Shown here: piece after piece, positions 1 to 64,000 of the stretch
Numbering within the stretch: the stretch's first letter is position 1
Layout of the letters: each line of letters opens with the position of its first letter
Sequence record: NC_041869.1
Reading direction: 5' to 3' (one strand)
Length of the DNA stretch: 64,000 bases
Origin: Escherichia phage APECc02
Program-made: the position numbers and the translations under genes
Notes under the pieces: generated by a model
Told to the model about the DNA's origin: nothing
Seen by the model: the letters and a program-made list of their open reading frames with translations, nothing else
The model's database searches: none

Positions 1-79
1 GCATGTGCTGATCAGTATTGTCCTGATGGTCAGTGATCTATTGGAAACGGTTGGCACCTTGTTTTAAAGAGCGGTAAAA

Positions 80-271
80 ATGAATATCGAACAAGTTAGA
101 AAGGTATTAGCGGTACTGCGTTACCATAATCATAGAAAGGTCATAGACGATCCTGATTATGTTGATTCAAGCCTGGAAGGGGATACACTACAAGCCATAA
201 GTAACATGCAAGAATTGCTAAAGCGCATGACAGAGAAAAACCGACCGGACTACATAGGCGAAAAAATATAA
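80..271 (+). CDS. hypothetical protein
   Basis: ORF from track, purine-rich RBS-like motif upstream, followed by hairpin plus T-run. Confidence 0.45.
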   Translation: MNIEQVRKVLAVLRYHNHRKVIDDPDYVDSSLEGDTLQAISNMQELLKRMTEKNRPDYIGEKI

Positions 272-287
272 TCCTTATTGACTAGAA

Positions 288-316
288 AACAGGGCTTGCA
301 ATGGTCCTGTTTTTTG
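288..316 (+). terminator. rho-independent terminator-like hairpin (AACAGG...CCTGTT + TTTTTG)
   Basis: inverted repeat followed by T-run read directly. Confidence 0.55.
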
Positions 317-482
317 TTATACTTATTCCACGGCAGGCACCTGGTGACGGGGGGAGACAACCACCGGGCCTGCCTGTCATATAAGAACTATAAAAACCGT
401 TGACATCTGCCAGGGGGTGGGGTAACATTTATCTTGAAGGGGCAAAAGTGCCCACACAACAACCAGAAGAGAGGAAAACATT

Positions 483-755
483 ATGTCAAGCTGGATTAAT
501 CAAGAAGTCGAATCACGTTTTAATGCTATTTGGGATCTCATCGAAAAAGAAGACGGCACATCAAGCCCCTACCTCAACAATTTGGAATTCCATTTTGTGG
601 AAGCGATGAACGCAGAACATGATCACGAAGGTGGCGCGGATGAGTTCGCTAAAGGTTATGGCTTTAACAATGCCAACGAAATGATCGAGGCGGTAGTACT
701 CCAGGCTGAGGAAGATTATCAATTAAAAACGCTTGAATTCTGCCGCCGCAAGTAA
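483..755 (+). CDS. hypothetical acidic protein
   Basis: ORF with AGAGAGGA RBS. Confidence 0.5.
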   Translation: MSSWINQEVESRFNAIWDLIEKEDGTSSPYLNNLEFHFVEAMNAEHDHEGGADEFAKGYGFNNANEMIEAVVLQAEEDYQLKTLEFCRRK

Positions 756-815
756 TAAGATAATGACACGGGCCAAAAGGCCCACTAATCAGAACCACAC
801 AAAGAGAGAAAGAAA

Positions 816-1034
816 ATGACAACCCGTAAAATTAAAGTTGTTTGCATTGAATCGACTGGGGGCGCTTTTGTAGTTGGTCAGGAATATAATGCGGTTTTAA
901 TGGGTACGGATTGGAAGGTTAAAGGCCTTAATGGTTACGAGTACGGCACTACTTGCGGCTTGCGTGGTCGAATCGGATACGTGAGTTTAGACAATAAAGA
1001 AAAATTTGTTTTCGACACCGTTGTGAGTAAATAG
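816..1034 (+). CDS. hypothetical protein
   Basis: ORF with AAGAGAGA RBS. Confidence 0.5.
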   Translation: MTTRKIKVVCIESTGGAFVVGQEYNAVLMGTDWKVKGLNGYEYGTTCGLRGRIGYVSLDNKEKFVFDTVVSK

Positions 1035-1111
1035 CATGAATTGCTAAAGACTGATCTGCGAACTGCTGTATTATCAACTAATCAAAACGAACCACATAAA
1101 GAGGAAACATC

Positions 1112-1375
1112 ATGAAACGTCTGGATCAGCTTAAATTAGTTCAGTACATGGCCTACAGAATTCTTGAAGTCCAGAAAGGTAGCAAAAAAGAGGTTTGCGA
1201 GAAAGCTTATAAGATCTTCACTCGTAAAAAAGATGATTGGATGTTACGCCAGACCAAAAAGGCTGACATCTTGGGGTACCTGGAAGAAGAGATCCGCCTT
1301 GAAGAGCAAGAAGAGATCCGCCGTAGTGAGGCAGATTATCAGGCAGCTTGGGAAAACTGGATGAGCAACAAATAA
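1112..1375 (+). CDS. hypothetical protein (Lys/Glu-rich)
   Basis: ORF with AAGAGGAAA RBS; overlapping alt-frame ORF 1164-1364 rejected. Confidence 0.5.
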   Translation: MKRLDQLKLVQYMAYRILEVQKGSKKEVCEKAYKIFTRKKDDWMLRQTKKADILGYLEEEIRLEEQEEIRRSEADYQAAWENWMSNK

Positions 1376-1394
1376 TACAACAAGGTGCACGGTC

Positions 1395-1419
1395 AGGGGC
1401 TTAAAGCCCCTTTCTTTTT
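1395..1419 (+). terminator. rho-independent terminator (AGGGGC-TTAAA-GCCCCT + TTCTTTTTG)
   Basis: GC hairpin plus T-run immediately after ORF 1112-1375. Confidence 0.65.
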
Positions 1420-2027
1420 GTCTCCTCTTTTCCTACCACAAATGGCCCCGCCTGGCAAATGGAATAATCAACAAGCCAGCAATTAACCCCACTGTACAAA
1501 CATACATATAAAATAACTATTGCATAATTTTTCATTGTGTGGTAGCAGGGCCATTTTTACACGTTTTTCCTTCCAAAATTGCACGTAATGCAGCATTTGC
1601 ACAAAATTTAACCTGATGCATATCTTCAATAGCTTGTCAACAACTAAAAATCTTTATAAGTCATACACTTACATAACTACAAAAGCGTTTTCTACGTGAA
1701 AAATCGAGTATAACTATAGCCGCCAGATCTCAGAATTTACGTACGCTCGCCATTCTATAGCCTGCTAAGCATTTATTCCAACCATAGAATAACGGAATAG
1801 TCAATACCTGCATAAAATAATTATTCGTGTAAACTGCATAACATAAATCGGCCCAGGTGTCAACATTTTTCGTAAACAGTCTGGAATTGTCACGTTAGGT
1901 TACCATAAGCAGAGAAATCTTTAGTCGTCTAATGTTTACTGTACGTTACTATACTAACTGAAATCATTAGATGACTAATAGAAAGATAAGAAATAATTAA
2001 CAATACAATTATTTTATCTGTAACAAT

Positions 2028-2222
2028 AAGGCAACTATGCAAACGAATGGCATGGCGCGACGGAGTCGCGACATAATATAAAAGCAGTAACCATCACCCC
2101 CGTGATAGTTTGTCTGCAAACTATTAATCAGATCATAGTTGCCTTGTATTTAGTTAATCATGACATAACAAGCAAGGCAACTATAGATCTGCTAATAGTT
2201 GCCCTGCTTTTATATTATGTCA
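2028..2222. repeat. nested inverted repeats: 18-bp perfect arms GACATAATATAAAAGCAG (2070-2087) / CTGCTTTTATATTATGTC (2204-2221); GGCAACTAT motif 4x in alternating orientation; 8-bp stem hairpin 2105-2124
   Basis: read directly from sequence. Confidence 0.7.
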
Positions 2223-2317
2223 TAGAAACACCCGAAGGGGTGACCAAAGGTTACCTGGCATAGCCAGTGAAAGATTATTAACTTGCTAATCTTTATCATG
2301 CAAACGAATGGCATGGC
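2037..2317. repeat. 20-bp perfect direct repeat ATGCAAACGAATGGCATGGC at 2037-2056 and 2298-2317
   Basis: exact match seen in sequence. Confidence 0.8.
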
Positions 2318-2336
2318 TTATCATTTCTGTGTAAAT

Positions 2337-2381
2337 AGTCTATGCGTAAACTGTCAAGGCGTAAACAATCTATGCGTGAAC
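2337..2381. repeat. direct repeats TCTATGCGT(A/G)AAC x2 plus GGCGTAAAC
   Basis: seen in sequence. Confidence 0.6.
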
Positions 2382-2409
2382 AGTGAAACATGAAATAATA
2401 ACAGTTGTT

Positions 2410-2505
2410 ATTGTGTCATATTGTGCTGCAGCGTGTTGAGTATGTTTAAGGTGCCCAGTATGTCACCATTATGTCACTATTGTGTCATAGTGTCATAGTA
2501 TGTCA
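2410..2505. repeat. cluster of short (A/G)TGTCA(C/T) direct repeats, 6-8 copies at ~8-11 bp spacing
   Basis: seen in sequence. Confidence 0.6.
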
Positions 2506-2973
2506 GACAAGTTTTTCCCCTCTTTGTCAAGTGCTGCATGAAAAAATTTACAAGCTGGTATGGTAGCATTTTTGCGGCCTTGTTTACATTCAGTAATGTA
2601 TGTATAACCCTTGATGTGTGGGCGTTTAGACGTCTAGACGGTCAGAAGTCTGCAGGTCAATATCTAATCTATTGGCTGCTAACTATATCCCCCACAAATA
2701 ATAAGAAATATAATTGTTATGTGCGTAAACAGTAACTCATGTTATCAATCCCTGTATGGATCGCCAGTGGTGCGCATAATGGGTATTATGTTAAATTGCC
2801 CGTAATGATAACTATTCTCACAATGATAGGTATTCTCATTCACCCCCACAAGATAGGTTGCAAATGTTGTGCCACTGTGTGAACGGCCTAGCCTATTAAT
2901 TTGCCTCACTGCCTTGATATTTGAGAATTGTTATAAGAATGAGAAGTATTCCCATTTCGTCCGCCTGGCAGCA

Positions 2974-3316
2974 CTCCTGTAGGTCCTGCAAGGACTCTAG
3001 CTGAAAGCTAGACCCTTCGGGCCTCCCTGTAGGTCAGGTCAAAATCGTGGTAGAATTGGGCCTGTTCAGATATTTCTGGCTGACTCTTCAGGTCTGTGTG
3101 GGAAAAGCCAACCTCTCCGGCGGGGCAGGGGGTCATGACGGGAAAATTGCAGGTCAATTAAAAAATTTACGTGGTGTATGAAGCGCTCTTCAGGTAAGGC
3201 ATGTATTATGGGATGAAACCCTCTTCAGGCAATGATATTTGTGGGTGTGATATTTGCTGGAAAGCCAGATATGACGGGACTCCCGGCGGGGCAGGGGTAG
3301 TACAGACAGGGAAAAT
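2974..3316. repeat. GC-rich repeat family: CTCTTCAGG x3 (3085, 3186, 3221), CCGGCGGGGCAGGGG x2 (3117, 3282), ATGACGGGA x2, CCTGTAGGTC x2
   Basis: seen in sequence; no ORF with RBS. Confidence 0.6.
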
Positions 3317-3993
3317 ATGAGAATGTAGTTGGGGAAATTGATCAGACAGGTAGAGTATGGAATATGTTACAAGTATGTTAAATATGGAGGTTGAATATCT
3401 GTAGGATTTGTGTGTAAAATCAAAGACTTAAGGGGTGTTGTGGTATTTTCTATAAATAATTCAAGTTTAATAGGCAATATTTGTCTCTATCCGCTTTGTG
3501 TGGTAAACAGATTCAGATTAGATTGGTTTACAAGTGTATACATAATATACAAATTAAAGATACAAGAAACCCCCCTCCCCCCTTCGGCTACCATTCACCT
3601 TTTCCTCTGACTGGTACTTAAACACTTATTCAGACTCTTCAGGTTATCACCCATATATCATATGGCAGTGACTGGTGTCCTCCGGCCCCTCTTTCGTCAC
3701 CCGTCCGCTTCGCCATGCTAATGCCATAGCTAATGGTTCGGTTGTTCACCCTGTTCACTCAGGTGTATCTCTATACCCCTTCAAACCGAAGAGAACAGAA
3801 AACCCGAATTACTCGGTAAAAGAAAAGAGAAGAACTTAATTTTATCAGGATAGGCAAGAATGTCAAGGCATGACTGCTCACTAAACAAGCAAACAGTCAT
3901 GTGTGGGAGGTAAGTGATTGTGGTGGTAGGAAATTTAGTTGAAAGATGTGTTATAGGTGCTTCCAGCACTTTAGCCGGGCAGCTAATTGTGTG

Positions 3994-4209
3994 TCAGTCC
4001 AGCGGTTCATCCTCTACTTCACTGAAATCAATGTTCATGGTCTCTTCCCAACCATCGATCTCAGCACAAGAGTGGAGTTCTTTAGGGTTTACTCCCAAAG
4101 CCTCAGCAACAGAGTCTATATTTAACACCTCTGGCAGGTATGATTCATCGAATTCAAGGTAAATCAGGCCACGAGTGTTGTCAGCTCCACCAAATATCTC
4201 TATCTTCAT
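3994..4209 (-). CDS. small acidic protein (MKIEI... N-terminus)
   Basis: ORF with GAGGAG RBS; first gene of leftward block. Confidence 0.5.
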   Translation of the reverse strand: MKIEIFGGADNTRGLIYLEFDESYLPEVLNIDSVAEALGVNPKELHSCAEIDGWEETMNIDFSEVEDEPLD

Positions 4210-4330
4210 AAAATCTCCTCTGGGAATGAAAGTGTGAACAGGGTTTTATACGTTCTAATGCACAGGAATTATACACGTTTGCCTCTTCAGGCCATGCTTC
4301 AGCATGAGGAACCTGTGTGGGCTCGGTGCT

Positions 4331-4744
4331 TCATAGTCTACCACCCCTGAACTCTTCGTGCTCAGGCATAATAGAGAACCAGATATCTACGATGTCTTCC
4401 CACGTCAGGTCATCAGCCTCAGGATCTACCTGGAGCGAAGATGAAGAATCTTCAGAATCGAAGTTTTCCTCTTGCACTGGCTCAGTCAAGGGACATATAG
4501 TCACTCCTTTGGATGTCTCTTCAGATGCATGTGTGTTTATCATGTTCCACCCGTGAGTATTCCGGCAACAGCCACTATGGACGTAATGATCATCAGGATC
4601 ACCACCAAAACCTCTGACAATGTTTTCATTGTGTATCCCATATTCTCCAAACGATGTGTGGATACTATCACTGGATCGGTAATGTGTCAACAGAAACGCC
4701 GCGAGGGTTTGGTTAAAATCCGAGCGTATGGTGATTTGGGTCAA
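4331..4744 (-). CDS. hypothetical protein
   Basis: longest ORF co-oriented with block; opposite-strand overlaps rejected. Confidence 0.4.
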   Translation of the reverse strand: MTQITIRSDFNQTLAAFLLTHYRSSDSIHTSFGEYGIHNENIVRGFGGDPDDHYVHSGCCRNTHGWNMINTHASEETSKGVTICPLTEPVQEENFDSEDSSSSLQVDPEADDLTWEDIVDIWFSIMPEHEEFRGGRL

Positions 4745-4903
4745 AACGGACGTGCGTTCTCGCTACGCTCGAAATATGGAGTTGTTTGTAGGGAGCTCTT
4801 AAACGCTCTGTAATGAAATTAACTACCCAAGGTATGCAATCGTGCACCAGACAAAGAAAAGGACGCCACAGAGCGTCCTAGGTGTCTTAAATTTGATATT
4901 TTG

Positions 4904-5215
4904 CTATACCCACGAGGGCTTATCAAGGTTGGAGTAGCTGAAAGGTGTCAAAAGGTGACTGTCAAAATCTCTCAAACTATCCAAATCTTTTTCCTCGTCC
5001 TGACACCATCTGTGCCTACATTTGTTGTTGTAGTGCATGGAATGCATAGCGTTCTGCAACTTAACAGGCACAAGTGATTCAGGAGTAGATAGTATTGTTG
5101 GGTATGCCAGAACCACCTCAAACAGTGGAAACACATCGAAACTAAAGTCTACCTCTGCAGAGGTTGATGGCATATAGGAGTATTTAGCCGCCTTTGTAGA
5201 CATAATCCACCTCAC
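4904..5215 (-). CDS. hypothetical protein
   Basis: ORF, co-oriented, 4-nt overlap with upstream gene. Confidence 0.45.
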   Translation of the reverse strand: MRWIMSTKAAKYSYMPSTSAEVDFSFDVFPLFEVVLAYPTILSTPESLVPVKLQNAMHSMHYNNKCRHRWCQDEEKDLDSLRDFDSHLLTPFSYSNLDKPSWV

Positions 5216-5544
5216 ACAGGTTTGATAATACCTTCACCGAATAGCTCTTCGTATCTAATCTTGTCCGGATCCCACTCCTGTATAATTTCGAAGACAATAT
5301 CCAACCCAGGAACAATCACTTCTCCAGTGTCAAGCTTAGCAAGAACAAAACCGGAAGGTTGAATGGTTTCCCAGTTACGGCGATCAGAATAAAATACTTC
5401 GAAAATATCACCAACCTCAATCCGTTTCTGTTGCTCAAGATGCTGAAGGTTCTCTTTCATACGGATGCAGCGTATTTTTCGTGCAGGCCATAGACCACCT
5501 GCATCACGTTCATTCAATTCTTTTACAGTGATCGGTATACCCAT
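5212..5544 (-). CDS. hypothetical protein
   Basis: ORF co-oriented. Confidence 0.5.
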   Translation of the reverse strand: MGIPITVKELNERDAGGLWPARKIRCIRMKENLQHLEQQKRIEVGDIFEVFYSDRRNWETIQPSGFVLAKLDTGEVIVPGLDIVFEIIQEWDPDKIRYEELFGEGIIKPV

Positions 5545-5564
5545 CTCAAGTCTCCTTCATGGAT

Positions 5565-5593
5565 AGTAAAAAGAGGGGCCTAAGCCCCCCCTC
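5565..5593 (-). terminator. hairpin terminator (AGAGGGG...CCCCTCT, T-run on minus strand)
   Basis: inverted repeat plus T-run downstream of gene 5601-5906. Confidence 0.5.
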
Positions 5594-5600
5594 TTTGTCA

Positions 5601-5906
5601 TTATTCTACAGAGCGTTTGAACAGAATGTCTGCCTCAGACATGTGCTCAACCTCTTCTTCGATTTTAGCTCGACGTTTTTCAGCCTCATATCGAATATCG
5701 AACTCGGTAGCCACCAGAGATTTGATGAATTTAGGAGAATACAGATGATCCTGCTTCTCAACAAGAATGATATCCTTGATGGCATCTTTCAAATCTTTAA
5801 TCTGAAGCTGGAGTTCCACCAGTTCTTCAATTGTTTTGCGAAGGCGATCACGTTCTGCAGTGTCAGAAGGAAGAGAGGTGAACAGTTCAACTTTAGATTT
5901 AGCCAT
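5601..5906 (-). CDS. hypothetical coiled-coil protein
   Basis: ORF, charged/heptad-like composition. Confidence 0.5.
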   Translation of the reverse strand: MAKSKVELFTSLPSDTAERDRLRKTIEELVELQLQIKDLKDAIKDIILVEKQDHLYSPKFIKSLVATEFDIRYEAEKRRAKIEEEVEHMSEADILFKRSVE

Positions 5907-5934
5907 AGTAAGAGTCTCCTTATGTTGTTTTAAA

Positions 5935-6252
5935 TTAACGTTCTACAAAAATACCGTTCAGTTCAATAACCAGGAATTTCTGGTCTTCACTATCGTCTCG
6001 TGCCAGCACCTCACAGACGTATCGGTCATCCCCATCATCATCGCAGTCAAATACAAGACTGAGGACTTTATCATGATAAACCTTCGCCACTACCGCCTCG
6101 TAAGTATTGCCGATTGTGAATCCAAGATAATCTCCAATGCATTTGACAACAACATGATCACCAGCATTCAAGTCAATCTTCGTCATTACTGCGCTCCTTG
6201 GGTAATAATACTGTATGTAAAACTTTAACCAGAGATGTGAATAACGCCCCAA
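5935..6252 (-). CDS. hypothetical protein
   Basis: ORF co-oriented. Confidence 0.5.
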   Translation of the reverse strand: MGRYSHLWLKFYIQYYYPRSAVMTKIDLNAGDHVVVKCIGDYLGFTIGNTYEAVVAKVYHDKVLSLVFDCDDDGDDRYVCEVLARDDSEDQKFLVIELNGIFVER

Positions 6253-6341
6253 AACACACCGATAGCGCTAAAACAGACAAGGCCATCATTAAAGCTTCAG
6301 TAAAATCAGTCACTCCTCACCTCTTGTTAGTCACTATACTG

Positions 6342-6605
6342 TCATTTATCCTTGCCGTCAAGAACTTTTTTAAATCTTTCAGGGATATCGCCTGTTCTTA
6401 GATAGCTCATGACCTCACAAGGTTCCCACTTGAATTTCTTACAAAGCAGGGCGGCTGAGATTGTTTCATTGCGAAAAGAAAGGATATTAATATCCCATTC
6501 TGAGAATCCCAACTTCCGAAGGGTAGCTACAGAAATCCTCACCGCAACCCAGCAGCAAAAACATGCAACAAACGCCACTGCTATAACCCACATCAGGATG
6601 TTCAT
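6342..6605 (-). CDS. small membrane protein (N-terminal TM helix)
   Basis: hydrophobic N-terminus MNILMWVIAVAFVACFCCWVAV. Confidence 0.45.
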   Translation of the reverse strand: MNILMWVIAVAFVACFCCWVAVRISVATLRKLGFSEWDINILSFRNETISAALLCKKFKWEPCEVMSYLRTGDIPERFKKVLDGKDK

Positions 6606-6694
6606 ACAAGCACCTCACTGAAATACAAGACACAGTGTTAAGGTTACAGACCAGCAAATAATTAACAGTGCCGTTGCAACCTTGGCAAGATTTA

Positions 6695-6982
6695 TCATAG
6701 TGCCTCTAAGATTTCATATCCTTCGGGTCGGAATACAAGCCACTCCGTGGCTCCGTTTGGTCGATACGCTTTATACAGAACAACCTGATCTCGGCACATG
6801 CACATAGCTACATAGTTTTCATCCACACCTGCAGCCTGCATTGCAGCTTCTTCTCCGGCAACTGCTTTGCTTACAACCTCCTTAGTAGGCAAGTGTGCGA
6901 TCAGCTCGTCACCATCCTTAATTCCAAAATGGCTGAGTTCTCCATTGGTATCTTTAATCTTAATCTTAACCAAATCTTTCAT
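6695..6982 (-). CDS. hypothetical small protein
   Basis: ORF co-oriented. Confidence 0.5.
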   Translation of the reverse strand: MKDLVKIKIKDTNGELSHFGIKDGDELIAHLPTKEVVSKAVAGEEAAMQAAGVDENYVAMCMCRDQVVLYKAYRPNGATEWLVFRPEGYEILEAL

Positions 6983-7311
6983 TAGTCTTCCTCCAGGTTC
7001 AAAGGTCCTAAGATTTCATATGCCAGATTAGAAGTTACCAGAGGGTCTTCTGCATCTTTAGTATTATACCACCCGTGAATAACCAGAGTCCCACTTTGTT
7101 TCATGTCCAACTGTAACTCTTCTGCCGTTTCCTCATCCAGCTCCAAGATTTCCATAAGGTATTTGATGTTAGGAAGGTATGCAGCTGTTACAGTTCCCTC
7201 CACCAAACCTTCGGGCCAACCTACATCTGGATGACAAGTAGGAACCAGGTTGGTCAGCTTAATGGTGTACGCTTTTTCTGCACGAGCCTTCAGTAACGGG
7301 TCAATCTTCAT
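6982..7311 (-). CDS. hypothetical small acidic protein
   Basis: ORF co-oriented, start/stop overlap. Confidence 0.5.
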   Translation of the reverse strand: MKIDPLLKARAEKAYTIKLTNLVPTCHPDVGWPEGLVEGTVTAAYLPNIKYLMEILELDEETAEELQLDMKQSGTLVIHGWYNTKDAEDPLVTSNLAYEILGPLNLEED

Positions 7312-7661
7312 TATTCGTCCTCCTCTTCGGTGCCTGCTTCCAGTAATAAGTTAAGAATATCTTCTGCACAAGGCTCATAGAACTCTTGGCCTTCATTATC
7401 GATGATTTTGTAGTCATCTCCGCGAATAATCAGAGGATCACTCTCAAAATTATCGAGACCTTTAACAACGACAACACGATCGATTGCCATCATTGTAAGA
7501 ACTTTATCGACATCTTCCTCTGCTACACCATACTGCAGCAGAATGTCTTTGGTAGGAGGAACAGCATCCACCACAACACCGTTACCAAAACCTTCCGGTA
7601 AGTTAGCTAAAATATCTTCCGGAACCACACTAACATCAAAACCAGTAATTTCTACTTTCAT
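7311..7661 (-). CDS. hypothetical small acidic protein (MKVEI...)
   Basis: ORF co-oriented. Confidence 0.5.
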   Translation of the reverse strand: MKVEITGFDVSVVPEDILANLPEGFGNGVVVDAVPPTKDILLQYGVAEEDVDKVLTMMAIDRVVVVKGLDNFESDPLIIRGDDYKIIDNEGQEFYEPCAEDILNLLLEAGTEEEDE

Positions 7662-7922
7662 TTACAGCACCTCTTCGTCAACTACTTCATAAAAATGGCC
7701 TGGGATTGCAATAGCGTTCTCACCTTCACCTACAAACACAGTTCCGTCAAGAATCAACATCATAAGAGTTTCTGGAATATCCTCTTCCTGAACGTTGCCA
7801 AAACCTTTAATCAGCTCGTAGGTTGGAAGATTTACCTCTAAGATGTCACCATCTTTAGAGCGGAAATCAACACCATCCTGAATCTCTGCCATTTCAAGGT
7901 TTTTCAGTTTAATCTTCATCAA
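7662..7922 (-). CDS. hypothetical small acidic protein (MMKIKL...EVVDEEVL)
   Basis: ORF co-oriented. Confidence 0.5.
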   Translation of the reverse strand: MMKIKLKNLEMAEIQDGVDFRSKDGDILEVNLPTYELIKGFGNVQEEDIPETLMMLILDGTVFVGEGENAIAIPGHFYEVVDEEVL

Positions 7923-7998
7923 TCAGTCTCCCGTCTTGTTAAGATGAAGGTATTATTTCACACAGGGTTGGTGTTGTCAACACCTGTGTGCAAGAAAA

Positions 7999-8394
7999 TT
8001 ACTGAAACAGTGCGGATAAATTACCTTCTGGTGGGAACTTATCTGCCAAAAACGGTGTTAGCACAGTAGCCTTCTGAAGATCTGGGGTCCACTCGTTGTT
8101 CAGAACATCCCAGTAGTACGCAATGTTGCTGTGTGGGTGCCGCATTACGAACTTTTTCCCTTCGTAGTCATCTGAAACCTCTACAGAAGAAATAACAACA
8201 GAATCTTCAAGGGTTTCTTCATAGAAAGATCCGCCTTCAAATTTCCAACGAGATGCAAGAGCCCCTGCCTTGAACGCTGCAGATAACGGACTGTCGGCAA
8301 GAACATACATTTCTTGCACTCTGTCGCTGCGATCTTTGCTTCTTACGTTGTATACAGTATCTGAGCTATACTCAACACGGTATAGGCTTACCAT
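7999..8394 (-). CDS. family-B protein (HPxS...YW...WTP motif), paralog of 10202-10612
   Basis: shared motif FVMRHPHSNIAYYWD..WTP vs FVIVHPDSRVKHYWN..WTP. Confidence 0.55.
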   Translation of the reverse strand: MVSLYRVEYSSDTVYNVRSKDRSDRVQEMYVLADSPLSAAFKAGALASRWKFEGGSFYEETLEDSVVISSVEVSDDYEGKKFVMRHPHSNIAYYWDVLNNEWTPDLQKATVLTPFLADKFPPEGNLSALFQ

Positions 8395-8726
8395 TACCGC
8401 ACCTCCTCAATAACTTCCACATCTGAACCCACCACAAATGCAAAAGGACAGGTTTCATGAAAGACATCCGGATCGCCGCCAAGCTTGCTAACAATTTCTC
8501 CACCACTAATAAACACAAGCTCACCGATATTCATCAGATTGCTGAAATAGTATCCATAATGATTAAAGAATGCAGCAGGGTCAGGTAGACTAGTGGCCTC
8601 AAGCACTACATCGGTTGAGGTTACTTTCTTATCATAGCCTCTCGCCTTCTGAGATGCAAGATCTGCAGAATCCTCAGGCGACCGGAGATGCACAGGAATT
8701 GTTTCACCAATAAAGCGTACTTTCAT
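8394..8726 (-). CDS. family-A-like small acidic protein (MKVRF...DVEVIEEVR)
   Basis: ATG at 8726 preferred over upstream non-ATG start in track. Confidence 0.5.
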   Translation of the reverse strand: MKVRFIGETIPVHLRSPEDSADLASQKARGYDKKVTSTDVVLEATSLPDPAAFFNHYGYYFSNLMNIGELVFISGGEIVSKLGGDPDVFHETCPFAFVVGSDVEVIEEVR

Positions 8727-8730
8727 ATTA

Positions 8731-8994
8731 TCACCCAACAACCATAGCTTCAAAAGGGGTCATGAACGAATAAACGGCATCATCATCTGCTTCAGGGAAT
8801 GCTCCCAAAGACTTCATGTCTGAGCCCTTGACAAATACAAGGTTTTGATCAAAGGCTTCTTGGGGGTCAATCCGATACATATCTCGTAGGATATCACTTA
8901 CCTCCTCATCAAGAGGTGAGTATGCTGTGCACGTTTTTCCGATCAAGCTTTGAGAATCAGGGTATCCACCTGAAGTTTTAAAATAAACAATCAT
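8731..8994 (-). CDS. family-A small protein (VFVKGSDMKSLGA motif)
   Basis: motif shared with 10613, 10857, 14516 ORFs. Confidence 0.5.
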   Translation of the reverse strand: MIVYFKTSGGYPDSQSLIGKTCTAYSPLDEEVSDILRDMYRIDPQEAFDQNLVFVKGSDMKSLGAFPEADDDAVYSFMTPFEAMVVG

Positions 8995-9085
8995 ATAGTA
9001 TCACCTCTGGTAAGAGATTGGGATTCCTTTCCCACAAATAATTACAAACCTTCCTTGTCGAGGAAGTATGCTAATCCAAGCAGGA

Positions 9086-9355
9086 TTATTCCTCTACAAT
9101 CTCATACACATCCGGAGTTACAATCAACTCTTCTCCGTTACCCGGTGCAACAAACACCACCATTCCTTCAGGTGTGTGCTTTTTAGCCATCTCGATAACA
9201 TCTTCTCGCAGAGCTGGCTCCATCAGATCAAAACCTTCACCAAGGGCATCACGAACCACCTTCATATAGTCAACTGGTTGTGCTTCGACAATCATGCCTT
9301 CAACCAGTCCACAATTTTTGTCTGCCAGCTCAGTTTGGAATAATTTAATTTTCAT
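9086..9355 (-). CDS. hypothetical small acidic protein (MKIKL...YEIVEE)
   Basis: ORF co-oriented. Confidence 0.5.
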   Translation of the reverse strand: MKIKLFQTELADKNCGLVEGMIVEAQPVDYMKVVRDALGEGFDLMEPALREDVIEMAKKHTPEGMVVFVAPGNGEELIVTPDVYEIVEE

Positions 9356-9381
9356 TTAGAGGTCTCCTCAATTATTTGATA

Positions 9382-9483
9382 TTAATAGCCGTAACCTAAC
9401 ACATTAACTACAACTGCGATTGCAAACATAATTTCAAAGCATGCAATCTCTACATTTGGGACTAATTTCTTAATCACACCCAT
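9382..9483 (-). CDS. possible 33-aa hydrophobic peptide
   Basis: short ORF with GAGGTG RBS in a 150-bp gap; below track size cutoff. Confidence 0.25.
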   Translation of the reverse strand: MGVIKKLVPNVEIACFEIMFAIAVVVNVLGYGY

Positions 9484-9505
9484 TGTAGCACCTCATTCTC
9501 CAAAG

Positions 9506-9811
9506 TCAATCTTTACTTTGCCTCTCCCCCTTACCTTTCTTTCTACCGCACTTAGCCAGTTGACGTGCTGCAACATCTACCATACGGTCAGTTGCCTCGT
9601 AAGCATCACTGCCTTTAGCTTTGGCAATAACTTCTTTTCCAGAATTGTCAAAAATGAACGCCATAACTTCCTGGTGATCATTTTCAACTTTTACACTCAC
9701 ACGTGCATAGTTGGCAGAGGGGTGCAAACGCTCCAGCTTAGACATTTTGTTGGAAATGAAAGACACCATACCTTCAGTGATTTCTACGTTGCCAGTGATT
9801 TCAATTTGCAT
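9506..9811 (-). CDS. hpf: ribosome hibernation promoting factor / RaiA (YfiA) family
   Basis: MQIEITGNVEITEG..KLE..VKVE..ARQLAK aligns along its length with bacterial HPF. Confidence 0.8.
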   Translation of the reverse strand: MQIEITGNVEITEGMVSFISNKMSKLERLHPSANYARVSVKVENDHQEVMAFIFDNSGKEVIAKAKGSDAYEATDRMVDVAARQLAKCGRKKGKGERQSKD

Positions 9812-9830
9812 AACGTGTTCCTTTTAAAGA

Positions 9831-9849
9831 AGAGGGGACCAAACCCTCT
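9831..9849 (-). terminator. hairpin (AGAGGG-GACCAAA-CCCTCT)
   Basis: inverted repeat with T-rich flank on minus strand. Confidence 0.4.
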
Positions 9850-9893
9850 TTGAAAACAATGATACTAAATCTGAAGCGTTGTGTCAACAGTTT

Positions 9894-10184
9894 TTACAGA
9901 TTGTTGTCGATAGTTTTTAAAATATCCACAGCAAGATCTGCCATTTTTCGAACATACTCTGCAAACTCAACAGGATCCTTGATCAAAGAATTCACAGGGT
10001 CGTACCCTAGAGCGTTCAAAATGGTTGCAGCATCTACAACCTTCTCATCATTTGCGAAGATCTCTCCGTCAAACTTGTAGGTCCATTTTGAGTCAACCTT
10101 AGCAGAGCAGGGTTTGTCCATGCTTGTTACACCATCGTCTTTAAACTCTCCTGCGTTATCAATATTCAGAACTAAATCCATCAT
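9894..10184 (-). CDS. hypothetical protein
   Basis: ORF co-oriented. Confidence 0.5.
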   Translation of the reverse strand: MMDLVLNIDNAGEFKDDGVTSMDKPCSAKVDSKWTYKFDGEIFANDEKVVDAATILNALGYDPVNSLIKDPVEFAEYVRKMADLAVDILKTIDNNL

Positions 10185-10201
10185 AGTGGCACCTCACTGT
10201 T

Positions 10202-10612
10202 TCAGTTTAGCTTTTCTTCAACAACCCCATAACTTGGGGCAGAGTCAAGAGCTTTCTGGTTTAAAAGTGGTGTAGCAGAATCTGCAAACGGTGTCCAAGT
10301 TTTTGTTCTGGCATTCCAGTAATGCTTCACTCTAGAATCTGGGTGCACTATAACAAAAACTTTTTCACTTGTCAACACATTAATTTCTTCCACACCTTTG
10401 CTGATAATTTCTCCGTCATATCCCCCGGTCTGGTATCCTTCGTACCAGGTTCTTGCATAGGCATAGCCAGCCTGCCAGCATGCAGCCTCCTCCGAGGTGG
10501 AGACTACGTAGAAGTCTTTCTCAAATTCTGGGATACGCCCTTGCTTTACGCTCCAAGCTCCGCGAATTTTCATTGTAACTTTGAACAGTTTATTTTTCAC
10601 AACGGTTACCAA
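10202..10612 (-). CDS. family-B protein, paralog of 7999-8394
   Basis: shared HPxS..YW..WTP..TP(F/L)L motif. Confidence 0.55.
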   Translation of the reverse strand: MVTVVKNKLFKVTMKIRGAWSVKQGRIPEFEKDFYVVSTSEEAACWQAGYAYARTWYEGYQTGGYDGEIISKGVEEINVLTSEKVFVIVHPDSRVKHYWNARTKTWTPFADSATPLLNQKALDSAPSYGVVEEKLN

Positions 10613-10867
10613 TCACAGCTCTACAATATCTGCATCTGACCCTGCCCCAAAGGCATAATAGGACTCTTCCCCGAAATAATATTCCGGTGCACCAGCAGCG
10701 ATCAGGTCTGATCCCAAGATAAACACCACGTTGTGGCCTACATAACTGTGATGTTGCCGCACAGGATCATCCCACGGCAACCCTTCAAAGTATACCGCAG
10801 GAACGACCTTTCCCTTCAGGAAGGATTGTCCCAAGTAGACGTTAGAATCAAGAATTTTAACCTTCAT
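10613..10867 (-). CDS. family-A small protein (MKVKIL...GSDLIAAGA...DIVEL)
   Basis: paralogous to 10857-11084 and 14516-14749. Confidence 0.55.
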   Translation of the reverse strand: MKVKILDSNVYLGQSFLKGKVVPAVYFEGLPWDDPVRQHHSYVGHNVVFILGSDLIAAGAPEYYFGEESYYAFGAGSDADIVEL

Positions 10868-11084
10868 GATCGTCCTCCACTATCTCTACATCCTCACCAA
10901 GGGCAAAGTTGTAGGTCCACTGACTGTCAAAGCAGTCCTGAGATGCACCAGCGGCAATAAGATCTGCACCTTTTATTTTTAAAAGGTCAGGATAATCTTC
11001 GTTAGGGATAGCGGTAAACACTTTCCCCACTAAGGGCTCCTGACCAATATAGAAGCTTGAATCTAAAACTTTAACTTTCATCAA
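10857..11084 (-). CDS. family-A small protein (MMKVKVL...GADLIAAGA...VEIVED)
   Basis: paralog; tandem with 10613-10867. Confidence 0.55.
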   Translation of the reverse strand: MMKVKVLDSSFYIGQEPLVGKVFTAIPNEDYPDLLKIKGADLIAAGASQDCFDSQWTYNFALGEDVEIVEDDHEG

Positions 11085-11368
11085 CGGTCTCCCTCAGGCG
11101 GTTGTGGGACGTAAACACTGTTACGAATATCGTCAGCAGTGTAGTAATAAGTGGTTCCAACCCTGTCTCGGGCTGCAATGTACTCTGCTATACCAATAAG
11201 TGCCATTGATTTGGTGGCGTATCTTCCCAACTCGTTAGCTCCCCAGTAGAATTTAGACCAGTAGGGAATAAGACCGAACAAATATACCTTTTGACGAACT
11301 TCCCAGTAAGTGCCTTTTCCGACAAGTTTAAACTCTACTTCACTACTGTTAATCTTTTTCATTATCAA
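11081..11368 (-). CDS. hypothetical protein
   Basis: ORF co-oriented, overlapping stops. Confidence 0.5.
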   Translation of the reverse strand: MIMKKINSSEVEFKLVGKGTYWEVRQKVYLFGLIPYWSKFYWGANELGRYATKSMALIGIAEYIAARDRVGTTYYYTADDIRNSVYVPQPPEGDR

Positions 11369-11661
11369 TCTCCCTCTACCGTGGTCGGATTGTCAGTAAG
11401 AAATTGAGCATTGGCTGGAGGCACGCCTGACATTTTCCACACAACCATAAGTTTGTAACCAGGCACTCTATTAAGTGCAGATCGAGTAGAGTTTGTGCAC
11501 GTATACTTTCGCTTTCCAAACCCGTTCTCCATCATAATCCAGTACCCAGTATCTTTGTCACCAGGTATCGGTAGACCACCTTCATCAACCCACTGAATGG
11601 ACCACGGCACGATGGCTACAGCTTTATATTTAAACTTTTTAAACCACTCAAAAAGTTTCAT
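11365..11661 (-). CDS. hypothetical protein
   Basis: ORF co-oriented. Confidence 0.5.
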   Translation of the reverse strand: MKLFEWFKKFKYKAVAIVPWSIQWVDEGGLPIPGDKDTGYWIMMENGFGKRKYTCTNSTRSALNRVPGYKLMVVWKMSGVPPANAQFLTDNPTTVEGD

Positions 11662-11756
11662 AATTCAGCCTCGCATAGACATAATCACTATAAACAGGCA
11701 AACAATGAATCCGAATGCCACGCCACCCATAAACGTTAATATTGATGCAATCATAG

Positions 11757-11942
11757 TCAATCAGCCTCGCTTGGCAACTCTTCTACCTTAACATGCCGAA
11801 AAGTGTTACCGTAATGGTTGATCCATGACATCAGCTCGCTTTCTTGCTCTTCCTCTGGGATGAACTCTCGAATGCTGACAAGTTTTAAGAAAACCCAATC
11901 ACAATCTGCACCCATTCTACCAGACAGGCAATAGTGCTTCAT
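11757..11942 (-). CDS. hypothetical small protein
   Basis: ORF co-oriented. Confidence 0.4.
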   Translation of the reverse strand: MKHYCLSGRMGADCDWVFLKLVSIREFIPEEEQESELMSWINHYGNTFRHVKVEELPSEAD

Positions 11943-11960
11943 AAAACCCTCCCGCCTGGT

Positions 11961-12155
11961 TTAGAATATTGCTTCTTCCATTGCGCCTGAGAGCAACAAA
12001 GAGGTGATCTGGCTAACATTCATCTCAGACTCTACTTCCTCCCCTTTGAAAGGTTCGCGGCAGAATAGGACTGTTTCAGGACTTTTACTTCGAACAATAT
12101 AATACAAATCATTCAATGTGTTGTAGTAATAAGTGTTAAAACGTAAGTTTTTCAT
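11961..12155 (-). CDS. hypothetical small protein
   Basis: ORF co-oriented. Confidence 0.4.
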   Translation of the reverse strand: MKNLRFNTYYYNTLNDLYYIVRSKSPETVLFCREPFKGEEVESEMNVSQITSLLLSGAMEEAIF

Positions 12156-12439
12156 TTTCTAGTCCTCTTCTTAGATTTTTGGGGAGAAACGCTTTCTGCA
12201 ATACGAGACAGACGTTCTTCTGAAGCCTTACCTACTCCAGGTTTTTTGAGTGGATTATCTTTATGACCACAATCCAACTGGATATTGGATACCTCTCCAA
12301 CTTTGTAAGTCAATTCTAGCAAAAGGTTGTCGTCCTTGTCAAATGTTTTTACGATAAATTTTTTATCGTTCTCCTGAACTTCATATCTGGTACCTGCAGT
12401 ATACAGCATGGTGCCATCAGCATAGGATATCCAGATCAT
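12152..12439 (-). CDS. hypothetical protein (basic C-terminus)
   Basis: ORF co-oriented. Confidence 0.45.
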   Translation of the reverse strand: MIWISYADGTMLYTAGTRYEVQENDKKFIVKTFDKDDNLLLELTYKVGEVSNIQLDCGHKDNPLKKPGVGKASEERLSRIAESVSPQKSKKRTRK

Positions 12440-12783
12440 TGAGCCTCCTTTTGCTGCAACAGCATTAACTCTTTGTTAGAGATCTTTACTGCTGTTTTTA
12501 TTGTTCCATCTTCACGAAACCACGACCAGAACTCTACAGTGTCACCACTATCAAGTAAAGCATGCCCATGGTAAAAATCTTTGTCCTTAGACAGTTTCTC
12601 ATCTATATCTGCATCAACACATTCGTGATCCATAGCATTTTGCCTGAACGCATCGGTTATGCCAATGCACGCCTTGCTCTCAAGACTGGTATATCCGATA
12701 TCTTTTAATTCAGTTTCCCAAGTCCAGTACCCTATAAAAGCTAAAACAGCTACCCACAGTAATAACGTTTTAATCTTTGGCAT
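12436..12783 (-). CDS. membrane-anchored or secreted protein (N-terminal signal/TM)
   Basis: N-terminus MPKIKTLLLWVAVLAFIGYW. Confidence 0.45.
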   Translation of the reverse strand: MPKIKTLLLWVAVLAFIGYWTWETELKDIGYTSLESKACIGITDAFRQNAMDHECVDADIDEKLSKDKDFYHGHALLDSGDTVEFWSWFREDGTIKTAVKISNKELMLLQQKEAQ

Positions 12784-12845
12784 TCTCTCTACCTCTTTCT
12801 TAGTTTATTTCACTATGGCACATCCTTTGTGCCATATCTCAACTA

Positions 12846-13316
12846 CTACTTAAATAGTAGTTCAAAATAGTGCAAAATTAACAGAAGTTGAACTACACCT
12901 AGTGCAACGGCAAGTATGTTAATCTTAGAATCGAAAAACTTCTTAACTTTTACTCTAAAAGGTTCCTTAATGTCCTTTACGATCCTATCTATAGATGACC
13001 TCATATCTCTGATTACCATCCTGAACATTAAAGACGGATGCTCCCCCATCTCTGTAACGGAATCGAAAACATACTCTCTTCGGTCATAAGGGCCGCCAGC
13101 TCTGCGTATTAACCTCTCCACAGAGACCTCGAACGTCACACCTGTAACGTAATCATCTATAACAAGTCGTGACGGGTCTTTACCTTTACTATCAAGAGGT
13201 ATCAAAGTTATCTTTCCAGATTTTGTTAAAATTTCCCCTTTTTCAAGCAAGGTGTACCAATGCTCTCTGCCAAGACTGTTGAGGCACGTTTTTACATATT
13301 TAACAAACATCGTCAC
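12846..13316 (-). CDS. tail-anchored membrane protein (C-terminal TM)
   Basis: C-terminal hydrophobic stretch INILAVALGVVQLLLILHYF. Confidence 0.45.
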   Translation of the reverse strand: MTMFVKYVKTCLNSLGREHWYTLLEKGEILTKSGKITLIPLDSKGKDPSRLVIDDYVTGVTFEVSVERLIRRAGGPYDRREYVFDSVTEMGEHPSLMFRMVIRDMRSSIDRIVKDIKEPFRVKVKKFFDSKINILAVALGVVQLLLILHYFELLFK

Positions 13317-13718
13317 CCCTCATCGCACGTCTGATATAACCACTCTATAAAATCTTGATACCATTCGCCCTCTGAGCGCTCCGTAGGCCAATAATCTTCA
13401 CCCTCTCGTGCATTAAAATCTGAGTATTCAACTTTCCACTCCTTTACCAGCTCGTGGAGAAGGTTTTCAGCCTGCTCTAAAGATTTATTTTTTTACCATT
13501 GCTGTCTCCTTTTTCAAGATAGTTATACATCAGAACTGCACCACCTAAGATGGCTACCAGTAACAATACCCCAGATAGCATCTCAATAAACATGGCTTGA
13601 AACACTGGAAGGCCTCCCTAAATTAACGCACCATTTTAAATACATGCTCTTTTCCCATAAAGGTGCCTGGCTAAGATCTGCGTAGAACGCAATCTCTTTA
13701 AGAACAGTATAAACAGTT

Positions 13719-13955
13719 TTAGGTGCGGTCTCCATCCCTACCCTCCTTTTTCTCCTTACGGATATTCTTGTAGTAATCAACCAAGCACATTATCACGATG
13801 AAGATAACAACAGGCCAAAAAGGTGCAGCAGTGATGATGGTGATAAAATCATCAAACTTCACCCTTCGTCTGGACACGATGCATACACCTGTCAAGAATA
13901 CCGCTGTTATAACGGACATTACCAGGTAACCTATTAGCACAACATTTATACTCAT
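13719..13955 (-). CDS. two-TM membrane protein with charged C-terminus (holin-like topology)
   Basis: two hydrophobic helices then KNIRKEKKEGRDGDRT. Confidence 0.35.
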   Translation of the reverse strand: MSINVVLIGYLVMSVITAVFLTGVCIVSRRRVKFDDFITIITAAPFWPVVIFIVIMCLVDYYKNIRKEKKEGRDGDRT

Positions 13956-13985
13956 TGGTCCTCCCTTTGTAGGTTAAATTGTATA

Positions 13986-14519
13986 CTACAAATGGTCGCT
14001 GAGGGTGTCAAGAAAATTATCCCGTTCTTTCTCAGAGTTTTCATGTGTGTAGCTGAAAAACATATCGAGAATAACCTTATTGATATATTCCAGCTCCTCT
14101 GTGTTCAGATGCTTAGCAGGATCTACAATGACATCCCAAATATCATACAGACCGCACTCATGATACCCATAACGCCACTCAATTGTCAAGCTGAGCGGCA
14201 AATCTTTACCTTCACAAACAACCTTCCATCTACATATGTTGGTATCTGGTCGTACCTGTGCACGGTACACCTGCACAAAATCCAATTTGAATTTGAGGTA
14301 CTCGTCATACAATTTAAGCACAAAGCTCTCGATTTGTGGAGACACTTTTGCAGCAAACTGTGCGTATTTGTACTTGCACTGGATGATCTTTCTGCGTTTT
14401 GCAGTTAAATTTTTTGCCGCCAGTTGTTCTTCAGTGTATCTCCACCTACGATCAACAAACGCAACAGGGTCTTTGTCCCCATAGAGGTCTTCCCAGTTAA
14501 TCAGAAGCATACCTGTCAC
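13986..14519 (-). CDS. hypothetical protein
   Basis: ORF co-oriented. Confidence 0.5.
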   Translation of the reverse strand: MTGMLLINWEDLYGDKDPVAFVDRRWRYTEEQLAAKNLTAKRRKIIQCKYKYAQFAAKVSPQIESFVLKLYDEYLKFKLDFVQVYRAQVRPDTNICRWKVVCEGKDLPLSLTIEWRYGYHECGLYDIWDVIVDPAKHLNTEELEYINKVILDMFFSYTHENSEKERDNFLDTLSDHL

Positions 14520-14749
14520 TCCTCCACAACTTCAAGGCCTTTACCGCCTCGCTCTGGCAGATTACTTAAAGATAGGTAATACATATAATCAGGAGAGATC
14601 CTGCCAGACTCTGCACCTGCAGCTAGTAAATCCTTCCCTTTAACCAGGACAACATTCTCGTTTGCAGATAGCCGTTTTGCTTCCACAATTTTACCAACAC
14701 AGTCAACCAAGGAAGGGTACCCTAAATCTGTAAGAAATTTAACTTTCAT
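14516..14749 (-). CDS. family-A small protein (MKVKFL...GKDLLAAGA...LEVVEE)
   Basis: paralog of 10613 and 10857 ORFs. Confidence 0.55.
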   Translation of the reverse strand: MKVKFLTDLGYPSLVDCVGKIVEAKRLSANENVVLVKGKDLLAAGAESGRISPDYMYYLSLSNLPERGGKGLEVVEE

Positions 14750-14786
14750 GCTACCTCCTACCTACCATCCCTGGTAAGATAAATTA

Positions 14787-15185
14787 TTACTGAACAGAGC
14801 GCGGTGCTGGGAAGGATAACTCTTCTAAAGAGAAGATTTCATTTCCTACCACCCAAGTTGCTGGGTCATCTGGATCAACAGGTTGGATAATCATTACCTC
14901 ATCCGCCTCGCACACACGTTTCCCACCCATAGTAGCGTCAGCCACTAACATACGCGGCTCTTCAGAAATGCACAGGTAGCCACCTCGGCCCACTGTTCCT
15001 TCCACGGGATCCTGCCCTTTGACCACAATGAATACCTTCTCTCCTGTGGCGATATTACTTTTCACACTAACAGTTTGACCAACTTTAGATGTACCGATCT
15101 TGGTGGCTTCAAACATTAAATCCCGAATTACTGTTGCATAGTTGCCGGACACTTTCTTACCTTCTTTAGTAATCTCAATCTTCAT
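14787..15185 (-). CDS. hypothetical protein (MKIEI...)
   Basis: ORF co-oriented. Confidence 0.5.
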   Translation of the reverse strand: MKIEITKEGKKVSGNYATVIRDLMFEATKIGTSKVGQTVSVKSNIATGEKVFIVVKGQDPVEGTVGRGGYLCISEEPRMLVADATMGGKRVCEADEVMIIQPVDPDDPATWVVGNEIFSLEELSFPAPRSVQ

Positions 15186-15457
15186 AATCTAGGCTCCTTA
15201 AATGAATCTATGTAATCAATTAAATCCCAAGCATCGCGATGGGCTGTCAGAGGGTATACTTCTCCGAGAGGGATCATAGCAATAAGTCTATCAAAAACCC
15301 AGTCTGGACGCAACATTTTATGGTGATATTCCCACTCACCTTCCACAGATTTTTTCTGAGTTATCAGGATCTCTGTGTAGTGTTTCTCCTGTCTTGAGTA
15401 GATTGAAAATGACTTGTACATAAATGACCCCCTCTTGTTGAAAACAACAATACACAA
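15182..15457 (-). CDS. hypothetical protein
   Basis: ORF co-oriented. Confidence 0.45.
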   Translation of the reverse strand: MCIVVFNKRGSFMYKSFSIYSRQEKHYTEILITQKKSVEGEWEYHHKMLRPDWVFDRLIAMIPLGEVYPLTAHRDAWDLIDYIDSFKEPRL

Positions 15458-15772
15458 CTACCAGGTTACTGTCAAGTAGGCAACCGTATTATTTTTCTCT
15501 GGGGAGATGCCAACAACATCTACCTGCAGACCTCCTGCCCTTAAATCTCCAACAATGTGAGGGAAGTAATCTGAGAGATGCGAGGGTAGATTTATCGAAA
15601 ATCCGCACCCCAGAAAGCCTGCTAACGCTTTATTTTGTATCTCCCCCACAATCGCATCATAAATGGAGTTAAGCTCGTCAGGGAGCGTTACAGGACGTTT
15701 TAGCGCTAACTGGTGTAATTTGTCCTTAGCACTCATTTTCATTTCAGGTCTACCTCTGGAGGTGCCAACCAC
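15458..15772 (-). CDS. hypothetical protein
   Basis: ORF co-oriented. Confidence 0.45.
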   Translation of the reverse strand: MVGTSRGRPEMKMSAKDKLHQLALKRPVTLPDELNSIYDAIVGEIQNKALAGFLGCGFSINLPSHLSDYFPHIVGDLRAGGLQVDVVGISPEKNNTVAYLTVTW

Positions 15773-16272
15773 ATAAACGGCGGCAAGTCTAAACGGTTTT
15801 TCTTATCCCACACAAAATATGCATATGCTTGCCCGTCAGTTCTGCCGTTTGATTGAAATGATGGACGCTTAGATATTGTGATCACAGTAGTAGGTGCATT
15901 ATCAAGCCACCATTCAAATCTGGCTTTGCTTTCCAGAAAATTAAGACGCAAAAGCATAATAACTACGTCAGCATCTTTCAACGCCTTGTCTACAAACTCA
16001 CGAGCCAGGCTGTATGGTGGGTTGGTGATAATACAGTCAACATGGTTGTATTCTGTATTCAGATAGTCAACACCTTCTTGTATTTCTCCCCATGCAGATC
16101 CTAACGGCATACGGGAGTAGAACACACCTGAGGCACTATTCCTGCAAGGCTCTAAGTAGGTCCAGTCTTCTGGGAACGGAATAAGGTCATACAGCCCTTC
16201 TGCACACCACTCCGGTGTCACATACTCATCGTAGGCGTTACGTTGTTCATCAGGTTTTCGAGCACAAGTCAT
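15739..16272 (-). CDS. DNA N6-adenine (amino) methyltransferase, small NPPY-motif type
   Basis: catalytic motif IV CIITNPPYSL. Confidence 0.6.
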   Translation of the reverse strand: MTCARKPDEQRNAYDEYVTPEWCAEGLYDLIPFPEDWTYLEPCRNSASGVFYSRMPLGSAWGEIQEGVDYLNTEYNHVDCIITNPPYSLAREFVDKALKDADVVIMLLRLNFLESKARFEWWLDNAPTTVITISKRPSFQSNGRTDGQAYAYFVWDKKNRLDLPPFMWLAPPEVDLK

Positions 16273-16290
16273 GCAAATCTCCAGATCATA

Positions 16291-16312
16291 AAAGCCCTCC
16301 GAAGAGGGCTTT
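16291..16312 (-). terminator. hairpin AAAGCCCTC-CGAA-GAGGGCTTT
   Basis: perfect 9-bp stem with tetraloop between genes. Confidence 0.4.
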
Positions 16313-16323
16313 AGAATTAATGT

Positions 16324-17373
16324 TTAAGCTTCTTCGACAATTCCTGCACCCAGGATTTTTTCATTGAGCTCTTTTGCTGTTTTAATAATATTGTCCACCA
16401 GACGCTTGCGAGTCTTATCTTTTACCTTAACCTCTTCACCGCCGTTTAGGGTTGTCTTCAATTGGGACAAAATGTCTTGAAGTTCAACGACAGAGAATCG
16501 CTGCAGATCTTCTGAGGTAATCTCACCTAAGGCAATCTTAACGGTCTCACCACTTTCCATCTGCAGGTTCAGGAACACAGTGTGAACATCACCTTTCGAA
16601 CCACCAGCTTTTGCAGATTCAACAGCATGAACTAACTCATCTAAAGAGGTACACTGGTGAATCTCCGGGAGACCTGCTTCACCTAACACACCTTCTTCAT
16701 CACCTTTTGCCAGAAGCTTTTTCGGTTTTTGTCCGTTCTGGATGCGTTGTATGTTACCTTCATCCAGAATGATAGCTCCAGTTCGAGCTGCCAGCTCCTC
16801 TCCGTCCAACCACACTTCACCACCAGCTGTGATGGATGCGATCTCATCTTCTGTCAGCACCCAACCGTAGTATTTTTCGATCAGGCGTTCGAAACGCTTT
16901 TTCCAGTAGCTGACCTGAGTATTCATGTTCACACCGTTACCATAAGTGCCACCTTGATAGTAGTGGAACATAAATTCTGTGTCCGGAGCCACAGTACGTT
17001 CTTTGCAACCCAGCCATAAGATTGTTCCCGCAGAGCAGCACATCCCTTCCGCATGTGCAACAACGCTTGCCTGAGACTCGCGGAATGCCTGCAGATAAGC
17101 CATCGCAATGTGCACGCAACCACCAGGGCTGTTAATGATCACTCGAATGCTTTCTTCAGGCTGAGCCATACGGATCGTCTGCAGGCGAGACATATGATCC
17201 TGCAGGTCTTCCAAATCGTCGATATAAAGAACGTGGTCAACAACAGGTGTTGGGTAGCTGTATGTCTCCATAATACCACCCGGCATACCGAACATTTTAT
17301 TACTCATAGGTTCGAAACCGTTCTGTTTTTCTTTCATGCCGTGTACCATGGTGCTGCGAGGTGTTAAATTCAT
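16324..17373 (-). CDS. ClpP-like serine peptidase (S14 fold) with C-terminal extension
   Basis: INSPGG motif, Ser in CCSAGT, His in MFHYYQGG, matching ClpP catalytic layout. Confidence 0.65.
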   Translation of the reverse strand: MNLTPRSTMVHGMKEKQNGFEPMSNKMFGMPGGIMETYSYPTPVVDHVLYIDDLEDLQDHMSRLQTIRMAQPEESIRVIINSPGGCVHIAMAYLQAFRESQASVVAHAEGMCCSAGTILWLGCKERTVAPDTEFMFHYYQGGTYGNGVNMNTQVSYWKKRFERLIEKYYGWVLTEDEIASITAGGEVWLDGEELAARTGAIILDEGNIQRIQNGQKPKKLLAKGDEEGVLGEAGLPEIHQCTSLDELVHAVESAKAGGSKGDVHTVFLNLQMESGETVKIALGEITSEDLQRFSVVELQDILSQLKTTLNGGEEVKVKDKTRKRLVDNIIKTAKELNEKILGAGIVEEA

Positions 17374-17433
17374 GAGAAATCCTTAATATTGGAAGTTGAA
17401 AGCTATTTATTTAAACCTGATTCACATTTACCT

Positions 17434-17745
17434 TTATTTAGCAATCACTAGTGAATACTTACGATTGTCAGAAGCATCACAGCTCAATGATTGCCAGTCT
17501 ACCACATACCACGTATCATTGTCAACAATTACTTTATCGCCTGTTCTGTAGCAGGTACTGCTTTCAATAATCCGAGACTCGATAAAGAATCTGTGTCGGC
17601 GCTCACGTAGCAACGCTAAGTTGATTATATTACCACCGCTGTCCTTGATCCACACATTCTTGGATCCTTTATTTGCCAAAATTGTCTCGCCGTTGTAGAC
17701 AAACAGGCAGTATATTTTATTCAGTTTCTCTTGTATTGTAGCCAT
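17434..17745 (-). CDS. hypothetical protein
   Basis: ORF with AGAGAGAAGGA RBS downstream of promoter. Confidence 0.5.
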   Translation of the reverse strand: MATIQEKLNKIYCLFVYNGETILANKGSKNVWIKDSGGNIINLALLRERRHRFFIESRIIESSTCYRTGDKVIVDNDTWYVVDWQSLSCDASDNRKYSLVIAK

Positions 17746-17773
17746 ACTGTCCTTCTCTCTGTTTTGTCCGATA

Positions 17774-17802
17774 ATAATATCTAAAGCTTACCTATTTGTC
17801 AA
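17774..17802 (-). promoter_or_regulatory. sigma70-type promoter on minus strand (TTGACA-N17-TATTAT)
   Basis: plus-strand ATAATA 17774-17779 and TGTCAA 17797-17802. Confidence 0.55.
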
Positions 17803-17846
17803 CAACTGTTTTAGATATTTAAGGGTGGAATAACCACCCTTCTGTA

Positions 17847-18635
17847 TTACTCGGAAACAGGGGTCCAAATATGATTTGCACGATCCTCAATAAGATTGAG
17901 TGCGATCTGACGACCCAACCCGGAACGAACGACATCGTCTGGACTATCAAAGCTGATCATTCCAACCTCAGGATCTGGATGACGAGTAAAGAAATCCGTC
18001 ACCCATGCAAGGCCAGATTTACCAGGGATGTCACGTTGGCTATTATCACCCATAATTACAAGGGTGGCCTGATCAGAGATCCTTGTGATAATTGACAACA
18101 TTTCTTCAGGGTTAGTTTGCTGTGCCTCGTCAATCAGGACAAAGCATCGCTCATCGAAACTACGACCACGAATGCTTTCAACTTCACAAATCTCGATACG
18201 ACTGTTCTGACCGTCTCCCAGCATTGCGGCAAAAGCACCTTTGCCAACACGACGACAAATCGTGTCCATCATGCTTCGAAGATAGGGCCACAGTTTCTGC
18301 ATTGCATTTCCGGGTTTAAATCCTGAAGTCTTTCCTGTCTGGACGTAAGGACGTGCAACAATGATCTTATCAATCTCGTTCTTACGCAGAAGATCACCTG
18401 CATATGCAGATGCCATAAATGTCTTACCGGATCCAAACACACCGTTTACAATAATAATCTTACGTGACCCCAGATAATCAAGATACTTTTGCTGCTTCTT
18501 ATTCATTGGTCGGAGAGCTGGAGCGGTGTGCTCTCTTTCGTCAGCAAATTTCTCAGCAGCCTTACGCAGGCGATCAGATTTGCGAGCCTCTCTAGCTTCA
18601 TCACGCATGCGTTTTGTTTCTTTAGCTCGACCCAT
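17847..18635 (-). CDS. phoH: PhoH-like ATPase
   Basis: Walker A GVFGSGKTF plus PhoH-like downstream blocks; AAGGAG RBS. Confidence 0.8.
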   Translation of the reverse strand: MGRAKETKRMRDEAREARKSDRLRKAAEKFADEREHTAPALRPMNKKQQKYLDYLGSRKIIIVNGVFGSGKTFMASAYAGDLLRKNEIDKIIVARPYVQTGKTSGFKPGNAMQKLWPYLRSMMDTICRRVGKGAFAAMLGDGQNSRIEICEVESIRGRSFDERCFVLIDEAQQTNPEEMLSIITRISDQATLVIMGDNSQRDIPGKSGLAWVTDFFTRHPDPEVGMISFDSPDDVVRSGLGRQIALNLIEDRANHIWTPVSE

Positions 18636-18673
18636 GTTGGGACTCCTTTCAGATTGAGATGTGCCAAGTACTT

Positions 18674-19024
18674 TTACTGCAACAGTTTTTCAATAGCCGC
18701 TTCCATGCTGCTTGCAACAGCCTGAACTCGGATATTCATCTCTTCTTGGTGGATCAGCTCCTTAAGCTCTTTAATGGTAAATTCTTTAGAGAAACCTTCC
18801 ACCATAATCTTGTGCAAGGCTTCTTGCGTGTCTACTTGCAAGAACTTTTCCAGTTTGTTGGCAGAGGCTTCTAAATCAGCCCGAATACGAGGGTCATCTG
18901 TGCGATTCAGCATTAGGCGTAAGCCATCAAGATTAGTAGAAATAGCATCTGCATGTTGAGTAACTAACCGTGGCAAAATGAGGTCTACAAACTTATTAGC
19001 CAAATCGATACGTTCTTGTGTCAC
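18674..19024 (-). CDS. hypothetical protein (GTG start)
   Basis: ORF co-oriented; GTGA overlap with upstream small ORF. Confidence 0.45.
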   Translation of the reverse strand: MTQERIDLANKFVDLILPRLVTQHADAISTNLDGLRLMLNRTDDPRIRADLEASANKLEKFLQVDTQEALHKIMVEGFSKEFTIKELKELIHQEEMNIRVQAVASSMEAAIEKLLQ

Positions 19025-19134
19025 TGTTGCACCCCCTCTTCATCTTCATGATGTTTCTTTTCACGCTTGTGTTTTTTCTTAAGCTCAAGCGCAATCTCTT
19101 TCTTGTACGCCTTCTTCAAGGCTTTTTTAGCCAT
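19021..19134 (-). CDS. possible 37-aa Lys-rich peptide
   Basis: GGAGG RBS 7 nt upstream of ATG; stop overlaps next start; below track cutoff. Confidence 0.3.
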   Translation of the reverse strand: MAKKALKKAYKKEIALELKKKHKREKKHHEDEEGVQQ

Positions 19135-19196
19135 TTGGCACCTCCTCTGCTTTCATTACGCTAATTATAACCAACTTAACAAAACTTTGTCAACAA

Positions 19197-19670
19197 TTAG
19201 TCAACCTGAACCCAACCACCTGCTGCCTTTTTAAACATTCTTTGGTTATCACTACCTCTGAAGGGTTTTTTGGTTGGGTTATCTTTTTCGTACTTACCAT
19301 CCATAATGTAATCGACACTATCTTTAATGTAATCGGGAACCTCTTCAAACAAATACCCTGTGTACACCCAGATAGTTTTTGTGTTGCCGAAGTGTTCACG
19401 GATAGCGCTAATGATCGAGTACATACCCTCAATATTGTAAGGCGCTAAAGGTTCGCCACCGCATAATGTAACGCCAGTAATGTGTTTCGGCTCTATAGAG
19501 TGAAGTATACTCTCAATAGTGTCATTTGTTAACGGTTCCCCTTTAGCTGGTGACCAAACACTTTTGTTTTGGCAACCGACGCAGTGATGTGGGCAACCAG
19601 AACAGAACACCGTTGTCCTAATGCCTGGGCCGTCAACCATGCTACACTCTATAATATTAACAACATTCAT
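19197..19670 (-). CDS. nrdG: anaerobic ribonucleotide reductase activating protein (radical SAM)
   Basis: CSGCPHHCVGCQN cysteine motif; adjacent to nrdD. Confidence 0.85.
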   Translation of the reverse strand: MNVVNIIECSMVDGPGIRTTVFCSGCPHHCVGCQNKSVWSPAKGEPLTNDTIESILHSIEPKHITGVTLCGGEPLAPYNIEGMYSIISAIREHFGNTKTIWVYTGYLFEEVPDYIKDSVDYIMDGKYEKDNPTKKPFRGSDNQRMFKKAAGGWVQVD

Positions 19671-19903
19671 TCCTTATCCTCTTTTAGGTAAGGATATTCA
19701 GGCCCACAATAAGCTCTATCCAAGAAAACAGCTTCTTCCCCTCTGGAATCAGTAGATCTATAATACCCATCACCATGGTAACTAACGAACCAGTGGCACC
19801 CATCATCGCTTTCTACTGTTGTGGCTCTGTCCGAATGAAAGATAATTTCGTAATCCTTACCGAATGTAAACCATCTGTTAGCTTTTACACAGACACCTAT
19901 CAT
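19667..19903 (-). CDS. hypothetical protein
   Basis: ORF overlapping nrdG start by 4 nt. Confidence 0.45.
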   Translation of the reverse strand: MIGVCVKANRWFTFGKDYEIIFHSDRATTVESDDGCHWFVSYHGDGYYRSTDSRGEEAVFLDRAYCGPEYPYLKEDKE

Positions 19904-20054
19904 AAGGAACCTCTCTTCTGTGGTGTGCTTCTATTCAAGATAAACCTATAAAAGTCCATTTGATGAAGCCGTATAACTTTTTATACTTACGCTTCAGTGC
20001 TAACAATTTTATCTTGATTTTCTTGATAGATTCCCGCATTTCGACCCCTTATGC

Positions 20055-20171
20055 TTATAAGTACTCCGCATCGCATTCAGGGCAATGCCAAATAAAATCG
20101 TCCAGTGCCTTGCACCAACGAAGATTGCAACGACAACCACACTTGCAAATTTTATAAATACCTTTAGACAT
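20055..20171 (-). CDS. possible 38-aa Cys-rich zinc-ribbon peptide
   Basis: AGGGGGGG RBS; C-x-C-x-C...C-x2-C pattern; below track cutoff. Confidence 0.3.
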   Translation of the reverse strand: MSKGIYKICKCGCRCNLRWCKALDDFIWHCPECDAEYL

Positions 20172-20235
20172 ACTGTACCCCCCTAGCTCACTGTGTGTCA
20201 ATAATATGCCACATCCTTGTGGCTTTTGTCAAGTA

Positions 20236-22359
20236 TCAGCAACTACAACTTCCATAGTGCTTAACTCGCTCGATAACTTCCGCTTGCTTACCTTTATTGT
20301 AAGGACGGGAGTTAGGACTGGAAAGGTATCCAGACACACGTCGAATTACACTGATCGTTCCCTCTTCATGGTTTCCACACTCTGGGCATACAAAGCCTTT
20401 AGCTGTTGCACTGAACTCACCAGAGAAACCACACTTGAGACATTTATCCACAGGTTGGTTAATACCAAAATACATAATATGTTTATACCCGAAGTCAACA
20501 AGAGCCTCTAAAGCATCCAGGTTGTTTTTCAGGTTAGGTGTCTCTACGTATCCAATGTTGCCACCAGAGGAGATCATAGCAAAACCTTCCTCATACTCCC
20601 ACTTATCAAAAGGAGAGCTATTTATCCACACTGGCTGATGGAAACTGTTGGTGAGATATTCATGCTCGTGCTTTAACACTTCTGGATATTCACGATCCAG
20701 ACAGGTTGCAGCTTTATAGCATAGACTCTCAGAAGGAGTGCCGTACAAGCTAAATGCTAGTCTACTTTCCTTCTTGTATCGCTCACAAGCATCTCTCATG
20801 TGCTGAAGGATTCCAAGAGCTAAAGCCTTGTCACCTTCTCTGCCCAAAATCTGACAGGTTTCATACACACCAATATACCCAATACTGATGGAAGCGTACC
20901 CGTCATAGAAGAGTTTATCAATACTTTCTTCGGGATCCAGGCGAGCAAGAGCGCCTTCACACCACATGATGGGGTTCTGCCCTGCCTTTGTTCCTTTTAG
21001 ACGGTTAACCCTTACAAGGTGAGCCTCGTATGCAAGATCCAAGTATTCGTCAAGAACTGCAAAGAAATCAACACCTTCCGTCTTAGCTTTTGCCGCAATC
21101 ATTGGCAGGTTAAGGCTAACAACGCCTAAGTTAAATCTGCCAAGGTATTTCTCCTCGCCTGTTTCCAAGTCATTGTATTTACTAAGAAAACTCCTGCAAC
21201 CCATGCTAGTTACTTTGCCATCTGTCGAGCCTGTCACTTTTCTATTTAGTGGTACAGATACGAAGTCAGGATAGATACGTTCTGCACAGCATTCCAGAGC
21301 TAATCGTTTCAAATCATAGTTAGGATCCCCAGGGTTCATGTTGACACCCTCTTCCAGGAAGAACAGCACTTTAGGGAACACAGGTGTGATACGTTCTTCA
21401 CCAAGACCCATTTTGTGGACTTTCAAGTAGTTTTTGGTAATCATTCTACCAAAGACCGAGGTATCTAGTCCTAAACTTAATGTGATGAATGGAGTTTGCC
21501 CGTTGACAGAGGTTAACGTATTGATTTGATAGAGCAAAGTCTGCATGCTGTCAAATACATCTTTATCTGTCATTTGCATTGCAACAGTTTCAGCATCCGG
21601 CAACCAATGTTCCTGGCAAAATTTAAGGTTCTTCTCATAGGTTGCTTCAGCATACTGTGCCAGATAATGATCAATATGGCTCATAGTCTGACCACCATAT
21701 TGAGCACTAGCTACCGCGCTAGAGATTTGACTAAGGATTGTTGTTGCAACCCCTATTGACTTCGGCTTACTGACATGGGCGTTGCCAATGTTGAATCCGT
21801 TTTCCAACATATCTGGATAATTTACCAAACAACAGTTTGTTAACGGGCTGATCAAGTAGTCAAGATCATGCACATGGATGAAGCCTTTATTGTGCTCTTC
21901 TGAAACACGGTCTGGCAGGATCTGTGTTGATGCAAGGTGTTTGCTAAGGATGCCTGCAAGCAGGTCACGATGAGTGTGTACATGATTAGTGGGCTTATTT
22001 GCGTTTTCTTTTGTAAATTCATCACAAGTTCGATCCAAGAAGCCACTAATATCTGCAAGCAGTTTTCCACCTGCCTCTCTGTTATTATCTCTTGTCTGTC
22101 TATACTGGATGTATTCTCTGGCTGCACATTTTAAACCCATATCCATAAGAGCATCTTCAACAAGGATATGGATATTTTTTACAGAGATCGTGCACTGGTC
22201 GGTTGGCAGATTGTTAGCAACAACTTCATTAACCGCACAAGCGATCCGGTAAGCTTCTTCTTCAGTATGCCCAGACTCAAGTAAGGCGGACTCTGCCGCC
22301 TTGATCACCTTAATTCCGTTATAGAACTCTTCTCTACCGTCCCGTTTTACAACTTTCAC
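20236..22359 (-). CDS. nrdD: anaerobic ribonucleoside-triphosphate reductase
   Basis: 707 aa, C-terminal glycyl-radical-like RVSGY and Cys-rich zinc site. Confidence 0.85.
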   Translation of the reverse strand: MKVVKRDGREEFYNGIKVIKAAESALLESGHTEEEAYRIACAVNEVVANNLPTDQCTISVKNIHILVEDALMDMGLKCAAREYIQYRQTRDNNREAGGKLLADISGFLDRTCDEFTKENANKPTNHVHTHRDLLAGILSKHLASTQILPDRVSEEHNKGFIHVHDLDYLISPLTNCCLVNYPDMLENGFNIGNAHVSKPKSIGVATTILSQISSAVASAQYGGQTMSHIDHYLAQYAEATYEKNLKFCQEHWLPDAETVAMQMTDKDVFDSMQTLLYQINTLTSVNGQTPFITLSLGLDTSVFGRMITKNYLKVHKMGLGEERITPVFPKVLFFLEEGVNMNPGDPNYDLKRLALECCAERIYPDFVSVPLNRKVTGSTDGKVTSMGCRSFLSKYNDLETGEEKYLGRFNLGVVSLNLPMIAAKAKTEGVDFFAVLDEYLDLAYEAHLVRVNRLKGTKAGQNPIMWCEGALARLDPEESIDKLFYDGYASISIGYIGVYETCQILGREGDKALALGILQHMRDACERYKKESRLAFSLYGTPSESLCYKAATCLDREYPEVLKHEHEYLTNSFHQPVWINSSPFDKWEYEEGFAMISSGGNIGYVETPNLKNNLDALEALVDFGYKHIMYFGINQPVDKCLKCGFSGEFSATAKGFVCPECGNHEEGTISVIRRVSGYLSSPNSRPYNKGKQAEVIERVKHYGSCSC

Positions 22360-22634
22360 TTTTTCTCTCCAAAACCATTCTTAACAAAAGAGATGAAATC
22401 GTCGGCACCGCCTATATGGATACTGTCAAGATTGCTTTCTAAGAAGATTTGCGGCAACGTTCTGGGGACAATTGGACTACACTTCTCAATAAGCTCTTCT
22501 TTTGTGTAGCCCTCGCCAAGTGTCTTATATACAAAAGGCAGACCTTTGCTGATTGCAAATTCTTTTGCTCTGACACAATGTGGGCAGTTATCCTTACCGT
22601 AAATGATGATGAAAAAAGATTTTTCGCAGCTCAT
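22356..22634 (-). CDS. glutaredoxin / NrdH-like redoxin
   Basis: CPHC active site in thioredoxin-fold context, between nrdD and nrdB. Confidence 0.75.
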   Translation of the reverse strand: MSCEKSFFIIIYGKDNCPHCVRAKEFAISKGLPFVYKTLGEGYTKEELIEKCSPIVPRTLPQIFLESNLDSIHIGGADDFISFVKNGFGEKK

Positions 22635-22637
22635 ATA

Positions 22638-23726
22638 TTAAAACTCCCAAATTTCTTCTTCAGCGTCGTTAACAGTTGTGTTGACGCGGTAGTCAGTGTT
22701 CGACATTTCTTGGTTCGCCGTCTGTTGCAATGAAGGTTTCATCCACACCTGCATAAACGGTAGCGGGTCCTTTGCTGGCGGCACAAAGTCTTTGTCGATG
22801 TCGTAGTAATCATAAATTGGTGAGCAGTTATAGTCAACCCACTCTTTAAGCAACGGTGAGTTAAGACCTATAATCGCTCTTCCTTCGCTGAAAATATAGT
22901 CACTCCAACCGTACTCTTTGGTTCGTACTTCATCAAGAATCTCTTTTAACTCCCCCTTTATCTCAAGGAAGCTTTTCTCCCATGCGGGATCATTAAGCAG
23001 GATATCAATGATGGCAAAATCACCTTTCGAATGTAGCATTTCGTCAAGCATGATTTTTTGAACAAGCTGCGCCACCTGAACAAAGATACCCTGTTCAGCT
23101 ACTGCGAAAGTGCATGCAAAACTTGCAATAAACTCAATACTTTCCAGAGCTAAAAGTGCAAAAAGCGCTCTAAGAATGCATTTCCGCACAACATCTTCTT
23201 CAACACTAGAAGGATCCAGTCGGTATTTTGCACCAATAACCTCTAGCTCTTGCATGTATTTGACAATAACACCGGATCTGCTCAGAACGTTTTGGTTTTC
23301 CTGAATCTCTTCTATAATCTCACGGGCATTGGGGAGGCATTGTCTAACAATCTCTGAGTAAGTTAGTGCGTGAAGAACTTCAATCTCCGACTGTTTCATC
23401 AATAGAGTGAAAAGCTCACTATTAGTGATGAACGGTGAAAAGAGGCAGATGATCGATCTTGCCGCAACGCTATCAGCCTCCCATTGCCACATCAAGGTCT
23501 GTACCATCACGTCATAAGTTGACTTTGAGCATGTTACAAAATCTGAAATAGATTGCGACAAATCCACTTCATCCTCTGCCCAATCTTGTTCTTTTTGTTT
23601 TTTGTATAGTTCAAACAGTTGTGGATATTTTTTGTTGATAGAGTCGTACATACCCATTTGCTGTCCTAAAAACAGCGGATAGTCACCAGTTTTATGAGCG
23701 GTGTTCTCAGCATTAAATACAGCCAT
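22638..23726 (-). CDS. nrdB: ribonucleotide reductase class Ia beta subunit
   Basis: 362 aa, di-iron ferritin-like composition; operon position next to nrdA. Confidence 0.8.
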   Translation of the reverse strand: MAVFNAENTAHKTGDYPLFLGQQMGMYDSINKKYPQLFELYKKQKEQDWAEDEVDLSQSISDFVTCSKSTYDVMVQTLMWQWEADSVAARSIICLFSPFITNSELFTLLMKQSEIEVLHALTYSEIVRQCLPNAREIIEEIQENQNVLSRSGVIVKYMQELEVIGAKYRLDPSSVEEDVVRKCILRALFALLALESIEFIASFACTFAVAEQGIFVQVAQLVQKIMLDEMLHSKGDFAIIDILLNDPAWEKSFLEIKGELKEILDEVRTKEYGWSDYIFSEGRAIIGLNSPLLKEWVDYNCSPIYDYYDIDKDFVPPAKDPLPFMQVWMKPSLQQTANQEMSNTDYRVNTTVNDAEEEIWEF

Positions 23727-23740
23727 TATTCTAACCTCTA

Positions 23741-23758
23741 AAATGGGGCCGAAGCCCC
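23741..23758 (-). terminator. intercistronic hairpin GGGGC-CGAA-GCCCC
   Basis: stem-loop between nrdA and nrdB. Confidence 0.35.
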
Positions 23759-23765
23759 TTTAAAA

Positions 23766-26081
23766 TTATAGTGCACAACTTTCGCAATACGGATCTTCAA
23801 CTGAACTATCTGCAATCAAAGGATAGTTCTTTCTGGTTTCATCTTCAGCCTGTTTCTTGGCATGAAGTTCCTCTGCCAAGGAGTCACCAGCACCAACCCT
23901 AGAGTTTAAATAATACCATGTCTTCATCCCGAATTTAGTGGCACGGATAAGGTACCCTAGCTGCTCCTTCATTGAAATTTTACCATCTTTCAACTTGGTG
24001 TAGTCTATGTATAAATCCGCGCTGATTGCCTGACCTGTGAATTTTTGAATCACGGCATACATATCGATCATGTCGTTAGTATCAACGTCCCAAGCCGAAG
24101 TGTAATACTCTTTCAACTCATCATAGTCAGGAACGATAAACAGCACCTGCCCTTGTGGCGACTTTTTAAAGATAATGTGCTCACGGACAGGATAAACCCC
24201 GTTAGTGGTGTTTGTTGCCAGCGAAGAGCTTTCATTAGGCATATATGCTTCAAGAACGCTATTACGTAGCCCACCATTCTCAATGATTTCTTTACGTAAC
24301 CCTTCCCAATCCTGTTTAAGAGAAGGATCTTTCACCACGCTATCGACCTCTTTGTTATAGGTGTCGATTGGTAACCAACCTTCTGGATATTTTGTTTTAT
24401 GCATCCACTCGCAGACACCACGCTCTTTTGCCAACCGTAAACTTGCCTTATGCAAGCTGTAGCTGTGAAGTTCTGCAAGATCGTGAACGAGCTGTTTACT
24501 TTCAGGAGACCCGTAAGTAACCTTGTGGCTGGCAATAAAATGTGCAACATTGGTAAGGCCAACCCCGATGGATCTGCGTTTTTTAACTGTGCTTTCCATA
24601 TTTTCATACGGATATGTCATGATTTCCATAACATTGTCAATCATAAGCACCGTATAGTATGCAACATCCTCATACTCCTCTGGAGTAACCCTCCCAGCTA
24701 CAAGAGATGACAGGAAGCACAATGCAACCTCTCCATCATCAGCATCGTACTTGAAGATATTACGCATATCTGAATAGCCTTTTGTCGGGAGGGCTATTTC
24801 TGCACACAGGTTGCTTGAATAGATCACATCTTTAAAAGGTGTATGTCTATTCATCTCATCTGTCCAGTATACGTACAGCCTTCCCACCTCAGTGCGCTGC
24901 GTGATCAGTTCAACAGCAAGATCTCTAGCTCGGATCCATGTTTTAGGAATACTGTCATCTTTAGCAATACGATCAACCTCTGCATCAAACTCCTCCATAG
25001 ACATGGTGAAGATACCCTCATGCAGTTGAGGCGCGTGCTTATAAGAAACAAGCATCCAATCTAAATTCTTAGCCACACGGTTGATAAACGACCTATTAAT
25101 ACCGATGGAGTAGTCCATGGTGTTGATTCTTTTTGAAGCAACAGTCATAGGGTTTCTCAAACGGATTAGCTCATCAATCTGCGGGTCCAGTGCAAGGAAT
25201 GATACTGTTGCAGAACCACCACGTGATTGTTGTCTGTTCTCCTTAACCCCAGCATCAATACCTCGATAATATGGAATCTTACCCATGTGTTTAATAGTGT
25301 TACCACGAACACCATCGCCTGCAGATCTTGAGGATAAGTAGTAGCCGATACCTGCTTGATTAACCGTCATTGTGTACGCAACTTCACGTGCCACACCAAT
25401 AGATTTTGCTGTATCGTCAGCTTTTATTACACAACAAGATGCATACCCTGTCTTACCTGTGCGCAGCCCGTTTAAGTACGGTGTCGGGGCATTGATCTTT
25501 AAGTCGGACAGATACGTGTATAATTTTACAACATCGTTGATACGACGTTCTTTCGGCATATTCTTCATGACAGCCATTGCTATCCCCATAAACATCATCT
25601 GGGGAGATTCAAACAAGGTGTCTTTAAGAGTATCCTTGATCCCATATTTGTCGCGAAACTGTTTAAGGACTGCATAGCCATAACCGAGATCTTTACTGTG
25701 GTCAATAACAGCGTCTAAAGTGTTTAGCTCGGTAAAGCTATAGCCCATATCCTCCCAATACCCTTTCTCAACCATGGTATTGTAAAATGATGGTAAGGAA
25801 GGGATCTTTGTAAACCCTCCAAAAGCCTCTTTATAAATCTGACCAATAAGAACACGACCAGCCATACGGGAATGTGCTTCGTCTTTACGGCTAACACAGG
25901 AGTCTATGATAGCTTGGTTAACTTCTTTGGTTGTACATCCATCATACAGTCGTTTGTATGCATCCAGTGCAATGTGTGACCAATTGCCGTTACCGTCGTC
26001 ACCGAAAATAGCTGCCTTATTTAAACGTTCTGGATCGAATGCCACTTCACATCCGTTGCTTTTAATTACCTTGGTGATCAA
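23766..26081 (-). CDS. nrdA: ribonucleotide reductase class Ia alpha subunit
   Basis: 771 aa, N-terminal ATP-cone-like region, C-terminal CESC-like tail. Confidence 0.85.
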   Translation of the reverse strand: MITKVIKSNGCEVAFDPERLNKAAIFGDDGNGNWSHIALDAYKRLYDGCTTKEVNQAIIDSCVSRKDEAHSRMAGRVLIGQIYKEAFGGFTKIPSLPSFYNTMVEKGYWEDMGYSFTELNTLDAVIDHSKDLGYGYAVLKQFRDKYGIKDTLKDTLFESPQMMFMGIAMAVMKNMPKERRINDVVKLYTYLSDLKINAPTPYLNGLRTGKTGYASCCVIKADDTAKSIGVAREVAYTMTVNQAGIGYYLSSRSAGDGVRGNTIKHMGKIPYYRGIDAGVKENRQQSRGGSATVSFLALDPQIDELIRLRNPMTVASKRINTMDYSIGINRSFINRVAKNLDWMLVSYKHAPQLHEGIFTMSMEEFDAEVDRIAKDDSIPKTWIRARDLAVELITQRTEVGRLYVYWTDEMNRHTPFKDVIYSSNLCAEIALPTKGYSDMRNIFKYDADDGEVALCFLSSLVAGRVTPEEYEDVAYYTVLMIDNVMEIMTYPYENMESTVKKRRSIGVGLTNVAHFIASHKVTYGSPESKQLVHDLAELHSYSLHKASLRLAKERGVCEWMHKTKYPEGWLPIDTYNKEVDSVVKDPSLKQDWEGLRKEIIENGGLRNSVLEAYMPNESSSLATNTTNGVYPVREHIIFKKSPQGQVLFIVPDYDELKEYYTSAWDVDTNDMIDMYAVIQKFTGQAISADLYIDYTKLKDGKISMKEQLGYLIRATKFGMKTWYYLNSRVGAGDSLAEELHAKKQAEDETRKNYPLIADSSVEDPYCESCAL

Positions 26082-26386
26082 TTTGCTTCCTCCACTTCAT
26101 TAACGTATTTATCAAGGCAGGTATCAGTATCTTGCTGGATAAAGGTATCCTCTTCTACAGAGATATTTATAATTTTACCTGTATACTCGTCATAATAAAC
26201 ATCATCATACATTTTAATATCGTTTGTCAGGCCGTTGAACCAAAGCCAACCAACATATTCTGCCCGACTTGCAAAACCAAGATCCTTCCACTTGGAGTTA
26301 TGACTCATCTTCACCACCTTAGCTTTCAATACCGAATAATTTTTCCAGGCGATGCAGATCTTCAAAATTGAAAGGTTCATCAACAA
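26078..26386 (-). CDS. hypothetical protein
   Basis: ORF co-oriented; start may be downstream of track start. Confidence 0.45.
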   Translation of the reverse strand: MLMNLSILKICIAWKNYSVLKAKVVKMSHNSKWKDLGFASRAEYVGWLWFNGLTNDIKMYDDVYYDEYTGKIINISVEEDTFIQQDTDTCLDKYVNEVEEAN

Positions 26387-26819
26387 TATGAATATCTTCA
26401 GCCTTTTCAGATTGTTTTGTATACTTTCTTACATTAACACGATCCTCTACGGGGATATCATACGGGAGATCTTGAACAAGCATTGCCTCACCAGGTGCTT
26501 TATCTACATCTAAAATATCTACACCGTTATACATTTGTGGGTATCTAAAGTCTGCACGCATGACACCAGCAAATACATCTGCCTTTCGATAATGTGTTGG
26601 CTTATTTTTGCATCGAACGTTTTTTCCACGAAGAACATCAATACTTTTTAAATCAAACCCTACGGCAAAGAGTGCAGCTCGGAGACCGTTTCGTGTGCGA
26701 ACGTTAAACCCGGGGACGGTAGATAGAAAATCTAAAGTAACTGAAATAAATGTCTTTTTAGGAATCATAACATTACTCATATCTGTCTCCATTTCTGGCT
26801 CACCAACAAAGTGAGCCAT
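26319..26819 (-). CDS. hypothetical protein
   Basis: ORF; promoter at 26821-26849 suggests a later Met as true start. Confidence 0.45.
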   Translation of the reverse strand: MAHFVGEPEMETDMSNVMIPKKTFISVTLDFLSTVPGFNVRTRNGLRAALFAVGFDLKSIDVLRGKNVRCKNKPTHYRKADVFAGVMRADFRYPQMYNGVDILDVDKAPGEAMLVQDLPYDIPVEDRVNVRKYTKQSEKAEDIHIVDEPFNFEDLHRLEKLFGIES

Positions 26820-26820
26820 T

Positions 26821-26849
26821 ATTATAGATTATCTAATACTATTAGTCAA
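26821..26849 (-). promoter_or_regulatory. sigma70-type promoter on minus strand (TTGACT-N17-TATAAT)
   Basis: plus-strand ATTATA 26821-26826 and AGTCAA 26844-26849. Confidence 0.55.
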
Positions 26850-26878
26850 CACAAAAGTTACCTATCGCTGTGATAGGA

Positions 26879-27862
26879 TTAACCTTTCACGAAGTGGTTA
26901 TTAAGCAGTTGTCTGTGCTGAACCCACCCACAAAAGTTGGCAGACCAGAATTTACCATCACGGTCTTGATGGGTTACACCTTCCTGCCAAGTACTGATGT
27001 CTTGTGTGATTTCACATGAAGACAGGTAGTAGTTTAAACGTTCCATTGCGTTATCGTGATCCATAGGTGTTGCCTGGTGCTCGTAAGGGCTTGCATGAAT
27101 ACGATCCCCACCAATCAATTTTTTAGCCACACTATCTGCCTTTTCAAACGTGCTGTCAATATTTCGATAAGATACTTGTGCACAGCAACTAGCACTGATA
27201 GACAGAGCTTCTTTAGTATCGAGAATGCAGAGCTTTCCTTCTGTGTCACGTACAGCGTAGTTAAACTCTCCGTCCAAATAAACGTGCTCTACATATGGGG
27301 TGTGCCATTGACCCGGTTTAAGGATTTCAGGAGTGCTATTCTCAAGAGCCTCCCACATACAACTAGCTAACATCTGAATCGTAGGATCCGCATCGTGCCA
27401 GCAACGGAGGTGGAAAAAATTATTCCACTCGGTGCTTGTTACAACTGTTTTCATGCGCTGGAACGGCTCCACTAAGCGGTTACATACTTGCTTATGGTAA
27501 CCAGCAAGGGCGAACTTCTCTGCATGCCAAGCGGCGTTTTTTGCAGCTTCTTTCCAAAACTCTTCAGGAGTTAGCTCCATGTCAGTGTACTCTACACGGA
27601 TCTTTTGATCGTGTTCCCCACCATCTTCCATTCCTCGCTTATTTACACCGAAGCGAACTGGCATTGCCGGATTCTCCACAATCTGTTGCAGCATCTTGCC
27701 GACAGGTACTGCACGGGAAGACATGGCGTTTCGGCTGAACACTCGGTGCGTCATAAGCTCTGAGTGAATAATTCGAGGATACTCTAGTTCAAAAGTGGTG
27801 ATACGCTTACCTTTCTCGGAAATGCTGTCAGCAATAATCTTTGCAGTGCACAGTTTTAGCAT
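26879..27862 (-). CDS. thyX: ThyX (Thy1) family flavin-dependent thymidylate synthase-like protein
   Basis: THRVFSRNAMSSR aligns with the ThyX RHR-x7-S signature, first Arg replaced by Thr. Confidence 0.55.
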   Translation of the reverse strand: MLKLCTAKIIADSISEKGKRITTFELEYPRIIHSELMTHRVFSRNAMSSRAVPVGKMLQQIVENPAMPVRFGVNKRGMEDGGEHDQKIRVEYTDMELTPEEFWKEAAKNAAWHAEKFALAGYHKQVCNRLVEPFQRMKTVVTSTEWNNFFHLRCWHDADPTIQMLASCMWEALENSTPEILKPGQWHTPYVEHVYLDGEFNYAVRDTEGKLCILDTKEALSISASCCAQVSYRNIDSTFEKADSVAKKLIGGDRIHASPYEHQATPMDHDNAMERLNYYLSSCEITQDISTWQEGVTHQDRDGKFWSANFCGWVQHRQLLNNHFVKG

Positions 27863-28062
27863 TATTTAGCTCTCCTTGTTTTAATTTTGGAAATTTCGTC
27901 TGGGTTTATGTTGGCCTTAAATGCAAGGTATCTGTTGAACATGTCAGAGCACATATCTTGGGTGATCCTAGAGGCATACACTAGCTTACCTCCTAGATCA
28001 TACACCTCTAGCCAGTCACCGTATCTGACTACAGGATCGCCACCTTTAGAACATCTGCCCAT
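27862..28062 (-). CDS. hypothetical small protein
   Basis: ORF co-oriented. Confidence 0.4.
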   Translation of the reverse strand: MGRCSKGGDPVVRYGDWLEVYDLGGKLVYASRITQDMCSDMFNRYLAFKANINPDEISKIKTRRAK

Positions 28063-28063
28063 T

Positions 28064-28657
28064 TCAAATACCTTCTAAAAATTTTCCTATTTTATACCAG
28101 CTATTAGCGGTATAGTCAACACTGACCTTTAACTCCTCGAATTGCTCATAAGGCGTATCTTTTAGGATTTTAATAACTTCAGGTCGTGAAGCGAATTGGT
28201 TCAGGTATTCATGCCTGTCATCAATTATAACATCTACAGCCACATTTCCTTTGAAATGTGTGGCGTAGAATCCGTGGCCCTGGGTGTGATCGTCCAGATC
28301 CATAAAATCACTGGTCCAACGCTTTAAGAACCTTGATTTAGATGCAAGGTGACCTTTCTTGCATACCGAGATAAATGCAAGCTTGTGACCACGAGCCACC
28401 AAATCTTTCATAACCTCAATAGCCCCCTCTTCAGGCTTAAGGAAGTCGTAGAGGAACGGATCACTCCAGAAATCAAAAGGTCCTATGATGTTTTCTTTGG
28501 GACGATCAGGCCAATACTTTGACAGATCGTAATACATTAGCCCATTAGAAGGTTTAGCTACTGTCTTACTGGCTGGACCATACAAACGCTCCAACCACTC
28601 CCACCATGCTGTTCCTGAATCTACCAGTGTCAGATCTACATCAATTCCGATTAACAT
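28064..28657 (-). CDS. HAD-superfamily hydrolase, deoxyribonucleotidase-like
   Basis: N-terminal DxDxT motif IDVDLT. Confidence 0.55.
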   Translation of the reverse strand: MLIGIDVDLTLVDSGTAWWEWLERLYGPASKTVAKPSNGLMYYDLSKYWPDRPKENIIGPFDFWSDPFLYDFLKPEEGAIEVMKDLVARGHKLAFISVCKKGHLASKSRFLKRWTSDFMDLDDHTQGHGFYATHFKGNVAVDVIIDDRHEYLNQFASRPEVIKILKDTPYEQFEELKVSVDYTANSWYKIGKFLEGI

Positions 28658-29265
28658 TCTTCTTGGGCCTCTTTAGCATCAATATACTTGCACACAATCT
28701 CCGATGCACACTCCCAAGGTGCACCTTCAGGGTTTACAACATCAAACTCAACCCCTTTTATTCCGTTCTTTTCCAGACTTAGATAGGTTCTGGAATCATT
28801 TCCCCAGTCATATCCTACACGGTGAATACGGAACAACAACAGATCTCCACCTGTGCTGTATGCGTACTCGCTAAGGCATGCCAGCTCCTCTTTGAATCCC
28901 CCATCGGAGTAAACAATAACCCCTTTACCTTCAGGGAAATCTTTCTTCAAAGATGCGACTGCGGCTTTACCGAAAGCATCTTCACCAAAGATAGGTTTAA
29001 TCAGATTTTCACTACAATGGATCATCCATTCTCGCGGAGAAACATGCTTGCCGTCTATCATTAAGAAAGGGCAAGGCTCTTCTTTGTAGTGACGGTCATA
29101 AAGTGCATTCCAGAGTTGAGGAGTTACACCAGCTGCCTTAATTGCCACACTGAAGAGCATTTCCTTAACCTCGCGGTGGTGTGAGTTAGGAATAGCTTCC
29201 AACAAGAGATCTGCAATGTGATCCTTACCACTGCTGGGTGGGGCGTTAAGAACAATAATATCCAT
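28651..29265 (-). CDS. deoxynucleoside monophosphate kinase-like (T4 gp1-like)
   Basis: N-terminus IIVLNAPPSSGKDHIADLL resembles T4 dNMP kinase. Confidence 0.55.
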   Translation of the reverse strand: MDIIVLNAPPSSGKDHIADLLLEAIPNSHHREVKEMLFSVAIKAAGVTPQLWNALYDRHYKEEPCPFLMIDGKHVSPREWMIHCSENLIKPIFGEDAFGKAAVASLKKDFPEGKGVIVYSDGGFKEELACLSEYAYSTGGDLLLFRIHRVGYDWGNDSRTYLSLEKNGIKGVEFDVVNPEGAPWECASEIVCKYIDAKEAQEEC

Positions 29266-29468
29266 TAAAAACCTCCGTGGTATTCTTCAACTGCATCAAT
29301 AATACTTTTACACTTATCTACCAGCTCGTTAGCCACTACAGAATCGTCTTCCCAAACAGCCTCCTCAATCTGATCAAGCAATGATCGCATCTTACTCATC
29401 ATTTCTGGGATAAAGTTTTCTGAAAAGCTGTCTGGAATTGTTAACTCTAGTGTCATTTCGGTCTCCAA
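29265..29468 (-). CDS. hypothetical small acidic protein
   Basis: ORF co-oriented. Confidence 0.4.
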   Translation of the reverse strand: METEMTLELTIPDSFSENFIPEMMSKMRSLLDQIEEAVWEDDSVVANELVDKCKSIIDAVEEYHGGF

Positions 29469-29483
29469 TCATACTATGCGTTA

Positions 29484-29942
29484 TTAGAAGTTTGTTTTTA
29501 CACGTCCCTTCTCATCAACCTCGTTGTTAGCTAAAAGCGTTACAAAGTCTGTGAAACGAACATGAAGAACCCTTTTCTTATCAAGGTATCCTAAAGCCAC
29601 CCCTGAGAAATTTAGCATCAAAGGGGCTAAAGAAGCTCTGGCACTGAAATGCTGTTGTTCTACCCTTCCAACACCCTTAGTGTAGGATGGGTTAAGATTG
29701 TAAGTTCTGAATCCCAGTTTTGTTGGAGCTTTAGAATTAAAAACGACTTTATAGCGTTTCTTACTCAACTTATGCTCCAGGATAAGCATTCCCTTATCAC
29801 CTTTGATAAGTTGAAAATCTGTAAAGTGCTCTTTTAAGACGAAAGGTAGTGCCAGTCCCATCGCCTGTCCTCTTTGTACCGCTGTCTCACCAAAAGCTTT
29901 TGCATCAGTAAGTTCTTTGGTCAAGTCTATGCTTTTGATCAT
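29484..29942 (-). CDS. hypothetical protein
   Basis: ORF co-oriented. Confidence 0.45.
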   Translation of the reverse strand: MIKSIDLTKELTDAKAFGETAVQRGQAMGLALPFVLKEHFTDFQLIKGDKGMLILEHKLSKKRYKVVFNSKAPTKLGFRTYNLNPSYTKGVGRVEQQHFSARASLAPLMLNFSGVALGYLDKKRVLHVRFTDFVTLLANNEVDEKGRVKTNF

Positions 29943-30753
29943 ACCTGGTCTCCAAAATGTATTGTAGTTCTTTCTTACCTATACTCTTCATTCCAGCAGT
30001 CTTACCTGCTTCTTCTTGAAAAGAAGAATAGCATTCAGCAAACACTCTGTCAACACCGTTAACTAAAGATTTTATGAAATATGTTGATTCTTCAGATTTT
30101 GGGTCATCATCCCCCAATACTTTTCCAGCATTATACCCAACACGTCTTACACAGAAGTCGTAGTCATCTGGTGTGCTAAAAGAAAATAACTTATTCTCTC
30201 CAATCTCTACAGGATCCCTATTGCACGCCTTTTTCTCCCAAATTTGGAAAACACATGGCACGTCATAAGGTTTGCCATTAAGTAAAAACGAATTCTTAGG
30301 GCACCTTTCGCTGTAGACAAGGTGCATCGACATGTCCAGTTTGTTTGCAAAAAATATTTTTTCAAATGTCCGTGGCAAGATGAAGGCTATAGCCCCTCCA
30401 AGCTCTAGCAATGATGCACAATGGTTAAAGAATTTGCAAGCTAAGGATGAATTCTTGCCAAATGGTGGGTTACCTATGAAGACATCTGCCTTGGGATGCA
30501 CCTCCAAGAAGTTTGCCTGAATGCACGGTGTTGGTCCTTCAAATTCAGGATCTGGTACTAAATCGTACGACAGTATCTCTGAAAATAGTTTTGAAAAAGA
30601 ACCCCTTCCAGCAGAAGGCTCAACGTATGCACAATTCCCATACTTATCTTTTACTTTACCAACAAGATATTCTGCATACTCAGGGTTTGTGTAGTATTTG
30701 TCGTTGGACTCTTTCTTGCTCAAAGTGCCTCCAAAAGGAAAAGGGAGGCGCAA
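29905..30753 (-). CDS. DNA amino-methyltransferase (N6A or N4C)
   Basis: motif I EPSAGRGSF and motif IV FIGNPPFG. Confidence 0.65.
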   Translation of the reverse strand: MRLPFPFGGTLSKKESNDKYYTNPEYAEYLVGKVKDKYGNCAYVEPSAGRGSFSKLFSEILSYDLVPDPEFEGPTPCIQANFLEVHPKADVFIGNPPFGKNSSLACKFFNHCASLLELGGAIAFILPRTFEKIFFANKLDMSMHLVYSERCPKNSFLLNGKPYDVPCVFQIWEKKACNRDPVEIGENKLFSFSTPDDYDFCVRRVGYNAGKVLGDDDPKSEESTYFIKSLVNGVDRVFAECYSSFQEEAGKTAGMKSIGKKELQYILETRYDQKHRLDQRTY

Positions 30754-30760
30754 GCCTCCC
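30725..30760 (-). terminator. hairpin GGGAGGC-GCAA-GCCTCCC with T-rich tail on minus strand
   Basis: inverted repeat plus TTTTCCTTTT. Confidence 0.5.
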
Positions 30761-30768
30761 TATAATTG

Positions 30769-31752
30769 TTAGATTATCTGAATCAGGGTATTTTTCATTT
30801 CTTCTCTGGTTCGGATGTTGTTACGGTCACGAACAACAGATCCACAACCTTCGCAGCGGTATGTTTTAAATGCACTCAGTTGAGTATACGCCAAAGCTTC
30901 TTCCTCGTGAAGGTGTTCTCCACCACAGCGTGGGCAACGAACTTTTGGCTCCTCATCCTGGTAGTACAATGACATGTTGGGGTGCTGCTTAGCAAACGGG
31001 CGAGCCAGCAAATACAGGCCTTCCAGAGATAGGATATCGCCAACATTGTACTCCCGCATCTGTTTAAACGCCTCAAGATCACCGTGAACACACTTGATCC
31101 ACATTTCAAATGTGTGGTCAATCAGTTTCTGTCGGGCAAGTTGGAAGTATTTGCATGCATACTCCAAAGTGTTTGCATTCAAACGGAATGCCTTCTTGAT
31201 CATTTTAAGGGTGTCAACCTCTTTGTAGGGGCTTGTTGGAGGCAATCCGTGAAATGCAAATCGTTGGTTGGCCCACCCACAGTCAAAACCTGAATTGTGG
31301 GCTACTGCGATATCACATTTATCCAGATAATACCACAAATCCTGAATCAATTCGAGATCATTGTGAATATCCTCATCCCACATTTTGTAATCAGGAAGAG
31401 CGCAGTCAACCACACTAGGACTGTCTAACCACTTACCTGCGAAAGTTAGCATGTAGGGCATAATTTCAATACCGCAGGTTTGAATGTTGGTCTTATAGTG
31501 CCCAAAGAACCAGCCGTTTGTTGGAGATGTCTCTGTATCATACACCCAAACTTTAGCACCTTTGTGCTCTTCAAGGAAACGCTCCGTTGCTTCTCCTACA
31601 ATCTCTGACATATTCTCTTGTGCACGTTTAAGCTGTAGTCGGATCCAGCTCTCACGTGACTCACGGCCTAAAAATTCACGAGCAATTTGTCTATTAGTGT
31701 ATCCCTGTTGCTTTAGTGTTAAAATTTGCTCAAGAGTTAACTTTGTCATCAT
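30769..31752 (-). CDS. DnaQ-like 3'-5' exonuclease domain protein with N-terminal HTH-like and C-terminal zinc ribbon
   Basis: VWVYDTETS acidic motif, later H/D residues, CPRCGG...CEGCG. Confidence 0.4.
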   Translation of the reverse strand: MMTKLTLEQILTLKQQGYTNRQIAREFLGRESRESWIRLQLKRAQENMSEIVGEATERFLEEHKGAKVWVYDTETSPTNGWFFGHYKTNIQTCGIEIMPYMLTFAGKWLDSPSVVDCALPDYKMWDEDIHNDLELIQDLWYYLDKCDIAVAHNSGFDCGWANQRFAFHGLPPTSPYKEVDTLKMIKKAFRLNANTLEYACKYFQLARQKLIDHTFEMWIKCVHGDLEAFKQMREYNVGDILSLEGLYLLARPFAKQHPNMSLYYQDEEPKVRCPRCGGEHLHEEEALAYTQLSAFKTYRCEGCGSVVRDRNNIRTREEMKNTLIQII

Positions 31753-31764
31753 CGTTAAGATTCC

Positions 31765-31986
31765 TTAGTAAAACTGAAGAATGTCTTTTAAAGCGAAGTC
31801 ACGATATTCGCCCTTGTCTACATCGAAGGCACGCATCAACCACTGCTCTTCTTTATGATACTCTGTAGAGCCAAACCATAAATTAGGCTCAGTAACGCAG
31901 CGATCTGCAACAACACCTTTCCAGTTACGGTATTTCATCCTGATCAGGACTGAGTCGCAAGGATTGAATACCTTTTTCATCCCCAT
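31765..31986 (-). CDS. hypothetical small protein
   Basis: ORF co-oriented. Confidence 0.4.
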   Translation of the reverse strand: MGMKKVFNPCDSVLIRMKYRNWKGVVADRCVTEPNLWFGSTEYHKEEQWLMRAFDVDKGEYRDFALKDILQFY

Positions 31987-32530
31987 AGAAATCTCTCTCC
32001 TCAGTTTTCTTTATAAACTCCTGCATGTAGGACTCAATAGCCTCATGCTTGGTGCACTCTGGATTAATGACAAGATTGAGATCTGATTCTGCTCGTGCAA
32101 TGATCGTAGCTTTAGAGCATCTCCTCAAGAACTTTGTCATATCATCTCTGTAGTTTTTGTGGAGCGGGAAGTCGCTGTAGTCTTTCTCCAAATAGTCAGC
32201 CATCCGGCGCAACGCCTCTGATAAACTGCAATCTGTATACTCGTTACAGTATTTCATCCAGTATTTAAGCACATACCCCTCAAAGGTATTAGTGCATTGT
32301 GACAAAACACCCCTGCAACGACCAGTCAGATGGTCATGATCCAAACAAGGCTTACGAAGTGGCTCGCACAAGATCGGATCAAGACCATCCTGCTCCTCTG
32401 ACAATTCTTTTCGAAAGTTGGCTATGTCCTTAGAATCTTTTAACCACCCGTTATGAACGGGGGCTTTGACAGCTTTCTTTCTTATTTTACGCTTTGCGAT
32501 AATCCCTCCAGATGCGCCCTGCCTATCCAA
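31925..32530 (-). CDS. recombination endonuclease VII (T4 gp49-like)
   Basis: C-x2-C...LDHDH..G..RG.L..C.N motif and C-terminal similarity to T4 Endo VII. Confidence 0.65.
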   Translation of the reverse strand: MDRQGASGGIIAKRKIRKKAVKAPVHNGWLKDSKDIANFRKELSEEQDGLDPILCEPLRKPCLDHDHLTGRCRGVLSQCTNTFEGYVLKYWMKYCNEYTDCSLSEALRRMADYLEKDYSDFPLHKNYRDDMTKFLRRCSKATIIARAESDLNLVINPECTKHEAIESYMQEFIKKTEERDFYGDEKGIQSLRLSPDQDEIP

Positions 32531-33111
32531 TAAGCATCTGCGAGATCGGCCTTACCTTGTACCAAATTGATCCCATCTAGGAACCCAGGTTCAGATACTT
32601 CGCAGGCCTTAACCATCAACTTTTTATCCATCGTAACAGGTTTCTTCACAGTATGCTCTTTACCTGTCTTTTTGTCAAGCTTTTTCTTCTCCTCGAAAGC
32701 AAGTTCCTCAGGAAGATGACTACGAGCAAACTTTTTGGCAGTTGTTGGTGTCACTGTGTGGACCTTAAACAGGCCGTCATTTTCACAATCGGCTAAGGCA
32801 TCCCAAAGCATAACTTCAAGACCGTAAAACAACCCAGCCAGTTCACGTGTGGCATCCCCGCGTGATCCAAAGGAAAGCCCTTCCATAACTACGGTGTCAA
32901 CGCCGTGCGTGTGGATATAATATCTGACCTGTTTGCAGATCCAGTCAATACGCTCAGCAGCTGTTGCAAAAGAAACCGTCCCTGGTTTCTTCTCTTTTGC
33001 AGATGAGCTTTGAGTTCGTAACACAACCTTATGAACAGGCTTTCCATCGTCCCATACAACGCAAGCTGTGTGCGTCAACGACTGGTCTATGGATAATAGA
33101 CGCTCTCTCAT
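32482..33111 (-). CDS. RuvC-like Holliday junction resolvase
   Basis: LSIDQSL..ACVV, VVMEG, DAYWIGRAH mirror RuvC catalytic D/E/D/H layout. Confidence 0.5.
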   Translation of the reverse strand: MRERLLSIDQSLTHTACVVWDDGKPVHKVVLRTQSSSAKEKKPGTVSFATAAERIDWICKQVRYYIHTHGVDTVVMEGLSFGSRGDATRELAGLFYGLEVMLWDALADCENDGLFKVHTVTPTTAKKFARSHLPEELAFEEKKKLDKKTGKEHTVKKPVTMDKKLMVKACEVSEPGFLDGINLVQGKADLADAYWIGRAHLEGLSQSVK

Positions 33112-33443
33112 GCTTCTTCGTCCTCCTCTCCTTCATCAGGAGCGTAAGCCTTATCTTTGAACAAGACGAGAGAGCAAAGCTTAACATCTGTTTCCACACT
33201 GGTGAACATGCATAACCGCTCGCCCTCAATCAGCTCACAATCCTCTTTTAAAACAGCAGACCATACACGGTCATCTGCGTAATCATCCGTGTACAGGATG
33301 TATGAAATGGTGTCATCTTCATACAACCGCCACATACCTGTGGCAACAACGAATGTATTTTTTGTTTTAAGTGTCCCTGTTGTGTGATCATCCTCAAAAA
33401 CAGCTTCCATAATTGCGTTATCTACAGAATTTTTAGTCATCAA
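33108..33443 (-). CDS. hypothetical protein
   Basis: ORF co-oriented. Confidence 0.45.
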   Translation of the reverse strand: MMTKNSVDNAIMEAVFEDDHTTGTLKTKNTFVVATGMWRLYEDDTISYILYTDDYADDRVWSAVLKEDCELIEGERLCMFTSVETDVKLCSLVLFKDKAYAPDEGEEDEEA

Positions 33444-34579
33444 ATTGCTCCAACATTTCTAAGAACGTTAACAAGTTTTGTTTGATCATTGAATGTTCGC
33501 TTCATATACAAACAGTCAAAAATTATACTCATCCATTGACCTACGGAAATTCTACGATCAATACCATTGAAGTCAGTATACTTAACAACACCTTTCGGGA
33601 ACCACTTCTTGTACTGATCAATAATAGCCATCCACATCTCCTTTGGAGTGCTGCACTGAGACAGTAGGTAGAATGCTGAGGCATCTCCGAACTTACCCTT
33701 ACCGATAAGTCCCTGATACGGCTTGATGTTGTCAGCAGAGTCACCACACAGCATTTGGTATCCGAAGAACAGCATTCCGTAACCACCAACCTCTCCATTA
33801 GGCTTCATGAAGATGTTCCCCATACCGTTATCGATCAGCATAGGGGTTTCCCTTACAAAATCTCCCTTATCGTTTCGCATGGGATCGAACACAAGCCCCG
33901 GTAGTGTTCTTTGGTCCTTATCAATAGAGATAATAAACTTGTTGAACTTACCTGTTTTTTGGTAGTGGTTCCAACCTTCAAATTGCTGGATAGCTAACCA
34001 GTCATCAGCCTCGATACCGTTGATCACTTGAGCATTATACTGCTTTTGGAGATACTGTCTTGCATCTCCAAGCAGCAGTGGTCGAAGAGTATTGTTACGG
34101 TTGGCTTTGTATCTTTCCGGCATTGGAAGATCTAGTCTGAAGTTACCTGTGCCTCCCAACACCCCGACACATCGCTCTTCCGGAATACCAAGATAGTTAA
34201 GAACTGCATTTGCCTTACATTTTATTGTGTGCAAGCAGTTCTCTACAGGGTCAGGTGTTTGGATATCCAAGACATCAAAATCTTCACGTGTCCACGGAAT
34301 AAACTCCTTACCAGACTTTTTACATGCGGCTTCACGGTTGGTATTCTCAGCTTTTAGCCAACCACCAACGGTGTTCTTCTGACGCCCCCAGAACTCTGTT
34401 CGTGTTTTAAACATCTTCTTACGTCCGGAGGCTTTGTGTGTTACCTCAATTGTCCTTTTTTCACAACTTGCTGCAGCTTGATATGCAACCTGATCGAAGT
34501 CATAATAAACTATAGCGTCAGGTTCAAGAAGATCAGCCAGACAATCTATGGACTCAATAAGTGGATATTCTCTACTCAA
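33440..34579 (-). CDS. 5'-3' exonuclease / flap endonuclease (RNase H-like)
   Basis: YKANR and GIEADD motifs typical of FEN/5'-exo family. Confidence 0.6.
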   Translation of the reverse strand: MSREYPLIESIDCLADLLEPDAIVYYDFDQVAYQAAASCEKRTIEVTHKASGRKKMFKTRTEFWGRQKNTVGGWLKAENTNREAACKKSGKEFIPWTREDFDVLDIQTPDPVENCLHTIKCKANAVLNYLGIPEERCVGVLGGTGNFRLDLPMPERYKANRNNTLRPLLLGDARQYLQKQYNAQVINGIEADDWLAIQQFEGWNHYQKTGKFNKFIISIDKDQRTLPGLVFDPMRNDKGDFVRETPMLIDNGMGNIFMKPNGEVGGYGMLFFGYQMLCGDSADNIKPYQGLIGKGKFGDASAFYLLSQCSTPKEMWMAIIDQYKKWFPKGVVKYTDFNGIDRRISVGQWMSIIFDCLYMKRTFNDQTKLVNVLRNVGAI

Positions 34580-34880
34580 AGACCCTCCTGTTAGTTATTC
34601 TGCAAGATGGTTGGATGCTGTAATGGAATGCATCATCACTCTCTGCAATAAGTGACTCAACATCCCAATACTTTTCAAAAAGGAACGGATTAGACCCCCA
34701 GTGGTGGGTTATTTTCATCAAGGAGTCTGGTATCATATAACCACAGATCTTAATTACATCGCCAGGTTGAATTGTGTTTTCATGAAGGTTGCTTGCCTTC
34801 TTCAGAATCATACCTTTATGATTCTCGTTTGCATACAACTGGACAATATCTTTATCTTCAACAATAAAAATTTTAAGCAT
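34572..34880 (-). CDS. hypothetical protein
   Basis: ORF with AGGAGAA RBS downstream of promoter. Confidence 0.5.
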   Translation of the reverse strand: MLKIFIVEDKDIVQLYANENHKGMILKKASNLHENTIQPGDVIKICGYMIPDSLMKITHHWGSNPFLFEKYWDVESLIAESDDAFHYSIQPSCRITNRRVFE

Positions 34881-34914
34881 ACCTAGTTCTCCTAGTTTAT
34901 AGATATCTGACCGA

Positions 34915-34944
34915 TAATATCAGATTAATAACACTTTTGTCAAG
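34915..34944 (-). promoter_or_regulatory. sigma70-type promoter on minus strand (TTGACA-N18-TATTAT)
   Basis: plus-strand ATAATA 34915-34920 and TGTCAA 34939-34944. Confidence 0.5.
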
Positions 34945-35233
34945 ACTTTTTAGTCTTTCTTGGAGAGCTTTTTGTTGATCTTTTCCTTTTGTGGTAGATT
35001 CCAAGTGCAGCGTTTTCTTGGGCGCACGTTTTAACAGTTCTCAGACAAGAGCTTTCAGCTTTAGGCAGGTTTAACTCCCACCAACCAAGCCAGTAAAGTT
35101 CTGATTCAGACAACTGCTCAGATTCAGCCTTCCGATACAAGGCTTGCATACCTCTGATGATATCGTCCAGAGGTGTATCGAATACAAAAGCTGTCTTATC
35201 GAATTTCTCTTTTACAGATCTCTTAGCCATCAA
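34940..35233 (-). CDS. hypothetical protein
   Basis: ORF co-oriented. Confidence 0.45.
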   Translation of the reverse strand: MMAKRSVKEKFDKTAFVFDTPLDDIIRGMQALYRKAESEQLSESELYWLGWWELNLPKAESSCLRTVKTCAQENAALGIYHKRKRSTKSSPRKTKKS

Positions 35234-35687
35234 GGTAACCCTCTATCCACGAAAAGTCAGTCTTCCATTCTGGAACTTTACTAAGCTCGCGCCACTCTGC
35301 AAAGCAGTCTCGGTAATACGCCTCTGCCATACCTCTGGTGATCTTATTCACCTTAGCCAACTGATTAACTGCCTGAGCATACTTTCCACGGATATTTGCT
35401 AATCCAGGATGTACCGATGTGTGACAATCTGGGCACAACGCTATCAGTCCGACAAGCCGGATCACTCCCTCTTCGAAAGTGTAAAGTTCATGACACTCCA
35501 CTGGATGTTTGCTGCCTTTACCGCCGCACACCTCGCAAGTGTAGTTTGCCTCTCTGTAGCACTTCTTACGGATCTTATCCCACTCACTCTTCTTCACAGC
35601 GTTTCGGAGGTTATTATACCAAGCTGTTTCTGGGATCAGTTGCACAATAAGCCTGCGTTCAGACCTCATTAAACGTCCGTCTTCCAC
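35223..35687 (-). CDS. zinc-binding protein, possible HNH-type nuclease
   Basis: CEVCGG..H..ECH...CPDCH cysteine/histidine pattern. Confidence 0.35.
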   Translation of the reverse strand: MEDGRLMRSERRLIVQLIPETAWYNNLRNAVKKSEWDKIRKKCYREANYTCEVCGGKGSKHPVECHELYTFEEGVIRLVGLIALCPDCHTSVHPGLANIRGKYAQAVNQLAKVNKITRGMAEAYYRDCFAEWRELSKVPEWKTDFSWIEGYLDG

Positions 35688-35696
35688 GTATCCCCC

Positions 35697-35918
35697 TTAT
35701 TCAAAGAAATGGGTGCGAGGGCAGGAACCTGCCTCGCCTTGTTTCACAAGCTCGTAGAGCTCACCTTGGCTTGTCTCATAAAGGCAAATACGTTTACCAT
35801 TGTCCCGATACACATCGACAAGATACGCTGTTTCACCTGCAAACACGACACCACAGGCCAGACATGCTGCCATGAACAAAATTGCCAACAGAAAATCTTT
35901 CATGGTTAAACACTCCAT
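35697..35918 (-). CDS. small secreted or membrane protein downstream of endolysin
   Basis: N-terminal hydrophobic MKDFLLAILFMAACLACGVVFAG. Confidence 0.4.
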   Translation of the reverse strand: MECLTMKDFLLAILFMAACLACGVVFAGETAYLVDVYRDNGKRICLYETSQGELYELVKQGEAGSCPRTHFFE

Positions 35919-35966
35919 AACATTTTATGAGGTAACAATACCACGTCCGTGTGGTTATGTCAATGA

Positions 35967-36437
35967 TCAATCCAGGACAATGCCGCCTGCCTTTTTAAAC
36001 ACCTCGATCAACTTCTCGATCTTCTGTTCATGCTGACCATATCCCGCGCCGGGTAACGAAGCCCAGCGGGAACGGCATTTGCGGATAGCTTCGTGGATAC
36101 GCCCTTCGTCAATGTCGGCGAGAGCCTTGCACTCACGGATCAGTTGCAACGCAATCTTGTCCTGACTGGCAGGGCCAAAATCTGGTAATCCTAACTGTTT
36201 CATGTAGTGTTTAGCAAACTTCTCCAAAACCTGGTAACGACCAGCAGCGGAGGAGGTAAGTTTAGCATTTAGCTTAACGTAAACACCTGGATGCTTGCTG
36301 TAATCGCTGAACAGCTTGCCGCCGACTATGACATCGTACCCCCGATCCTTGGTAGGTTGTCTACCATTATCTGTTCCTTCCGAATATGCGATCATATCCA
36401 AGAAAGCTTTTCGTTGAACATTTTTATCAAGTTTCAT
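35967..36437 (-). CDS. endolysin, lambda R-like lytic transglycosylase
   Basis: QRKAFLDMIAYSEGTDNGRQ...GRYQ...WASLPGAGYGQ matches lambda R nearly motif for motif. Confidence 0.9.
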   Translation of the reverse strand: MKLDKNVQRKAFLDMIAYSEGTDNGRQPTKDRGYDVIVGGKLFSDYSKHPGVYVKLNAKLTSSAAGRYQVLEKFAKHYMKQLGLPDFGPASQDKIALQLIRECKALADIDEGRIHEAIRKCRSRWASLPGAGYGQHEQKIEKLIEVFKKAGGIVLD

Positions 36438-36561
36438 TTTTCATACTCTCCAGTTTGCTCATAACTAACCCGATCAACAACACTGCATAGTGTGGTTATG
36501 TAGGTGCCAATTGAAAAACCATCATTCAATTGGCTACCGTTACCTACTAAACCATCCTACA

Positions 36562-37845
36562 TCATTCCAGAACCTCCCAAGTATCTGGGTTAACATTTCG
36601 GACGCAGATACCGACAGGGAATTGGTAGTTGTTGTCTTCTGTCCTTGCTTGATATTTGAAGGTGACAAACTTGCCGATCATTTCCTGCATCCTGTCATAG
36701 CTACGCTCCTCGTGCGTGCCTTTCATCTTCATTTTAACAACAACACCTTCCTTGTCAACACAGATAAGAACACCTTCATCATTCTTATCTTTCTCAACGT
36801 CAATAACTTTCACCTCTGCGTCGTTGAACTTTTTCCATTTCAATGCTTCAGATGTTCGCTGACCATACTCATATTTACCACAGAAGTTACGCATAATGGT
36901 ACCTTCATATCCTTCAGACATAAATATACCAACAGACTCTTCGCACCGATCAACCGTATATGCAAGCTCTGCATCAACAACCTTAATATGATCAAGCATC
37001 AAAGAAGTAATAGCACCGTTTGCCTCCATAAGATCCTTACAGCGACCAGACTCTGTTTCAGGATCCCACCACACCTTATCGCTAGGAATATCGAAAATAT
37101 GATACTCTAAGTCGTAGCTGCAGTACCCTCCGTAACGCAAATCATCACGAACAGGCTCAACATCAACAGGAATGTCCACCTTGTTGAAGTTTTTGTATGT
37201 TGCTAAACCTGCTTTAATCGCAGCCTGACGGCGTTTTTTATCTGCCTTGTAGTCTTTATCGATCTCGGCCTGAATTTCTTCCTGTGTGCGCCACCGTTTA
37301 GCAAGAGACACTATTTTCTGCAGAGGCAGACCATGAATATAGAGCTCTCCGTCGAGCTGTTTAATCCCGGTGGTTAGGTGGAAAGAGCGAAGTTGCTCCA
37401 GAAGCTTTCCTTGAATAGGGTAGGACTTATTACCACGGGAAATAAATTTAGGCTCACCATTCTGGAAAACAACAAGTAGACGAAGGCCATCTAACTTACG
37501 CAAGATCCAGCAAGGTAATTTAAGTGCCTTGCCACGCTTCAGGTAGTCATGCACCAACATGGGTAAAAGATCAACACCTTGCTCACAATCTTCCATACTC
37601 TCCACGTACCCGAGTCGGACCTGTTTTTCCCACTTACTGATCGCTTCCAGCTCGGCCTGTTGCTCAGCTGTAGTTTCATTGGCGCGACCCACGTTCTTAG
37701 GTGTGCAGATCGTCTCTTTGTATTGCAGTTTACCATCAAGCTTGCCAAACTCTACGATAACCTTATCACCATCCGTGAATACTTTCCACTGTTGGTAGCT
37801 GCCATCTTTGTTCAGTGCGTACAGTGTTGTTTTGATTTGATGCAT
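36562..37845 (-). CDS. ATP-dependent DNA ligase
   Basis: adenylation motif I KLDGLR, motif IV-like EGYEGTIM, motif V KWKK. Confidence 0.8.
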   Translation of the reverse strand: MHQIKTTLYALNKDGSYQQWKVFTDGDKVIVEFGKLDGKLQYKETICTPKNVGRANETTAEQQAELEAISKWEKQVRLGYVESMEDCEQGVDLLPMLVHDYLKRGKALKLPCWILRKLDGLRLLVVFQNGEPKFISRGNKSYPIQGKLLEQLRSFHLTTGIKQLDGELYIHGLPLQKIVSLAKRWRTQEEIQAEIDKDYKADKKRRQAAIKAGLATYKNFNKVDIPVDVEPVRDDLRYGGYCSYDLEYHIFDIPSDKVWWDPETESGRCKDLMEANGAITSLMLDHIKVVDAELAYTVDRCEESVGIFMSEGYEGTIMRNFCGKYEYGQRTSEALKWKKFNDAEVKVIDVEKDKNDEGVLICVDKEGVVVKMKMKGTHEERSYDRMQEMIGKFVTFKYQARTEDNNYQFPVGICVRNVNPDTWEVLE

Positions 37846-38114
37846 TACTCGGCCTCTTCCTTAAAAATTTTAAACATCTCTTCTTTACTCATTACCAACC
37901 AGTCCCCCATAAAATCAACAAGCCAATCACCCTGGTACAAGACTAGGTTACCAAACGGCTCTACAAGCTCACACATGCGACGAAGATCTCTGGTCCGAAC
38001 AGGTGACGATGTAAACACACCTGTATCAATCCACCGTTGCAGATCAGATACTGATGAAGAGCTTCCGTCAAACTGGTGTGCTTCTACAGGTTTAGCAAGA
38101 TTAAATAACGGCAT
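37845..38114 (-). CDS. hypothetical protein
   Basis: ORF co-oriented. Confidence 0.45.
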   Translation of the reverse strand: MPLFNLAKPVEAHQFDGSSSSVSDLQRWIDTGVFTSSPVRTRDLRRMCELVEPFGNLVLYQGDWLVDFMGDWLVMSKEEMFKIFKEEAE

Positions 38115-38439
38115 TGCAGTCCTCCTTATCTAATAGATCTTTTATTGGGTAAACAAGCAGGTGTGGATCGTAATAATTTATAGTTTTATTCTGCCACACT
38201 ATGAACTTAATTACAACTAAATTTACCACATCTTTATCTCCATGTAGTCCAACACACAGATTTGTCCATATTTTGTGGTTGAATACTTTGCTGTCGATGT
38301 AGATCTTAGTGTCAAACTTATCCTCTATCCTGCCTATAAGTTTAACCAACTCTTTCATCTGATCCCCAAACACAGCATCGTTTTCAAGATCTCTAGAGTG
38401 CTTGTACATAACTATCTGCCTCACTTGCATACTTTCCAC
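38101..38439 (-). CDS. hypothetical protein
   Basis: ORF co-oriented. Confidence 0.45.
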   Translation of the reverse strand: MESMQVRQIVMYKHSRDLENDAVFGDQMKELVKLIGRIEDKFDTKIYIDSKVFNHKIWTNLCVGLHGDKDVVNLVVIKFIVWQNKTINYYDPHLLVYPIKDLLDKEDCNAVI

Positions 38440-38472
38440 AACAAGTAAAGCCGGGTAATCCCGGCCATGTTG

Positions 38473-39186
38473 TTAAATATACTCTGCTACATCCTTGAAG
38501 CTCGAAGGCTTCATGATCTTACCTTTACTGTCAAGGAATATGATAACTTTATTACCGTTGTAGAATTCTTCCTTAGCAACAAAACCTTCATATCGACCAT
38601 CAAAGCGTCGCTCAAGATCTTTAATCTCCAACTCTATGAGTTGTTCAGCAGGCATATCTGCACTGGCACCGTGTGAATACCGTAGATGGTTGACCCGTGC
38701 AAACTTGCTGTCATTCGATTTGAGAACCTTACGCATCATCCCGCACACATCGCCGCGAAGCTGGAACAGCAAAGCTGTTGACAACTCCGCTAAACGGTAA
38801 GCTGACGCTCTTTGCTTGGATGTGTTTTTCGCAGCGATCAGTGTGTCATAGAACTCACCGATCTTGAACTTAAGACCTTGTGGATTATCAAACAGGTTTG
38901 ACCACTTTTCGTGATTGTCATTAACAAGATAAGCTGCATAACTTGTGACAACGTGAAGATCGCAGGCCTCCTTTAGCAGGTGATCTCCACCATCACCTTT
39001 CTCCAGCTCTTCCAAAACTTCATTGAACTCTTCCTCAATGAAGCTAAGCTGTAATTCGAATGGTGTGTATGATTTTTTCACTTTAGCTGCCACACGGTTC
39101 CAGTTTTCCACCCAGTTGGCAGACCAAAGGTAGTTTTCAGGTTGGGATAGTTTTTCCAGGTTGTCAATTAATTTAGTATTCAGCAT
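38473..39186 (-). CDS. hypothetical protein, possibly MazG-like
   Basis: acidic helix EEEFNEVLEELEKGD; weak. Confidence 0.3.
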   Translation of the reverse strand: MLNTKLIDNLEKLSQPENYLWSANWVENWNRVAAKVKKSYTPFELQLSFIEEEFNEVLEELEKGDGGDHLLKEACDLHVVTSYAAYLVNDNHEKWSNLFDNPQGLKFKIGEFYDTLIAAKNTSKQRASAYRLAELSTALLFQLRGDVCGMMRKVLKSNDSKFARVNHLRYSHGASADMPAEQLIELEIKDLERRFDGRYEGFVAKEEFYNGNKVIIFLDSKGKIMKPSSFKDVAEYI

Positions 39187-39199
39187 TAAAGGTCTCCTT

Positions 39200-39961
39200 T
39201 TAAAGTTCCATAAAGTTTTCTACAGTCTCAATGAATGTTTTATCAGAGAAGGCATCAACCGCACCGTTAAACCAAACTGGGATGCCGCGATCCTCATACT
39301 GGTAAATATCACTACGTGAAATGCCATTCTCCTCTAGATGCTGTGAGTCGTATTTATTAACGATCAGTAGTTTGGTTCCCTTATTGCAGGCAGGGAATAG
39401 CTCCCAGTTAAAATTGATAACTGTGTTGGAGCACCCTACAAGGATAACCATATCATTGCTCGTAAGAGAAGTCAACAGGTCATACATGTCTGTATACTTC
39501 GGAGCTACTTCTCCGAAGAACACCACATTAGGCTTAACCCAGGTATACTTTCCTGCGTCTACCTCAGAGTATCCAATGTCCTTAATGACGTCACTTCCTT
39601 CATCGTCCTCATAGACTATTTCTGGCAAATACCCGTGGACATGTAAAATATCTTCATGTTTTACACCAGCACGCTCCAGCAAATCATCTACATTGGTGGT
39701 AAGGTTGATCACACGACCAGACCAGCGGGAATACCACTCAGCGATCCGAAGATGTGCAAGGTTAGGCTCAACACTGCCTAAAGCTACACGACGTGCATTG
39801 TAAAAGTCATGCACCTTATAGTAGTTCTTGGCAAAGGTGTGGATGTTGCACACCTCATCGATGCTGAAATTCTCCCACATTGCAGTGCTACCAGATCGGA
39901 AAGTGGGAATACCAGATTCAGCGCTCAAACCAGCACCGGAGATAATAATCAGTCGTCGCAT
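39200..39961 (-). CDS. Sir2 (sirtuin) family NAD-binding protein, lacking canonical Zn-binding Cys pairs
   Basis: SGAGLSAESGIPTFR, LHVHG, VVFFGE, ILVGCS motifs. Confidence 0.75.
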   Translation of the reverse strand: MRRLIIISGAGLSAESGIPTFRSGSTAMWENFSIDEVCNIHTFAKNYYKVHDFYNARRVALGSVEPNLAHLRIAEWYSRWSGRVINLTTNVDDLLERAGVKHEDILHVHGYLPEIVYEDDEGSDVIKDIGYSEVDAGKYTWVKPNVVFFGEVAPKYTDMYDLLTSLTSNDMVILVGCSNTVINFNWELFPACNKGTKLLIVNKYDSQHLEENGISRSDIYQYEDRGIPVWFNGAVDAFSDKTFIETVENFMEL

Positions 39962-39969
39962 AAGTGTCC

Positions 39970-40320
39970 TCAGTAGATGTTTTGTTTAATCTCTATTCCA
40001 AACTTTTTAAACGAGTCAGCTGCAAGCATGAATTTACGAGCCGCTGATGGGTTAGAAGTATGCACGAAAATCTTCACGTTGTCAACTACAGGAGGCTTAC
40101 CAAATACAAATTTTTCCTCTAGGATGCAGAAGCAATCGTATCCTTCAAAAATTTCTCCCAAGTCGCTGTCAAAATGCCACTCAGAAACTCGTCTATAAAG
40201 CTTTCTCTTGTCATTGATGAAATCCATAAACTCAGAAGAGTTCTTCAGCCAAAGAGCATCTTGGAGCCCGTAATTTGACGGATCTCTCAAGTCATCCAGC
40301 CACACAATCAACTTCTTCAT
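39970..40320 (-). CDS. hypothetical protein adjacent to Sir2-like gene
   Basis: ORF co-oriented; no motif recognised. Confidence 0.45.
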   Translation of the reverse strand: MKKLIVWLDDLRDPSNYGLQDALWLKNSSEFMDFINDKRKLYRRVSEWHFDSDLGEIFEGYDCFCILEEKFVFGKPPVVDNVKIFVHTSNPSAARKFMLAADSFKKFGIEIKQNIY

Positions 40321-41252
40321 TGCATATAGTCCTCGTTGTGGAAATAGTAGTCAAGTATCTCGCGGCGTTCCTGCTCAAGGAGACAGTTCCACACATCTTC
40401 TGTGTAATTGCTACGAATGAAGTTTACCATGCCGTAAAACTCTTCGTCAACACGTTTAAAGATATCCTCATCCCAAATCTTCCAAGCTTTACCTCTCATT
40501 ACGGCCTTCCGTGCCAAATAGTACGGAGACTTGATCTTCAGCTGCAGATCATAAGGGTAGTAAGGCTTACGAATCATATACCCTTCACCTCTTGTTTCTG
40601 CAGCTAATTCTTTTGCATAACTGAACGGAATTTCACGCACAGTGTGAGGACGTTTTGCACCAAGGTATTTGGCAATCCCATCTAAAGCTGCCTCTGGTAG
40701 CATTATTCCAGAATCATTATATCTGCAACCTATCAAATATGCGCCATGATCTTCCTGAACAATATGCGGATCTGAAGGGTGACAAATTTCAAACATGAAT
40801 GTCATGTTTTCATTGCCCATAACCTTCTTGATAAGATCTAAATTACCACATTGCTCCTGGATGGTTTCCTTTGCGAGGTTACAATATGGAGAATCAAGAG
40901 ATCCGGTTGTTGAGAACAATAGTTCACCTTTATGAGAGGATACCACACCAAGGAATCCGTTCTTTTTCTCTACCGCCGTCACAAGCTTATTGTCAGGCAG
41001 GTTGGTGGAGTTTTCTCCCAAGTTAAACACTTTTGTGAAGGGCCATGCCACAACATTTCCTTCATTACCGACAACAATGCCTCGGCACTCCAGTAAACGA
41101 GGGGACAAATGCCATAAATTGTTGTAAAATACTTTTCTGGCATATTTATAGATCTTTAACCCAAGATCCGGGTAATATCTACTGGTTACAAGACCTTTGT
41201 CAACTAGGTCGTCTGCATTAAAATACTTCATCATACGTTCCTCATTTGTCAT
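40317..41252 (-). CDS. RNA ligase 1 (T4 RnlA-like)
   Basis: LLECRGIVV, FTKVFNLGEN, KKNG adenylation motif, LLFSTTGSLDS match T4 Rnl1 blocks. Confidence 0.8.
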   Translation of the reverse strand: MTNEERMMKYFNADDLVDKGLVTSRYYPDLGLKIYKYARKVFYNNLWHLSPRLLECRGIVVGNEGNVVAWPFTKVFNLGENSTNLPDNKLVTAVEKKNGFLGVVSSHKGELLFSTTGSLDSPYCNLAKETIQEQCGNLDLIKKVMGNENMTFMFEICHPSDPHIVQEDHGAYLIGCRYNDSGIMLPEAALDGIAKYLGAKRPHTVREIPFSYAKELAAETRGEGYMIRKPYYPYDLQLKIKSPYYLARKAVMRGKAWKIWDEDIFKRVDEEFYGMVNFIRSNYTEDVWNCLLEQERREILDYYFHNEDYMQ

Positions 41253-41295
41253 TTTGTCAGTCTATCCTGCCACACAAATAACCTAGTGTCAACAC

Positions 41296-41324
41296 TTGAA
41301 ATTAACAAAACAGTTAGGTATACT
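41296..41324 (+). promoter_or_regulatory. sigma70-type promoter (TTGAAA-N17-TATACT)
   Basis: hexamers read directly; upstream of kinase gene. Confidence 0.5.
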
Positions 41325-41352
41325 ATCGTTGAAATTAAAACGGAGTATTACT

Positions 41353-41763
41353 ATGTCTAAAATGCTATATATCGTGCGTGGTCTACCAGGGTCTGGCAAA
41401 TCAACACTGGCAAATGCGCTATCTTTAGAAGGTCTGTATCCACATTTTGAGAACGACATGTTCTGGTACGACGATGATGGAAATTACAACTGGGATGCAA
41501 GTAAAGTAACACTTGCAGCAAAATGGTGCAAAGATAACGTAGAAGATATGATGCGTATGGGATACGACCGTATCGTGGTAAGTAATACGTTTACAAAAGA
41601 AAAATATGTGCAAGAATATATTGACATGGCGATCAGTCATGGGTATAGTTATACCGTGATCGTGGTTGAAAACCGCCATGGTAATAAAAGCATTCATGAT
41701 GTTCCAGACAGGGTTGTGGATCGTATGGAACGCCAGCTTAAAAATTGCATTAAACTTAAATGA
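41353..41763 (+). CDS. polynucleotide 5'-kinase (T4 Pnk kinase-domain-like)
   Basis: Walker A GLPGSGKST; start taken at MSKMLYIV with GGAG RBS. Confidence 0.65.
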   Translation: MSKMLYIVRGLPGSGKSTLANALSLEGLYPHFENDMFWYDDDGNYNWDASKVTLAAKWCKDNVEDMMRMGYDRIVVSNTFTKEKYVQEYIDMAISHGYSYTVIVVENRHGNKSIHDVPDRVVDRMERQLKNCIKLK

Positions 41764-41770
41764 GGAATGT

Positions 41771-42325
41771 ATGAAATACTTTGTAACAAGCGACACACAC
41801 TTTCTCCACCAGCGGGTCATGGAGTTCGACTCATGTCAAAAACACAGATCTCAGTATGATCACAATCTTGACAGTATGAATGCGGGAATCATCACCGAGT
41901 GGAACTCTGTTGTGTCACCTGCAGACACTGTGTTCCACCTGGGAGATATTGCGTGCACTAATGATAAGAATATCAACAAATTGCTCCCAGATGTTCTAAA
42001 TATGTTGAACGGACATATTATTCTTGTTCGTGGTAACCATGACACAAGGACGACTGTCAGAATTATGAAAGAGTTCGGTCATGAGGTTGTAGATTATTAC
42101 GAGCTTCGCCACAACAAGAATTTGATCTGTATGAGCCATTACCAGTTTGCAAAGTGGAACAGAAAGCCTCACGGATCAGTCCAACTGTTCGGTCATGCTC
42201 ACGGAACCACACAGCAGTTGTTTGGCAGGCAGTTTGATGTCGGTTGGGATGTGTGGGGGAGACTCTTACCATTAGAAGAGGCATACCGTATTGCAATGAG
42301 TCTTGCTATTGACAGCGGGGAGTAA
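41771..42325 (+). CDS. calcineurin-like metallophosphoesterase
   Basis: DTHF, GD, GNHD motifs; start at MKYFV with GAGGA RBS. Confidence 0.65.
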   Translation: MKYFVTSDTHFLHQRVMEFDSCQKHRSQYDHNLDSMNAGIITEWNSVVSPADTVFHLGDIACTNDKNINKLLPDVLNMLNGHIILVRGNHDTRTTVRIMKEFGHEVVDYYELRHNKNLICMSHYQFAKWNRKPHGSVQLFGHAHGTTQQLFGRQFDVGWDVWGRLLPLEEAYRIAMSLAIDSGE

Positions 42326-42372
42326 TCCCTGCTATTTTAAAGAAAATTGCCACACAAGGAGAATCAGGAGAT

Positions 42373-42723
42373 ATGAAAGATGGGGATAAGCTGCTATATC
42401 TTAAAGTCCCCCTTGAAATACTGTCTATGTCAAAAGTTTTGAATGACACAACTGGGGAGGTTGTTGTTCTTGACTTGTATGACAAGATCGTATACTGCTA
42501 CCTGCACAACTGGTATAAGCTTGGAGGAAGTTCACGCTTCACACCCAGCACAAGGAAAATTGCAGCAGATGTTGGGATAAAGAAAACAAAAGCAGCAGCG
42601 TGCGTTAAAACTTTAGAATGTGCAGGAGTGGTTGAAATATCCACACAAGGGAGAGGTAAAAGATGCACATTTTCCAAAGTTTTGCCACCAGAAGAGGTTA
42701 TTCGAATGTCAACAACTGGTTAG
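42373..42723 (+). CDS. hypothetical protein, possible DNA-binding
   Basis: ORF with AAGGAGAA RBS; immediately upstream of iteron array. Confidence 0.45.
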   Translation: MKDGDKLLYLKVPLEILSMSKVLNDTTGEVVVLDLYDKIVYCYLHNWYKLGGSSRFTPSTRKIAADVGIKKTKAAACVKTLECAGVVEISTQGRGKRCTFSKVLPPEEVIRMSTTG

Positions 42724-42796
42724 ACCAGTAAAAACTTAAATATCTGTACTATAAGGATTCGTATGTTTTATGTTCGCTCTGGAACAGAGGTTAGTA

Positions 42797-42880
42797 ACTG
42801 TCCGTGATACGGACACTACTGTCCGTCACGCGGACACATCTGCCCGTAATACGGACACTAACTGTCCGTGATACGGACAC
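42797..42880. repeat. four tandem ~21-bp iterons, each palindromic (CTGTCCGT-N4-ACGGACAC)
   Basis: copies at 42797, 42818, 42839, 42861. Confidence 0.8.
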
Positions 42881-42884
42881 ATAA

Positions 42885-43015
42885 AGAATATAACTAAAAT
42901 AACTAAATAATAAAAAATAAAAGATCTAGTACTTATGGTACTAAGTACATATACTTAACTTATGTAGAATATACTAGATCCTAAGTACCATGTTTTAAAT
43001 TTATTACTTACTATG
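42885..43015. other. AT-rich tract with short direct/inverted repeats (CTAAGTAC, AGTACT)
   Basis: composition and repeats seen directly. Confidence 0.6.
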
Positions 43016-43020
43016 GGTAG

Positions 43021-43270
43021 TGTCGGCCCTTCATTGGCACTCGCCTACGAGGGGCGAGATGCCGGGCCTCCCTGGTGCACACAATAACAGAAGTGCATAC
43101 ATGCAGGTCTGTTAACATGTGTGGGAGCGAAGCGATAGCGCAGGCCAAAGGCCGAGCACTGATGTGGACCACCGACGAAAGCTTGCCAGCGCCGTAAGGA
43201 GTCGGTTGAGAGTCTCCCGCGCGAGCTTGGATGAAGTTTATGTGTGGAAACGGACAAGAAGGCCCCTAAA
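43021..43270. other. GC-rich ORF-free island with multiple hairpins (candidate structured RNA or acquired fragment)
   Basis: marked GC shift versus flanks; no plus-strand ORF; several GC stems. Confidence 0.35.
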
Positions 43271-43383
43271 TCGCTCCACAGCTATATAAACTATACCAGG
43301 TAAGGCAATCGCACCAGTTTGATAGAAAAGCTCGTTACAAAGCGATACAGTGAGTTTTTCTATAACTTGAAGAGGAGGTAGTT

Positions 43384-43962
43384 ATGAGTCCACGCAAAGA
43401 TGACCGTGAAAAGATTGCAAAACGTTATCAGAATGAAGAACAGATGGAGAAAACTTTCAAGTGGAAGCCAGGTTTCCAGCGTAATCATTCTAACGCTCGT
43501 GATCGTAAGCATCCGGATAAGTGGTTAACACCGCCAAATGATGGCATTCAGGTTGGTGATGAGAAGGAGCTGTCACCTGGAAAAGATGGCAACTACATTC
43601 GAACTAAGGAAGCAGGTCCAAAGGATGACAGCTATCTTGTAGATAAGGTTCTTGACGGTGTTGATGTAGGTGTTGACACTGTACGAAACCTTTTTCTTGG
43701 TTGGTATCGCACAGGGTTTTTCGACATCAAGGCTATTCGTCGTGTTTGTGATATTAAAAAGTCTGCCTACGATGATGATTCCCTACATCGCACTCTGAGA
43801 CAATACTCAGAGAGATACGGTCATCCAGTTATCACTCTTGACGATATTAACGAAGTTATGTATCATGTAGAGGTTGTTGCAGGTAGGTTCGGTGATGCAT
43901 ATCTCGGTATTCTCTCTGCAAAGGATGAGGTAATGTTAAATAAGATTTACTATGAACGCTGA
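43384..43962 (+). CDS. hypothetical protein
   Basis: ORF with GAAGAGGAGG RBS. Confidence 0.55.
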   Translation: MSPRKDDREKIAKRYQNEEQMEKTFKWKPGFQRNHSNARDRKHPDKWLTPPNDGIQVGDEKELSPGKDGNYIRTKEAGPKDDSYLVDKVLDGVDVGVDTVRNLFLGWYRTGFFDIKAIRRVCDIKKSAYDDDSLHRTLRQYSERYGHPVITLDDINEVMYHVEVVAGRFGDAYLGILSAKDEVMLNKIYYER

Positions 43963-44161
43963 GGGGCGATTAATGAACAATCCGGTAGCAAAGAACTGTA
44001 ATAAATTCAACAAGTCTGCGATTCACACTGACAGGAAAAAGAGTTGGTTTCCTGACATTGACGAGGAGCTTGAGAGTTACTTTGAAGATTTAGTCACCAA
44101 TGCAGAGGAGGTTGCGATTAAAGAATACGCAGACAGGAGGGATAAGGCCGGAATCTGTTGA
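43952..44161 (+). CDS. hypothetical small protein
   Basis: ORF with GAGGGG RBS. Confidence 0.45.
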   Translation: MNAEGRLMNNPVAKNCNKFNKSAIHTDRKKSWFPDIDEELESYFEDLVTNAEEVAIKEYADRRDKAGIC

Positions 44162-44186
44162 CAAAAATAATGTTACCTGATAAGAT
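44158..44186 (+). promoter_or_regulatory. sigma70-type promoter (TTGACA-N17-TAAGAT)
   Basis: hexamers read directly. Confidence 0.5.
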
Positions 44187-44237
44187 CTGCAATATGATGT
44201 GATACAATTTTAACTTACGAGGTCTACAGGTAATGCT

Positions 44238-44480
44238 ATGTTTAAGGTTAAGCTCGTTTTTCGTTCCATGAATGAGGATTATTTAGAAGATGAAGGTGAA
44301 TTTCGTGCACTGGATGATGCAATAGATTTTGCCAACGACTTAGCTTGTATGAATACGGGTTATGGGCTATGCTGTTGGGATGGTGGTGTTCAGATCGGTG
44401 ATAGCAAGATCTTCTACTTCTACCCTGAGCCCGATAACAAACAAATTAAGTATGTTTTATTTATTTGTGCTTTACAATGA
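44238..44480 (+). CDS. hypothetical small acidic protein
   Basis: ORF downstream of promoter. Confidence 0.45.
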   Translation: MFKVKLVFRSMNEDYLEDEGEFRALDDAIDFANDLACMNTGYGLCCWDGGVQIGDSKIFYFYPEPDNKQIKYVLFICALQ

Positions 44481-44767
44481 GGTTGTTTTCGTGTATCATG
44501 ATGAATATCCAATTTAAAGATGAATTTGATGGCTTTATCTCCGGATGCTTTGAAACAGGGTTCGGAGAAGGCTGAGTTACCCTTAGAGGGCTTGATAGTG
44601 CACCACACTTAAAATGGTAGGGGCAGCCAGCACATGACGATGTGACCCCAGCCAACCTGTAATAAGGTCGAGCCAAAGCGCGGTAATGGGCTCTGGTAAC
44701 CCACTTGTTGGGTCTTGCTGGTCCAGGACGCTGGACAAGTCGCAGGGAATACCACCCTGCGGCGAAC

Positions 44768-44796
44768 TTGACAATCAGTATTTGCTATGATAAAAT
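44768..44796 (+). promoter_or_regulatory. sigma70-type promoter (TTGACA-N17-TAAAAT)
   Basis: hexamers read directly. Confidence 0.55.
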
Positions 44797-44824
44797 CCAC
44801 CTATCACGTGATAATGGAGGAAAC

Positions 44825-45163
44825 ATGGCGGATACAACTAAAAAGCGTCGCCGTAGAGGCAGACCTCTGAAAGAGGAGTCCAACGCCATTCAGCTAGAGA
44901 AGAACATCCTTGATATGAAGGAATCTTTTATAGCGATGGTTCCAGAAGCTCACAAAGTTTTAAGAGAGCTGATGTTGGACCCGAAAACCAAACAAAATAT
45001 TCGTCAAAGCATTGCAGAGTATGTTCTTGATAAGGCAGACCGAATGCAGGAAGAATATGATGAGATGTTTGGTGAAGAGGAAGAGGTGGTAGTAGAAGAG
45101 GCTGAAAAACCAGCACCTTTTATGCCATTTACCACAGAAATACAGCCTGTTGGCAATAGTTAA
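44825..45163 (+). CDS. hypothetical DNA-binding protein (KKRRRRGRP basic N-terminus, acidic C-terminus)
   Basis: ATG with GGAGGAAA RBS just downstream of promoter. Confidence 0.5.
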   Translation: MADTTKKRRRRGRPLKEESNAIQLEKNILDMKESFIAMVPEAHKVLRELMLDPKTKQNIRQSIAEYVLDKADRMQEEYDEMFGEEEEVVVEEAEKPAPFMPFTTEIQPVGNS

Positions 45164-45172
45164 AATATTTTC

Positions 45173-45201
45173 TTGACAAACTTTGCTTAACAGTGTAATA
45201 T
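45173..45201 (+). promoter_or_regulatory. sigma70-type promoter upstream of tRNA cluster (TTGACA-N17-TAATAT)
   Basis: hexamers read directly. Confidence 0.55.
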
Positions 45202-45259
45202 TGTAAACATGGTCTCCCACCTTTTCTGGCGGCTAAGGTGTAAAAGAAAGCCACCCAGT

Positions 45260-45334
45260 GCCCTGTTAGCTTAGTGGATAAAGCAGCGGCCTTCTAAGCC
45301 GTTGACACTGGTTCGAGTCCAGTACGGGGTGCCA
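45260..45334 (+). tRNA. tRNA-Arg (anticodon TCT), CCA encoded
   Basis: cloverleaf folded by hand: 7-bp acceptor, anticodon loop CTTCTAA, GTTCGAGTC T-loop. Confidence 0.75.
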
Positions 45335-45338
45335 AATT

Positions 45339-45425
45339 GGGGAGTTATCCCGTAGAGGTAGCGGTGTAGACTGTAAATCTATTGTCATTGCGACTCGGGT
45401 GGTTCGACTCCACCACTCCCCACCA
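45339..45425 (+). tRNA. tRNA-Tyr (anticodon GTA), long variable arm
   Basis: anticodon arm AGACTGTAAATCT identical to bacterial tRNA-Tyr; acceptor pairs; CCA encoded. Confidence 0.8.
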
Positions 45426-45539
45426 AATTTACATTTTTAAATGCATAAATCATACAGATAATGGCATTGATATTTATCGTCGTTTATACTAGTCACTAAC
45501 TGCTCGAAAATCAGTGTCATTATCAGTATTGTTTATAAA

Positions 45540-45630
45540 TGAGGGTAGGGAGCAATGGTGCTCAAGCGGTCTTGAAAACCGTCCCGTTGAGGATGACTCG
45601 ATGATGGTTCGATTCCATTACCCTCAGCCA
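45540..45630 (+). tRNA. tRNA-Ser (anticodon TGA), long variable arm
   Basis: anticodon loop CTTGAAA, long variable arm, T-loop TTCGATT; 5' boundary uncertain by 1 nt. Confidence 0.65.
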
Positions 45631-45728
45631 TATTGTTGACCTTGTAATTAAGCGAAAGCCGGAAGCAGAACCGGATTATCAAATGTTACAGTCGTCATCG
45701 CCGACTAGCAACATGGTCAACATACTGA

Positions 45729-45825
45729 GCTAGGTAAGCCCTTTGGCAAGGGCGAGGATTTTTAATCCTGAAAATAGACGAGGTAGTCGTTGAATACATA
45801 GGTGGTTCGATTCCATCACCTAGCA
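45729..45825 (+). ncRNA. atypical tRNA-like element (acceptor and T-arm intact; possible TTT anticodon; ~31-nt variable region)
   Basis: GCTAGGT/ACCTAGC acceptor pairing and GGTTCGATTCC T-arm, but non-canonical middle. Confidence 0.3.
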
Positions 45826-45832
45826 CCTTTTT

Positions 45833-45908
45833 GCTGATGTAGCACAATTGGTAGTGCAATTGATTTGTAATCAATAGGTTGCAGGTTCGAGTCCTGCTAT
45901 CAGCACCA
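45833..45908 (+). tRNA. tRNA-Thr (anticodon TGT), CCA encoded
   Basis: acceptor GCTGATG, D-arm GCAC..GTGC, anticodon loop TTTGTAA. Confidence 0.75.
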
Positions 45909-45909
45909 T

Positions 45910-45984
45910 GGCCCTGTAGCTGGAAGGTTCAAGCAAGCGACTCATAATCGCCAGACGGTGGTTCAATTCCACCCAGGGCCACCA
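45910..45984 (+). tRNA. tRNA-Met or Ile2 (anticodon CAT), CCA encoded
   Basis: acceptor GGCCCTG/CAGGGCC, anticodon loop CTCATAA. Confidence 0.75.
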
Positions 45985-45995
45985 AATAATAAATA

Positions 45996-46072
45996 CTCCG
46001 CGTAGCTCAGCTTGGTAGAGCGCCTGATTTGGGATCAGGAGGTCGAGTGTTCGAATCACTCCGTGGAGACCA
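45996..46072 (+). tRNA. tRNA-Pro (anticodon TGG), CCA encoded
   Basis: canonical D-arm TAGCTCAGCTTGGTAGAGC, anticodon loop TTTGGGA. Confidence 0.75.
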
Positions 46073-46118
46073 CTTTCAGTTATACTTTAAACATATACAA
46101 ACAAAAGGAACCTTTAAA

Positions 46119-46388
46119 ATGTATACACTTAAAATTGTAGAGCGTGTAAATCCAACCCATACTGTAGATTTTCGTGACGATTTCAATCCTCTGGCTGTAA
46201 ATCTTCGAGAGTCATATCATGAACTCAGCTGCGATGCAGTGGTGGTCTTTTTTGAAGACAACTCTGAAGGGGCAGTAGCTTGTGTTGTTGATAGTGAGCA
46301 GAAGTTTTATATTTACAGAGATGTAGATGCATACTTGATGAATGAAAATGCAGTTACTGTTAGAATCATCCACCGAGTGCCTCGATAA
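46119..46388 (+). CDS. hypothetical protein
   Basis: start at MYTLKIV (track start overlaps tRNA-Pro); AAAGGA RBS. Confidence 0.5.
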   Translation: MYTLKIVERVNPTHTVDFRDDFNPLAVNLRESYHELSCDAVVVFFEDNSEGAVACVVDSEQKFYIYRDVDAYLMNENAVTVRIIHRVPR

Positions 46389-46440
46389 GTATTAGTCTCC
46401 TTTTAGTTAGTTTCGATCTATTTAGGTTACTCAATTTTAA

Positions 46441-46484
46441 CCCGCCCCGTTAGCTGTATAGCTGTATAGCTGCGGGGTTTTTTC
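46441..46484 (+). terminator. hairpin terminator with three AGCTGTAT repeats in loop, then TTTTTT
   Basis: CCCCG...CGGGG stem plus T-run. Confidence 0.55.
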
Positions 46485-46501
46485 GTTTCTGGAGCCTTAA
46501 A

Positions 46502-46900
46502 ATGATTTCAGTTTTAACATGGCTGAGTAGGTATAGAGGGATCATAAAAGGTTTAGTTTTTGCAGCTGCGCTAGGTACAGCTTATCTTGGGGCCGTATAT
46601 TGGTTTAACTCTAAGCTTAATGAAGCCTACCAAGAGGGTGTGTCAGCAACAGAGTTAAAGTGGGAACGGATCCTTGATCAGCAACAAAAGCAGGCCGACA
46701 AAATTAAAATGGGCCACGCAGAGGAGGTTAAAAACCTTGAAAAATCCCTTTCTGATCTGCAGGATAAATTAAATATGGCTGAGAAGGCAGGTAAAGAAAA
46801 GCAGATTATCTACCTCCAGTCACCTGAAGGCAAGAAGTCAACACTTCCTGATCAGCTTATAGATATTTATAATGAGAGTATCAATCAGGAGGATCAATGA
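46502..46900 (+). CDS. i-spanin-like (N-terminal TM plus coiled coil)
   Basis: TM helix GLVFAAALGTAYLGAVYWF then charged helical region; overlaps o-spanin start. Confidence 0.55.
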   Translation: MISVLTWLSRYRGIIKGLVFAAALGTAYLGAVYWFNSKLNEAYQEGVSATELKWERILDQQQKQADKIKMGHAEEVKNLEKSLSDLQDKLNMAEKAGKEKQIIYLQSPEGKKSTLPDQLIDIYNESINQEDQ

Positions 46901-47184
46901 GAGTTGCTACACTGTTTATTGCGTGCTTGTTATTATGTGGGTGTGCAACCAGCGTTGAGAGAGAATACAAGATTGACCCTCCGGATGTAGGAAGGTTGAT
47001 TGTTAAACCCCCGGAAGGTGCCATGAAACCACCTGCTAAAGCTATGCCTTTGAAGAAAGGTGCTCCAGATGCAGTAAATTCTGGCATTATGAGGGATAAT
47101 AATTTGTCTTGTAGCAATGATAGAGCTAAATTGATCATTTTGCAAGACTATATTAGAACACTGTTTCCAAAGGAGAGAGGTTAA
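46897..47184 (+). CDS. o-spanin-like outer membrane lipoprotein
   Basis: lipobox-like LLLCGC after signal sequence, Pro-rich mature region. Confidence 0.55.
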   Translation: MRVATLFIACLLLCGCATSVEREYKIDPPDVGRLIVKPPEGAMKPPAKAMPLKKGAPDAVNSGIMRDNNLSCSNDRAKLIILQDYIRTLFPKERG

Positions 47185-47618
47185 TGTCTAAGATTTCTAA
47201 GATTTACGGACCGTGTTCTGAAAAGCAGAAGATGATCCTCGAAAACGATGCAGATATTTTGGTAATCGGCGGTGCCGCAGGGTCTGGCAAGTCGTTCCTC
47301 TTGCAGTTGATGCCGCTTAAAATTATTGATGACCCACACAGCTCTGTGGTTATGTTCCGAAGAACAACCCCGCAGTTGGAAGGTGAGGGTGGACTATGGC
47401 CTAAAGCAGTAGCTATTTATAGTGATCTGCCTGAAAACATTAAGCCAAAGTTTAGAGAGAAGGATCATAAGTTCATTTTTCCACGGTTTGATCCGAGCAC
47501 TGGCAAGTGGGATAGAAGCAAAAAGGGAGCTGTTGTAAAATACTGCCACATGGAGTATGTACAAGATAAGCTTAACCATCAGGGGCTTGAGTACACCATG
47601 GTTTGCTTCGATGAGGGT
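47184..47618 (+). CDS. terminase large subunit, exon 1 (ATPase Walker A to Walker B)
   Basis: Walker A VIGGAAGSGKSF; reading frame ends at MVCFDEG then TAA at inferred intron start. Confidence 0.7.
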
Positions 47619-47668
47619 TAATTTGTAGCTCTCGTAAAACCTCCCTAATTGCGGGGAAATCTTTATTA

Positions 47669-47697
47669 TTGACACCACCAACCTGTTATGGTAACAT
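47669..47697 (+). promoter_or_regulatory. sigma70-type promoter inside intron (TTGACA-N17-TAACAT)
   Basis: hexamers read directly, upstream of intron ORF. Confidence 0.45.
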
Positions 47698-47836
47698 AAT
47701 AGAGGCTTCGAAGAGAGATCGAAGGTATGGTAACAGTGTGTTAATTTAGATAATCCGCAGCGAAGCATCCGAGAGGATGAACGTTCAACGACTAGTCGAA
47801 AGACGTAGAATCAAGCGATTCGAAACGGGAGGGTGA

Positions 47837-48427
47837 ATGTGTAATACTAAAAAATGTATGGATTGCCAAAGAGTTCTGCCTATTGATGATTTCTTTTTAT
47901 CATCTAAGAGCAAGGATGGATACTCAGGTACATGCAAGGAATGCTATATGTACTACAGGAAGGGTGGATCTCGTAAAAACAAAAATATGGTTAAGAGAGA
48001 TGACGCAGCATTGTTTATTCAAGACTTGCTGAAGAAAGGTGAACTTTTTGAATGCAAATCTTGTCATGAAAGTATGCTCGCTGATAGTTTTTACACAAAA
48101 CGTGACTATGGTAAAGTATATCTGGTTACGAACAGGTGTAAGATGTGTGAAAAGTTTTATCAGATTGAGAAGAAATTTCACATAACAAAAGATGAATACT
48201 ATCGTCTACTCTCAGATCAAGATCATAAGTGTGCCATTTGTAGAATATCTCTTAATGAGTATAGGACGCAAGGGTACAGAGATTTCTTTTGTGTTGATCA
48301 TGACCATAAAACTGGTGCTGTAAGAGGGTTGCTTTGTGATAAATGCAACAGAGCTTTAGGTTTCTTCCAAGAAGATGAGGAAACTATTCTTAGAGCGGCA
48401 GAGTATTTACACATTCATAAGATATAG
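47837..48427 (+). CDS. Endo VII-like HNH homing endonuclease (intron-encoded)
   Basis: CAICRISL...CVDHDHKTGAVRGLLCDKCNRALGFF matches T4 Endo VII zinc/HNH motif. Confidence 0.7.
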   Translation: MCNTKKCMDCQRVLPIDDFFLSSKSKDGYSGTCKECYMYYRKGGSRKNKNMVKRDDAALFIQDLLKKGELFECKSCHESMLADSFYTKRDYGKVYLVTNRCKMCEKFYQIEKKFHITKDEYYRLLSDQDHKCAICRISLNEYRTQGYRDFFCVDHDHKTGAVRGLLCDKCNRALGFFQEDEETILRAAEYLHIHKI

Positions 48428-48501
48428 TCTGGTCTGCATGGAGACATGCAGCTGCCTGAAAATGGCGGGGCAAGACTAGCGACCTTGCCCGAACATAAAC
48501 G

Positions 48502-49623
48502 ACACAGTTCGAATGGGAGCAGATAGACTATCTGATGTCTCGTCTGCGATCTCAGTCAAAGTATCCATCAAGAATGGTTATCAGCTGTAACCCTGATTCA
48601 GAACACATGCTTGCCAAACTGGTTAGGTGGTGGTTGGACGATGAAGGGTATCCAGATCCGGAGAAATGTGGTAAGAAAAGGTATTTTATCAGGCGTGACG
48701 GTGAATTTATCTGGGGAGACTCTAAAGAGGAGTTGATAGAGAAATACACCACGGTTAACGGACTGGGTGTGGAGATCAAGCCAAGACCGTTGTCATTCTC
48801 GTTTATAGGCGCAACAATATTCGATAATCCTGTCTGCTTGAGAGACAACCCAGAATACCTTGCTTTCCTTGAAGGTCTGCCTGAGCTTGAAAAAGCCCAG
48901 CTTCTTCATGGTAACTGGTTTGCAAAGCCTGAGGGTGCAAACTATTTTCAAAGATCTTTCCTTCGTGATGCCGATAGAGTACCTCTTGGATCAGTGTCTT
49001 GCAGGGCATGGGATAAAGCAGGAACCGAGAGAACTTCCGGTAATAAATTTCCTGACTTTACCGCCAGTGTCAAGGTAAGTAAAGATAGCGACGGCTTTTA
49101 TTACCTGTCCGGGGATTATTGTCCTGAGAACGTGGATGACGGGAGGTATTCCACAGGTCTGGAAGGCAAGTTCTGTAAAAAGGCTGGTGAACGAGATGTG
49201 ATCATCAGGAAACAGGCGCAGTTTGATGGTGATGATTGTATAATCGTATTCTCTGTGGACCCCGGTCAGGCAGGTAAGAGTGAGTTCTTAACCTCCTCCA
49301 GATCCTTGCTTGCCGAAGGGTTTAGGGTTGAAGAAGACCCAATGCCTTCCAACAAATCTAAACTGACAAGGTTCTCACCTTTTGCCAATCTTGCCCAACA
49401 AGGAATGGTGAGGATTGTAAAATCCAGTTTCCATCCTGATACTCTGGAAGCATTTCTGACTGAACTTGAAAAATTCAACGGGGAAAGATCAACATTTAAC
49501 AGAAAAGACGACTGGGCCGACTGTGTAGCTTCTGCGATTAATTTCCTGGAGAAAGAGGAGGTAGCACTTCCTTGTGTGATTCCATCAATCTCATCACCTT
49601 CTATGTTCAAGCGTTTTATCTAA
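48502..49623 (+). CDS. terminase large subunit, exon 2 (nuclease domain)
   Basis: frame open from 48499; contiguous with exon 1 if intron removed; exact 5' boundary inferred. Confidence 0.6.
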   Translation, partial: TQFEWEQIDYLMSRLRSQSKYPSRMVISCNPDSEHMLAKLVRWWLDDEGYPDPEKCGKKRYFIRRDGEFIWGDSKEELIEKYTTVNGLGVEIKPRPLSFSFIGATIFDNPVCLRDNPEYLAFLEGLPELEKAQLLHGNWFAKPEGANYFQRSFLRDADRVPLGSVSCRAWDKAGTERTSGNKFPDFTASVKVSKDSDGFYYLSGDYCPENVDDGRYSTGLEGKFCKKAGERDVIIRKQAQFDGDDCIIVFSVDPGQAGKSEFLTSSRSLLAEGFRVEEDPMPSNKSKLTRFSPFANLAQQGMVRIVKSSFHPDTLEAFLTELEKFNGERSTFNRKDDWADCVASAINFLEKEEVALPCVIPSISSPSMFKRFI

Positions 49624-49626
49624 GTG

Positions 49627-49655
49627 TTGCCAATCTTAATTAGATGTGGTAGAAT
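49627..49655 (+). promoter_or_regulatory. sigma70-type promoter (TTGCCA-N17-TAGAAT, TGn-extended)
   Basis: hexamers read directly. Confidence 0.5.
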
Positions 49656-49673
49656 AGAGTAATCGGAGATACT

Positions 49674-49701
49674 AGCCCTCTAACACGAGGGCTATTTTGT
49701 T
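49674..49701 (+). promoter_or_regulatory. leader hairpin plus T-run between promoter and portal start (attenuator-like)
   Basis: AGCCCTC-TAACAC-GAGGGCT then ATTTTGTT. Confidence 0.35.
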
Positions 49702-49725
49702 ATACTGTTTTGAGGGGTAAAGCTT

Positions 49726-51282
49726 GTGTCCAAAAAGAACCGCAGGAAACACAACGCCACAGCCAAAACTGTGAATAAATCTGGGAACGCAGGCGCACCA
49801 ACTCATAATGTTCGTATGAGTGAGATCGGTTCTGGCGCACTTTCCCAAATTATGGCAGAATCGCAATCTATGATGGTTGAGGAATTGCGTTGGCCTCAGC
49901 TGATTGCCACCGTGGAGACTATGAAATGTGATTCCACAGTTGCTACTGCCTTAGATACAAAATATGTTTTCATCACGAAAGCATTCAATGATTTTAAGAT
50001 CCTCTATAATGTTAAAAGTGAAGACTCTAAGAAAGCTGCCGAGCTTATAGAGTATTCTTTGCGTAATTTGGCAAACCAACAAACTCTTCGAGATATTGCA
50101 AGAAGCGCAGCTACCTTTAACGAGTATGGTTTTTCACTGTTTGAGAAAGTATACCGCAGAGAGAAAGAAGGTAAATATGCCGGGATGCTTCTTATTGATA
50201 AAATTGCATTCCGACCTCAGGCCAGTTTGTCCAGATCAGAGCCGTTTGTCTTTGACAAGAATAGTAGAACACTGACAGGTATTTATCAATCACCTAATGC
50301 ATTTCTAAACACTCAGAATGCACGCTGGGCTGGACCTCTTGCTGCAATGCCTTCAAAAGGCTTTAATGAGCCTGAAATTTTCATCCCTGCTAAAAAGCTT
50401 ATGCTCATGACCCTGTCAGGAACAGAATCTAACCCTGCAGGTGTGTCACCGATGATAGGTTGCTACAGATCTTTCCGTGAGAAAGTTCTGATTGAAAACC
50501 TTGAGGTTGTTGGCTGTTCCAAAGACCTTGGTGGTGTGCTTGAGCTGAAAATTCCTTCCAATATTTTGAACAAGGCCAGCATTGACCCGAATTCAATGGA
50601 AGGGAGAATGGTTGCAGACCTTATGCTTGACGCAGCAAACGCCCATAGTGGTGAGCAAAGTTTCTTTATACTTCCGTCTGATAGAGATAAGTCTGGTAAA
50701 GAGCTTTACTCCATGACCCTGAAGGGGGTTGACGGTATGGGTAAGCAGTATTCCACTAAAGATTTGATTGATGCCCGTAAGAAGGCGATTCTTGACCGTT
50801 TCGGTGCTGGCTTTATTAACCTCGGTAACGATAACGTTGGATCCTTCTCTCTGTCTGAGTCAAAACAGTCTATCCATGGTCATTTTGTTCAGCGTGATAT
50901 AGATATTATCACTGAGGCCTTCAATAAAGATCTTATTCCACAGCTTCTGGCATTGAATGGTATCATCCTTGAAGATGATGATATGCCTAAACTGAAACCT
51001 GGTCTGATTGAAGAAGTGGATATGGAGAGCTTCTCCAAGTTTGTCCAGAGGATCGGTGCTGTAGGTTACTTGCCAAAAACTCCTGCAGTAATTAATAAGA
51101 TTCTTGAAGTTGGCGGGTTTGATGAAAGATTTGACGAGGACATGGATCAGGAAGAGCTGATGAAGCTCTTGGGCCAGGACATTAGTAGGGCTGGTGATGG
51201 AATGGCTGCAGGATCCACTGGCAACGGCACTTCTAAGATGTCATCAACCAGAGATAATTCCATATCCAACATGGAAAATTAA
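49726..51282 (+). CDS. portal protein (GTG start)
   Basis: 518 aa immediately after terminase; GAGGGG RBS; call by position and size. Confidence 0.55.
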   Translation: MSKKNRRKHNATAKTVNKSGNAGAPTHNVRMSEIGSGALSQIMAESQSMMVEELRWPQLIATVETMKCDSTVATALDTKYVFITKAFNDFKILYNVKSEDSKKAAELIEYSLRNLANQQTLRDIARSAATFNEYGFSLFEKVYRREKEGKYAGMLLIDKIAFRPQASLSRSEPFVFDKNSRTLTGIYQSPNAFLNTQNARWAGPLAAMPSKGFNEPEIFIPAKKLMLMTLSGTESNPAGVSPMIGCYRSFREKVLIENLEVVGCSKDLGGVLELKIPSNILNKASIDPNSMEGRMVADLMLDAANAHSGEQSFFILPSDRDKSGKELYSMTLKGVDGMGKQYSTKDLIDARKKAILDRFGAGFINLGNDNVGSFSLSESKQSIHGHFVQRDIDIITEAFNKDLIPQLLALNGIILEDDDMPKLKPGLIEEVDMESFSKFVQRIGAVGYLPKTPAVINKILEVGGFDERFDEDMDQEELMKLLGQDISRAGDGMAAGSTGNGTSKMSSTRDNSISNMEN

Positions 51283-51301
51283 AAATTATCAACACAGGGG
51301 G

Positions 51302-51330
51302 TTGCAAAACCTCCTTTGGCGTGATAAAAT
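51302..51330 (+). promoter_or_regulatory. sigma70-type promoter (TTGCAA-N17-TAAAAT)
   Basis: hexamers read directly. Confidence 0.5.
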
Positions 51331-51349
51331 AATCCACATGGGGAATAAG

Positions 51350-51769
51350 ATGCCACAGGAAGAAATGATTTCCTACGAAATCATCTACGAACCTGACACT
51401 AAAGATGCTCACGGTGAGTGGATGAGTAAAGACACCATCAAAAAGGCTAAAGATAACTGGGACGCAGCATACGCCGCAGGCCTAGTTTCTGAAAACCTTT
51501 TTCACTTGACCTCTACAGATGCTTTCACTATTGAAAAGACGTGGATTCAAGAAGAGTTTGATGTTGTAGTAATTGGCACTGAGCAGGTCATCAAGGCTGG
51601 CTCTTGGGTTGCTAAAGTTAAATACAATAATCCTGAATTATGGGAAGCTAAGAAGGCTGGCATTGTTGGTGGCCTAAGCATTCAGGCAACAGGTAATGTT
51701 GATGAAGAAACTGGTGAAATTACCAACGTAAACTTCGGGATCAGTGTTGTAGAAGAGGGCAATGAATAA
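51350..51769 (+). CDS. head morphogenesis protein, function unknown
   Basis: start at MPQEEM downstream of promoter. Confidence 0.45.
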   Translation: MPQEEMISYEIIYEPDTKDAHGEWMSKDTIKKAKDNWDAAYAAGLVSENLFHLTSTDAFTIEKTWIQEEFDVVVIGTEQVIKAGSWVAKVKYNNPELWEAKKAGIVGGLSIQATGNVDEETGEITNVNFGISVVEEGNE

Positions 51770-52746
51770 TGTCTGAAAAAACGATTACTATTAAAGAGAA
51801 GGGGATTGCCCTGTGCCATAAGGCGCAAGGCTATAGCGCTAACAACAGACCTGTATCTCTTTTGATGAAGAGTGATCTTAAGCCTGAGCAGTTAACAGAC
51901 GATATTGTTAAGGCACTTCGCCAAGTTACTGTGGAGCTTAGTTTTGAAGAATACCTGCGTCGTTTCTTCGATATGTGGTATGATGATGCTAAAGCACTTG
52001 CACACATGCTCGGTTTTGAGATTGAAGAGGAGGCTTGGGCTAAAGAGCATCCTGATTGGGAATGGGCGCAAGCTGACGCAGAGTCTTGTATTGCATGGCT
52101 GGAAGAGCGTTGTGATAACGTGACCATTCATAAAGCTGCAAAAGAAGGTAAGCAGCTTAGCGTGGTAGATCAGTACAGCCTGTTAAAAACACAACAGATT
52201 TTTGAACAAGTAACCGCTGATCTCTTCGATAAAGAAGGGAACCTGATCAAGGCGGTACAGGAACCCGCTGAGGTGGATAAAACTGCCGAGGTGGATGATG
52301 TTGCAAAATCCGCAAATACCGAGGAGAATCCGGTGGACGTAACCAAAACTAAAGAGTATCTGGATCTGCTGAAGCAAGTAGAAGAGCTGAAAGCAACCCA
52401 GAGTAAAGCTGAAGAAATCATCAAGGCCCAGGTTGAAGTTGAAAAAGCTAAAATGCTGACTAAGGCTCAAGCTTTAAGCTTTGTTGGTGAAGAAGATCAT
52501 GCAACCCTGGTTGACTTCATGCTGGAAAAAGCTAACGAACCTATCGTAGCTATGCTGGAGAAAGCTCAAGCAAAAATTGAAGAGCTGGAAGCAGAGGTGC
52601 ATAAAACCAAAGAAGAGTTTGCCACCACTGAACATGGTAATGATGGCGAACCTGTTGTGGATGATATTGCGAAATCCGCAGAAGAAATTCTTGCTGAAAA
52701 CGTTGCAAAAGCACTTGCTCGTGCACGTGCAGAATCTACCAAATAA
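51769..52746 (+). CDS. scaffolding protein-like (acidic, coiled-coil)
   Basis: Glu/Lys/Ala-rich helical composition; position before capsid gene. Confidence 0.5.
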   Translation: MSEKTITIKEKGIALCHKAQGYSANNRPVSLLMKSDLKPEQLTDDIVKALRQVTVELSFEEYLRRFFDMWYDDAKALAHMLGFEIEEEAWAKEHPDWEWAQADAESCIAWLEERCDNVTIHKAAKEGKQLSVVDQYSLLKTQQIFEQVTADLFDKEGNLIKAVQEPAEVDKTAEVDDVAKSANTEENPVDVTKTKEYLDLLKQVEELKATQSKAEEIIKAQVEVEKAKMLTKAQALSFVGEEDHATLVDFMLEKANEPIVAMLEKAQAKIEELEAEVHKTKEEFATTEHGNDGEPVVDDIAKSAEEILAENVAKALARARAESTK

Positions 52747-52765
52747 GACATTAACGGGGAAATAA

Positions 52766-53155
52766 ATGATTACCGCTCAATATTCTGATATCGTGCTCGG
52801 CAAAGTTGATTCTAGCGATGCTGGCTACAATTTTAAAGAGATGGAAATTACACTGACAGAGCACCATCATGCTGGTACTGTTGTAACAGAAACTGGCACT
52901 ATCGCTAACGATGATGGCTCAGACGTTTATGGTGTTCTTGTAGACCGAGCTCTGGTAAAAGATGCAGGAAAAGTTCATCTCGCTGAGCCTCTGCAAACAG
53001 GTCAGAAATATAAACTGGTTGTTGCAGTTCACGGTGTTACCTTTGCAAAAGATAAGCTGCTAGGGTCTAACGGTGAAGCAGCTAAGCAGGCTGTTCTTGA
53101 AAAGCTGGAAGCTCTGGGTAACAAAGTTCACGTCCAGACTCTTGGTGAAGAGTAA
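52766..53155 (+). CDS. head decoration-like protein
   Basis: 129 aa immediately before major capsid gene. Confidence 0.4.
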   Translation: MITAQYSDIVLGKVDSSDAGYNFKEMEITLTEHHHAGTVVTETGTIANDDGSDVYGVLVDRALVKDAGKVHLAEPLQTGQKYKLVVAVHGVTFAKDKLLGSNGEAAKQAVLEKLEALGNKVHVQTLGEE

Positions 53156-53203
53156 GCCCTAAATTGTTCGGGAAAATATTTAAGTTTTACTTTGGAGAAA
53201 TAA

Positions 53204-54211
53204 ATGATTACTCGTAAAGATGAATTTGGCATTGTTGATTTAGGTGCTACTCTGGACCTTGTTCCGCGTCAATTCCGACTGATTACTGGTATGGATCTGT
53301 TCGAAACCCGTCTCGGCACCTCAACAATTGCTCAGATTGAGCGTGTTGATGAAGTTGTAACCGACATTCCGGCACGCCGTCGTGGTGGTGAGCGTAACTA
53401 CGTTGGTAGTGAACGTGCTCAGGTTAAAAACCTGAACATCCCGTTCTTCCCTCTGGACAAAGGCATCACCGCAGCAGATGTTCAGAACTTCCGTCGTTAC
53501 TTCACCCCTGATGCTCCGAAAACTGTTCAGGACGTAGTAACCCGCGTTGTTCGCCGTATCCGTGTTTCTCATGAAGCACTGCGTGAGAAAGCGCTGTTCC
53601 AGGCTATTCTGGGTAAATCCTATGCACCTGGTGACACAACCTGTCAGTATGACTACTACACTCTGTGGGGTGTGTCTCAGAAGTCTGTTGAGATTGACCC
53701 TGCAAAAGCAGATCAGGATCCGATGGAGGTTCTGGAAGAAGCTCGTCTGCACATCGCGCTGCAAGCTGGCGATAACGCAGCTGGCTATCGTATTGTAGCC
53801 CTGTGCTCACCAGAGTTCTTCAGTGCTATTACCCATCACCCTCTGGTAGAACTGGCATACACCTATTACGGCTCTGCTCAGGAACCTCTGCGTCGCCGTC
53901 TGGGTGCTGGCGGTCAAGACAGCGTATACCGTGTGTTTGAGCATAAAGGTATCACCTTTATCGAAGATATCTCTGGCAATATTCCTAAGAAAGAAGCTCG
54001 CATTCTGCCGATGGGTATTGATCAGATGTTCCAGCTGCACTTTGCTCCGGCAGACGATGTTAACGAAGCAAACACTCCAGCACAGGAACTGTACATGTGG
54101 TATAAACACTCTGCATACCTGCGTGAAGAGAAGATTGAATCTGAAACTTCCATGCTGGCAGTTAACACCCGCCCAGAGCTGGTTGTTAAAGTAACTCTGA
54201 AAAGTGAATAA
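53204..54211 (+). CDS. major capsid protein
   Basis: 335 aa, codon usage biased to CGT/CTG/GGT, strong terminator downstream; position. Confidence 0.6.
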   Translation: MITRKDEFGIVDLGATLDLVPRQFRLITGMDLFETRLGTSTIAQIERVDEVVTDIPARRRGGERNYVGSERAQVKNLNIPFFPLDKGITAADVQNFRRYFTPDAPKTVQDVVTRVVRRIRVSHEALREKALFQAILGKSYAPGDTTCQYDYYTLWGVSQKSVEIDPAKADQDPMEVLEEARLHIALQAGDNAAGYRIVALCSPEFFSAITHHPLVELAYTYYGSAQEPLRRRLGAGGQDSVYRVFEHKGITFIEDISGNIPKKEARILPMGIDQMFQLHFAPADDVNEANTPAQELYMWYKHSAYLREEKIESETSMLAVNTRPELVVKVTLKSE

Positions 54212-54234
54212 TCACTAAGGTGATTCATCCCATA

Positions 54235-54266
54235 TGGGGAGGGGGTTCTCCCCTCCCCTTTTTATT
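54235..54266 (+). terminator. rho-independent terminator (GGGGAGGGG-GTTC-TCCCCTCCCC + TTTTTATTT)
   Basis: perfect 9-bp GC stem plus T-run. Confidence 0.75.
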
Positions 54267-54291
54267 TATTAGGGTTTACCAGGAGTGTCCC

Positions 54292-55137
54292 GTGAAGAGA
54301 GCTGTATATCCAGTTGAGTATGATCCTCTATTAAGAGTTTTCAACAATCAGTTAAGTTTTTATCAATTTTTAGCACAATATAATCCAGAAATCAATGTTG
54401 GTTTATCAGCCCTGCTGCCACCAACAGAATTCGTTATCGGCAGTGTTCACTATCCATGTAGAACGATTGTAGACTTCTTCGAGAAGATTGCAAAACATAC
54501 AGGCCTGCCAATTGATACTGGTATTTCAACTATCCGTATGGGTGTTATTCTTCTGTTCTTCACAGAGAACCTTGATGAAAGCACTTTAACACTGCAAAGC
54601 GGGGATGTCAATATCACACTCACCCCGTCAGTGTTTAAAGAGGTAGATGCGGCTTTCCAAGTTTCCGTGGCAGAGGGCCATCTATGGGACCCTGTAGGGA
54701 TGCCTAAAAAAGTGACCATAAACGATGAGCAATGCAACATTGTTTATGAAGAAGATACCCAAACTTTCACCATTGAGTGGCCTAAGAAACGTTCTCAGGT
54801 TGTAAATCTTGGGCTGGTTTCTACGATAGCTCCACCGCCTGAACCAGAGCCTGAGCCGCCTGTAGGCCCTACTGAACCCAGTGGTGACGGTGAAGAATCT
54901 CCAGATCCGGCTGCACCGGAAGGCACTGAGCAGGATCCTGAACAGGCACAAGAATCAAGATCTTCTCGCAGTGATGTTGATGCCCTACTACAGCAGGCCG
55001 CAGCTCTTAACAACGAAGATGACAAAAGTGGTTCAAAAGATGCACTCCAAACCTTCGCCAAAGAGTACGGTGTTACCTTAAGTAAGGCAAAAACTTTCCA
55101 AAATATGATGAAAGATTTTGAGGCTGCACTGGCATAA
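54292..55137 (+). CDS. structural protein with Pro/Glu-rich linker (GTG start)
   Basis: AGGAG RBS before GTG; track ATG start overlaps terminator. Confidence 0.45.
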   Translation: MKRAVYPVEYDPLLRVFNNQLSFYQFLAQYNPEINVGLSALLPPTEFVIGSVHYPCRTIVDFFEKIAKHTGLPIDTGISTIRMGVILLFFTENLDESTLTLQSGDVNITLTPSVFKEVDAAFQVSVAEGHLWDPVGMPKKVTINDEQCNIVYEEDTQTFTIEWPKKRSQVVNLGLVSTIAPPPEPEPEPPVGPTEPSGDGEESPDPAAPEGTEQDPEQAQESRSSRSDVDALLQQAAALNNEDDKSGSKDALQTFAKEYGVTLSKAKTFQNMMKDFEAALA

Positions 55138-55147
55138 TTTTGTTAAG

Positions 55148-55180
55148 GCCCCTTCCAAATCAGGAATGGGGCTTTATTTT
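55148..55180 (+). terminator. hairpin terminator plus TTTATTTT
   Basis: GCCCCTTCC...GGAATGGGGC stem plus T-run. Confidence 0.55.
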
Positions 55181-55196
55181 TACGAGGTATTTTCAA

Positions 55197-55817
55197 ATGG
55201 CATGGTATGAAGATGAAGAGATTATCACGTCCCCGCCTAACCATGATGGTGTAGTTGATACCCCAGAAGAACCACCAAAAGAAGATCCTGTACCTCCGGA
55301 ACCTGATCCAGACCAACCTCTTATTAATATTATGAGGTTGTTGCTTGGCAATGTTGATGAGGAAACCCTCCCTGACGAGGTAATTAAAACATTCCTTGAC
55401 ATGGAGAAGCTGAAACTAAATTATCCGGCAGACCCTGATAAGCTACCTCTGCTTAAGTACAATGTGCTTGTGCAGCTTGTGCGGTGGCTGATGATGCAGG
55501 AAGTGTCCAGCGGTAATGCAAGTATAACTTCCCGTCTGGAAAAAATAGGTGATGAGACCATAGAGATTCGTGGTGGATCTTCCTACGCCCAATGGAAAGA
55601 CTTTCTTGATTGGCTGCTGGCACACCCTGACTATGTAGATTCTGAGCTGGATGCTTACAGCAGAATGATTATCATTGGTGGTGTTCGTGTAGACGAAGGA
55701 ATTCGGGTTAAATTTAATGAAAACAGCAACGGACCGTTCGATGTCCAGGGGATTACACCTATCAGTGGTCTAAATAACCAACCTCCTCGCCACCCAAGAC
55801 GCAAACGCAGTTTTTAA
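55197..55817 (+). CDS. hypothetical structural protein
   Basis: start at MAWYEDEE. Confidence 0.45.
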   Translation: MAWYEDEEIITSPPNHDGVVDTPEEPPKEDPVPPEPDPDQPLINIMRLLLGNVDEETLPDEVIKTFLDMEKLKLNYPADPDKLPLLKYNVLVQLVRWLMMQEVSSGNASITSRLEKIGDETIEIRGGSSYAQWKDFLDWLLAHPDYVDSELDAYSRMIIIGGVRVDEGIRVKFNENSNGPFDVQGITPISGLNNQPPRHPRRKRSF

Positions 55818-55823
55818 AAATTG

Positions 55824-55852
55824 TTGCTTTTGATGTATCTTTGTGGTAAAAT
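55824..55852 (+). promoter_or_regulatory. sigma70-type promoter (TTGCTT-N17-TAAAAT, TGn-extended)
   Basis: hexamers read directly. Confidence 0.5.
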
Positions 55853-55870
55853 ACATTAGTGAGGGATATA

Positions 55871-56329
55871 ATGCTAAAGGTTAAATGTCAAACAAGGTTC
55901 AACCTAAAGCGCTTAGATCGCTTCTACAAAGACCTTGTGAGACTTGAAAGTAAAACAATAACCTACGGCTTTTATGACGAACCTCACCCGTCAGGCTTAA
56001 ATATGGCAACATTGGCAGCCATTCACAACTTCGGTTGGAACGGGCTGCCTGTTCGCAATTTCATGGAGACAGCCTTTGCATTTCATAGTGCTCAACTGCA
56101 GACTTTGACAGAAAAATTGTTGAGAGCTATGGCTAGAGGATCAAGTGCAGAGGCTATTCTTAAGCAGATGGGGGACACAGGGGCCAAAGCTATCCAGTTT
56201 GTTATTGAGGCTGGGCAGTTTAGTAATCCTACTGTTAGTGAGCAGTGGGCACAAGAAAAGGGCTTCAACGAGGCTATGCGGCATTACGATGTGCTGCTTG
56301 AATCTGCAACCTTTAAAATCGGACAGTAA
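55871..56329 (+). CDS. head-tail joining / virion morphogenesis protein (tentative)
   Basis: start MLKVK with GAGGGA RBS; call by position. Confidence 0.4.
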   Translation: MLKVKCQTRFNLKRLDRFYKDLVRLESKTITYGFYDEPHPSGLNMATLAAIHNFGWNGLPVRNFMETAFAFHSAQLQTLTEKLLRAMARGSSAEAILKQMGDTGAKAIQFVIEAGQFSNPTVSEQWAQEKGFNEAMRHYDVLLESATFKIGQ

Positions 56330-56344
56330 AAATAAGGGGGTTGA

Positions 56345-56770
56345 GTGGCAGCAGGTTATAAGCTGATAGGAAAGAACAGACTAATACCTCGTAAAACATT
56401 CAAAGGTCGCCACAGAGTGTATAACAAAACAGTTGGTGGCCCTTTTGCCAACGAGGGGTTAGAACTTGAGTATGAAGAGTTCGATGTCTTAGAGTGCGTT
56501 GTGCAGCCGTTGACAGGAAGGGCAGCTAAAGATTACTCCTCTCAAATAAACCCTGAAGGTGACAGACAGTACGAGGCTTTTACAGTTTACTCCTCAACCA
56601 AGTTGTATAGTCCGGATGAAGGAACATATGCAATGGCTGACCAAATTCAGCTGCCCGACATCCGTGGTGACTTGAAATGGTTTACTGTTTTAAAATGCGA
56701 TGCATATGTTACCTCTGGTGGTGGGAGATATAGATTTTTTGTGGTAGAAGAGCCTGAAGGAGAAAACTGA
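56345..56770 (+). CDS. hypothetical structural protein (GTG start)
   Basis: AGGGGG RBS. Confidence 0.45.
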   Translation: MAAGYKLIGKNRLIPRKTFKGRHRVYNKTVGGPFANEGLELEYEEFDVLECVVQPLTGRAAKDYSSQINPEGDRQYEAFTVYSSTKLYSPDEGTYAMADQIQLPDIRGDLKWFTVLKCDAYVTSGGGRYRFFVVEEPEGEN

Positions 56771-57321
56771 TGGAAGCTTTCGAAAAAGTTTTTTCTGATC
56801 TTGAAACAACCATTGCTAAGCTCGTCAAGGTTGCCACAGGAAGAACTGTAGTTCTGGCAGAAAGCTTTACCATACCTAAGCCGGAAGGTGAGTTTGTACT
56901 TTTACAAACCTTGGCGATCAATCCAACCACTTGGGAAGATAATGAGTTTCAAGACGCGGAGGGTAATGCCTACGTCACCCACAGTTACACTGTTACTTAT
57001 CTGTTAACAGCTTATCGTGGCAGGGCATATGCTGCACTTAGCAGAGTATTGCAAGCAATAAACCTTCCGATGTTTTATGACAAGTATTTCCCTCTGGGAT
57101 CGTGCTTTGCCTACTCTAACAATTCAACAATCTCACCTCAAAGAGTGCCGTTGAATAAGCAGACGTATGAAAATAGAGCCACTGTGATGCTGACATTTAA
57201 CGTAAGGTTTGTTGAAACAGACATTGGGGCTTTTGAGGATCTTCAGGGAATTAAGGCTGAAATAACCACACACTTCCCTTCACCCAATTCTGGTAAAGCG
57301 GTTACAGACAGTGGTCAGTAA
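56770..57321 (+). CDS. hypothetical structural protein
   Basis: TGATG stop-start overlap with upstream gene. Confidence 0.5.
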   Translation: MEAFEKVFSDLETTIAKLVKVATGRTVVLAESFTIPKPEGEFVLLQTLAINPTTWEDNEFQDAEGNAYVTHSYTVTYLLTAYRGRAYAALSRVLQAINLPMFYDKYFPLGSCFAYSNNSTISPQRVPLNKQTYENRATVMLTFNVRFVETDIGAFEDLQGIKAEITTHFPSPNSGKAVTDSGQ

Positions 57322-57393
57322 TCGTTATAATTGTGTAGTGTAATGATTACACTGCGTGTTTGATATCCGTGCACAGATATTAAGAGGAAACAA

Positions 57394-58770
57394 ATGCCAT
57401 ATTTAGATAAAGTGGTAGATGTTACAGTTAACCTCGGAACCCAGCCTATTGACACTGTAGGTTTCGAAACTCCCCTGTTCATCGCTATCCACAACAACTT
57501 TACTGAGCGAGCTCGCGTATACGCTGAGCTGGATCAGATGGTGGAAGATGGTTTCGCACAAGGCTCTGCAGCGTATGAGTTTGCAGCAAAAGCTTTTGGT
57601 GGTGTATTCCCTCCACAATACGTTATGATCGGCAGACAGGCCAAAGAAAAGACCACTGTAGATTTTAAAGGTATTGCTGCCGCAGCTGATACCGATGTCG
57701 TAATGACTATTGCAAAAGGTAGCTACAATACTTCTTTGATAGTGCCTATCTCTGGTGGAACAGGTGCAACTCAGATTGCAGAGTCAATGAAGACTAAAAT
57801 TGAAGCAGATGATAGCTTGAACGATATCACTGTAGAGGCTGCTGAAGGTGTTCTCACCATCACGGGTGATTGTACTGTTGGTTATCATACTGGCAACTAT
57901 ACAATCAAAAATATCGCCAATGCTGAAAAACCTTCTACAGTAGTTGATAAGATCAATGCTGAGCGTGACAATTGGTACTTCCTGTGCCATGAAGACCACA
58001 CCGACATTGAAGCATGTGCTAAGTGGGCTCAGGCTAACTACAAGCTGCATGTCTACTCTACTGCAGAAGATGTGACTGGTAAAGATAATAACATCGCCAC
58101 CAAACTGATGGCTGCACAATATGACAGTGTTGGCATGTACGATCCTCGTGCTGATAAAGATTTTCCAGAGGGTGGTATCGTAGGCGCTATGGCATCCAAC
58201 GATCCGTCTTACGGTGACAGCTTGCACTTAAAACAGATGCCGGGTGTGATTGCACCATCTCTGACTTTAACTCAGCGTATGGCGATTTGGGAAAACCACG
58301 TTAACTTCTACAGGATGATTAACGGTGTCGGTGCTTTCTGGGAAGGCAAGTGTGCTTCAGGTCAGTATGCAGACGCTATTCGTTTTGCACACTGGATCAA
58401 GTTCAGATCTGAAGAATCCATGTTTGGGTACATGCATCGTCGCTCCAATATGGGTTTAAGCATGAAGATGTCTGATGATGATCTTCCGGTTATCAAGTCT
58501 GTCCTGATGAACAACCCAATCAACACTGGCATTAAGAATGGTGCGATCCTGACAGGTTTCGACGAAGACAATAATGTATTCTACGACCCGATCATCACAG
58601 TTCCTAAACGTGCAGAAATCCCAACCAATCAGTTGGCTGCTCGTGTTCTGGAAGGTGTGAAAGTAGAACTGGTGTATAACAACGCCCTGCACTTCGTTCG
58701 TATCCGGATCAATGTCCTTCTGGACAAAGTTGGTTCTAAATCCACCAATGCTGTTGCAATGACTGAATAA
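57394..58770 (+). CDS. tail sheath protein
   Basis: 458 aa directly upstream of 157-aa tube-sized gene, chaperone and tape measure. Confidence 0.55.
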   Translation: MPYLDKVVDVTVNLGTQPIDTVGFETPLFIAIHNNFTERARVYAELDQMVEDGFAQGSAAYEFAAKAFGGVFPPQYVMIGRQAKEKTTVDFKGIAAAADTDVVMTIAKGSYNTSLIVPISGGTGATQIAESMKTKIEADDSLNDITVEAAEGVLTITGDCTVGYHTGNYTIKNIANAEKPSTVVDKINAERDNWYFLCHEDHTDIEACAKWAQANYKLHVYSTAEDVTGKDNNIATKLMAAQYDSVGMYDPRADKDFPEGGIVGAMASNDPSYGDSLHLKQMPGVIAPSLTLTQRMAIWENHVNFYRMINGVGAFWEGKCASGQYADAIRFAHWIKFRSEESMFGYMHRRSNMGLSMKMSDDDLPVIKSVLMNNPINTGIKNGAILTGFDEDNNVFYDPIITVPKRAEIPTNQLAARVLEGVKVELVYNNALHFVRIRINVLLDKVGSKSTNAVAMTE

Positions 58771-58780
58771 GGAAGCCTAG

Positions 58781-59254
58781 ATGGAAACTCAAATTTTAAC
58801 TCCTTATGCGTATGACCCTAAAAAGGTCAAACTGTATCTGATGCAGCAGCGTGTCACTGGCTTCGCTGCTGACACCAAGATTGTTGTTTCAAGAAACGAA
58901 GACAACATTTACCCTCACGTCGGTGTGGATGGTGAAATGTCTGCGGCTCTGTCTCGTAACCAATCTGGTGTTATGACCGTGTCTTTGCAGAACACTTCTG
59001 TATGGAACGCTTACCTTTCTGACTGGCAGAAACAGGCATCGATTACTGGTCTGGTATTCTTCCCAGTTCTGCTGGAAGGTAGCCAGGGTCCTGGTATTTC
59101 CACAATTGGTTGGATCCAGAAACAGCCTGACCTGACTTACGGAACCGAAGTAGGTCAACTGGACTGGGATATCGGTATTCTGGATGCATGGCTCAACCGT
59201 GATAACATCACTGGTGCTCTTACTGGCCTCGCAGGTCTTGCAGGTATTATCTAA
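58781..59254 (+). CDS. tail tube protein
   Basis: 157 aa after sheath, followed by strong terminator. Confidence 0.55.
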   Translation: METQILTPYAYDPKKVKLYLMQQRVTGFAADTKIVVSRNEDNIYPHVGVDGEMSAALSRNQSGVMTVSLQNTSVWNAYLSDWQKQASITGLVFFPVLLEGSQGPGISTIGWIQKQPDLTYGTEVGQLDWDIGILDAWLNRDNITGALTGLAGLAGII

Positions 59255-59271
59255 GGGCACACTTTAGCATA

Positions 59272-59303
59272 AGCCTCACCTTCGGGTGGGGCTTTTTGCT
59301 TTT
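59272..59303 (+). terminator. rho-independent terminator (AGCCTCACC-TTCG-GGTGGGGCT + TTTTGCTTTT)
   Basis: GC stem, UUCG loop, T-run. Confidence 0.7.
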
Positions 59304-59344
59304 ATGGTTTTGACACACGTTCTTGAATTGCTTGGAAGGTTAAA

Positions 59345-59373
59345 TTGACAATGCACCATAATCATGGTAAAAT
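59345..59373 (+). promoter_or_regulatory. sigma70-type promoter (TTGACA-N17-TAAAAT, TGn-extended)
   Basis: consensus hexamers read directly. Confidence 0.6.
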
Positions 59374-59416
59374 ACACAAATATGGTGCACAACATGACTA
59401 ATAAGGATGCTATAAA

Positions 59417-59890
59417 ATGGCTATAAACTTTAGACCTACAACAGAGATTGATTTAGCAGGGCACAACTTTGTGATCACCCACTGGGGACCGATGAAAGCA
59501 ATGAAAAACATGCCTAAAATCGGTAAGATTGTGGCTGTCCCGCTAGGTGCTATCGGTGGATCTATTATCTCAGGCGGTCAGAACATGGCAGAGGTCCTTC
59601 CTACAGCTCTGGCTTACCTGTTCCAAGAACTTGATGATAACTCTATCGAAGAGTTATTTAAAATTTTGTTCGAAGATATTACCGTAGATGGTGTGGATAA
59701 GCTTAACCCGGATGTTGTGTTTGCAGGGCATCTGCTGGAGATGATTAAGCTGGCAGGTAAGGTTCTGGAGGTTAACTACGGCTGTTTTTTCACACAAGAC
59801 GGTTTAGGAAGCCTTCTGGAGATGTTACAGCAGATGGGTATGATTCAGCAGGTGAACAACCTGGATCAGACTCCGGAAGAGCAGGAATAA
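59417..59890 (+). CDS. tail assembly chaperone (G-like)
   Basis: 157 aa upstream of tape measure; contains slippery heptamer. Confidence 0.6.
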   Translation: MAINFRPTTEIDLAGHNFVITHWGPMKAMKNMPKIGKIVAVPLGAIGGSIISGGQNMAEVLPTALAYLFQELDDNSIEELFKILFEDITVDGVDKLNPDVVFAGHLLEMIKLAGKVLEVNYGCFFTQDGLGSLLEMLQQMGMIQQVNNLDQTPEEQE

Positions 59891-60150
59891 GCAAGGTTGT
59901 TGTGAGGGCCAGTGAGTGGGCAGCCAAGAACAGTTCACTCAACTGGTTCGACTTTCTTTGGTGTAGGGTGCTCAAGAATTTCAAAGGGGAAAATTTTGAA
60001 TCGCTAAATCTTGCAGATATGGCGTATTTCCTGAAGCTCTGTGAGTATCTTGATATCGAAGAATTCCTAGATACCGTCCAAAACAGGGAAATGGAGCGGG
60101 AGCAGAAGGCTGCCGCAGCTGCTGCGAAAGCTAAGCGCAGGAGAGGATAA
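59417..60150 (+). CDS. frameshift-extended tail assembly chaperone isoform (GT-like), about 243 aa
   Basis: joining zero frame to -1 frame at 59791. Confidence 0.5.
59785..59791 (+). other. programmed -1 ribosomal frameshift site T_TTT_TTC
   Basis: X_XXY_YYZ heptamer in zero frame; -1 frame open from 59776 to 60150. Confidence 0.55.
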
Positions 60151-60154
60151 TCTA

Positions 60155-60190
60155 AGGGCCGGATTCCTTTTCTGGGATCTGGCCCTTTTT
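60155..60190 (+). terminator. hairpin plus TTTTTATT
   Basis: GGGCCGGAT...ATCTGGCCC stem. Confidence 0.5.
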
Positions 60191-60204
60191 ATTATGAGGA
60201 AACC

Positions 60205-62541
60205 ATGGCTACAAACAAAATAGTTGCCACAACAGTCAACAAGATTGGCTTTGAGATAGAGAACTCCTCCTACAAAAAAGCTGTAGAGAAAATTCGCAGT
60301 ATTGGGAGGGAGTTCAGGAAACTGGGCGAGGATTTTAACTCAGCCAACCCCATGAGTAGATGGCAGGCGGTAGCTGTTAAAACCCAGCAGACAATGCAGC
60401 GGGTTGCCAGACAGCAATCTCAGGCAAATGCTAAACTGCACAGAGAGAGCGTAGCACAGGCCAAGAAAGAGGCTGCAGTAAGGGCTGCAATAGAACGTAG
60501 GGAGAATGCGAGACGTAAACAAGCTGTAGGTAATCTTACCGCTAAAAATCCAGAAATGGCTAGGATGCGTAAGTTCTACCAGCAGCAAGCTAAAGAGGCC
60601 AAAAAGGCTGCCAAATCTGCACCAGTGTCTTACGGTGGTTATAAGGCACCTAAGGCAAGAGTTTTGGCTAATGCCAAATCTTTCAAATATATCCCAGGTA
60701 ACCCTAATATGGGTGGTGTGGCTTCCGACCCTAACCTTGTGAAAGCTCAGACAGCCGCTATGAATCGTTATCATAGACAGCTAAGAAGAGACAGTAAAGC
60801 TGGTATGGATAATAGGCTTATGTCGGATCGTGAGGCAAGGAGAACCCACCTCTACAACTCCGCGATAAGACTTTCTGCCAAGTATGGGGCCGGATTCCGT
60901 GGAAGCTTGCCAGGATACTCAGAGTTAGAGTCCAGGTTTGCTCGCGGGGAGATGAAGAAGTCAACCTTTAACGCCCACCTGTCAGCGCTGCAGTCTGGGT
61001 TTAAAAGCGCCACCAGCCAAACGCTTACACTAGGCGATGCCATGAGAGACTTACGTAGATCTGTTATTAATGCAACAGCTGCGTATACAGCTTTTTCTGG
61101 ATTTGCTGCGGTTAACAGATCCGGTCACATGATGGAGGGGGCAAGTGCTGCTCTTACTGCTGTCACTGGAGATCCAAACAAAGCCAACAGTGAGGTTGCG
61201 TTTGTCCAGCAAGAGGCTATGCGTCTTGGTTTTGATCTCAAATCTGGTCTTCAAGGTTACGCCCAGATGTCGGTAAACGCCAAAAACCAGATGACAAATC
61301 AGGAAGTGCATGAGCTGTTTTCTGCATACTCCCAGTATGCTGCTGCTTATGGTGCCGATGAGGTAAAATACCAGCGCGGTATTATGGCTATCCAACAGAT
61401 GCTTGGCAAGGGACAAGTAATGTCCGAAGAACTGAAGCAACAACTTGCTGAAGCATTGCCTGGTGCATACGAACCTTTTATCAAGGCCACCAAAGAGGCT
61501 TTTGGTCTTTCTGAACTCTCCATGGATCAGTTCATGGACATGATGAAGAAAGGTGAGGTTAAAACAGCCAAGATCATGAAGTATGTGGCTAAGTACATGA
61601 ACGAGGCATCTGCAGCTGGTTATGAAAGAATGCAGAAGTCTAACGTGCTGGCAGAAAACAGACTGAAAACCTTCATCGAACTGACTCGTCAGAAACTGTT
61701 CACCCGTTGGTCTGACGAACTAACAGAGTTCTATTATACACTAATCCGCACTGGTGAGACTCTGCAATTTGTGTGGGATGCCTCTGGTGATTTTGTTAGC
61801 GGGTTTGTGAGAGGCCTTAACTGGGTAGTTGGTGAACTAAACAACACTATAGTCAAGATCCGCATGTTTTTCCTTGAATGGGGGATTAAATGGGGATTCA
61901 TAACAGCTAAGACGAAGGAATATTCTGAAGAGCTTCATGACACCTTTAGCTATGCTAAATGGGCAGGGTTTGCTGCTGCCATCATGCTGGTAGTCAACGC
62001 CCTAACAAAAGGTTTTGTCATGGCATCCATGCTTGTAAAAACCTTTAAATTCCTTAACTCTCTAAGGGGTGCAGCTGGAGCAGCGGGTGCCGCTACTACA
62101 GAAGGATCTGGTGGTGGAGCTCCGGCAGGAAAAGGTGGGGGTGGCCTCAAGACACCTGGTGGCAAAGTTGGTCTGCTCGGTAAGCTGGGCATTATCGGTA
62201 CAATACTAAGCGCCGGGGAATTATTTAATGACCGTTACAACCCACTAAGTGAAAGAAATCAGCAGCTAGATACTATCAGCGATATGATTCGCAAAGATAT
62301 CATATCGGGAGGTAACGGGTTTGTTAATCCTTTGGACACCTTACCTGGCGGGACTCTTCCGTTGCCGGGTGGCCCTGGTTTTGCTTCTCAATTAAGAACT
62401 ATGGAAATGCTACCTTTAGAGATCAGTGATGGGAAAATCACGATTTCAATAGATGAGGGTGAGTTTAACAAAATATTTGATGCAAAACTTGAGTGGGAGA
62501 ACAATAAAGATATCAACTTCATGTCTACCGACCTTTGGTAA
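60205..62541 (+). CDS. tail tape measure protein
   Basis: 778 aa, Ala/Gln-rich helical N-part, hydrophobic segments, Gly-rich tract. Confidence 0.7.
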   Translation: MATNKIVATTVNKIGFEIENSSYKKAVEKIRSIGREFRKLGEDFNSANPMSRWQAVAVKTQQTMQRVARQQSQANAKLHRESVAQAKKEAAVRAAIERRENARRKQAVGNLTAKNPEMARMRKFYQQQAKEAKKAAKSAPVSYGGYKAPKARVLANAKSFKYIPGNPNMGGVASDPNLVKAQTAAMNRYHRQLRRDSKAGMDNRLMSDREARRTHLYNSAIRLSAKYGAGFRGSLPGYSELESRFARGEMKKSTFNAHLSALQSGFKSATSQTLTLGDAMRDLRRSVINATAAYTAFSGFAAVNRSGHMMEGASAALTAVTGDPNKANSEVAFVQQEAMRLGFDLKSGLQGYAQMSVNAKNQMTNQEVHELFSAYSQYAAAYGADEVKYQRGIMAIQQMLGKGQVMSEELKQQLAEALPGAYEPFIKATKEAFGLSELSMDQFMDMMKKGEVKTAKIMKYVAKYMNEASAAGYERMQKSNVLAENRLKTFIELTRQKLFTRWSDELTEFYYTLIRTGETLQFVWDASGDFVSGFVRGLNWVVGELNNTIVKIRMFFLEWGIKWGFITAKTKEYSEELHDTFSYAKWAGFAAAIMLVVNALTKGFVMASMLVKTFKFLNSLRGAAGAAGAATTEGSGGGAPAGKGGGGLKTPGGKVGLLGKLGIIGTILSAGELFNDRYNPLSERNQQLDTISDMIRKDIISGGNGFVNPLDTLPGGTLPLPGGPGFASQLRTMEMLPLEISDGKITISIDEGEFNKIFDAKLEWENNKDINFMSTDLW

Positions 62542-62552
62542 TAAACTGTGCA

Positions 62553-62578
62553 AGGGGGCTCCGGCCCCCTTTATTTTA
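62553..62578 (+). terminator. hairpin GGGGGC-TCCG-GCCCCC plus TTTATTTT
   Basis: GC stem plus T-run after tape measure gene. Confidence 0.6.
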
Positions 62579-62584
62579 TCGGTG

Positions 62585-62613
62585 TTGTAAAAACGGCTAT
62601 TTTATGATACAAT
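62585..62613 (+). promoter_or_regulatory. sigma70-type promoter (TTGTAA-N17-TACAAT)
   Basis: hexamers read directly. Confidence 0.45.
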
Positions 62614-62646
62614 ATCTAGATGGTATCGGAGTGTCCTGGAGAGGTT

Positions 62647-63531
62647 ATGCCAAGCAATATAGTTGATGAAAAAGACCTGTACAAGCCTCAAGAGGTTAAA
62701 TCTCCAAAGGCTGAAAAGGCAGAGCAGCAAACTGAAAGCGATGTAAAGTACACTATGTTTGTCAGCGGTCTTAACTATGGCGGTCGCAATACGGGGATGA
62801 AGGGTAAAAACTTTACTAACGATCTTGCCATTATCTTCGATCAGGTTGAGAATTACTCTTTCAAACATTCTGTTGATAAGACTGGGTTTGCGGTGGAAGA
62901 TAAATCTACCCTGTCAGACCACGCCGTAATTAAAGATGGTGTATTTTCTTTTACTGGTAGGGTAAATACATCCCCACACATAATCTATGAGCAAAACTAC
63001 ATTGATAGGAATACTGACTCTAAAAACCCTGCAGCATCTATGCGACCAGGCGCTGCATTGGAGGCTTTGACTGAGATTATCAATAAGCGACAGTTGGTTT
63101 CTTTGGTTACCGAGGAGAGACTTCTTGAGAACTACATCATAACCAGTCTTTCTGCCAACAAGTCTGTTGGTGAAGGCGCTGCAATGGTGTTTGATGTAGA
63201 ACTTACAGAGTTCCGCACATTCTACTTGAATAAGGTTGTTAATGCAACTGTATACAGCAATCCTAAGAAAGTAGGCAAGACCCAACAAAAAGGCGCTGTC
63301 AACGACTGTAAGAATGGTAGTAACGTAGGTAACAAGAGGGACACAGGAGCATTCGCAGACACTGCATCCACAAACGCTGCAGAGGAGTGGCAGCCATACA
63401 AATCTATGATGTGGACAGATGAAAACGGTGTTACCCAATCGGCTGCGGATTGGTATTATCAGGAATATGGAAGACCTTCTACCATAGTCCCATCTGAGCA
63501 GGGAAACTACAACAAAGTTAACGGGAAATAA
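62647..63531 (+). CDS. tail protein downstream of tape measure
   Basis: start at MPSNIVDE with GGAGAGG RBS. Confidence 0.45.
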   Translation: MPSNIVDEKDLYKPQEVKSPKAEKAEQQTESDVKYTMFVSGLNYGGRNTGMKGKNFTNDLAIIFDQVENYSFKHSVDKTGFAVEDKSTLSDHAVIKDGVFSFTGRVNTSPHIIYEQNYIDRNTDSKNPAASMRPGAALEALTEIINKRQLVSLVTEERLLENYIITSLSANKSVGEGAAMVFDVELTEFRTFYLNKVVNATVYSNPKKVGKTQQKGAVNDCKNGSNVGNKRDTGAFADTASTNAAEEWQPYKSMMWTDENGVTQSAADWYYQEYGRPSTIVPSEQGNYNKVNGK

Positions 63532-63543
63532 GGGGAGCGTATA

Positions 63544-63924
63544 ATGGAGCTTAAAGATTGGTGCATAATCACCTTTGTGTGGGACATTGACGGCTTTCCT
63601 GACCAAACCATGCGTGTTGTTTTAGACAATGAAACGTATGAAATGCGTATGCAATGGAATGAGAGGGATGAGTCCTGGTGGTTATCTCTTGGTCCAGTAG
63701 GTGATAGCCCTTTAGTAACCAGAAAAGTAACAGCTTGTCAAGATATTTTAGACGGGCTGCATTACAGAGATGATTTACCGAAAGGAAGACTGATGGTGCT
63801 GTCGTTTAAAGACGATCAATATTGGGGTAGAGTTGGAAGATATAACCTTGGGGCGAGATCTGAGCTACAACTTGTATACGGCACCCCGGTTGATCTTTAC
63901 AAGGAACAGCAAGGGTTAGAATAA
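63544..63924 (+). CDS. hypothetical tail protein
   Basis: AAGGGGAG RBS. Confidence 0.45.
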   Translation: MELKDWCIITFVWDIDGFPDQTMRVVLDNETYEMRMQWNERDESWWLSLGPVGDSPLVTRKVTACQDILDGLHYRDDLPKGRLMVLSFKDDQYWGRVGRYNLGARSELQLVYGTPVDLYKEQQGLE

Positions 63925-64000
63925 TGGCAGAGTACAGACGTAGAACATGGCGATTATTGTTTGGTCGTCCTGTAGAACATGGCGGCAAATCAAAAACCAA
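63924..64000 (+). CDS. hypothetical protein, 5' fragment (runs off window)
   Basis: ATG overlapping upstream stop (TAATG). Confidence 0.35.
   Translation, partial: MAEYRRRTWRLLFGRPVEHGGKSKT

What the first reader, a model, noticed from the sequence alone, without database searches (positions are those of the whole stretch)
44481..44767. Second GC-rich ORF-free island flanked by consensus promoters
About 280 bp between gene 44238-44480 and the promoter at 44768 is GC-enriched and has only junk-like ORFs on the opposite strand. Its position upstream of the tRNA cluster suggests another non-coding RNA or regulatory leader.
Basis: seen in the sequence. Interest (0 to 1): 0.4.

Follow-up and report, generated by a model that had tools for sequence, protein, structure and literature searches.

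The report
Conserved phage RNA three-way junction
The GC-rich gap upstream of this rV5-like phage's tRNA genes encodes a structured non-coding RNA, and its 43-base three-way-junction core is almost identical in T4 and at least five other unrelated groups of enterobacterial phages yet is absent from Rfam 15 and from the literature I could search.

Summary
The window is a Vequintavirus (99.5% to phage rV5). The finding is the unannotated gap between rV5 ORF75 and promoter P74. Only 44576-44767 is GC-rich (55.7% vs 43%, top 0.3% of windows). 44481-44575 is AT-rich and holds a promoter-like site and a doubtful 32-aa ORF. No reading frame in the GC-rich part survives natural indels.

At 44650-44692 (+ strand) lies a three-way junction: P1 covaries in all four pairs, P2 and P3 are invariant, and there is a GUAA joining strand and a bulged G. 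Across 32 distinct copies 96.6% of cells pair, against 21-40% in slid controls.

The same core occurs in about 860 further phage records, mostly T4-likes where it sits just upstream of vs.8 (T4's long vs.8 annotation wrongly reads through it). It also occurs in ~46-kb Klebsiella/Salmonella siphoviruses, phage Ivi and uncultured phages. Outside T4-likes it usually sits in or beside a tRNA cluster on the same strand. Divergent rV5 relatives give it its own consensus promoter.

It matches no Rfam family, no E. coli sequence, and no paper by sequence string. The function is unknown. My best guess is a stable RNA that binds a conserved host component. A cis-regulatory switch is the main rival.

The parts
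44471..44499 (+). Promoter-like site, TTTACA-17-TATCAT (10/12). It overlaps the end of ORF75 and is a possible start of the transcript that carries the island in rV5-type phages.
   Evidence: The sequence is invariant among rV5-type relatives. Function not tested.
44477..44575 (+). Doubtful 32-aa ORF (MRLFSCIMMNIQFKDEFDGFISGCFETGFGEG). AT-rich (38.9% GC for 44481-44575) and not part of the GC-rich RNA.
   Evidence: Annotated in CM1, rV5_ev158 and MiataMamis and matches phrog_6828. In the divergent Vequintavirinae-like group it is only 8 codons, MKDEFDGF*. The few substitutions seen are synonymous or fall in the last codon. Coding status is unresolved.
44550..44578 (+). Decayed remnant (TTGAAA-17-TGAGTT) of the dedicated promoter that drives the element in divergent relatives.
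   Evidence: L036, L047, L076 and others have TTGACA-17-TATACT at the homologous position, ending about 10 nt before CCCCUAGAGGG.
44580..44618 (+). 5' module specific to Vequintavirinae: hairpin CCCUUAGAGGG, then CUUGAUAGUGC, then hairpin ACCA...UGGU.
   Evidence: Nearly invariant between rV5-type and the divergent group. In the divergent group a second copy of the module (CCCAUAGAGGGCUUGAAAGUGC) follows the core. The helices are not proven by covariation.
44620..44649 (+). Hairpin just 5' of the core: GGGG ... CACAU-GACG-AUGUG ... CCCC.
   Evidence: The whole helix is replaced in the divergent group by GGAAC ... CUACG-GA-CGUAG ... GUUCC. Every lineage has a hairpin at this position. Within lineages it covaries: T4 CCUCAU/AUGAGG vs Dhakavirus CCUCACA/UGUGAGG, and siphovirus GAAUG/CAUUC vs GAGUG/CACUC.
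44650..44692 (+). Core three-way junction. P1 is 44650-44654 paired with 44687 and 44689-44692, with an invariant bulged G at 44688. P2 is the hairpin ACCU-GUAAUA-AGGU at 44655-44668. P3 is the hairpin CGAGC-CAAA-GCGCG at 44669-44682. The joining strand GUAA is 44683-44686.
   Evidence: The covariance model scores 68.1 bits, E 1e-19, and this is the only copy in the window. Across 32 distinct copies 96.6% of cells pair vs 21-40% in slid controls. All four P1 pairs change on both sides, and pair 7-40 occurs as AU 18, UA 5, UG 5, CG 3, GC 1. There are 24 invariant columns.
44699..44761 (+). 3' hairpins specific to the rV5-type: ACCCA-CUUGU-UGGGU (44699-44713), CUUG..GUCCAG-GACG-CUGGAC..AAG (44714-44739) and CGCAGGG-AAUACCA-CCCUGCG (44741-44761, no U tract).
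   Evidence: The first hairpin is deleted in L114 and phiWec189. The second is replaced by GCUGG...CCAGC in the divergent group, and the third is absent there. None was called an intrinsic terminator.
44768..44796 (+). Promoter P74 (TTGACA-17-TAAAAT with TG), the 3' boundary of the island. It drives ORF74 (44825-45163).
   Evidence: and the rV5 annotation 'Sigma70-type promoter; P74'.

Best explanation
**What it is.** The GC-rich island (44576-44767, + strand) specifies a structured non-coding RNA of about 190 nt. Its functional heart is a 43-nt three-way junction at 44650-44692. The junction has 24 invariant nucleotides, an invariant GUAA joining strand and an invariant bulged G. Unrelated virulent phages of Enterobacteriaceae share it, which points to horizontal transfer.

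**Shown here.**
- The structure, from covariation.
- The strand.
- The absence of any coding frame.
- The distribution across phage lineages.
- The association with tRNA clusters.
- A dedicated promoter in divergent relatives, and an intrinsic terminator right after the core in one lineage.

**Inferred.**
- In rV5-type phages it is transcribed from the upstream promoters (P75 and/or 44471-44499).
- With no terminator before P74, it is carried on read-through precursors towards ORF74 and the tRNAs, and it accumulates as a processed stable RNA in the way T4's rnaC and rnaD do.
- Its stems P2 and P3 are invariant even where pairing alone would allow change. No phage protein co-occurs with it across lineages. 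I therefore infer that the junction is a specific docking site for a conserved host-cell component, either a protein or a small molecule.
- It would be used as a free RNA in the tRNA-cluster phages and as a cis leader of vs.8 in T4-likes.

**How the confidence splits.** That this is a functional structured non-coding RNA element: about 0.85. That it works specifically as a free, host-factor-binding RNA: about 0.35. The figure given is a blend of the two.
For: - **Identity and setting:**
- **GC enrichment:**
- **Shared core:** about 860 further phage records beyond the 117 rV5-types, with unrelated flanks. About 31 true metagenomic copies all fall in the same phage lineages, and about 45 chance hits lack P1/P2.
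- **Covariation:** P1 pairs 5-43, 6-42 and 7-40 are paired in 32/32 sequences with 2-5 pair types. Overall 96.6% of cells pair, against 21-40% in slid controls.
- **P3:** its loop is made of exactly the four variable positions. Divergent second copies compensate C-G vs U-A in P3, and A-U vs G-C in P2.
- **Strand:** G-U pairs exist only on the + strand, and every copy runs the same way as its neighbouring genes or tRNAs.
- **tRNA link:** L085 has it between two tRNAs, L130 has it 38 nt after a tRNA array, the siphoviruses have it 200-360 nt upstream of tRNAs, and the window has it 570 nt upstream.
- **Own promoter** in divergent relatives, and a **terminator** 19 nt after the core in L037.
- **Not coding:** no frame survives the indels, and T4's long vs.8 start is an annotation artefact.
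- **No partner protein:** no neighbouring protein is shared across lineages, and vs.8 is confined to T4-likes.
- **Strong selection:** the core stays 87-95% identical where vs.8 protein has dropped to 37%.
Against: - No transcript, processing or binding data exist here, so 'stable RNA' and 'host-factor docking site' are inferences.
- P2 and P3 never vary in the main alignment, so covariation cannot prove them. An alternative extended hairpin made from the same invariant bases pairs 92.4% of cells, although it fails at the columns that do vary.
- Thermodynamics gives no support: the isolated cores have z-scores near 0 and the whole island only -2.1.
- In T4-likes the element sits directly upstream of an ORF, sometimes in tandem, which looks like a cis regulator rather than a free RNA.
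- Within rV5-types the peripheral hairpins vary or are deleted, so the true RNA may be shorter than 190 nt.
Confidence: 0.55

Rival explanations
1. Cis-acting regulatory leader, either a riboswitch or a protein-binding switch. The junction senses a ligand or protein and changes read-through or translation of what lies downstream: vs.8 in T4-likes, and ORF74 plus the tRNAs in rV5-likes.
For: - In about 850 T4-like genomes the element lies immediately upstream of the vs.8 start. Between them is a conserved 3' segment containing the ribosome-binding site.
- L039 and L041 carry two tandem copies upstream of vs.8, an arrangement known from riboswitches.
- Two mutually exclusive folds can be built from the same invariant bases, which is what a switch would need.
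- In divergent rV5 relatives the element starts right after a promoter.
Against: - In rV5-type and divergent Vequintavirinae-like phages a strong consensus promoter sits between the element and the next gene.
- In L037 a terminator follows the core with no ORF after it.
- In L085 and L130 it lies among tRNA genes.
- No terminator or anti-terminator, and no conserved RBS-sequestering pairing, was found in the window.
- No Rfam riboswitch model matches.
Confidence: 0.25
2. Self-cleaving ribozyme or dedicated processing signal. It would cut the precursor at a defined site and help release tRNAs or neighbouring RNA cassettes.
For: - It is a small junction with invariant unpaired nucleotides (GUAA and a bulged G), as in small ribozymes.
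- It is located in polycistronic tRNA/ncRNA arrays that must be processed.
Against: - No match to hammerhead, twister, twister-sister, pistol, hatchet or HDV-like models in Rfam, even at E <= 10 with the element searched alone.
- The topology (no linker between P1/P2 or P2/P3, and a 4-nt J3/1) does not fit the hammerhead core as I recall it (my own knowledge, not tested).
- Activity cannot be tested with these tools.
Confidence: 0.07
3. DNA-level element, such as a protein-binding site, a recombination or homing hotspot, or part of a promoter region, that spreads between phages as DNA and has no RNA function.
For: - The core has clearly moved horizontally between unrelated phages, with unrelated flanks.
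- It lies in promoter-dense early regions.
Against: - Compensatory changes keep base pairing rather than sequence.
- G-U pairs (23/32 at pair 25-32, 6 at 4-44, 5 at 7-40) would be A-C mismatches on the other strand or in a DNA cruciform.
- The orientation relative to transcription is constant in every lineage.
Confidence: 0.03
4. Protein-coding sequence: the minus-strand ORFs of 62-71 aa, one of which MiataMamis annotates, or a + strand ORF.
For: All three minus-strand frames are open across the island in rV5-types, and one record annotates a minus-strand CDS there.
Against: - Natural +1 (L019, L117) and -13 (phiWec189) indels join different frames.
- The divergent group breaks the minus frames to 19-54 aa.
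- The + strand has stops in every frame.
- Substitutions follow base pairing, not codon positions.
Confidence: 0.02

Closest known systems
T4 species 1 and species 2 RNAs (rnaC, rnaD)
   Same: They are small, structured, stable RNAs of unknown function, encoded on the same strand as a phage tRNA cluster and released from the tRNA precursor transcript. This is established T4 knowledge, and the T4T record annotates them as 'small, stable RNA'. That is the setting the present element has in L085, L130, the siphoviruses and rV5.
   Different: There is no sequence or structural relationship: the core model finds nothing in the T4 tRNA region (best 8.7 bits, E 0.24). T4 carries the present element elsewhere, between denV and vs.8.
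ROOL and GOLLD large ornate RNAs
   Same: They are phage- or prophage-borne structured RNAs of unknown function that are often found next to tRNA genes (my own knowledge; see also PMC12286853, listed).
   Different: They are several hundred nucleotides long and form homo-oligomeric complexes. The Rfam scans, which I assume include these two families, report neither in the window or in related loci. The present core is 43 nt and occurs in enterobacterial phages.
Three-way-junction riboswitch aptamers and orphan riboswitch candidates
   Same: It is a compact junction with invariant joining nucleotides and freely covarying P1. In T4-likes it sits in a 5' leader and sometimes in tandem.
   Different: It matches no Rfam riboswitch. 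Most non-T4 copies are not in a 5' UTR. No expression platform was identified and no ligand is known.
Candidate structured RNAs from bulk phage surveys (Fremin and Bhatt 2023, PMC10690425)
   Same: That survey reports thousands of unnamed covarying motifs in IMG/VR phage contigs, including tRNA-like and gene-upstream motifs. This motif could be among them.
   Different: The paper's text does not describe it, and its supplementary files are not held. The core sequence string occurs in no paper in the library.

Membership tests
Any Rfam 15 family | Covariance-model score at or near the family's gathering threshold | tested here: not met
   Nothing in the island at gathering thresholds. At E <= 10 on 2.5 kb and on the element alone there are only noise hits (8.9-11.9 bits against thresholds of 37-88). 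Nothing at the T4, Dhakavirus or Ivi copies either.
tRNA / tmRNA | Cloverleaf or tmRNA detected by ARAGORN or the Rfam tRNA model | tested here: not met
   ARAGORN and Rfam find tRNAs only from 45260 onward. The core has three helices, a 6-nt P2 loop and a 4-nt P3 loop.
Riboswitch | Conserved, covarying aptamer | tested here: met
   96.6% of cells paired, 38 cells changed on both sides, 24 invariant columns.
Riboswitch | Consistent position in the 5' UTR of the regulated gene, with an expression platform | tested here: inconclusive
   True for T4-likes, directly upstream of vs.8. Not true for rV5-likes, where a promoter intervenes, nor for L037, where a terminator follows and no ORF, nor for L085 and L130, where it lies among tRNAs.
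Riboswitch | Specific ligand binding | not testable with these tools
   Needs in-line probing or ITC.
Hfq-type trans-acting sRNA | Own promoter, an intrinsic terminator with a U tail, and a conserved single-stranded seed | tested here: not met
   The window has no terminator in the island, and the last hairpin lacks a U tract. The conserved bases lie in helices and the junction, not in a free seed. No complementarity to E. coli rRNA beyond chance and no match to E. coli genomes. An own promoter exists only in divergent relatives and a terminator only in L037.
T4 rnaC/rnaD-type stable RNAs | Encoded within or next to a phage tRNA operon on the same strand | tested here: met
T4 rnaC/rnaD-type stable RNAs | Sequence or structure homology to rnaC or rnaD | tested here: not met
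   no hit of the core model in the T4 tRNA region. The sequences were read.
Small self-cleaving ribozymes (hammerhead, twister, twister-sister, pistol, hatchet, HDV-like) | Match to the family consensus; site-specific self-cleavage | tested here: not met
   No Rfam match. Cleavage activity cannot be tested here.
Protein-coding gene | A reading frame conserved among relatives | tested here: not met
   for the GC-rich part. The separate 32-aa ORF at 44477-44575 remains inconclusive.
Intrinsic terminator | GC-rich hairpin followed by a U tract | tested here: not met
   No terminator-like site was called in 44481-44767. Hairpin 44741-44761 is followed by GCGAACUUGACA.

The most novel reading that the evidence does not exclude
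The junction is a new class of ligand- or protein-sensing RNA, either a new riboswitch class or a host-factor decoy. Unrelated virulent enterobacterial phages, T4 included, have exchanged it. They deploy it either as a free RNA riding in tRNA operons or as a cis switch in front of vs.8. It could be, for example, a counter-measure against a host system that targets tRNAs or translation.
Probability: 0.3. Interest if true: 0.85.

Novelty: new variant of a known kind. Interest (0 to 1): 0.62.

Why it matters
Phage tRNA clusters have long been known to carry extra stable RNAs of unknown function: T4 rnaC and rnaD have been known since the 1970s, and ROOL and GOLLD more recently.

This is a small, sharply defined and very strongly conserved RNA module. 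It crosses phage families, it is present in the best-studied phage of all (T4, where annotation hides it inside a falsely extended vs.8 gene), and it is short enough for direct biochemistry and genetics.

The phages that carry it share their hosts (Enterobacteriaceae) and no gene next to the element, so it probably engages a host component. If so, it could reveal a new point of phage-host interaction or a new regulatory RNA class.

On the practical side, it corrects annotations: the vs.8 start in T4, and the spurious minus-strand CDS in some rV5-like records.

Tried and rejected
1. **Rfam.** Four scans, at gathering and permissive thresholds, of the whole window, the local 2.5 kb, the element alone and other loci: nothing.
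2. **A host copy or antisense target.** No match in 5,426 complete E. coli genomes.
3. **rRNA mimicry or pairing.** By eye I saw GCGGUAA as in the 16S 530 loop, a GUAAUA hexaloop as in the 23S GTPase centre, and a 5S-like stretch. Against a real rrn operon the best matches are no better than shuffled queries (80-91% of shuffles score as high), and the covariance model finds nothing. Rejected.
4. **Relation to the first GC-rich island (43015-43290), or a second copy in the window.** None.
5. **Relation to T4 rnaC/rnaD.** None.
6. **Binding site for the vs.8 protein.** vs.8 homologues occur only in T4-likes. Rejected.
7. **Any partner protein encoded nearby and shared across lineages.** None. 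The only cross-hit is the terminase shared by L037 and the Vequintavirinae.
8. **A pseudoknot between the loop of the 5' hairpin and the bases 3' of P1.** It looked attractive by eye in six lineages, but helices of that length arise in 13-100% of shuffles. Reported as unproven.
9. **Thermodynamic support.** Isolated cores have z-scores near 0 and inconsistent minimum-energy folds, and the whole-island folds differ between relatives. Not informative.
10. **RNAalifold on the whole Vequintavirinae island.** Misalignment of the replaced hairpins muddles the result, although it did reveal P3.
11. **Bacterial and archaeal genome contigs.** Only two chance 19-mers that lack the rest of the motif.
12. 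**Literature.** No description by gene name, by topic or by sequence string.

Full report
**1. Source and setting**

The window is a Vequintavirus. A 651-nt stretch around the finding is 99.5-99.8% identical to phages rV5 and CM1, and 153 phage records match it. In the rV5 record the interval 44481-44767 is an unannotated gap. It lies between ORF75 (44238-44480) and the annotated sigma-70 promoter P74 (44768-44796). After P74 come ORF74 (44825-45163), a further promoter P(tRNA) at 45173, and the tRNA cluster from 45260. All flanking proteins belong to families of unknown function.

**2. Check of the observation**

GC enrichment is real but covers only part of the interval.
- 44576-44767 is 55.7% GC, against 43.0% for the window (sd 4.0 for 192-nt windows). 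Only 0.3% of such windows reach that value.
- 44481-44575 is 38.9% GC. It holds a promoter-like site (TTTACA-17-TATCAT, 44471-44499) and a 32-aa + strand ORF (44477-44575). Some records annotate this ORF.

The ORF's status is unclear. In a divergent group of relatives it is only eight codons long, MKDEFDGF*. The few substitutions among rV5-types are synonymous or fall in the last codon.

In the GC-rich part all three minus-strand frames are open, but only because of base composition. Natural +1 and -13 indels in relatives splice different frames together, the divergent group breaks the frames, and the + strand has stops in every frame.

**3. The key result: a shared core**

A sensitive BLAST of the island against 50,697 phage records matched 977 of them. 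Of these, 117 are rV5-types covering the whole island. The other ~860, mostly T4-type phages, match only 32-47 nt at 85-97% identity.

In T4 the match lies between denV and vs.8. It also occurs in the unrelated 45-kb phage Ivi. The flanks are unrelated in sequence.

Pattern scans of IMG/VR and of metagenomes added more carriers:
- divergent Vequintavirinae-like contigs (L036, L047-L049, L076, L091);
- ~46-kb Klebsiella/Salmonella siphoviruses (L032, L035, L040, L042, L055, L070, L099; identified);
- L034, L037, L028/L073, L085 and L130.

Of the 81 metagenome hits, about 31 are true copies and all fall in these same phage lineages. About 45 are GC-rich chance matches that lack the flanking helices. 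No copy was found in E. coli genomes. Bacterial and archaeal genome contigs gave only two chance 19-mers.

**4. Structure of the core**

All 32 distinct copies align without gaps over 48 columns, and 24 columns are invariant. The best model is a three-way junction.

| Element | Window coordinates | Behaviour across copies |
|---|---|---|
| P1 | 44650-44654 with 44687 and 44689-44692 | Covaries at all four pairs scored |
| Bulged G in P1 | 44688 | Invariant |
| P2, ACCU-GUAAUA-AGGU | 44655-44668 | Stem invariant |
| P3, CGAGC-NNNN-GYGCG | 44669-44682 | Stem nearly invariant; the loop is the four variable positions |
| Joining strand GUAA | 44683-44686 | Invariant |

- The three inner P1 pairs are paired in 32/32 sequences. 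Pair 5-43 is CG 24 / GC 8. Pair 6-42 is CG 23 / GC 4 / UA 3 / AU 1 / GU 1. Pair 7-40 is AU 18 / UA 5 / UG 5 / CG 3 / GC 1.
- Overall 96.6% of cells pair, against 21-40% when partners are slid by 1-3 columns. 38 cells carry changes on both sides.
- G25 in P3 pairs with U (23 sequences) or C (8).
- Divergent second copies in L039 and L041 show compensatory changes in P3 (C-G vs U-A) and in P2 (A-U vs G-C).
- The G-U pairs exist only on the + strand, the strand of the flanking genes and tRNAs.
- The covariance model built from this alignment finds exactly one copy in the window (44648-44695, 68.1 bits, E 1e-19) and nothing in the first GC-rich island.

**5. Caveats on the structure**

- P2 and P3 do not vary in the main alignment, so covariation cannot prove them.
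- An alternative extended hairpin uses the same invariant bases, with ACC pairing to the GGU of GGUAA. It pairs 92.4% of cells. It fails at the columns that do vary: 14-32 is broken in 9 sequences, 19-27 in 4, 6-41 in 6 and 5-42 in 9. I therefore prefer the junction, but a switch between the two folds is not excluded.
- Thermodynamic folding of single sequences is uninformative. Core z-scores are near 0 and the whole island reaches only -2.1.
- A pseudoknot between the 5' hairpin loop and the bases after P1 looked attractive by eye, but it is no better than shuffles.

**6. The rest of the island**

The divergent Vequintavirinae-like group was the main comparison.
- The 5' module (44580-44618) is conserved within Vequintavirinae.
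- The hairpin just 5' of the core is replaced helix-for-helix. GGGG..CACAU/AUGUG..CCCC becomes GGAAC..CUACG/CGUAG..GUUCC.
- Of the three 3' hairpins, the first is deleted in L114 and phiWec189. The second is replaced by a different helix. The third is found only in rV5-types and has no U tract.
- Every lineage has a hairpin directly 5' of P1, with covariation inside lineages.

So the island is a modular RNA: a universal core with lineage-specific decorations.

**7. Transcription**

In the divergent group a full consensus promoter (TTGACA-17-TATACT) ends about 10 nt before the 5' module, so there the element is a transcription unit of its own. This group has no cultured representative in the phage collection.

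rV5-types keep only a decayed remnant of that promoter (TTGAAA-17-TGAGTT, 44550-44578). They must rely on P75 or on the site at 44471-44499.

The island contains no terminator, so read-through into ORF74 and the tRNAs is expected. In L037, a distant relative identified by its terminase, an 11-bp intrinsic terminator follows the core by 19 nt.

**8. Genomic context across lineages**

| Lineage | Position of the element |
|---|---|
| L085 | Between tRNA-Thr and tRNA-Gly |
| L130 | 38 nt after a four-tRNA array, followed by another tRNA-like sequence |
| ~46-kb siphoviruses | 200-360 nt upstream of tRNAs, in an ORF-free, promoter-driven island |
| L034, L037 | 300-730 nt downstream of tRNAs |
| Window | 570 nt upstream of the first tRNA |
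| T4-likes | Directly upstream of vs.8, not near tRNAs |

Every copy is on the same strand as its neighbours.

T4-likes are the exception in position. T4's 216-aa vs.8 annotation reads through the element, but that extension has in-frame stops in five close relatives and no ATG in two others. The real start is the downstream ATG.

vs.8 homologues exist only in T4-likes, and no other neighbouring protein is shared between lineages. The core stays 87-95% identical in T4-likes whose vs.8 protein is only 37% identical.

**9. How it most likely works**

Shown: a conserved, + strand, non-coding structured element with a covarying P1 and an invariant junction. It has been transferred horizontally among virulent enterobacterial phages and usually sits in tRNA operons.

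Inferred: it is made as part of early or tRNA precursor transcripts and persists as a stable RNA. The carrier phages share their hosts and no gene next to the element, and helices P2 and P3 are conserved in sequence rather than merely in pairing. The junction is therefore most likely a specific docking site for a conserved host component. T4-likes appear to use the same module in cis, in front of vs.8.

The main rival is a purely cis-acting switch (riboswitch-like). The T4 context, the tandem copies and the alternative fold favour it. The intervening promoters, the terminator in L037 and the copies among tRNAs weaken it. A ribozyme or processing signal, a DNA-level site and a protein-coding role are less likely or refuted.

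**10. Comparison with what is known**

No Rfam 15 family matches at any threshold. The element is unrelated to T4 rnaC/rnaD and to host rRNA. The core sequence occurs in no paper of the searchable library, and topic searches found no description. It may be one of the thousands of unnamed motifs in a bulk survey of phage RNAs (PMC10690425), but I could not check this because the supplementary files are not held.

In kind it resembles the stable RNAs of unknown function that ride in phage tRNA clusters (T4 rnaC/rnaD, ROOL, GOLLD), but it is not a member of any of those families. I rate it a new variant of a known kind: an undescribed RNA family, with function still to be found.

**11. Verdict**

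The finding is more interesting than it first looked, because the element is shared with T4 and many other phages and is easy to test. Interest 0.62.

Noticed in passing
window 42790-42880: Four copies of the palindrome GTCCGT-gat/aat/cac-ACGGAC in about 90 nt, followed by an AT-rich stretch. It looks like an operator array, and it lies downstream of the rV5 'putative transcriptional regulator' ORF79 and upstream of the first GC-rich island.
   Followed up: no
window 43015-43290: The first GC-rich island (56% GC). rV5 annotates a GTG-started 56-aa 'ORF78' there (43119-43289) but CM1 annotates nothing. No Rfam hit beyond noise, and it does not contain the core motif of this finding.
   Followed up: partly
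window 45729-45827: ARAGORN calls a 99-nt tRNA of unknown identity with a four-base anticodon (atcc). Rfam's tRNA model scores it 35.5 bits. Neither rV5 nor CM1 annotates it. tRNA-Ser(tga) at 45540-45630 is found by ARAGORN but not by Rfam at its gathering score.
   Followed up: no
L131 2420-3100 (Klebsiella phage VLCpiS13c, ON602737); also L032, L035, L040, L042, L085: The ~46-48-kb Klebsiella/Salmonella siphoviruses carry an ORF-free island of 0.7-1 kb with its own sigma-70 promoter, inserted in the opposite direction to the tail genes. It holds an array of different ~120-nt cassettes. Each cassette is framed by the same closing stem (GUUGUGRY ... RYCACAAC) and the tail ACACAACAGGUAAGAGCAUU, and the array is followed by tRNAs. 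The core motif is the cargo of one cassette in some phages.
   Followed up: partly
L003 1491-1601 (T4T HM137666, complement of 64,782-64,892): T4's vs.8 is annotated as 216 aa starting inside the RNA element. The 37-aa extension has in-frame stops in five close relatives and lacks the ATG in two others, so vs.8 most likely starts at L003 1602 (179 aa).
   Followed up: yes
The second copy is divergent (27-40 bits) and has a shortened P3.
   Followed up: partly
L037 12784-13079; window about 47180-50100: L037 has a group I intron (Rfam 54 bits) near its terminase gene. The rV5 terminase is annotated as joined from three pieces, and in the window its homologue is split into separate ORFs.
   Followed up: no
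phage collection: 18 'Campylobacter phage' records (e.g. MG065662, MG065635): Records labelled as Campylobacter jejuni phages are 98-99% identical to rV5-type coliphages across this locus. A 'Pseudomonas phage' record (PV654520) likewise carries the T4-type copy and vs.8. Both look like host mislabelling or contamination.
   Followed up: no
window 43973-44161: rV5 ORF76 (62 aa) matches Pfam DUF7230 at its N-terminus (E 7.5e-8), the only Pfam hit among the neighbouring small proteins.
   Followed up: no

What the first reader, a model, noticed from the sequence alone, without database searches (positions are those of the whole stretch)
45173..46072. Promoter-driven tRNA cluster including one atypical tRNA-like element
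Six canonical tRNAs (Arg-TCT, Tyr-GTA, Ser-TGA, Thr-TGT, Met/Ile-CAT, Pro-TGG), most with encoded CCA, follow a consensus promoter. At 45729-45825 a sequence has a perfect acceptor stem and T-arm but a non-canonical anticodon region and a ~31-nt variable region. It may be a pseudo-tRNA, a tRNA with an insertion, or a tRNA-like regulatory RNA. The cluster is adjacent to the RNA-repair genes.
Basis: partly seen in the sequence, partly recalled or inferred. Interest (0 to 1): 0.45.

Follow-up and report, generated by a model that had tools for sequence, protein, structure and literature searches.

The report
Conserved non-decoding tRNA-like phage RNA
Beside six ordinary tRNA genes, this rV5-like coliphage encodes a seventh tRNA-shaped RNA that belongs to a conserved, apparently undescribed phage RNA family with a degenerate "anticodon" loop and a fast-swapping extra arm, so it is most likely a tRNA mimic and not a working tRNA.

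Summary
A promoter-like site (45173-45201) precedes six canonical tRNA genes (Arg-UCU, Tyr-GUA, Ser-UGA, Thr-UGU, CAU [probably Ile2], Pro-UGG), all with CCA encoded, and an atypical element at 45729-45825.

The element is neither a pseudogene nor a normal tRNA. It belongs to a discrete RNA family found in Vequintavirinae, phi92-like coliphages, at least one N4-like podophage and uncultured phages. A motif scan found none in 185,579 bacterial and archaeal genomes. Members score 74-120 bits on a family covariance model; ordinary tRNAs score 25 or less.

Across 36 distinct members, 98.2% of stem positions pair and 15 of 22 pairs show compensatory changes. The tertiary elbow pair G19:C56 switches to U19:A56 without exception. 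The anticodon-like loop is 5-7 nt long and not conserved in sequence. Annotators have called it Lys, Stop, Sup, Ser, OTHER or nothing.

The 31-41-nt variable region is a hairpin cassette between conserved linkers. One identical core carries at least four different cassettes. Two rV5-like lineages have lost the element.

Best reading: a non-decoding tRNA mimic, possibly a decoy for tRNA-targeting host defences. That function is inferred, not shown. Closest analogues are the T4 and T5 tRNA-like stable RNAs, whose functions are also unknown.

The parts
45173..45201 (+). sigma-70-like promoter candidate (TTGACA, 17 nt, TAATAT) ahead of the tRNA operon
   Evidence: 10 of 12 matches, but the scan overall is not enriched over shuffles. 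The leader region is 96% invariant among 10 Vequintavirus cluster variants.
45260..45334 (+). tRNA-Arg(UCU), CCA encoded
   Evidence: ARAGORN; Rfam tRNA 67.8 bits.
45339..45425 (+). tRNA-Tyr(GUA), type II, CCA encoded
   Evidence: ARAGORN; Rfam tRNA 29.9 bits against a cut-off of 29.
45540..45630 (+). tRNA-Ser(UGA), type II, U1:A72, G73, CCA encoded
   Evidence: ARAGORN. Matched only through the tRNA-Sec model at 40.2 bits, below its cut-off. Listed for rV5 in PMC3606486.
45729..45825 (+). the atypical tRNA-like RNA (G1 to discriminator A73; CC follows at 45826-45827)
   Evidence: Rfam tRNA 35.5 bits. Family model R1 98.2 bits, against 25 or less for ordinary tRNAs. Covariation.
45729..45735 (+). 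acceptor stem, 5' strand (pairs with 45818-45824)
   Evidence: All 7 pairs are 100% paired across 36 members; 5 of 7 show double-sided changes.
45738..45753 (+). D-arm GCCC-TTTGGCAA-GGGC, preceded by invariant A8 and with invariant U14
   Evidence: 3 of 4 stem pairs covary. The second G of the loop covaries with T-loop C56 (GC in 25 members, UA in 11, none broken).
45755..45769 (+). anticodon-like stem-loop AGGAT-TTTTA-ATCCT (5-bp stem, 5-nt loop)
   Evidence: The closing pair is U-A here, C-G in 16 members and mismatched in 12. The loop is 5-7 nt and has 10 different sequences.
45770..45776 (+). conserved 5' linker GAAAATA
   Evidence: Nearly invariant G-AAAA across the family.
45777..45791 (+). 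variable-arm hairpin cassette GACGA-GGTAG-TCGTT ('class A')
   Evidence: A53:T59 becomes G:C in Av-05. Hairpin z = -2.2 against shuffles. Other members carry unrelated cassettes.
45792..45800 (+). conserved 3' linker GAATACATA
   Evidence: AATACATA is invariant in 34 of 36 members. It was used as a search motif, so this figure is partly circular, but members found independently by the 5' signature also keep ATAC.
45801..45817 (+). T-arm GGTGG-TTCGATT-CCATC
   Evidence: 100% paired; 3 of 5 pairs have double-sided changes.
45833..45908 (+). tRNA-Thr(UGU), CCA encoded
   Evidence: ARAGORN; Rfam tRNA 76.2 bits.
45910..45984 (+). tRNA with CAU anticodon, probably Ile2-type (AUA after lysidine modification) and not elongator Met
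   Evidence: ARAGORN; Rfam tRNA 60 bits. It shares the acceptor GGCCCTG with T4 tRNA-Ile(CAU). BASEL records annotate it as Ile/ATA.
45996..46072 (+). tRNA-Pro(UGG), CCA encoded
   Evidence: ARAGORN; Rfam tRNA 66.4 bits.
39970..42325 (.). RNA-repair module: cREC-domain protein (-), Rnl1-type RNA ligase (-), P-loop kinase (+), metallophosphoesterase (+). This is context only; no link to the element has been shown.
   Evidence: Pfam PF20274, PF09511, PF13671 and PF12850/PF00149.

Best explanation
The element at 45729-45825 is a gene for a roughly 100-nt RNA that folds into a tRNA-like L-shape: a 7-bp acceptor stem, a D-arm, a T-arm and an intact D-loop/T-loop elbow. It does not decode. It is co-transcribed with the tRNAs. 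Its 5' end would be cut by RNase P, and its 3' end would be set when the next tRNA is cut, followed by trimming and CCA completion. These processing steps are inferred from its tRNA-like ends and its tight packing in the operon. Its anticodon-like arm ends in a short, non-conserved loop. Its variable region is a hairpin cassette held between two conserved A-rich linkers. I propose that it works as a tRNA mimic that competes for one or more tRNA-binding factors. The most likely target is a host anti-phage nuclease that attacks tRNAs, so the RNA would protect or supplement the translational tRNA pool. The rapidly exchanged V-arm cassette and loop would then be the surfaces under arms-race selection. 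Shown: the fold, the family, purifying selection on the core, fast cassette turnover, restriction to phages, and dispensability in the laboratory. Inferred: expression, processing, the binding partner and the decoy role.
For: Structure and selection:
- All 14 distinct sequences first collected fold without constraints into the same five-arm cloverleaf; the window copy has z = -3.3.
- In 36 distinct members, 98.2% of cells pair, against 27-45% when partners are slid. 15 of 22 pairs have double-sided changes. The covariation score is 0.518 against 0.189 in shuffles, with 0 of 500 shuffles reaching it (20-member set).
- The tertiary elbow pair is G:C in 25 members and U:A in 11, never broken.
- The G.U wobbles fit only the + strand.

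Discrete family:
- Members score 74-120 bits on model R1. All other tRNAs, including type II tRNAs, score 25 bits or less.
- Members occur in Vequinta-, Avuna-, Seuna-, Mydo- and Henunavirus, the phi92-like phage PD06, the N4-like phage UTK0002 and uncultured phages.
- A motif scan found none in 185,579 prokaryote genomes.

Not a pseudogene: within Vequintavirus, 5.2% of the element's columns vary, against 20-25% in adjacent spacers and 1.3-16% in the tRNAs.

Not a decoder:
- The loop is 5, 6 or 7 nt long and has 10 different sequences. The closing pair covaries (C-G in 16, U-A in 8).
- The 7-nt form has A where the universal U33 would be.
- Carriers of the UCC-like loop also encode a normal tRNA-Gly(UCC).

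Conflict signature:
- One identical 74-nt core carries at least four V cassettes. Pairwise distance is 0.19 in the core, 0.36 in the AC-loop and 0.50 in the V-region.
- Even so, 21 of 29 V-regions fold better than shuffled sequence (z < -1.5).
- The class C loop GAAYUAACAGUA is kept over four different stems.

Biological plausibility:
- E. coli Septu and Retron-Eco7 PtuAB cut the variable arm of tRNA-Tyr.
- T5 tRNA-Tyr escapes through a distinctive variable loop.
- Excess phage tRNA partly protects host tRNA (PMC13096335; PMC11555353).
- The phage carries a full tRNA-repair module, which implies exposure to tRNA-cleaving defences.
Against: - There is no expression, processing, binding or phenotype data for any member.
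- A stoichiometric decoy must be abundant to work, and its abundance is unknown.
- The window copy does not encode the full CCA.
- The strictly conserved linkers are not explained by a generic decoy role and may point to a specific protein partner instead.
- V18 and O157 typing phage 4 grow without the element. This fits an accessory anti-defence role but equally fits a minor role.
- The cassette and loop do not obviously copy any host tRNA arm.
- Covariation counts come from related sequences, and the 36-member alignment was fitted to the model. The independent MAFFT alignment of 20 members gives the same picture.
Confidence: 0.35

Rival explanations
1. It is a working, unusual tRNA. In rV5-like phages the U31-A39 pair opens to give a 7-nt loop UUUUUAA, so the RNA acts as tRNA-Lys(UUU). 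This could replace host tRNA-Lys destroyed by PrrC- or PARIS-type nucleases. In other phages the same gene would act as an opal or ochre suppressor, or as tRNA-Gly.
For: The Rfam tRNA model aligns it with a UUU anticodon and a 4-bp stem at 35.5 bits. BASEL and other records annotate it tRNA-Lys. A73 fits Lys identity (from general knowledge of aaRS identity rules). The phage has no other tRNA-Lys. Phage tRNA-Lys is a known counter to PARIS and PrrC (PMC11464382; PMC11555353). In 12 of 36 members the closing pair is mismatched, giving CAUCAAA, which some annotators call sup(tca).
Against: The closing pair covaries (U-A, C-G), so it forms. Orthologues have loops of 5 or 6 nt, which cannot present an anticodon. 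The 'anticodon' would change Lys to Ile to Gly to stop among close relatives while the rest of the molecule stays constant. The Lys reading also needs a G.G mismatch at 27:43 and has no nucleotide 26. Other departures are A8/U14 in place of U8/A14, a 31-nt variable region with 7- and 9-nt single-stranded linkers, A at position 33 in the 7-nt form, and a discriminator that switches between A and U.
Confidence: 0.1
2. It is a tRNA-scaffolded effector RNA. The tRNA body only provides processing and stability. The active part is the V-arm cassette with its conserved linkers, which binds a specific phage or host protein, or (class C loop) base-pairs with a target RNA.
For: The linkers GAAAAUA and AAUACAUA are more conserved than most stems. 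The class C 12-nt loop is conserved over four different stems. Cassettes are exchanged as modules on identical cores. Engineered tRNAs tolerate aptamer hairpins in the V-arm (abstract of PMC7590224, listed).
Against: The class A cassette in this window has only a 5-nt loop, too short for antisense action. A scaffold would not need a conserved anticodon-like stem, G26/G44, or a covarying elbow. No partner gene was found: the neighbour phrog_9325 in N4-like contigs has no homolog in the window.
Confidence: 0.2
3. It is a cis-acting processing, punctuation or terminator element. The tRNA-like fold only recruits RNase P and 3' processing enzymes to mature neighbouring tRNAs, or (in rV5-like phages) the acceptor/T hairpin plus the U-run attenuates transcription.
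For: It sits 2-7 nt from neighbouring tRNAs in nearly all genomes. In the window it is followed by CCTTTTT, and the scan flags a terminator-like site at 45799-45822.
Against: RNase P needs only the acceptor/T minihelix (from general knowledge of RNase P substrates). That would not explain the covarying D-stem, anticodon-like stem and elbow pair, the conserved linkers, or the CCA encoded in most members (16 of the first 20). The U-run is confined to Vequintavirus.
Confidence: 0.1
4. It is a non-ribosomal aminoacyl carrier or an aaRS-directed RNA. An anticodon-independent synthetase charges it (for example SerRS through the long arm, or one reading G1:C72/C2:G71). The charged RNA then serves a transferase or titrates the synthetase.
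For: CCA is encoded in most members (16 of the first 20). G1:C72 and C2:G71 are nearly invariant (33 and 35 of 36). The long arm and degenerate anticodon fit anticodon-independent recognition (inference from published identity rules).
Against: The discriminator switches between U and A. The Ser determinants (G73, G2:C71, C11:G24) are absent. The long, flexible linkers would misorient the arm. No aminoacyl-tRNA-dependent transferase was seen near the element.
Confidence: 0.08
5. It is a decaying tRNA pseudogene with no function of its own.
For: The anticodon loop is non-canonical. Many annotation pipelines skip it. Two lineages lost it.
Against: 98% pairing with 15 covarying pairs, a covarying tertiary pair, 5% variable columns against 20-25% in spacers, and retention across several phage subfamilies and families.
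Confidence: 0.03

Closest known systems
Phage T4 species 1 / species 2 RNAs (rnaC, rnaD) and phage T5 'tRNA-like stable RNAs' (RNA1, RNA2, RNA3, RNAI, RNAIII, RNAIV)
   Same: They are small RNAs encoded inside phage tRNA gene clusters and flush with tRNAs. T4 rnaC and T5 RNA1/RNA2 have a terminal acceptor-like stem, a canonical T-arm and an expanded middle in place of a normal anticodon/variable region (folds). Sizes overlap: T5 RNAIII is 106 nt and RNAI 107 nt, against 97-107 nt here. Their GenBank records list their functions as unknown.
   Different: No homology is detectable. Family model R1 gives 6.6 bits to T4 rnaC and nothing above ordinary-tRNA level to the T5 RNAs. This family keeps a complete D-arm, an anticodon-like stem and a separate V-arm hairpin between conserved linkers, which is a different architecture.
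Type II (long variable arm) tRNAs, tRNA-Sec and allo-tRNAs (Mukai et al., PMC5389517)
   Same: A long extra arm between the anticodon stem and T stem. A possible 6-bp D-stem with a 4-nt loop (GCCCUU-UGGC-AAGGGC), as in tRNA-Sec. One subgroup has a loop CAUCAAA resembling the tRNA-Sec loop CUUCAAA (the latter from memory of E. coli selC). Irregular tRNAs do occur in phage tRNA clusters.
   Different: The acceptor/T configuration is 7/5, not 8/5, 8/4 or 9/3. The anticodon loop is not a conserved 7-mer. The variable region is 31-41 nt with long single-stranded linkers, whereas type II tRNAs have about 10-24 nt with 1-2-nt linkers. Type II tRNAs score only about 21 bits on the family model.
Phage tRNAs that counter tRNA-targeting defences (T5 tRNA-Lys vs PARIS; T5/T6 tRNA-Tyr vs Retron-Eco7/Septu; mycobacteriophage tRNAs)
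   Same: They are encoded in phage tRNA clusters. Sequence changes in the anticodon loop or variable loop give escape from host nucleases, and excess phage tRNA can shield host tRNA (PMC11464382, PMC11555353, PMC13096335, PMC10264068).
   Different: Those are functional decoding tRNAs that replace the cleaved species. This RNA lacks a usable anticodon loop in most members, so it could act only as a mimic or competitor. No defence system has been shown to interact with it.
Bacterial Y RNA-like YrlA and other tRNA mimics (tmRNA tRNA-like domain, viral 3' tRNA-like structures)
   Same: All use a tRNA-like elbow and T-arm without decoding. YrlA is associated with RNA-repair operons (from general knowledge).
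   Different: In YrlA the tRNA-like module is inserted in a Ro-binding helix, and the ends do not form the acceptor stem. The Rfam YrlA, tmRNA and other models do not match the element.

Membership tests
Canonical decoding (elongator) tRNA | 7-bp acceptor stem, 5-bp T-stem and a T-loop of the UUCRAnY type | tested here: met
   GCTAGGT/ACCTAGC and GGTGG-TTCGATT-CCATC. Both helices are 100% paired across the family.
Canonical decoding (elongator) tRNA | Passes a general tRNA covariance model | tested here: met
   Rfam RF00005 gives 35.5 bits against a cut-off of 29, with one anticodon-stem pair missing and a large insertion in the variable region.
Canonical decoding (elongator) tRNA | 7-nt anticodon loop with U33 and a purine at 37, and an anticodon conserved among orthologues | tested here: not met
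   The window loop is 5 nt (TTTTA), closed by a U-A pair that covaries with C-G. The family has loops of 5, 6 or 7 nt and 10 different sequences. The 7-nt form has A33.
Canonical decoding (elongator) tRNA | U8 and A14 (conserved tertiary pair) | tested here: not met
   A8 and U14 are invariant in the 20-member alignment and in all 36 rows.
Canonical decoding (elongator) tRNA | G18G19 in the D-loop contacting psi55/C56 of the T-loop | tested here: met
   GG is present. The G19:C56 equivalent covaries to U:A in 11 of 36 members, with no exception.
Canonical decoding (elongator) tRNA | Variable region of 4-5 nt (type I) or a 10-24-nt arm with short linkers (type II) | tested here: not met
   31 nt in the window and up to 41 nt in relatives, with single-stranded linkers of 7 and 9 nt.
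Canonical decoding (elongator) tRNA | Aminoacylation and use on the ribosome | not testable with these tools
   This needs acid-gel or periodate assays and tRNA-seq of polysomes.
tRNA-Sec / allo-tRNA | 13-bp (8/5) or 12-bp 8/4 or 9/3 acceptor/T branch | tested here: not met
   A 7/5 branch in all members.
tRNA-Sec / allo-tRNA | 6-bp D-stem with a 4-nt D-loop | tested here: inconclusive
   U14-A21 and U15-A20 could extend the stem, and both the MFE and RNAalifold predict this. Both pairs are invariant, so there is no covariation test.
tRNA-Sec / allo-tRNA | UCA anticodon (Sec) in a 7-nt loop | tested here: not met
   The window has TTTTA. Only the AUCAA subgroup (13 of 36) contains UCA, and in part of it the loop is closed to 5 nt by a U-A pair.
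T4/T5 tRNA-cluster 'stable RNAs' (rnaC, rnaD, T5 RNA1/2/3/I/III/IV) | Encoded within a phage tRNA cluster, with tRNA-like ends and T-arm and no anticodon function | tested here: met
   Position in the operon. The same design in T4 rnaC and T5 RNA1/RNA2.
T4/T5 tRNA-cluster 'stable RNAs' (rnaC, rnaD, T5 RNA1/2/3/I/III/IV) | Sequence and structure homology to those RNAs | tested here: not met
   Model R1, with filters off, gives T4 rnaC 6.6 bits (E = 1.3). No T5 stable RNA scores above ordinary tRNAs.
T4/T5 tRNA-cluster 'stable RNAs' (rnaC, rnaD, T5 RNA1/2/3/I/III/IV) | Accumulates as a stable RNA in infected cells | not testable with these tools
   Needs Northern blotting or RNA-seq of infected cells.
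Y RNA-like (YrlA) / tmRNA | Match to the family covariance model or an ARAGORN tmRNA call | tested here: not met
   No YrlA or tmRNA match at the element. The only YrlA hit (25 bits, cut-off 69) lies over the CAT and Pro tRNAs.

The most novel reading that the evidence does not exclude
The family is an RNA-based, modular anti-defence device. A constant tRNA-shaped chassis is processed and stabilised like a tRNA. It displays an exchangeable V-arm cassette and a short loop, and these determine which host tRNA-directed immune nuclease or toxin is bound and neutralised. Phages would swap cassettes by recombination at the conserved linkers to keep pace with host defences. This would be the first dedicated non-coding tRNA decoy in phage counter-defence. 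It could also explain the decades-old T4 and T5 'stable RNAs'.
Probability: 0.2. Interest if true: 0.8.

Novelty: new variant of a known kind. Interest (0 to 1): 0.6.

Why it matters
Phage tRNA clusters are now recognised as counter-defence loci against tRNA-cleaving immunity (PARIS, PrrC, Retron-Eco7/Septu, Schlafen-type nucleases). The non-tRNA 'stable RNAs' embedded in such clusters have had no assigned function since they were found in T4 and T5.

This element defines a well-delimited, strongly covarying family in therapeutically relevant phages (rV5-, PVP-SE1-, phi92- and Klebsiella Mydovirus-like). It is inconsistently annotated as Lys, Stop, Sup, Ser, OTHER, a hypothetical protein, or nothing.

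Three things follow:
- The annotation can be corrected. In particular, it should not be read as a suppressor tRNA or as tRNA-Lys.
- There is now a covariance model for finding it.
- The constant core with hypervariable cassettes gives a clear, testable handle on what tRNA mimics do during infection.

If the decoy idea is wrong, the family is still a clean natural example of a tRNA scaffold carrying an exchangeable hairpin.

Tried and rejected
1. ARAGORN's fold with a 4-base anticodon 'atcc' (stem ATTTT/AAAAT). The stem does not exist in relatives such as PVP-SE1 or the Klebsiella copies, so I rejected it.
2. Homology to T4 rnaC/rnaD and to the T5 stable RNAs. The family model finds nothing. 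I keep them as analogues only.
3. Rfam families other than tRNA (YrlA, tmRNA, tRNA-Sec). None fits the element.
4. A bacterial origin or host copies. The motif scan of one genome for each of 185,579 species gave 0 hits. The pattern is strict, so very divergent copies could be missed.
5. A partner protein. The 202-aa gene directly downstream in L078 and L065, and nearby in UTK0002, is phrog_9325 (unknown function). It is a common N4-like gene with no tblastn hit in the window, so I dropped it. The auxiliary loci were not included in that BLAST because of a file-glob error, so only the window was tested.
6. An intramolecular kissing contact between the AC-loop and V-loop. UCCA:UGGA fits in class B cassettes, with one covarying case (GCCA:UGGC in 4MG). 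It is absent from classes A and C, so it is not a family feature.
7. A functional link to the RNA-repair module. The ligase is found in 727 phage records, far beyond the element's range, and lies about 11.6 kb away in PVP-SE1.
8. Literature. Searches on Vequintavirinae, rV5, Hena1, tRNA-like, pseudo-tRNA, allo-tRNA and tRNA mimic or decoy found no description of this element. The rV5 genome paper lists only six tRNAs. Subscription-only papers were not searchable.
Full report
1. What is in the window

The window is an rV5-like coliphage. The stretch 45100-46150 is 100% identical to Shigella phage CM1 and 98-99% identical to many Vequintavirus genomes. ARAGORN finds seven genes on the + strand between 45260 and 46072. 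The Rfam tRNA model passes its curated threshold for Arg, Tyr, Thr, the CAU tRNA, Pro and the atypical element (35.5 bits against a cut-off of 29). tRNA-Ser(UGA) is picked up only through the related tRNA-Sec model. All six canonical genes encode CCA.

A TTGACA-17-TAATAT site sits at 45173-45201, just after the stop codon of the upstream ORF. It is a good match, but the scan as a whole is not enriched over shuffled sequence. The founding rV5 paper lists exactly these six tRNAs and no seventh gene (PMC3606486). The CAU tRNA shares its acceptor stem with T4's tRNA-Ile(CAU) and is probably an Ile2-type tRNA.

2. The atypical element itself

From G45729 the sequence reads:
- GCTAGGT (acceptor 5' strand), AA
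- GCCC-TTTGGCAA-GGGC (D-arm), G
- AGGAT-TTTTA-ATCCT (stem-loop)
- GAAAATA (5' linker)
- GACGA-GGTAG-TCGTT (hairpin)
- GAATACATA (3' linker)
- GGTGG-TTCGATT-CCATC (T-arm)
- ACCTAGC (acceptor 3' strand), A, CC

The unconstrained minimum-energy fold is this five-arm cloverleaf (-34.2 kcal/mol, z = -3.3). GenBank annotators disagree about it. They call it tRNA-Lys(AAA), tRNA-Stop(tta), tRNA-???(atcc), tRNA-OTHER or a hypothetical protein, or they leave it unannotated. Relatives are called tRNA-sup(tca).

3. It belongs to a discrete, conserved phage RNA family

BLAST with the element and with diverged copies found relatives in these groups:
- Avunavirus (Av-05)
- Seunavirus (PVP-SE1, SSE121, GAP31, 4MG and others)
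- Mydovirus (Klebsiella, Proteus)
- Henunavirus (Erwinia)
- Raoultella phage Ro1
- phi92/phAPEC8-like coliphages (vB_vPM_PD06)
- the N4-like Salmonella podophage UTK0002

Motif scans added uncultured phages from IMG/VR and metagenomes. The same motif gave no hit in one genome from each of 185,579 bacterial and archaeal species.

A covariance model built from 20 distinct members (R1) scores members at 74-120 bits. Every ordinary tRNA in the same loci, including the long-arm Tyr, Ser and Leu tRNAs, scores 25 bits or less. The family is thus cleanly separated from tRNAs.

4. The fold is under selection

In a MAFFT alignment of 20 distinct members, 99.3% of stem cells form standard pairs, against 30-44% when partners are slid by 1-3 columns. 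11 of 22 pairs show changes on both sides.

With 36 distinct members, 98.2% pair and 15 of 22 pairs have double-sided changes. The covariation score is 0.518 against 0.189 in shuffles, and none of 500 shuffles reaches it. This second alignment was fitted to the model, which favours the structure, but the independent MAFFT result agrees.

The most telling pair is tertiary. The second G of the D-loop (G19 equivalent) pairs with T-loop C56 in 25 members. It becomes U with A56 in 11 members, with no exception. The three-dimensional elbow of the L-shape is therefore maintained. G.U wobbles at several pairs fit only the + strand.

Within the closely related Vequintavirus genomes, 5.2% of the element's columns vary. 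The flanking spacers vary at 20-25% and the six tRNAs at 1.3-16%. This rules out a decaying pseudogene.

5. It is not built to decode

The pair closing the anticodon-like stem is U-A in rV5-like and some other members (8), C-G in 16, and a mismatch (mostly C.A) in 12. The loop is accordingly 5, 6 or 7 nt long. It has ten different sequences:
- 5 nt or fewer: UUUUA, UUAUA, AUCAA, CAUCA
- 6 nt: CAUCCA, CUUCCA, CCUCCA, CAGCCA, CCUCAA
- a tenth form in metagenomic member L039: GUGAUA on a 4-bp stem, or the 4-nt UGAU if G.A closes it

The 7-nt version (CAUCAAA) has A at the position of the universal U33. A reading as Lys in rV5-like phages would have to become Ile(AUA) in Av-05, Gly or nothing in PVP-SE1, and a stop suppressor in Erwinia phages, while the rest of the molecule stays almost unchanged. 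Phages with the UCC-like loop also carry a normal tRNA-Gly(UCC).

Other departures from tRNA rules are invariant A8/U14 in place of U8/A14, and a 31-41-nt variable region with single-stranded linkers of 7 and 9 nt. I cannot exclude weak decoding in some lineage, and I give that rival about 10%.

6. A constant core with exchangeable modules

The variable region always contains a hairpin. Of 29 distinct versions, 21 fold better than shuffled sequence at z < -1.5, with a mean z of -1.96. Its sequence, however, falls into several unrelated classes:
- a 15-nt hairpin in rV5-like and Av-05 phages, with one compensatory change between them
- CCUCC/GGAGG-type hairpins of 22-24 nt
- a class with the conserved 12-nt loop GAAYUAACAGUA over four different stems (GCC/GGC, GUC/GAC, UUCC/GGAA, AGCG/CGCU)
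- further classes in metagenomic members

One identical 74-nt core is shared by eight members that carry at least four different cassettes. Mean pairwise distance is 0.19 for the core, 0.36 for the loop and 0.50 for the variable region. Among 56 pairs whose cores differ by 3% or less, the variable regions differ by up to 59%.

The linkers flanking the cassette (G-AAAA-UA and AAUACAUA) are among the most conserved parts of the molecule. The 3' linker was used as a search motif, so part of that conservation is circular. Members found with a 5'-half signature keep AUAC. A conserved chassis, conserved junctions and rapidly replaced cassettes point to a surface under diversifying selection or modular exchange, not to neutral drift.

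7. Dispensability and context

Two Vequintavirus lineages have lost the element through different recombinations with tRNA-Tyr:
- V18 fuses Tyr to the 3' strand of the variable hairpin.
- O157 typing phage 4 fuses a Tyr-like body to the element's T-arm and acceptor 3' end.

The element is therefore accessory for growth on laboratory hosts.

It always lies within tRNA clusters, 2-7 nt from a neighbouring tRNA. That neighbour is Thr, Ile, Ser or Arg in Vequintavirinae and Leu(UAA) in phi92-like and several uncultured phages.

The RNA-repair module in the window is real (cREC domain, Rnl1-type ligase, P-loop kinase, metallophosphoesterase). It ends 2.85 kb upstream of the promoter. The ligase occurs in 727 phage records, far beyond the element's range, and lies about 11.6 kb from the element in PVP-SE1. 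I therefore treat the module as a sign that these phages meet tRNA-cleaving defences, not as a partner of the element.

8. How it most likely works

Shown: a tRNA-shaped, phage-restricted, selectively maintained RNA gene inside a tRNA operon, with no conserved anticodon loop and with hypervariable modules.

Inferred: it is transcribed with the tRNAs, cut by RNase P at G1, trimmed and completed to CCA. CCA is encoded in most members (16 of the first 20).

My best mechanistic guess is that it acts as a tRNA mimic that competes for tRNA-binding factors, most plausibly host anti-phage tRNA nucleases. My confidence in this full statement, mechanism included, is about 0.35. Published context makes it plausible:
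- Septu and Retron-Eco7 PtuAB cut the variable arm of E. coli tRNA-Tyr.
- T5 tRNA-Tyr resists cleavage through a distinctive variable loop.
- Overexpressed phage tRNA partly protects host tRNA (PMC13096335; PMC11555353).
- Phage tRNA-Lys counters PARIS and PrrC (PMC11464382; PMC11555353).

The main alternative is a tRNA-scaffolded effector whose active part is the cassette plus linkers (about 0.2). Lower-ranked rivals are a genuine odd tRNA (0.1), a cis processing or terminator element (0.1), a non-ribosomal aminoacyl carrier (0.08) and a pseudogene (0.03). No data on expression, binding or phenotype exist for any member.

9. Comparison with what is known

The nearest kind is the set of small stable RNAs in the tRNA clusters of T4 (rnaC, rnaD) and T5 (RNA1, RNA2, RNA3, RNAI, RNAIII, RNAIV). 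Their GenBank records call several of them 'tRNA-like stable RNA with unknown functions'. T4 rnaC and T5 RNA1/RNA2 fold with a terminal stem and a canonical T-arm around an expanded middle. The family model detects no homology to any of them.

The element also resembles type II tRNAs, tRNA-Sec and allo-tRNAs in having a long arm and possibly a 6-bp D-stem. It has a 7/5 branch and no conserved anticodon, so it fails their defining features (PMC5389517). Rfam 15 has no family for it other than the generic tRNA model. I found no paper describing it, within the limits of the searchable open-access library.

10. Verdict

The finding is real and more interesting than 'one odd tRNA'. It is a new, well-supported family of non-decoding tRNA-like RNAs in a known general category whose function has never been worked out.

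I rate it as a new variant of a known kind, with interest 0.6. The most novel reading still open is a modular RNA decoy against tRNA-directed immunity. I give that about 20% probability, and it would be of high interest if true.

Noticed in passing
window 45426-45539: The 114-nt AT-rich spacer between tRNA-Tyr and tRNA-Ser folds into a long, nearly perfect hairpin (-25.8 kcal/mol, z = -4.0, 0 of 200 shuffles as stable). It could be another small RNA or a processing or attenuation signal. The region is variable (20% of columns) within Vequintavirus.
   Followed up: partly
window 45631-45728: The 98-nt spacer between tRNA-Ser and the element has a terminal inverted repeat (TGTTGACC...GGTCAACA) enclosing two hairpins, a cloverleaf-like outline (z = -2.6). 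It is not called by ARAGORN or Rfam and is variable among relatives.
   Followed up: partly
L028 about 2905-2995 (Salmonella podophage UTK0002, OQ359892): Directly upstream of this phage's copy of the element lies an unannotated tRNA-Sec-like gene (GGAAGATT...AATCTTCCGCCA). Its acceptor is like E. coli selC (from memory), but its anticodon loop reads TTTGAAC, i.e. a UGA (Ser) anticodon. It may be an 8/x allo-tRNA-Ser of the kind reported in phages.
   Followed up: no
L003 about 1795-1885 (Av-05, NC_025830): Another unannotated tRNA-like sequence, with acceptor GGCGGTG/CACCGTC, a canonical T-arm (GAGAGGTTCGATTCCTC) and a 6-bp stem closing a CTTCTAA loop. ARAGORN does not call it.
   Followed up: no
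L005 1450-1540 (V18) and L080 837-925 (O157 typing phage 4): Two independent natural chimeras between tRNA-Tyr and the element. They show recombination between tRNA-cluster members at shared T-arm and variable-arm sequences. Both phages also lack tRNA-Ser.
   Followed up: yes
window 45910-45984: The 'tRNA-Met(CAT)' shares its acceptor stem (GGCCCTG) with T4 tRNA-Ile(CAU). From memory, its anticodon stem also resembles that of E. coli ileX. It is therefore probably an AUA-reading Ile2 tRNA that needs lysidine modification, not a Met tRNA as stated in the rV5 paper.
   Followed up: partly
window 39970-40320 (- strand): The small ORF next to the RNA ligase carries a 'cyclic-phosphate processing receiver' (cREC_REC, PF20274) domain. 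This adds a fourth component to the ligase, kinase and phosphoesterase repair module.
   Followed up: partly
L004 (GE_vB_MG, MG969411, UNVERIFIED record) 2497-2605: Its copy differs from PVP-SE1 by single-C deletions in two CC runs (loop CATCA vs CATCCA; 3' end TCAA vs TCCA). This looks like homopolymer sequencing error, not biology.
   Followed up: no
L042 7862-7934: ARAGORN calls a 'tRNA-Pyl (cta)', i.e. an amber-suppressor-type tRNA cut by the end of the locus, in an uncultured 152-kb phage contig that also carries the element.
   Followed up: no

What the first reader, a model, noticed from the sequence alone, without database searches (positions are those of the whole stretch)
47184..49623. 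Terminase large subunit split by a putative group I intron with an Endo VII-like HNH endonuclease
The ATPase reading frame stops right after Walker B (MVCFDEG, TAA at 47619) and a nuclease-domain frame resumes about 880 bp later. The intervening sequence has matches to group I P, R and S elements, a candidate guide sequence complementary to the exon end, a free-standing HNH ORF with its own RBS, and an internal sigma70-like promoter. Exact splice junctions are inferred, not proven.
Basis: partly seen in the sequence, partly recalled or inferred. Interest (0 to 1): 0.7.

Follow-up and report, generated by a model that had tools for sequence, protein, structure and literature searches.

The report
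Known self-splicing intron in terminase gene
The DNA-packaging (large terminase) gene of this rV5-like E. coli phage is interrupted by an 883-base mobile group I intron that carries its own endonuclease gene; the feature is real and well formed, but it has already been published and annotated for this phage group.

Summary
The window is an rV5-like phage (Vequintavirus). Its terL gene is split at 47618|47619 and 48501|48502 by an 883-nt group I intron.

- **Junction:** very close relatives without the intron read GAT GAG GGC ACG CAG at exactly this point. Joining the exons gives a 518-aa TerL that is 99.8% identical to uninterrupted homologues.
- **Ribozyme:** Rfam Intron_gpI matches full length (46.3 bits, E 2.8e-10). 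ORF-less 319-nt alleles with the same core score 84–85 bits against a cutoff of 50. All core helices can be drawn, and three base pairs show compensatory changes.
- **Splice-site base:** the last exon base is T in 8 of 8 intron-bearing alleles and C in 7 of 7 intron-less alleles.
- **Endonuclease:** the 196-aa ORF sits in the P8 loop and is an Endo VII-motif ("DHHRN") enzyme, not a classical HNH.
- **Allele states:** intron-less, ORF-less intron and intron with endonuclease gene all coexist in the genus.

None of this is new. The rV5 genome paper (2013) reported introns in terminase, Fang et al. (2018) list the JES-2013 orthologue as intron-encoded, and BASEL GenBank records annotate the joined CDS. 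Splicing itself remains untested. Interest is low.

The parts
47184..47618 (+). terL exon 1 (145 codons, ends ...MVCFDEG; Walker A GAAGSGKS and Walker B CFDE)
   Evidence: ORF list. Pfam Terminase_6N profile positions 2-104. Last base T47618 is the U of the P1 U.G pair.
47619..48501 (+). Group I intron, 883 nt, T-even-like (IA-type, with P7.1/P7.2, no P2)
   Evidence: Rfam RF00028 at 47609-48451: 46.3 bits, E 2.8e-10, model 1-253. Boundaries fixed by intron-less alleles. ORF-less alleles score 84.9/84.3 bits.
47613..47633 (+). P1: exon/intron GAGGGU|UA (47613-47620) paired with the internal guide UAGCUCUC (47626-47633); U47618.G47628 marks the 5' splice site
   Evidence: 8 of 8 pairs, invariant in 7 alleles. 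T at -1 in 8/8 intron-bearing alleles, C in 7/7 intron-less alleles.
47640..47645 (+). P3 5' strand CCUCCC; pairs with GGGAGG 47827-47832
   Evidence: 6 of 6 pairs. Matches P3 in the Rfam alignment.
47650..47759 (+). P4-P5 domain: P4 47650-55/47754-59, P5 47659-62/47748-51, P5a 47668-75/47738-45, P5b 47684-90/47695-701 (GUAA loop), P5c 47706-11/47719-24
   Evidence: The MFE fold is identical in three variants. Compensatory double changes at two P5a pairs and one P5b pair.
47766..47779 (+). P6 hairpin CAUCC-GAGA-GGAUG
   Evidence: The loop is GAGA, or GAAA in Aya/ECP26, so it stays GNRA.
47790..47794 (+). P7 5' strand GACUA (within the R element GTTCAACGACTA 47783-47794); pairs with UAGUC 48425-48429
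   Evidence: 5 of 5 pairs. Rfam alignment.
47795..47821 (+). P7.1 (GUC-GAAA-GAC, 47795-47804) and P7.2 (GAAUC-AAGC-GAUUC, 47808-47821), the peripheral helices of IA-type introns
   Evidence: Complementarity. The P7.2 region aligns with the T6 td intron, with pair-preserving differences.
47827..47832 (+). GGGAGG: P3 3' strand and at the same time the Shine-Dalgarno sequence of the endonuclease ORF
   Evidence: Sequence. Pairing. Sits 4 nt upstream of ATG 47837.
47835..48416 (+). Endonuclease-gene cassette that replaces the 20-nt P8 hairpin of the ORF-less intron. Its ends form a 10-bp P8 stem: GAAUGUGUAA 47835-44 / UUACACAUUC 48407-16
   Evidence: BLAST breakpoints against rV5 and JohannBauhin. 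Sequences. 10 of 10 pairs.
47837..48427 (+). Intron ORF, 196 aa: Endo VII-motif (DHHRN) putative homing endonuclease with D154 H155 H157 R163 N171 and six CxxC pairs. The stop codon TAG 48425-48427 lies in the P7 3' strand
   Evidence: Pfam PF02945 at 76.7 bits. PHROG endonuclease VII families. PDB matches to Hpy99I and T4 Endo VII. Residue positions.
48419..48429 (+). S element AAGAUAUAGUC (J8/7 plus P7 3' strand)
48434..48501 (+). P9 (48434-40/48445-51, GAGA loop), P9.1 (48454-56/48464-66), P9.2 (48468-74/48484-90) and the terminal G 48501 (omega-G)
   Evidence: 84% identical over 79 nt to the 3' end of the T6 td intron.
48502..49623 (+). terL exon 2 (373 codons plus stop): rest of the ATPase domain, then the RNaseH-like nuclease domain. 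ACA 48502-04 can pair with UGU 47624-26 (P10)
   Evidence: Pfam Terminase_6N positions 111-211 and Terminase_6C. The spliced protein gives one Terminase_6N hit, positions 2-211, at 72.6 bits. P10.
47669..47697 (+). Sigma70-like match TTGACA-17-TAACAT (TG-extended -10) inside P5a/P5b; function unproven
   Evidence: The -35 hexamer is intact in 5/5 endonuclease-bearing alleles and in rV5, but changed in ORF-less JohannBauhin (TTAATA) and HMD-6 (TCGGCA).
48818..48819 (+). Vacant insertion site of the second terL intron found in rV5 and HdK5 (about 979 nt, HNH ORF); this window lacks it

Best explanation
terL is transcribed as one pre-mRNA containing an 883-nt group I intron of the T-even phage type.

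**Splicing (inferred).** The ribozyme folds into P1 and P3-P9.2. Exogenous guanosine attacks after U47618, which is held in a U.G pair by the guide sequence. The freed exon-1 3'-OH then attacks after the terminal G48501. This ligates GAG GGT^ACA CAG and yields a 518-aa TerL with an intact ATPase domain.

**Mobility (inferred).** The P8 loop carries a 196-aa Endo VII-motif (DHHRN) endonuclease. It most likely cuts intron-less terL alleles of co-infecting relatives near the insertion site. Repair from the intron-bearing copy then copies the intron across, together with the adjacent T at -1 and usually the A at +3. This is homing.

**ORF signals (sequence shown, consequence inferred).** The ORF borrows its ribosome-binding site from the P3 3' strand and its stop codon from the P7 3' strand. 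Translation and ribozyme folding on one RNA molecule should therefore exclude each other.

**Shown versus inferred.** Shown: the sequence and structure match, the exact colinearity with intron-less alleles, the allele polymorphism, and the association of exon bases with intron presence. Inferred: actual splicing, endonuclease activity and its target.
For: Ribozyme:
- RF00028 matches full length, E 2.8e-10.
- ORF-less alleles with the same core score 84.9 and 84.3 bits against a gathering score of 50.
- 80 drawn base pairs are 99.8% paired across 7 distinct alleles. Three pairs have compensatory double changes, and slid controls give 36-39% pairing.
- The 3' domain is 84% identical to the T6 td intron 3' end, and the same region matches T4-type td introns.

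Exon continuity:
- Intron-less alleles are continuous across the predicted junction.
- The spliced product is 99.8% identical in one piece to the TerL of phage MiataMamis.
- It gives a single Terminase_6N hit at 72.6 bits, against 26 and 31.7 bits for the two halves.
- The base at -1 is T in 8/8 intron-bearing alleles and C in 7/7 intron-less alleles. G at -4, which pairs in P1, is A in two intron-less alleles.
- All substitutions in 48502-48534 are synonymous.

Endonuclease and mobility:
- PF02945 at 76.7 bits, with the DHHRN residues present.
- The genus holds about 28 records with the endonuclease-bearing intron, about 23 with the ORF-less intron and about 68 with no intron.

Literature:
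- rV5 'Introns in terminase' (PMC3606486).
- The JES-2013 Endo VII-motif protein is listed as intron-encoded (PMC6083498).
- A terL intron 6 nt upstream in phage CB7 splices by RT-PCR (PMC7344957).
Against: - No RNA or protein data for this intron exist in the searched literature.
- The window's own copy scores 3.7 bits below Rfam's gathering score, which I attribute to the 580-nt insertion in the P8 loop.
- One allele (HeinrichReichert) has an A.C mismatch in P9.2 and another in P8.
- P10 has only 3 base pairs.
- Diversity among the alleles is low (99% mean column identity), so most helices are invariant and say nothing either way.
- Endonuclease activity and target are untested.
Confidence: 0.9

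Rival explanations
1. The insert does not splice. TerL is made as two polypeptides (1-145 and a fragment starting at Met 48535) that assemble after translation, as reported for the mobE-split NrdA of Aeromonas phage Aeh1.
For: Many GenBank records annotate two separate terminase CDSs. An in-frame ATG exists at 48535. Non-splicing gene splits are known (discussed in PMC7344957).
Against: - The ribozyme core is complete and conserved, with compensatory changes.
- The T at -1 needed for P1 tracks intron presence perfectly.
- The 33 nt between 48502 and ATG 48535 would be non-coding under this model, yet they show only synonymous changes.
- ATG 48535 is an ordinary internal Met that is also present in intron-less alleles. 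The nearest GGGAG lies 17 nt upstream of it.
- The split would fall inside the ATPase fold, directly after Walker B.
Confidence: 0.04
2. The intron splices, but the ORF is not an active homing endonuclease. It would be either a decaying passenger or an HNH-type accessory factor of the packaging machine.
For: HNH proteins that assist terminases are known (Kala et al. 2014, cited in PMC7344957). No activity data exist. The ORF sits in the terminase gene.
Against: - The ORF is intact at 95% identity or more in about 28 records, and all five catalytic residues are kept.
- It is optional. About three quarters of close relatives lack it and are viable isolates, so it is not a required packaging factor.
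- Presence/absence polymorphism together with exon-flank marker association is the signature of homing.
- The orthologue is placed in the endonuclease clade, not the resolvase clade, of Endo VII-motif proteins (PMC6083498).
Confidence: 0.1
3. The ORF is a free-standing endonuclease gene inserted between two terminase gene halves, and the group I-like motifs are a chance resemblance.
For: The window's match lies below Rfam's gathering score (one search found nothing at gathering level).
Against: E 2.8e-10 over the full model. The same flanks without the ORF score 84-85 bits. There is 84% identity to the T6 td intron 3' domain. The 319-nt ORF-less form still interrupts the gene.
Confidence: 0.01

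Closest known systems
terL introns of Escherichia phage rV5 and its relatives (Kropinski et al. 2013, Virol J 10:76; GenBank DQ832317 ORF64ABC; BASEL phages such as HeinrichReichert MZ501073)
   Same: Same gene, same insertion site and same intron core (98-100% identical outside P8). HeinrichReichert, JES2013, Gotham and others carry the same intron with the same endonuclease gene at about 98% identity, annotated as a joined CDS plus 'putative homing endonuclease'.
   Different: rV5 itself has the ORF-less 319-nt form at this site plus a second intron (about 979 nt, HNH ORF) at 48818|48819, which this window lacks. No record is identical; the best matches are 98.5% identical.
DHHRN (Endo VII-motif) homing endonuclease family, prototype F-CphI of cyanophage S-PM2 (Fang et al. 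2018, Mob DNA 9:27)
   Same: Endo VII catalytic motif with D, H, H, R and N conserved, within the beta-beta-alpha-metal fold superfamily. The paper already lists the orthologue from Escherichia phage JES-2013 as intron-encoded.
   Different: F-CphI is free-standing, next to an intron-containing psbA gene. This enzyme is inside the intron, and its activity has not been tested. It has two extra N-terminal CxxC...CxxC modules, and the best structural-sequence match is the restriction enzyme Hpy99I.
T-even phage td intron (self-splicing group I intron, subgroup IA2, carrying I-TevI in T4)
   Same: Phage group I intron with P7.1/P7.2. It shows 84% identity over the 79 nt that cover P7', P9, P9.1, P9.2 and the 3' end. 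Both introns start UAAUU after an exon ending GGGU.
   Different: The host gene differs (td versus terL). The endonuclease family differs (GIY-YIG in the P6 region versus Endo VII-motif in P8). This intron has no P2 and has a three-way P5a/b/c extension. The GIY-YIG assignment and subgroup label for td come from general knowledge, not from a test here.
terL introns in other phages: Lactobacillus phage LL-H (Mikkonen & Alatossava 1995) and Pectobacterium phage CB7 (Buttimer et al. 2020)
   Same: Group I introns interrupting the large terminase gene. CB7's lies in the same Walker B segment and was shown to splice by RT-PCR.
   Different: CB7's intron is inserted 6 nt upstream (VD|EGTQF). It carries an HNH ORF between the Q and R elements rather than in P8, and it is not the same intron. 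LL-H was not examined here.

Membership tests
Group I intron (Rfam RF00028) | Sequence-plus-structure match to the conserved core (P1, P3-P9) by covariance model | tested here: met
   The window copy matches the full model 1-253 at E 2.8e-10 and 46.3 bits. That is 3.7 bits below the curated cutoff of 50, because of a 580-nt insertion in the P8 loop. ORF-less alleles with a 98-100% identical core score 84.9 and 84.3 bits.
Group I intron (Rfam RF00028) | 5' splice site after a U that forms a U.G wobble with the internal guide sequence in P1 | tested here: met
   U47618.G47628 lies within an 8-bp P1. T at -1 in 8/8 intron-bearing alleles, C in 7/7 intron-less alleles.
Group I intron (Rfam RF00028) | Intron ends in G (omega-G), and excision restores the host reading frame exactly | tested here: met
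   G48501 is the last intron base. The ligated exons are colinear with intron-less alleles and give one Terminase_6N hit.
Group I intron (Rfam RF00028) | Helices supported by covariation | tested here: met
   99.8% of 560 cells are paired. Three pairs have changes on both sides (P5a twice, P5b once). At most 14 of 500 shuffles reach these values. Most core helices are invariant in this shallow set. P9.2 and P7.2 show pair-preserving differences against the T6 td intron.
Group I intron (Rfam RF00028) | Guanosine-dependent self-splicing of the transcript | not testable with these tools
   This needs in vitro transcription with GTP/Mg2+, or RT-PCR from infected cells. No such data were found for this intron.
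IA-type (T-even-like) group I introns | Extra helices P7.1 and P7.2 between P7 and P3' | tested here: met
   GUC-GAAA-GAC at 47795-47804 and GAAUC-AAGC-GAUUC at 47808-47821. The P7.2 region aligns to the T6 td intron. Subgroup criteria are recalled from general knowledge.
DHHRN / Endo VII-motif homing endonucleases | Endonuclease_7 domain above the Pfam cutoff, with conserved D, H, H, R, N | tested here: met
   PF02945 at 76.7 bits against 23.6. D154, H155, H157, R163 and N171 align to T4 Endo VII D40, H41, H43, R54 and N62 (residue names from PMC6083498).
DHHRN / Endo VII-motif homing endonucleases | Optional element associated with an intron, with presence/absence polymorphism among close relatives | tested here: met
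   The ORF lies in the P8 loop. Intron-less, ORF-less and ORF-bearing alleles all occur at 95% or higher exon identity.
DHHRN / Endo VII-motif homing endonucleases | Site-specific cleavage of the intron-less allele | not testable with these tools
   Needs the purified protein and intron-less terL DNA.
   Only PF02945 was reported at E <= 0.01. Fang et al. separate Endo VII-motif enzymes from HNH because they lack the central Asn. Both belong to the same beta-beta-alpha-metal superfamily.
Large terminase, T4-like type (Terminase_6N + Terminase_6C) | Continuous ATPase domain plus RNaseH-like nuclease domain | tested here: met
   The spliced protein hits Terminase_6N at residues 28-297 (profile 2-211 of 215, 72.6 bits) and Terminase_6C at residues 397-492.

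The most novel reading that the evidence does not exclude
The endonuclease cassette is minimal. It brings no ribosome-binding site and no stop codon of its own, and uses the ribozyme's P3 3' strand (GGGAGG) and P7 3' strand (UAG) instead. Ribozyme folding and endonuclease translation would then exclude each other on any one RNA.

The sigma70-like promoter inside P5a/P5b would start a transcript that lacks the P3 5' strand, which frees the ribosome-binding site. That would amount to a built-in switch separating splicing-competent from translation-competent RNAs. The -35 hexamer is intact in all five endonuclease-bearing alleles examined, but has drifted in two of three ORF-less alleles while keeping pairing.

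Separately, the three coexisting allele states across about 119 sequenced genomes would make this locus a natural record of the homing cycle (gain, endonuclease loss, intron loss).
Probability: 0.3. Interest if true: 0.35.

Novelty: already known. Interest (0 to 1): 0.15.

Why it matters
The main value is practical.
- **Annotation:** many GenBank records of rV5-like phages still split this essential gene into two 'terminase' CDSs, or call exon 1 a 'recombinase endonuclease'. The exact junction (GAGGGT^ACACAG) allows correct annotation.
- **Phylogenetics:** terL is a standard marker, so unrecognised introns distort trees and gene counts.
- **Biology:** this is one more well-preserved example of a mobile group I intron targeting a conserved catalytic motif (Walker B). 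All three stages of the homing cycle coexist in one genus, which could support population-level study of intron gain and loss. It does not open a new question.

Tried and rejected
- **Rfam at gathering threshold on the whole window:** found only tRNAs. The intron appeared only with the permissive scan of the region.
- **First hand-drawn P5a** (CUUUAUUAU/AUAAUAGAG): rejected. It conflicts with the GNRA-capped P5b hairpin, which the MFE fold and the U-A to C-G covariation support.
- **CB7 RT-PCR as direct evidence:** rejected. That intron sits 6 nt upstream and has a different architecture.
- **Sigma70-like promoter as significant:** the scan gives only about 2 sd enrichment of such matches in the region, and the site overlaps structural helices. 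It is kept as a hypothesis only.
- **+3 A/G exon marker as a perfect correlate of intron presence:** rejected. Two intron-bearing alleles (Aya, ECP26) carry G.
- **Intein, group II intron and frameshift readings:** not pursued once the group I match and the intron-less alleles were found.
- **Not used:** the large protein and metagenome searches and structure prediction. The curated phage collection answered the question.
Full report
**What is at the coordinates**

On the + strand an ORF runs 47184-47621 and ends ...EYTMVCFDEG, with TAA at 47619-47621. A 196-aa ORF follows at 47837-48427. A long ORF in the terminase frame is listed from ATG 48535 to 49623, and its frame is already open from 48499. 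Pfam assigns the first piece to Terminase_6N (profile positions 2-104). It assigns the last piece to the rest of Terminase_6N (positions 111-211) plus the RNaseH-like Terminase_6C domain. The middle ORF hits Endonuclease_7 (PF02945, 76.7 bits, cutoff 23.6). The description is therefore accurate. One correction: the downstream exon first completes the ATPase domain and does not start at the nuclease domain.

**Is it a group I intron?**

A whole-window Rfam scan at gathering level found only tRNAs. A permissive scan of 47400-48800 gave a full-length Intron_gpI match at 47609-48451 (model 1-253, 46.3 bits, gathering score 50, E 2.8e-10). In that alignment the ORF is treated as a large insertion in the hairpin before the AAGAUAUAGUC element, which is P8.

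The shortfall comes from that insertion. Phages rV5 and JohannBauhin carry the same intron without the ORF (319 nt), and those copies score 84.9 and 84.3 bits. Outside P8 they are 98-100% identical to the window copy.

I mapped every helix to window coordinates: P1, P3, P4, P5, P5a/b/c, P6, P7, P7.1, P7.2, P8, P9, P9.1 and P9.2. All are fully complementary. On an alignment of seven distinct alleles (P8 left out), 99.8% of 560 cells are paired. Three pairs carry compensatory double changes: U-A/C-G and A-U/G-C in P5a, and U-A/C-G in P5b with a U.G intermediate. Sliding the partners drops pairing to 36-39%. The alleles are very similar (99% mean column identity), so most helices are simply invariant.

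**Exact junctions**

P1 places the 5' splice site after U47618, which pairs with G47628. The intron ends with G48501, and joining gives GAG GGT^ACA CAG. Close relatives with no insertion exist (Shigella phage CM1, AlexBoehm, FV3, MiataMamis and others). My 600-nt spliced construct aligns to them in one piece at 94-98.5% identity. They read GAT GAG GGC ACG CAG TTC at the site. The spliced 518-aa protein matches MiataMamis TerL in one piece at 99.8%. It gives a single Terminase_6N hit of 72.6 bits across the junction.

**Exon bases that track the intron**

In 15 alleles, the last exon base is T in all 8 intron-bearing alleles and C in all 7 intron-less alleles. Both encode Gly, and the T supplies the U.G pair. 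Two intron-less alleles also have A at -4, where intron-bearing alleles of similar background keep the G that pairs in P1. The base at +3 is usually A with the intron and always G without it, but two intron-bearing alleles have G, which still allows a G.U pair in P10. All substitutions between 48502 and the internal Met at 48535 are synonymous. That argues the segment is translated, which in turn requires splicing.

**Allele states in the genus**

Among about 119 records with TerL at 95% protein identity or higher:
- about 28 carry the 883-nt form;
- about 51 carry the intron in either form, so about 23 are ORF-less;
- about 68 have no intron, which fits the count of 89.

In the ORF-bearing form, window 47835-48416 replaces the 20-nt P8 hairpin of the ORF-less form. 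rV5 and HdK5 have a second intron of about 979 nt with an HNH ORF between window 48818 and 48819. This window lacks it.

**The endonuclease**

The ORF has D154, H155, H157, R163 and N171, which align with the catalytic residues of T4 Endo VII. It also has six CxxC pairs. Its best solved-structure relatives by sequence are the restriction enzyme Hpy99I (E 1e-5, residues 57-192) and T4 Endo VII. PHROG families agree on endonuclease VII. No classical HNH profile was hit. Outside Vequintavirus the nearest relatives are only about 30% identical.

The Shine-Dalgarno sequence GGGAGG is the P3 3' strand. The ATG lies in the P8 5' strand. The last codons and the stop (AAG AUA UAG) are J8/7 and the P7 3' strand. 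Ribozyme folding and ORF translation should therefore compete. This is an inference; the general idea is known from T4 introns (my own knowledge).

**The promoter claim**

TTGACA-17-TAACAT with a TG-extended -10 sits at 47669-47697 and is the best match in the region. Ten such matches were found against 4.9 +/- 2.3 expected, and the site lies in P5a/P5b. The -35 hexamer is intact in all five ORF-bearing alleles and in rV5. It has changed, with pairing preserved, in ORF-less JohannBauhin and HMD-6. This is suggestive only, because the sample is small and the alleles are not independent.

**Comparison with what is known**

- The 3' 79 nt (P7' to the 3' end) are 84% identical to the td intron of T6, and the same region matches T4-type td introns. 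Differences in P9.2 and P7.2 preserve pairing.
- The rV5 genome paper has a section 'Introns in terminase' and thanks D. Shub for help in locating the intron (PMC3606486). GenBank DQ832317 annotates a three-part join.
- BASEL phage records annotate a two-part join and a 'putative homing endonuclease' for a copy 98.3% identical to this window.
- Fang et al. 2018 define the DHHRN family from F-CphI and list the Endo VII-motif protein of Escherichia phage JES-2013 as intron-encoded (PMC6083498). JES2013 is 98.2% identical to the window across the locus.
- In the related genus Certrevirus, phage CB7 has a terL intron shown by RT-PCR to splice (PMC7344957). I checked it: it sits 6 nt upstream (VD|EGTQF), has its ORF between the Q and R elements, and scores 35.2 bits. 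It is a different intron at a neighbouring site.
- I found no experiment on the rV5-type intron itself.

**Verdict**

It is an already described and annotated element, so interest is low. The main residual uncertainty is experimental: whether it splices, and whether the endonuclease is active. The only mildly new points are the shared use of core sequences as translation signals, the possible internal promoter, and the clean three-state polymorphism.

Noticed in passing
window 47187-47204: In-frame 9-bp tandem duplication (TCTAAGATT twice) at the start of terL, giving MSKISKIYGP where all 8 relatives examined have MSKIYGP. It explains why all BLAST hits start at query base 10-13.
   Followed up: partly
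window 45729-45827: A 99-nt tRNA-like cloverleaf in the tRNA cluster. ARAGORN calls it 'tRNA-???' with a 4-base anticodon, Rfam tRNA scores it 35.5 bits, and the fold z-score is -3.66. It has a long variable arm and an abnormal anticodon arm (6-bp stem, 3-nt loop). It is not among the six tRNAs reported for rV5 and is not annotated in CM1. It may be a tRNA pseudogene or a tRNA-like element.
   Followed up: partly
window 48818|48819: Vacant insertion site (GCAACAAT|ATTCGAT) of a second terL group I intron of about 979 nt with an HNH ORF. That intron is present in rV5, HdK5, A142 and others. Its 3' domain resembles that of intron 1.
   Followed up: partly
L016 (Pectobacterium phage CB7) 384-1340: CB7's experimentally spliced terL intron lies 6 nt upstream of the rV5-type site, in the same Walker B segment. 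The motif seems to be a repeated target for different introns.
   Followed up: partly
GenBank records of relatives (e.g. L014 ECP26, L004 HdK5, L012 HMD-6): The two terL exons are often annotated as separate genes. Exon 1 is labelled 'putative recombinase endonuclease' in ECP26 and 'hypothetical protein' in HdK5.
   Followed up: no
search results: Eighteen rV5-like genomes (MG0656xx) are deposited as 'Campylobacter phage' with host Campylobacter jejuni, although they are about 98% identical to E. coli Vequintaviruses at this locus. The host label may be wrong, or the preparations may have been mixed.
   Followed up: no
Pseudomonas phage YS35 (MF974178 / NC_073617) about 31216-31637: A stretch resembling this intron's 3' domain lies about 100 nt from an Endo VII-motif ORF. 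Similar intron-plus-Endo VII arrangements may therefore occur in Pakpunavirus-like phages.
   Followed up: no
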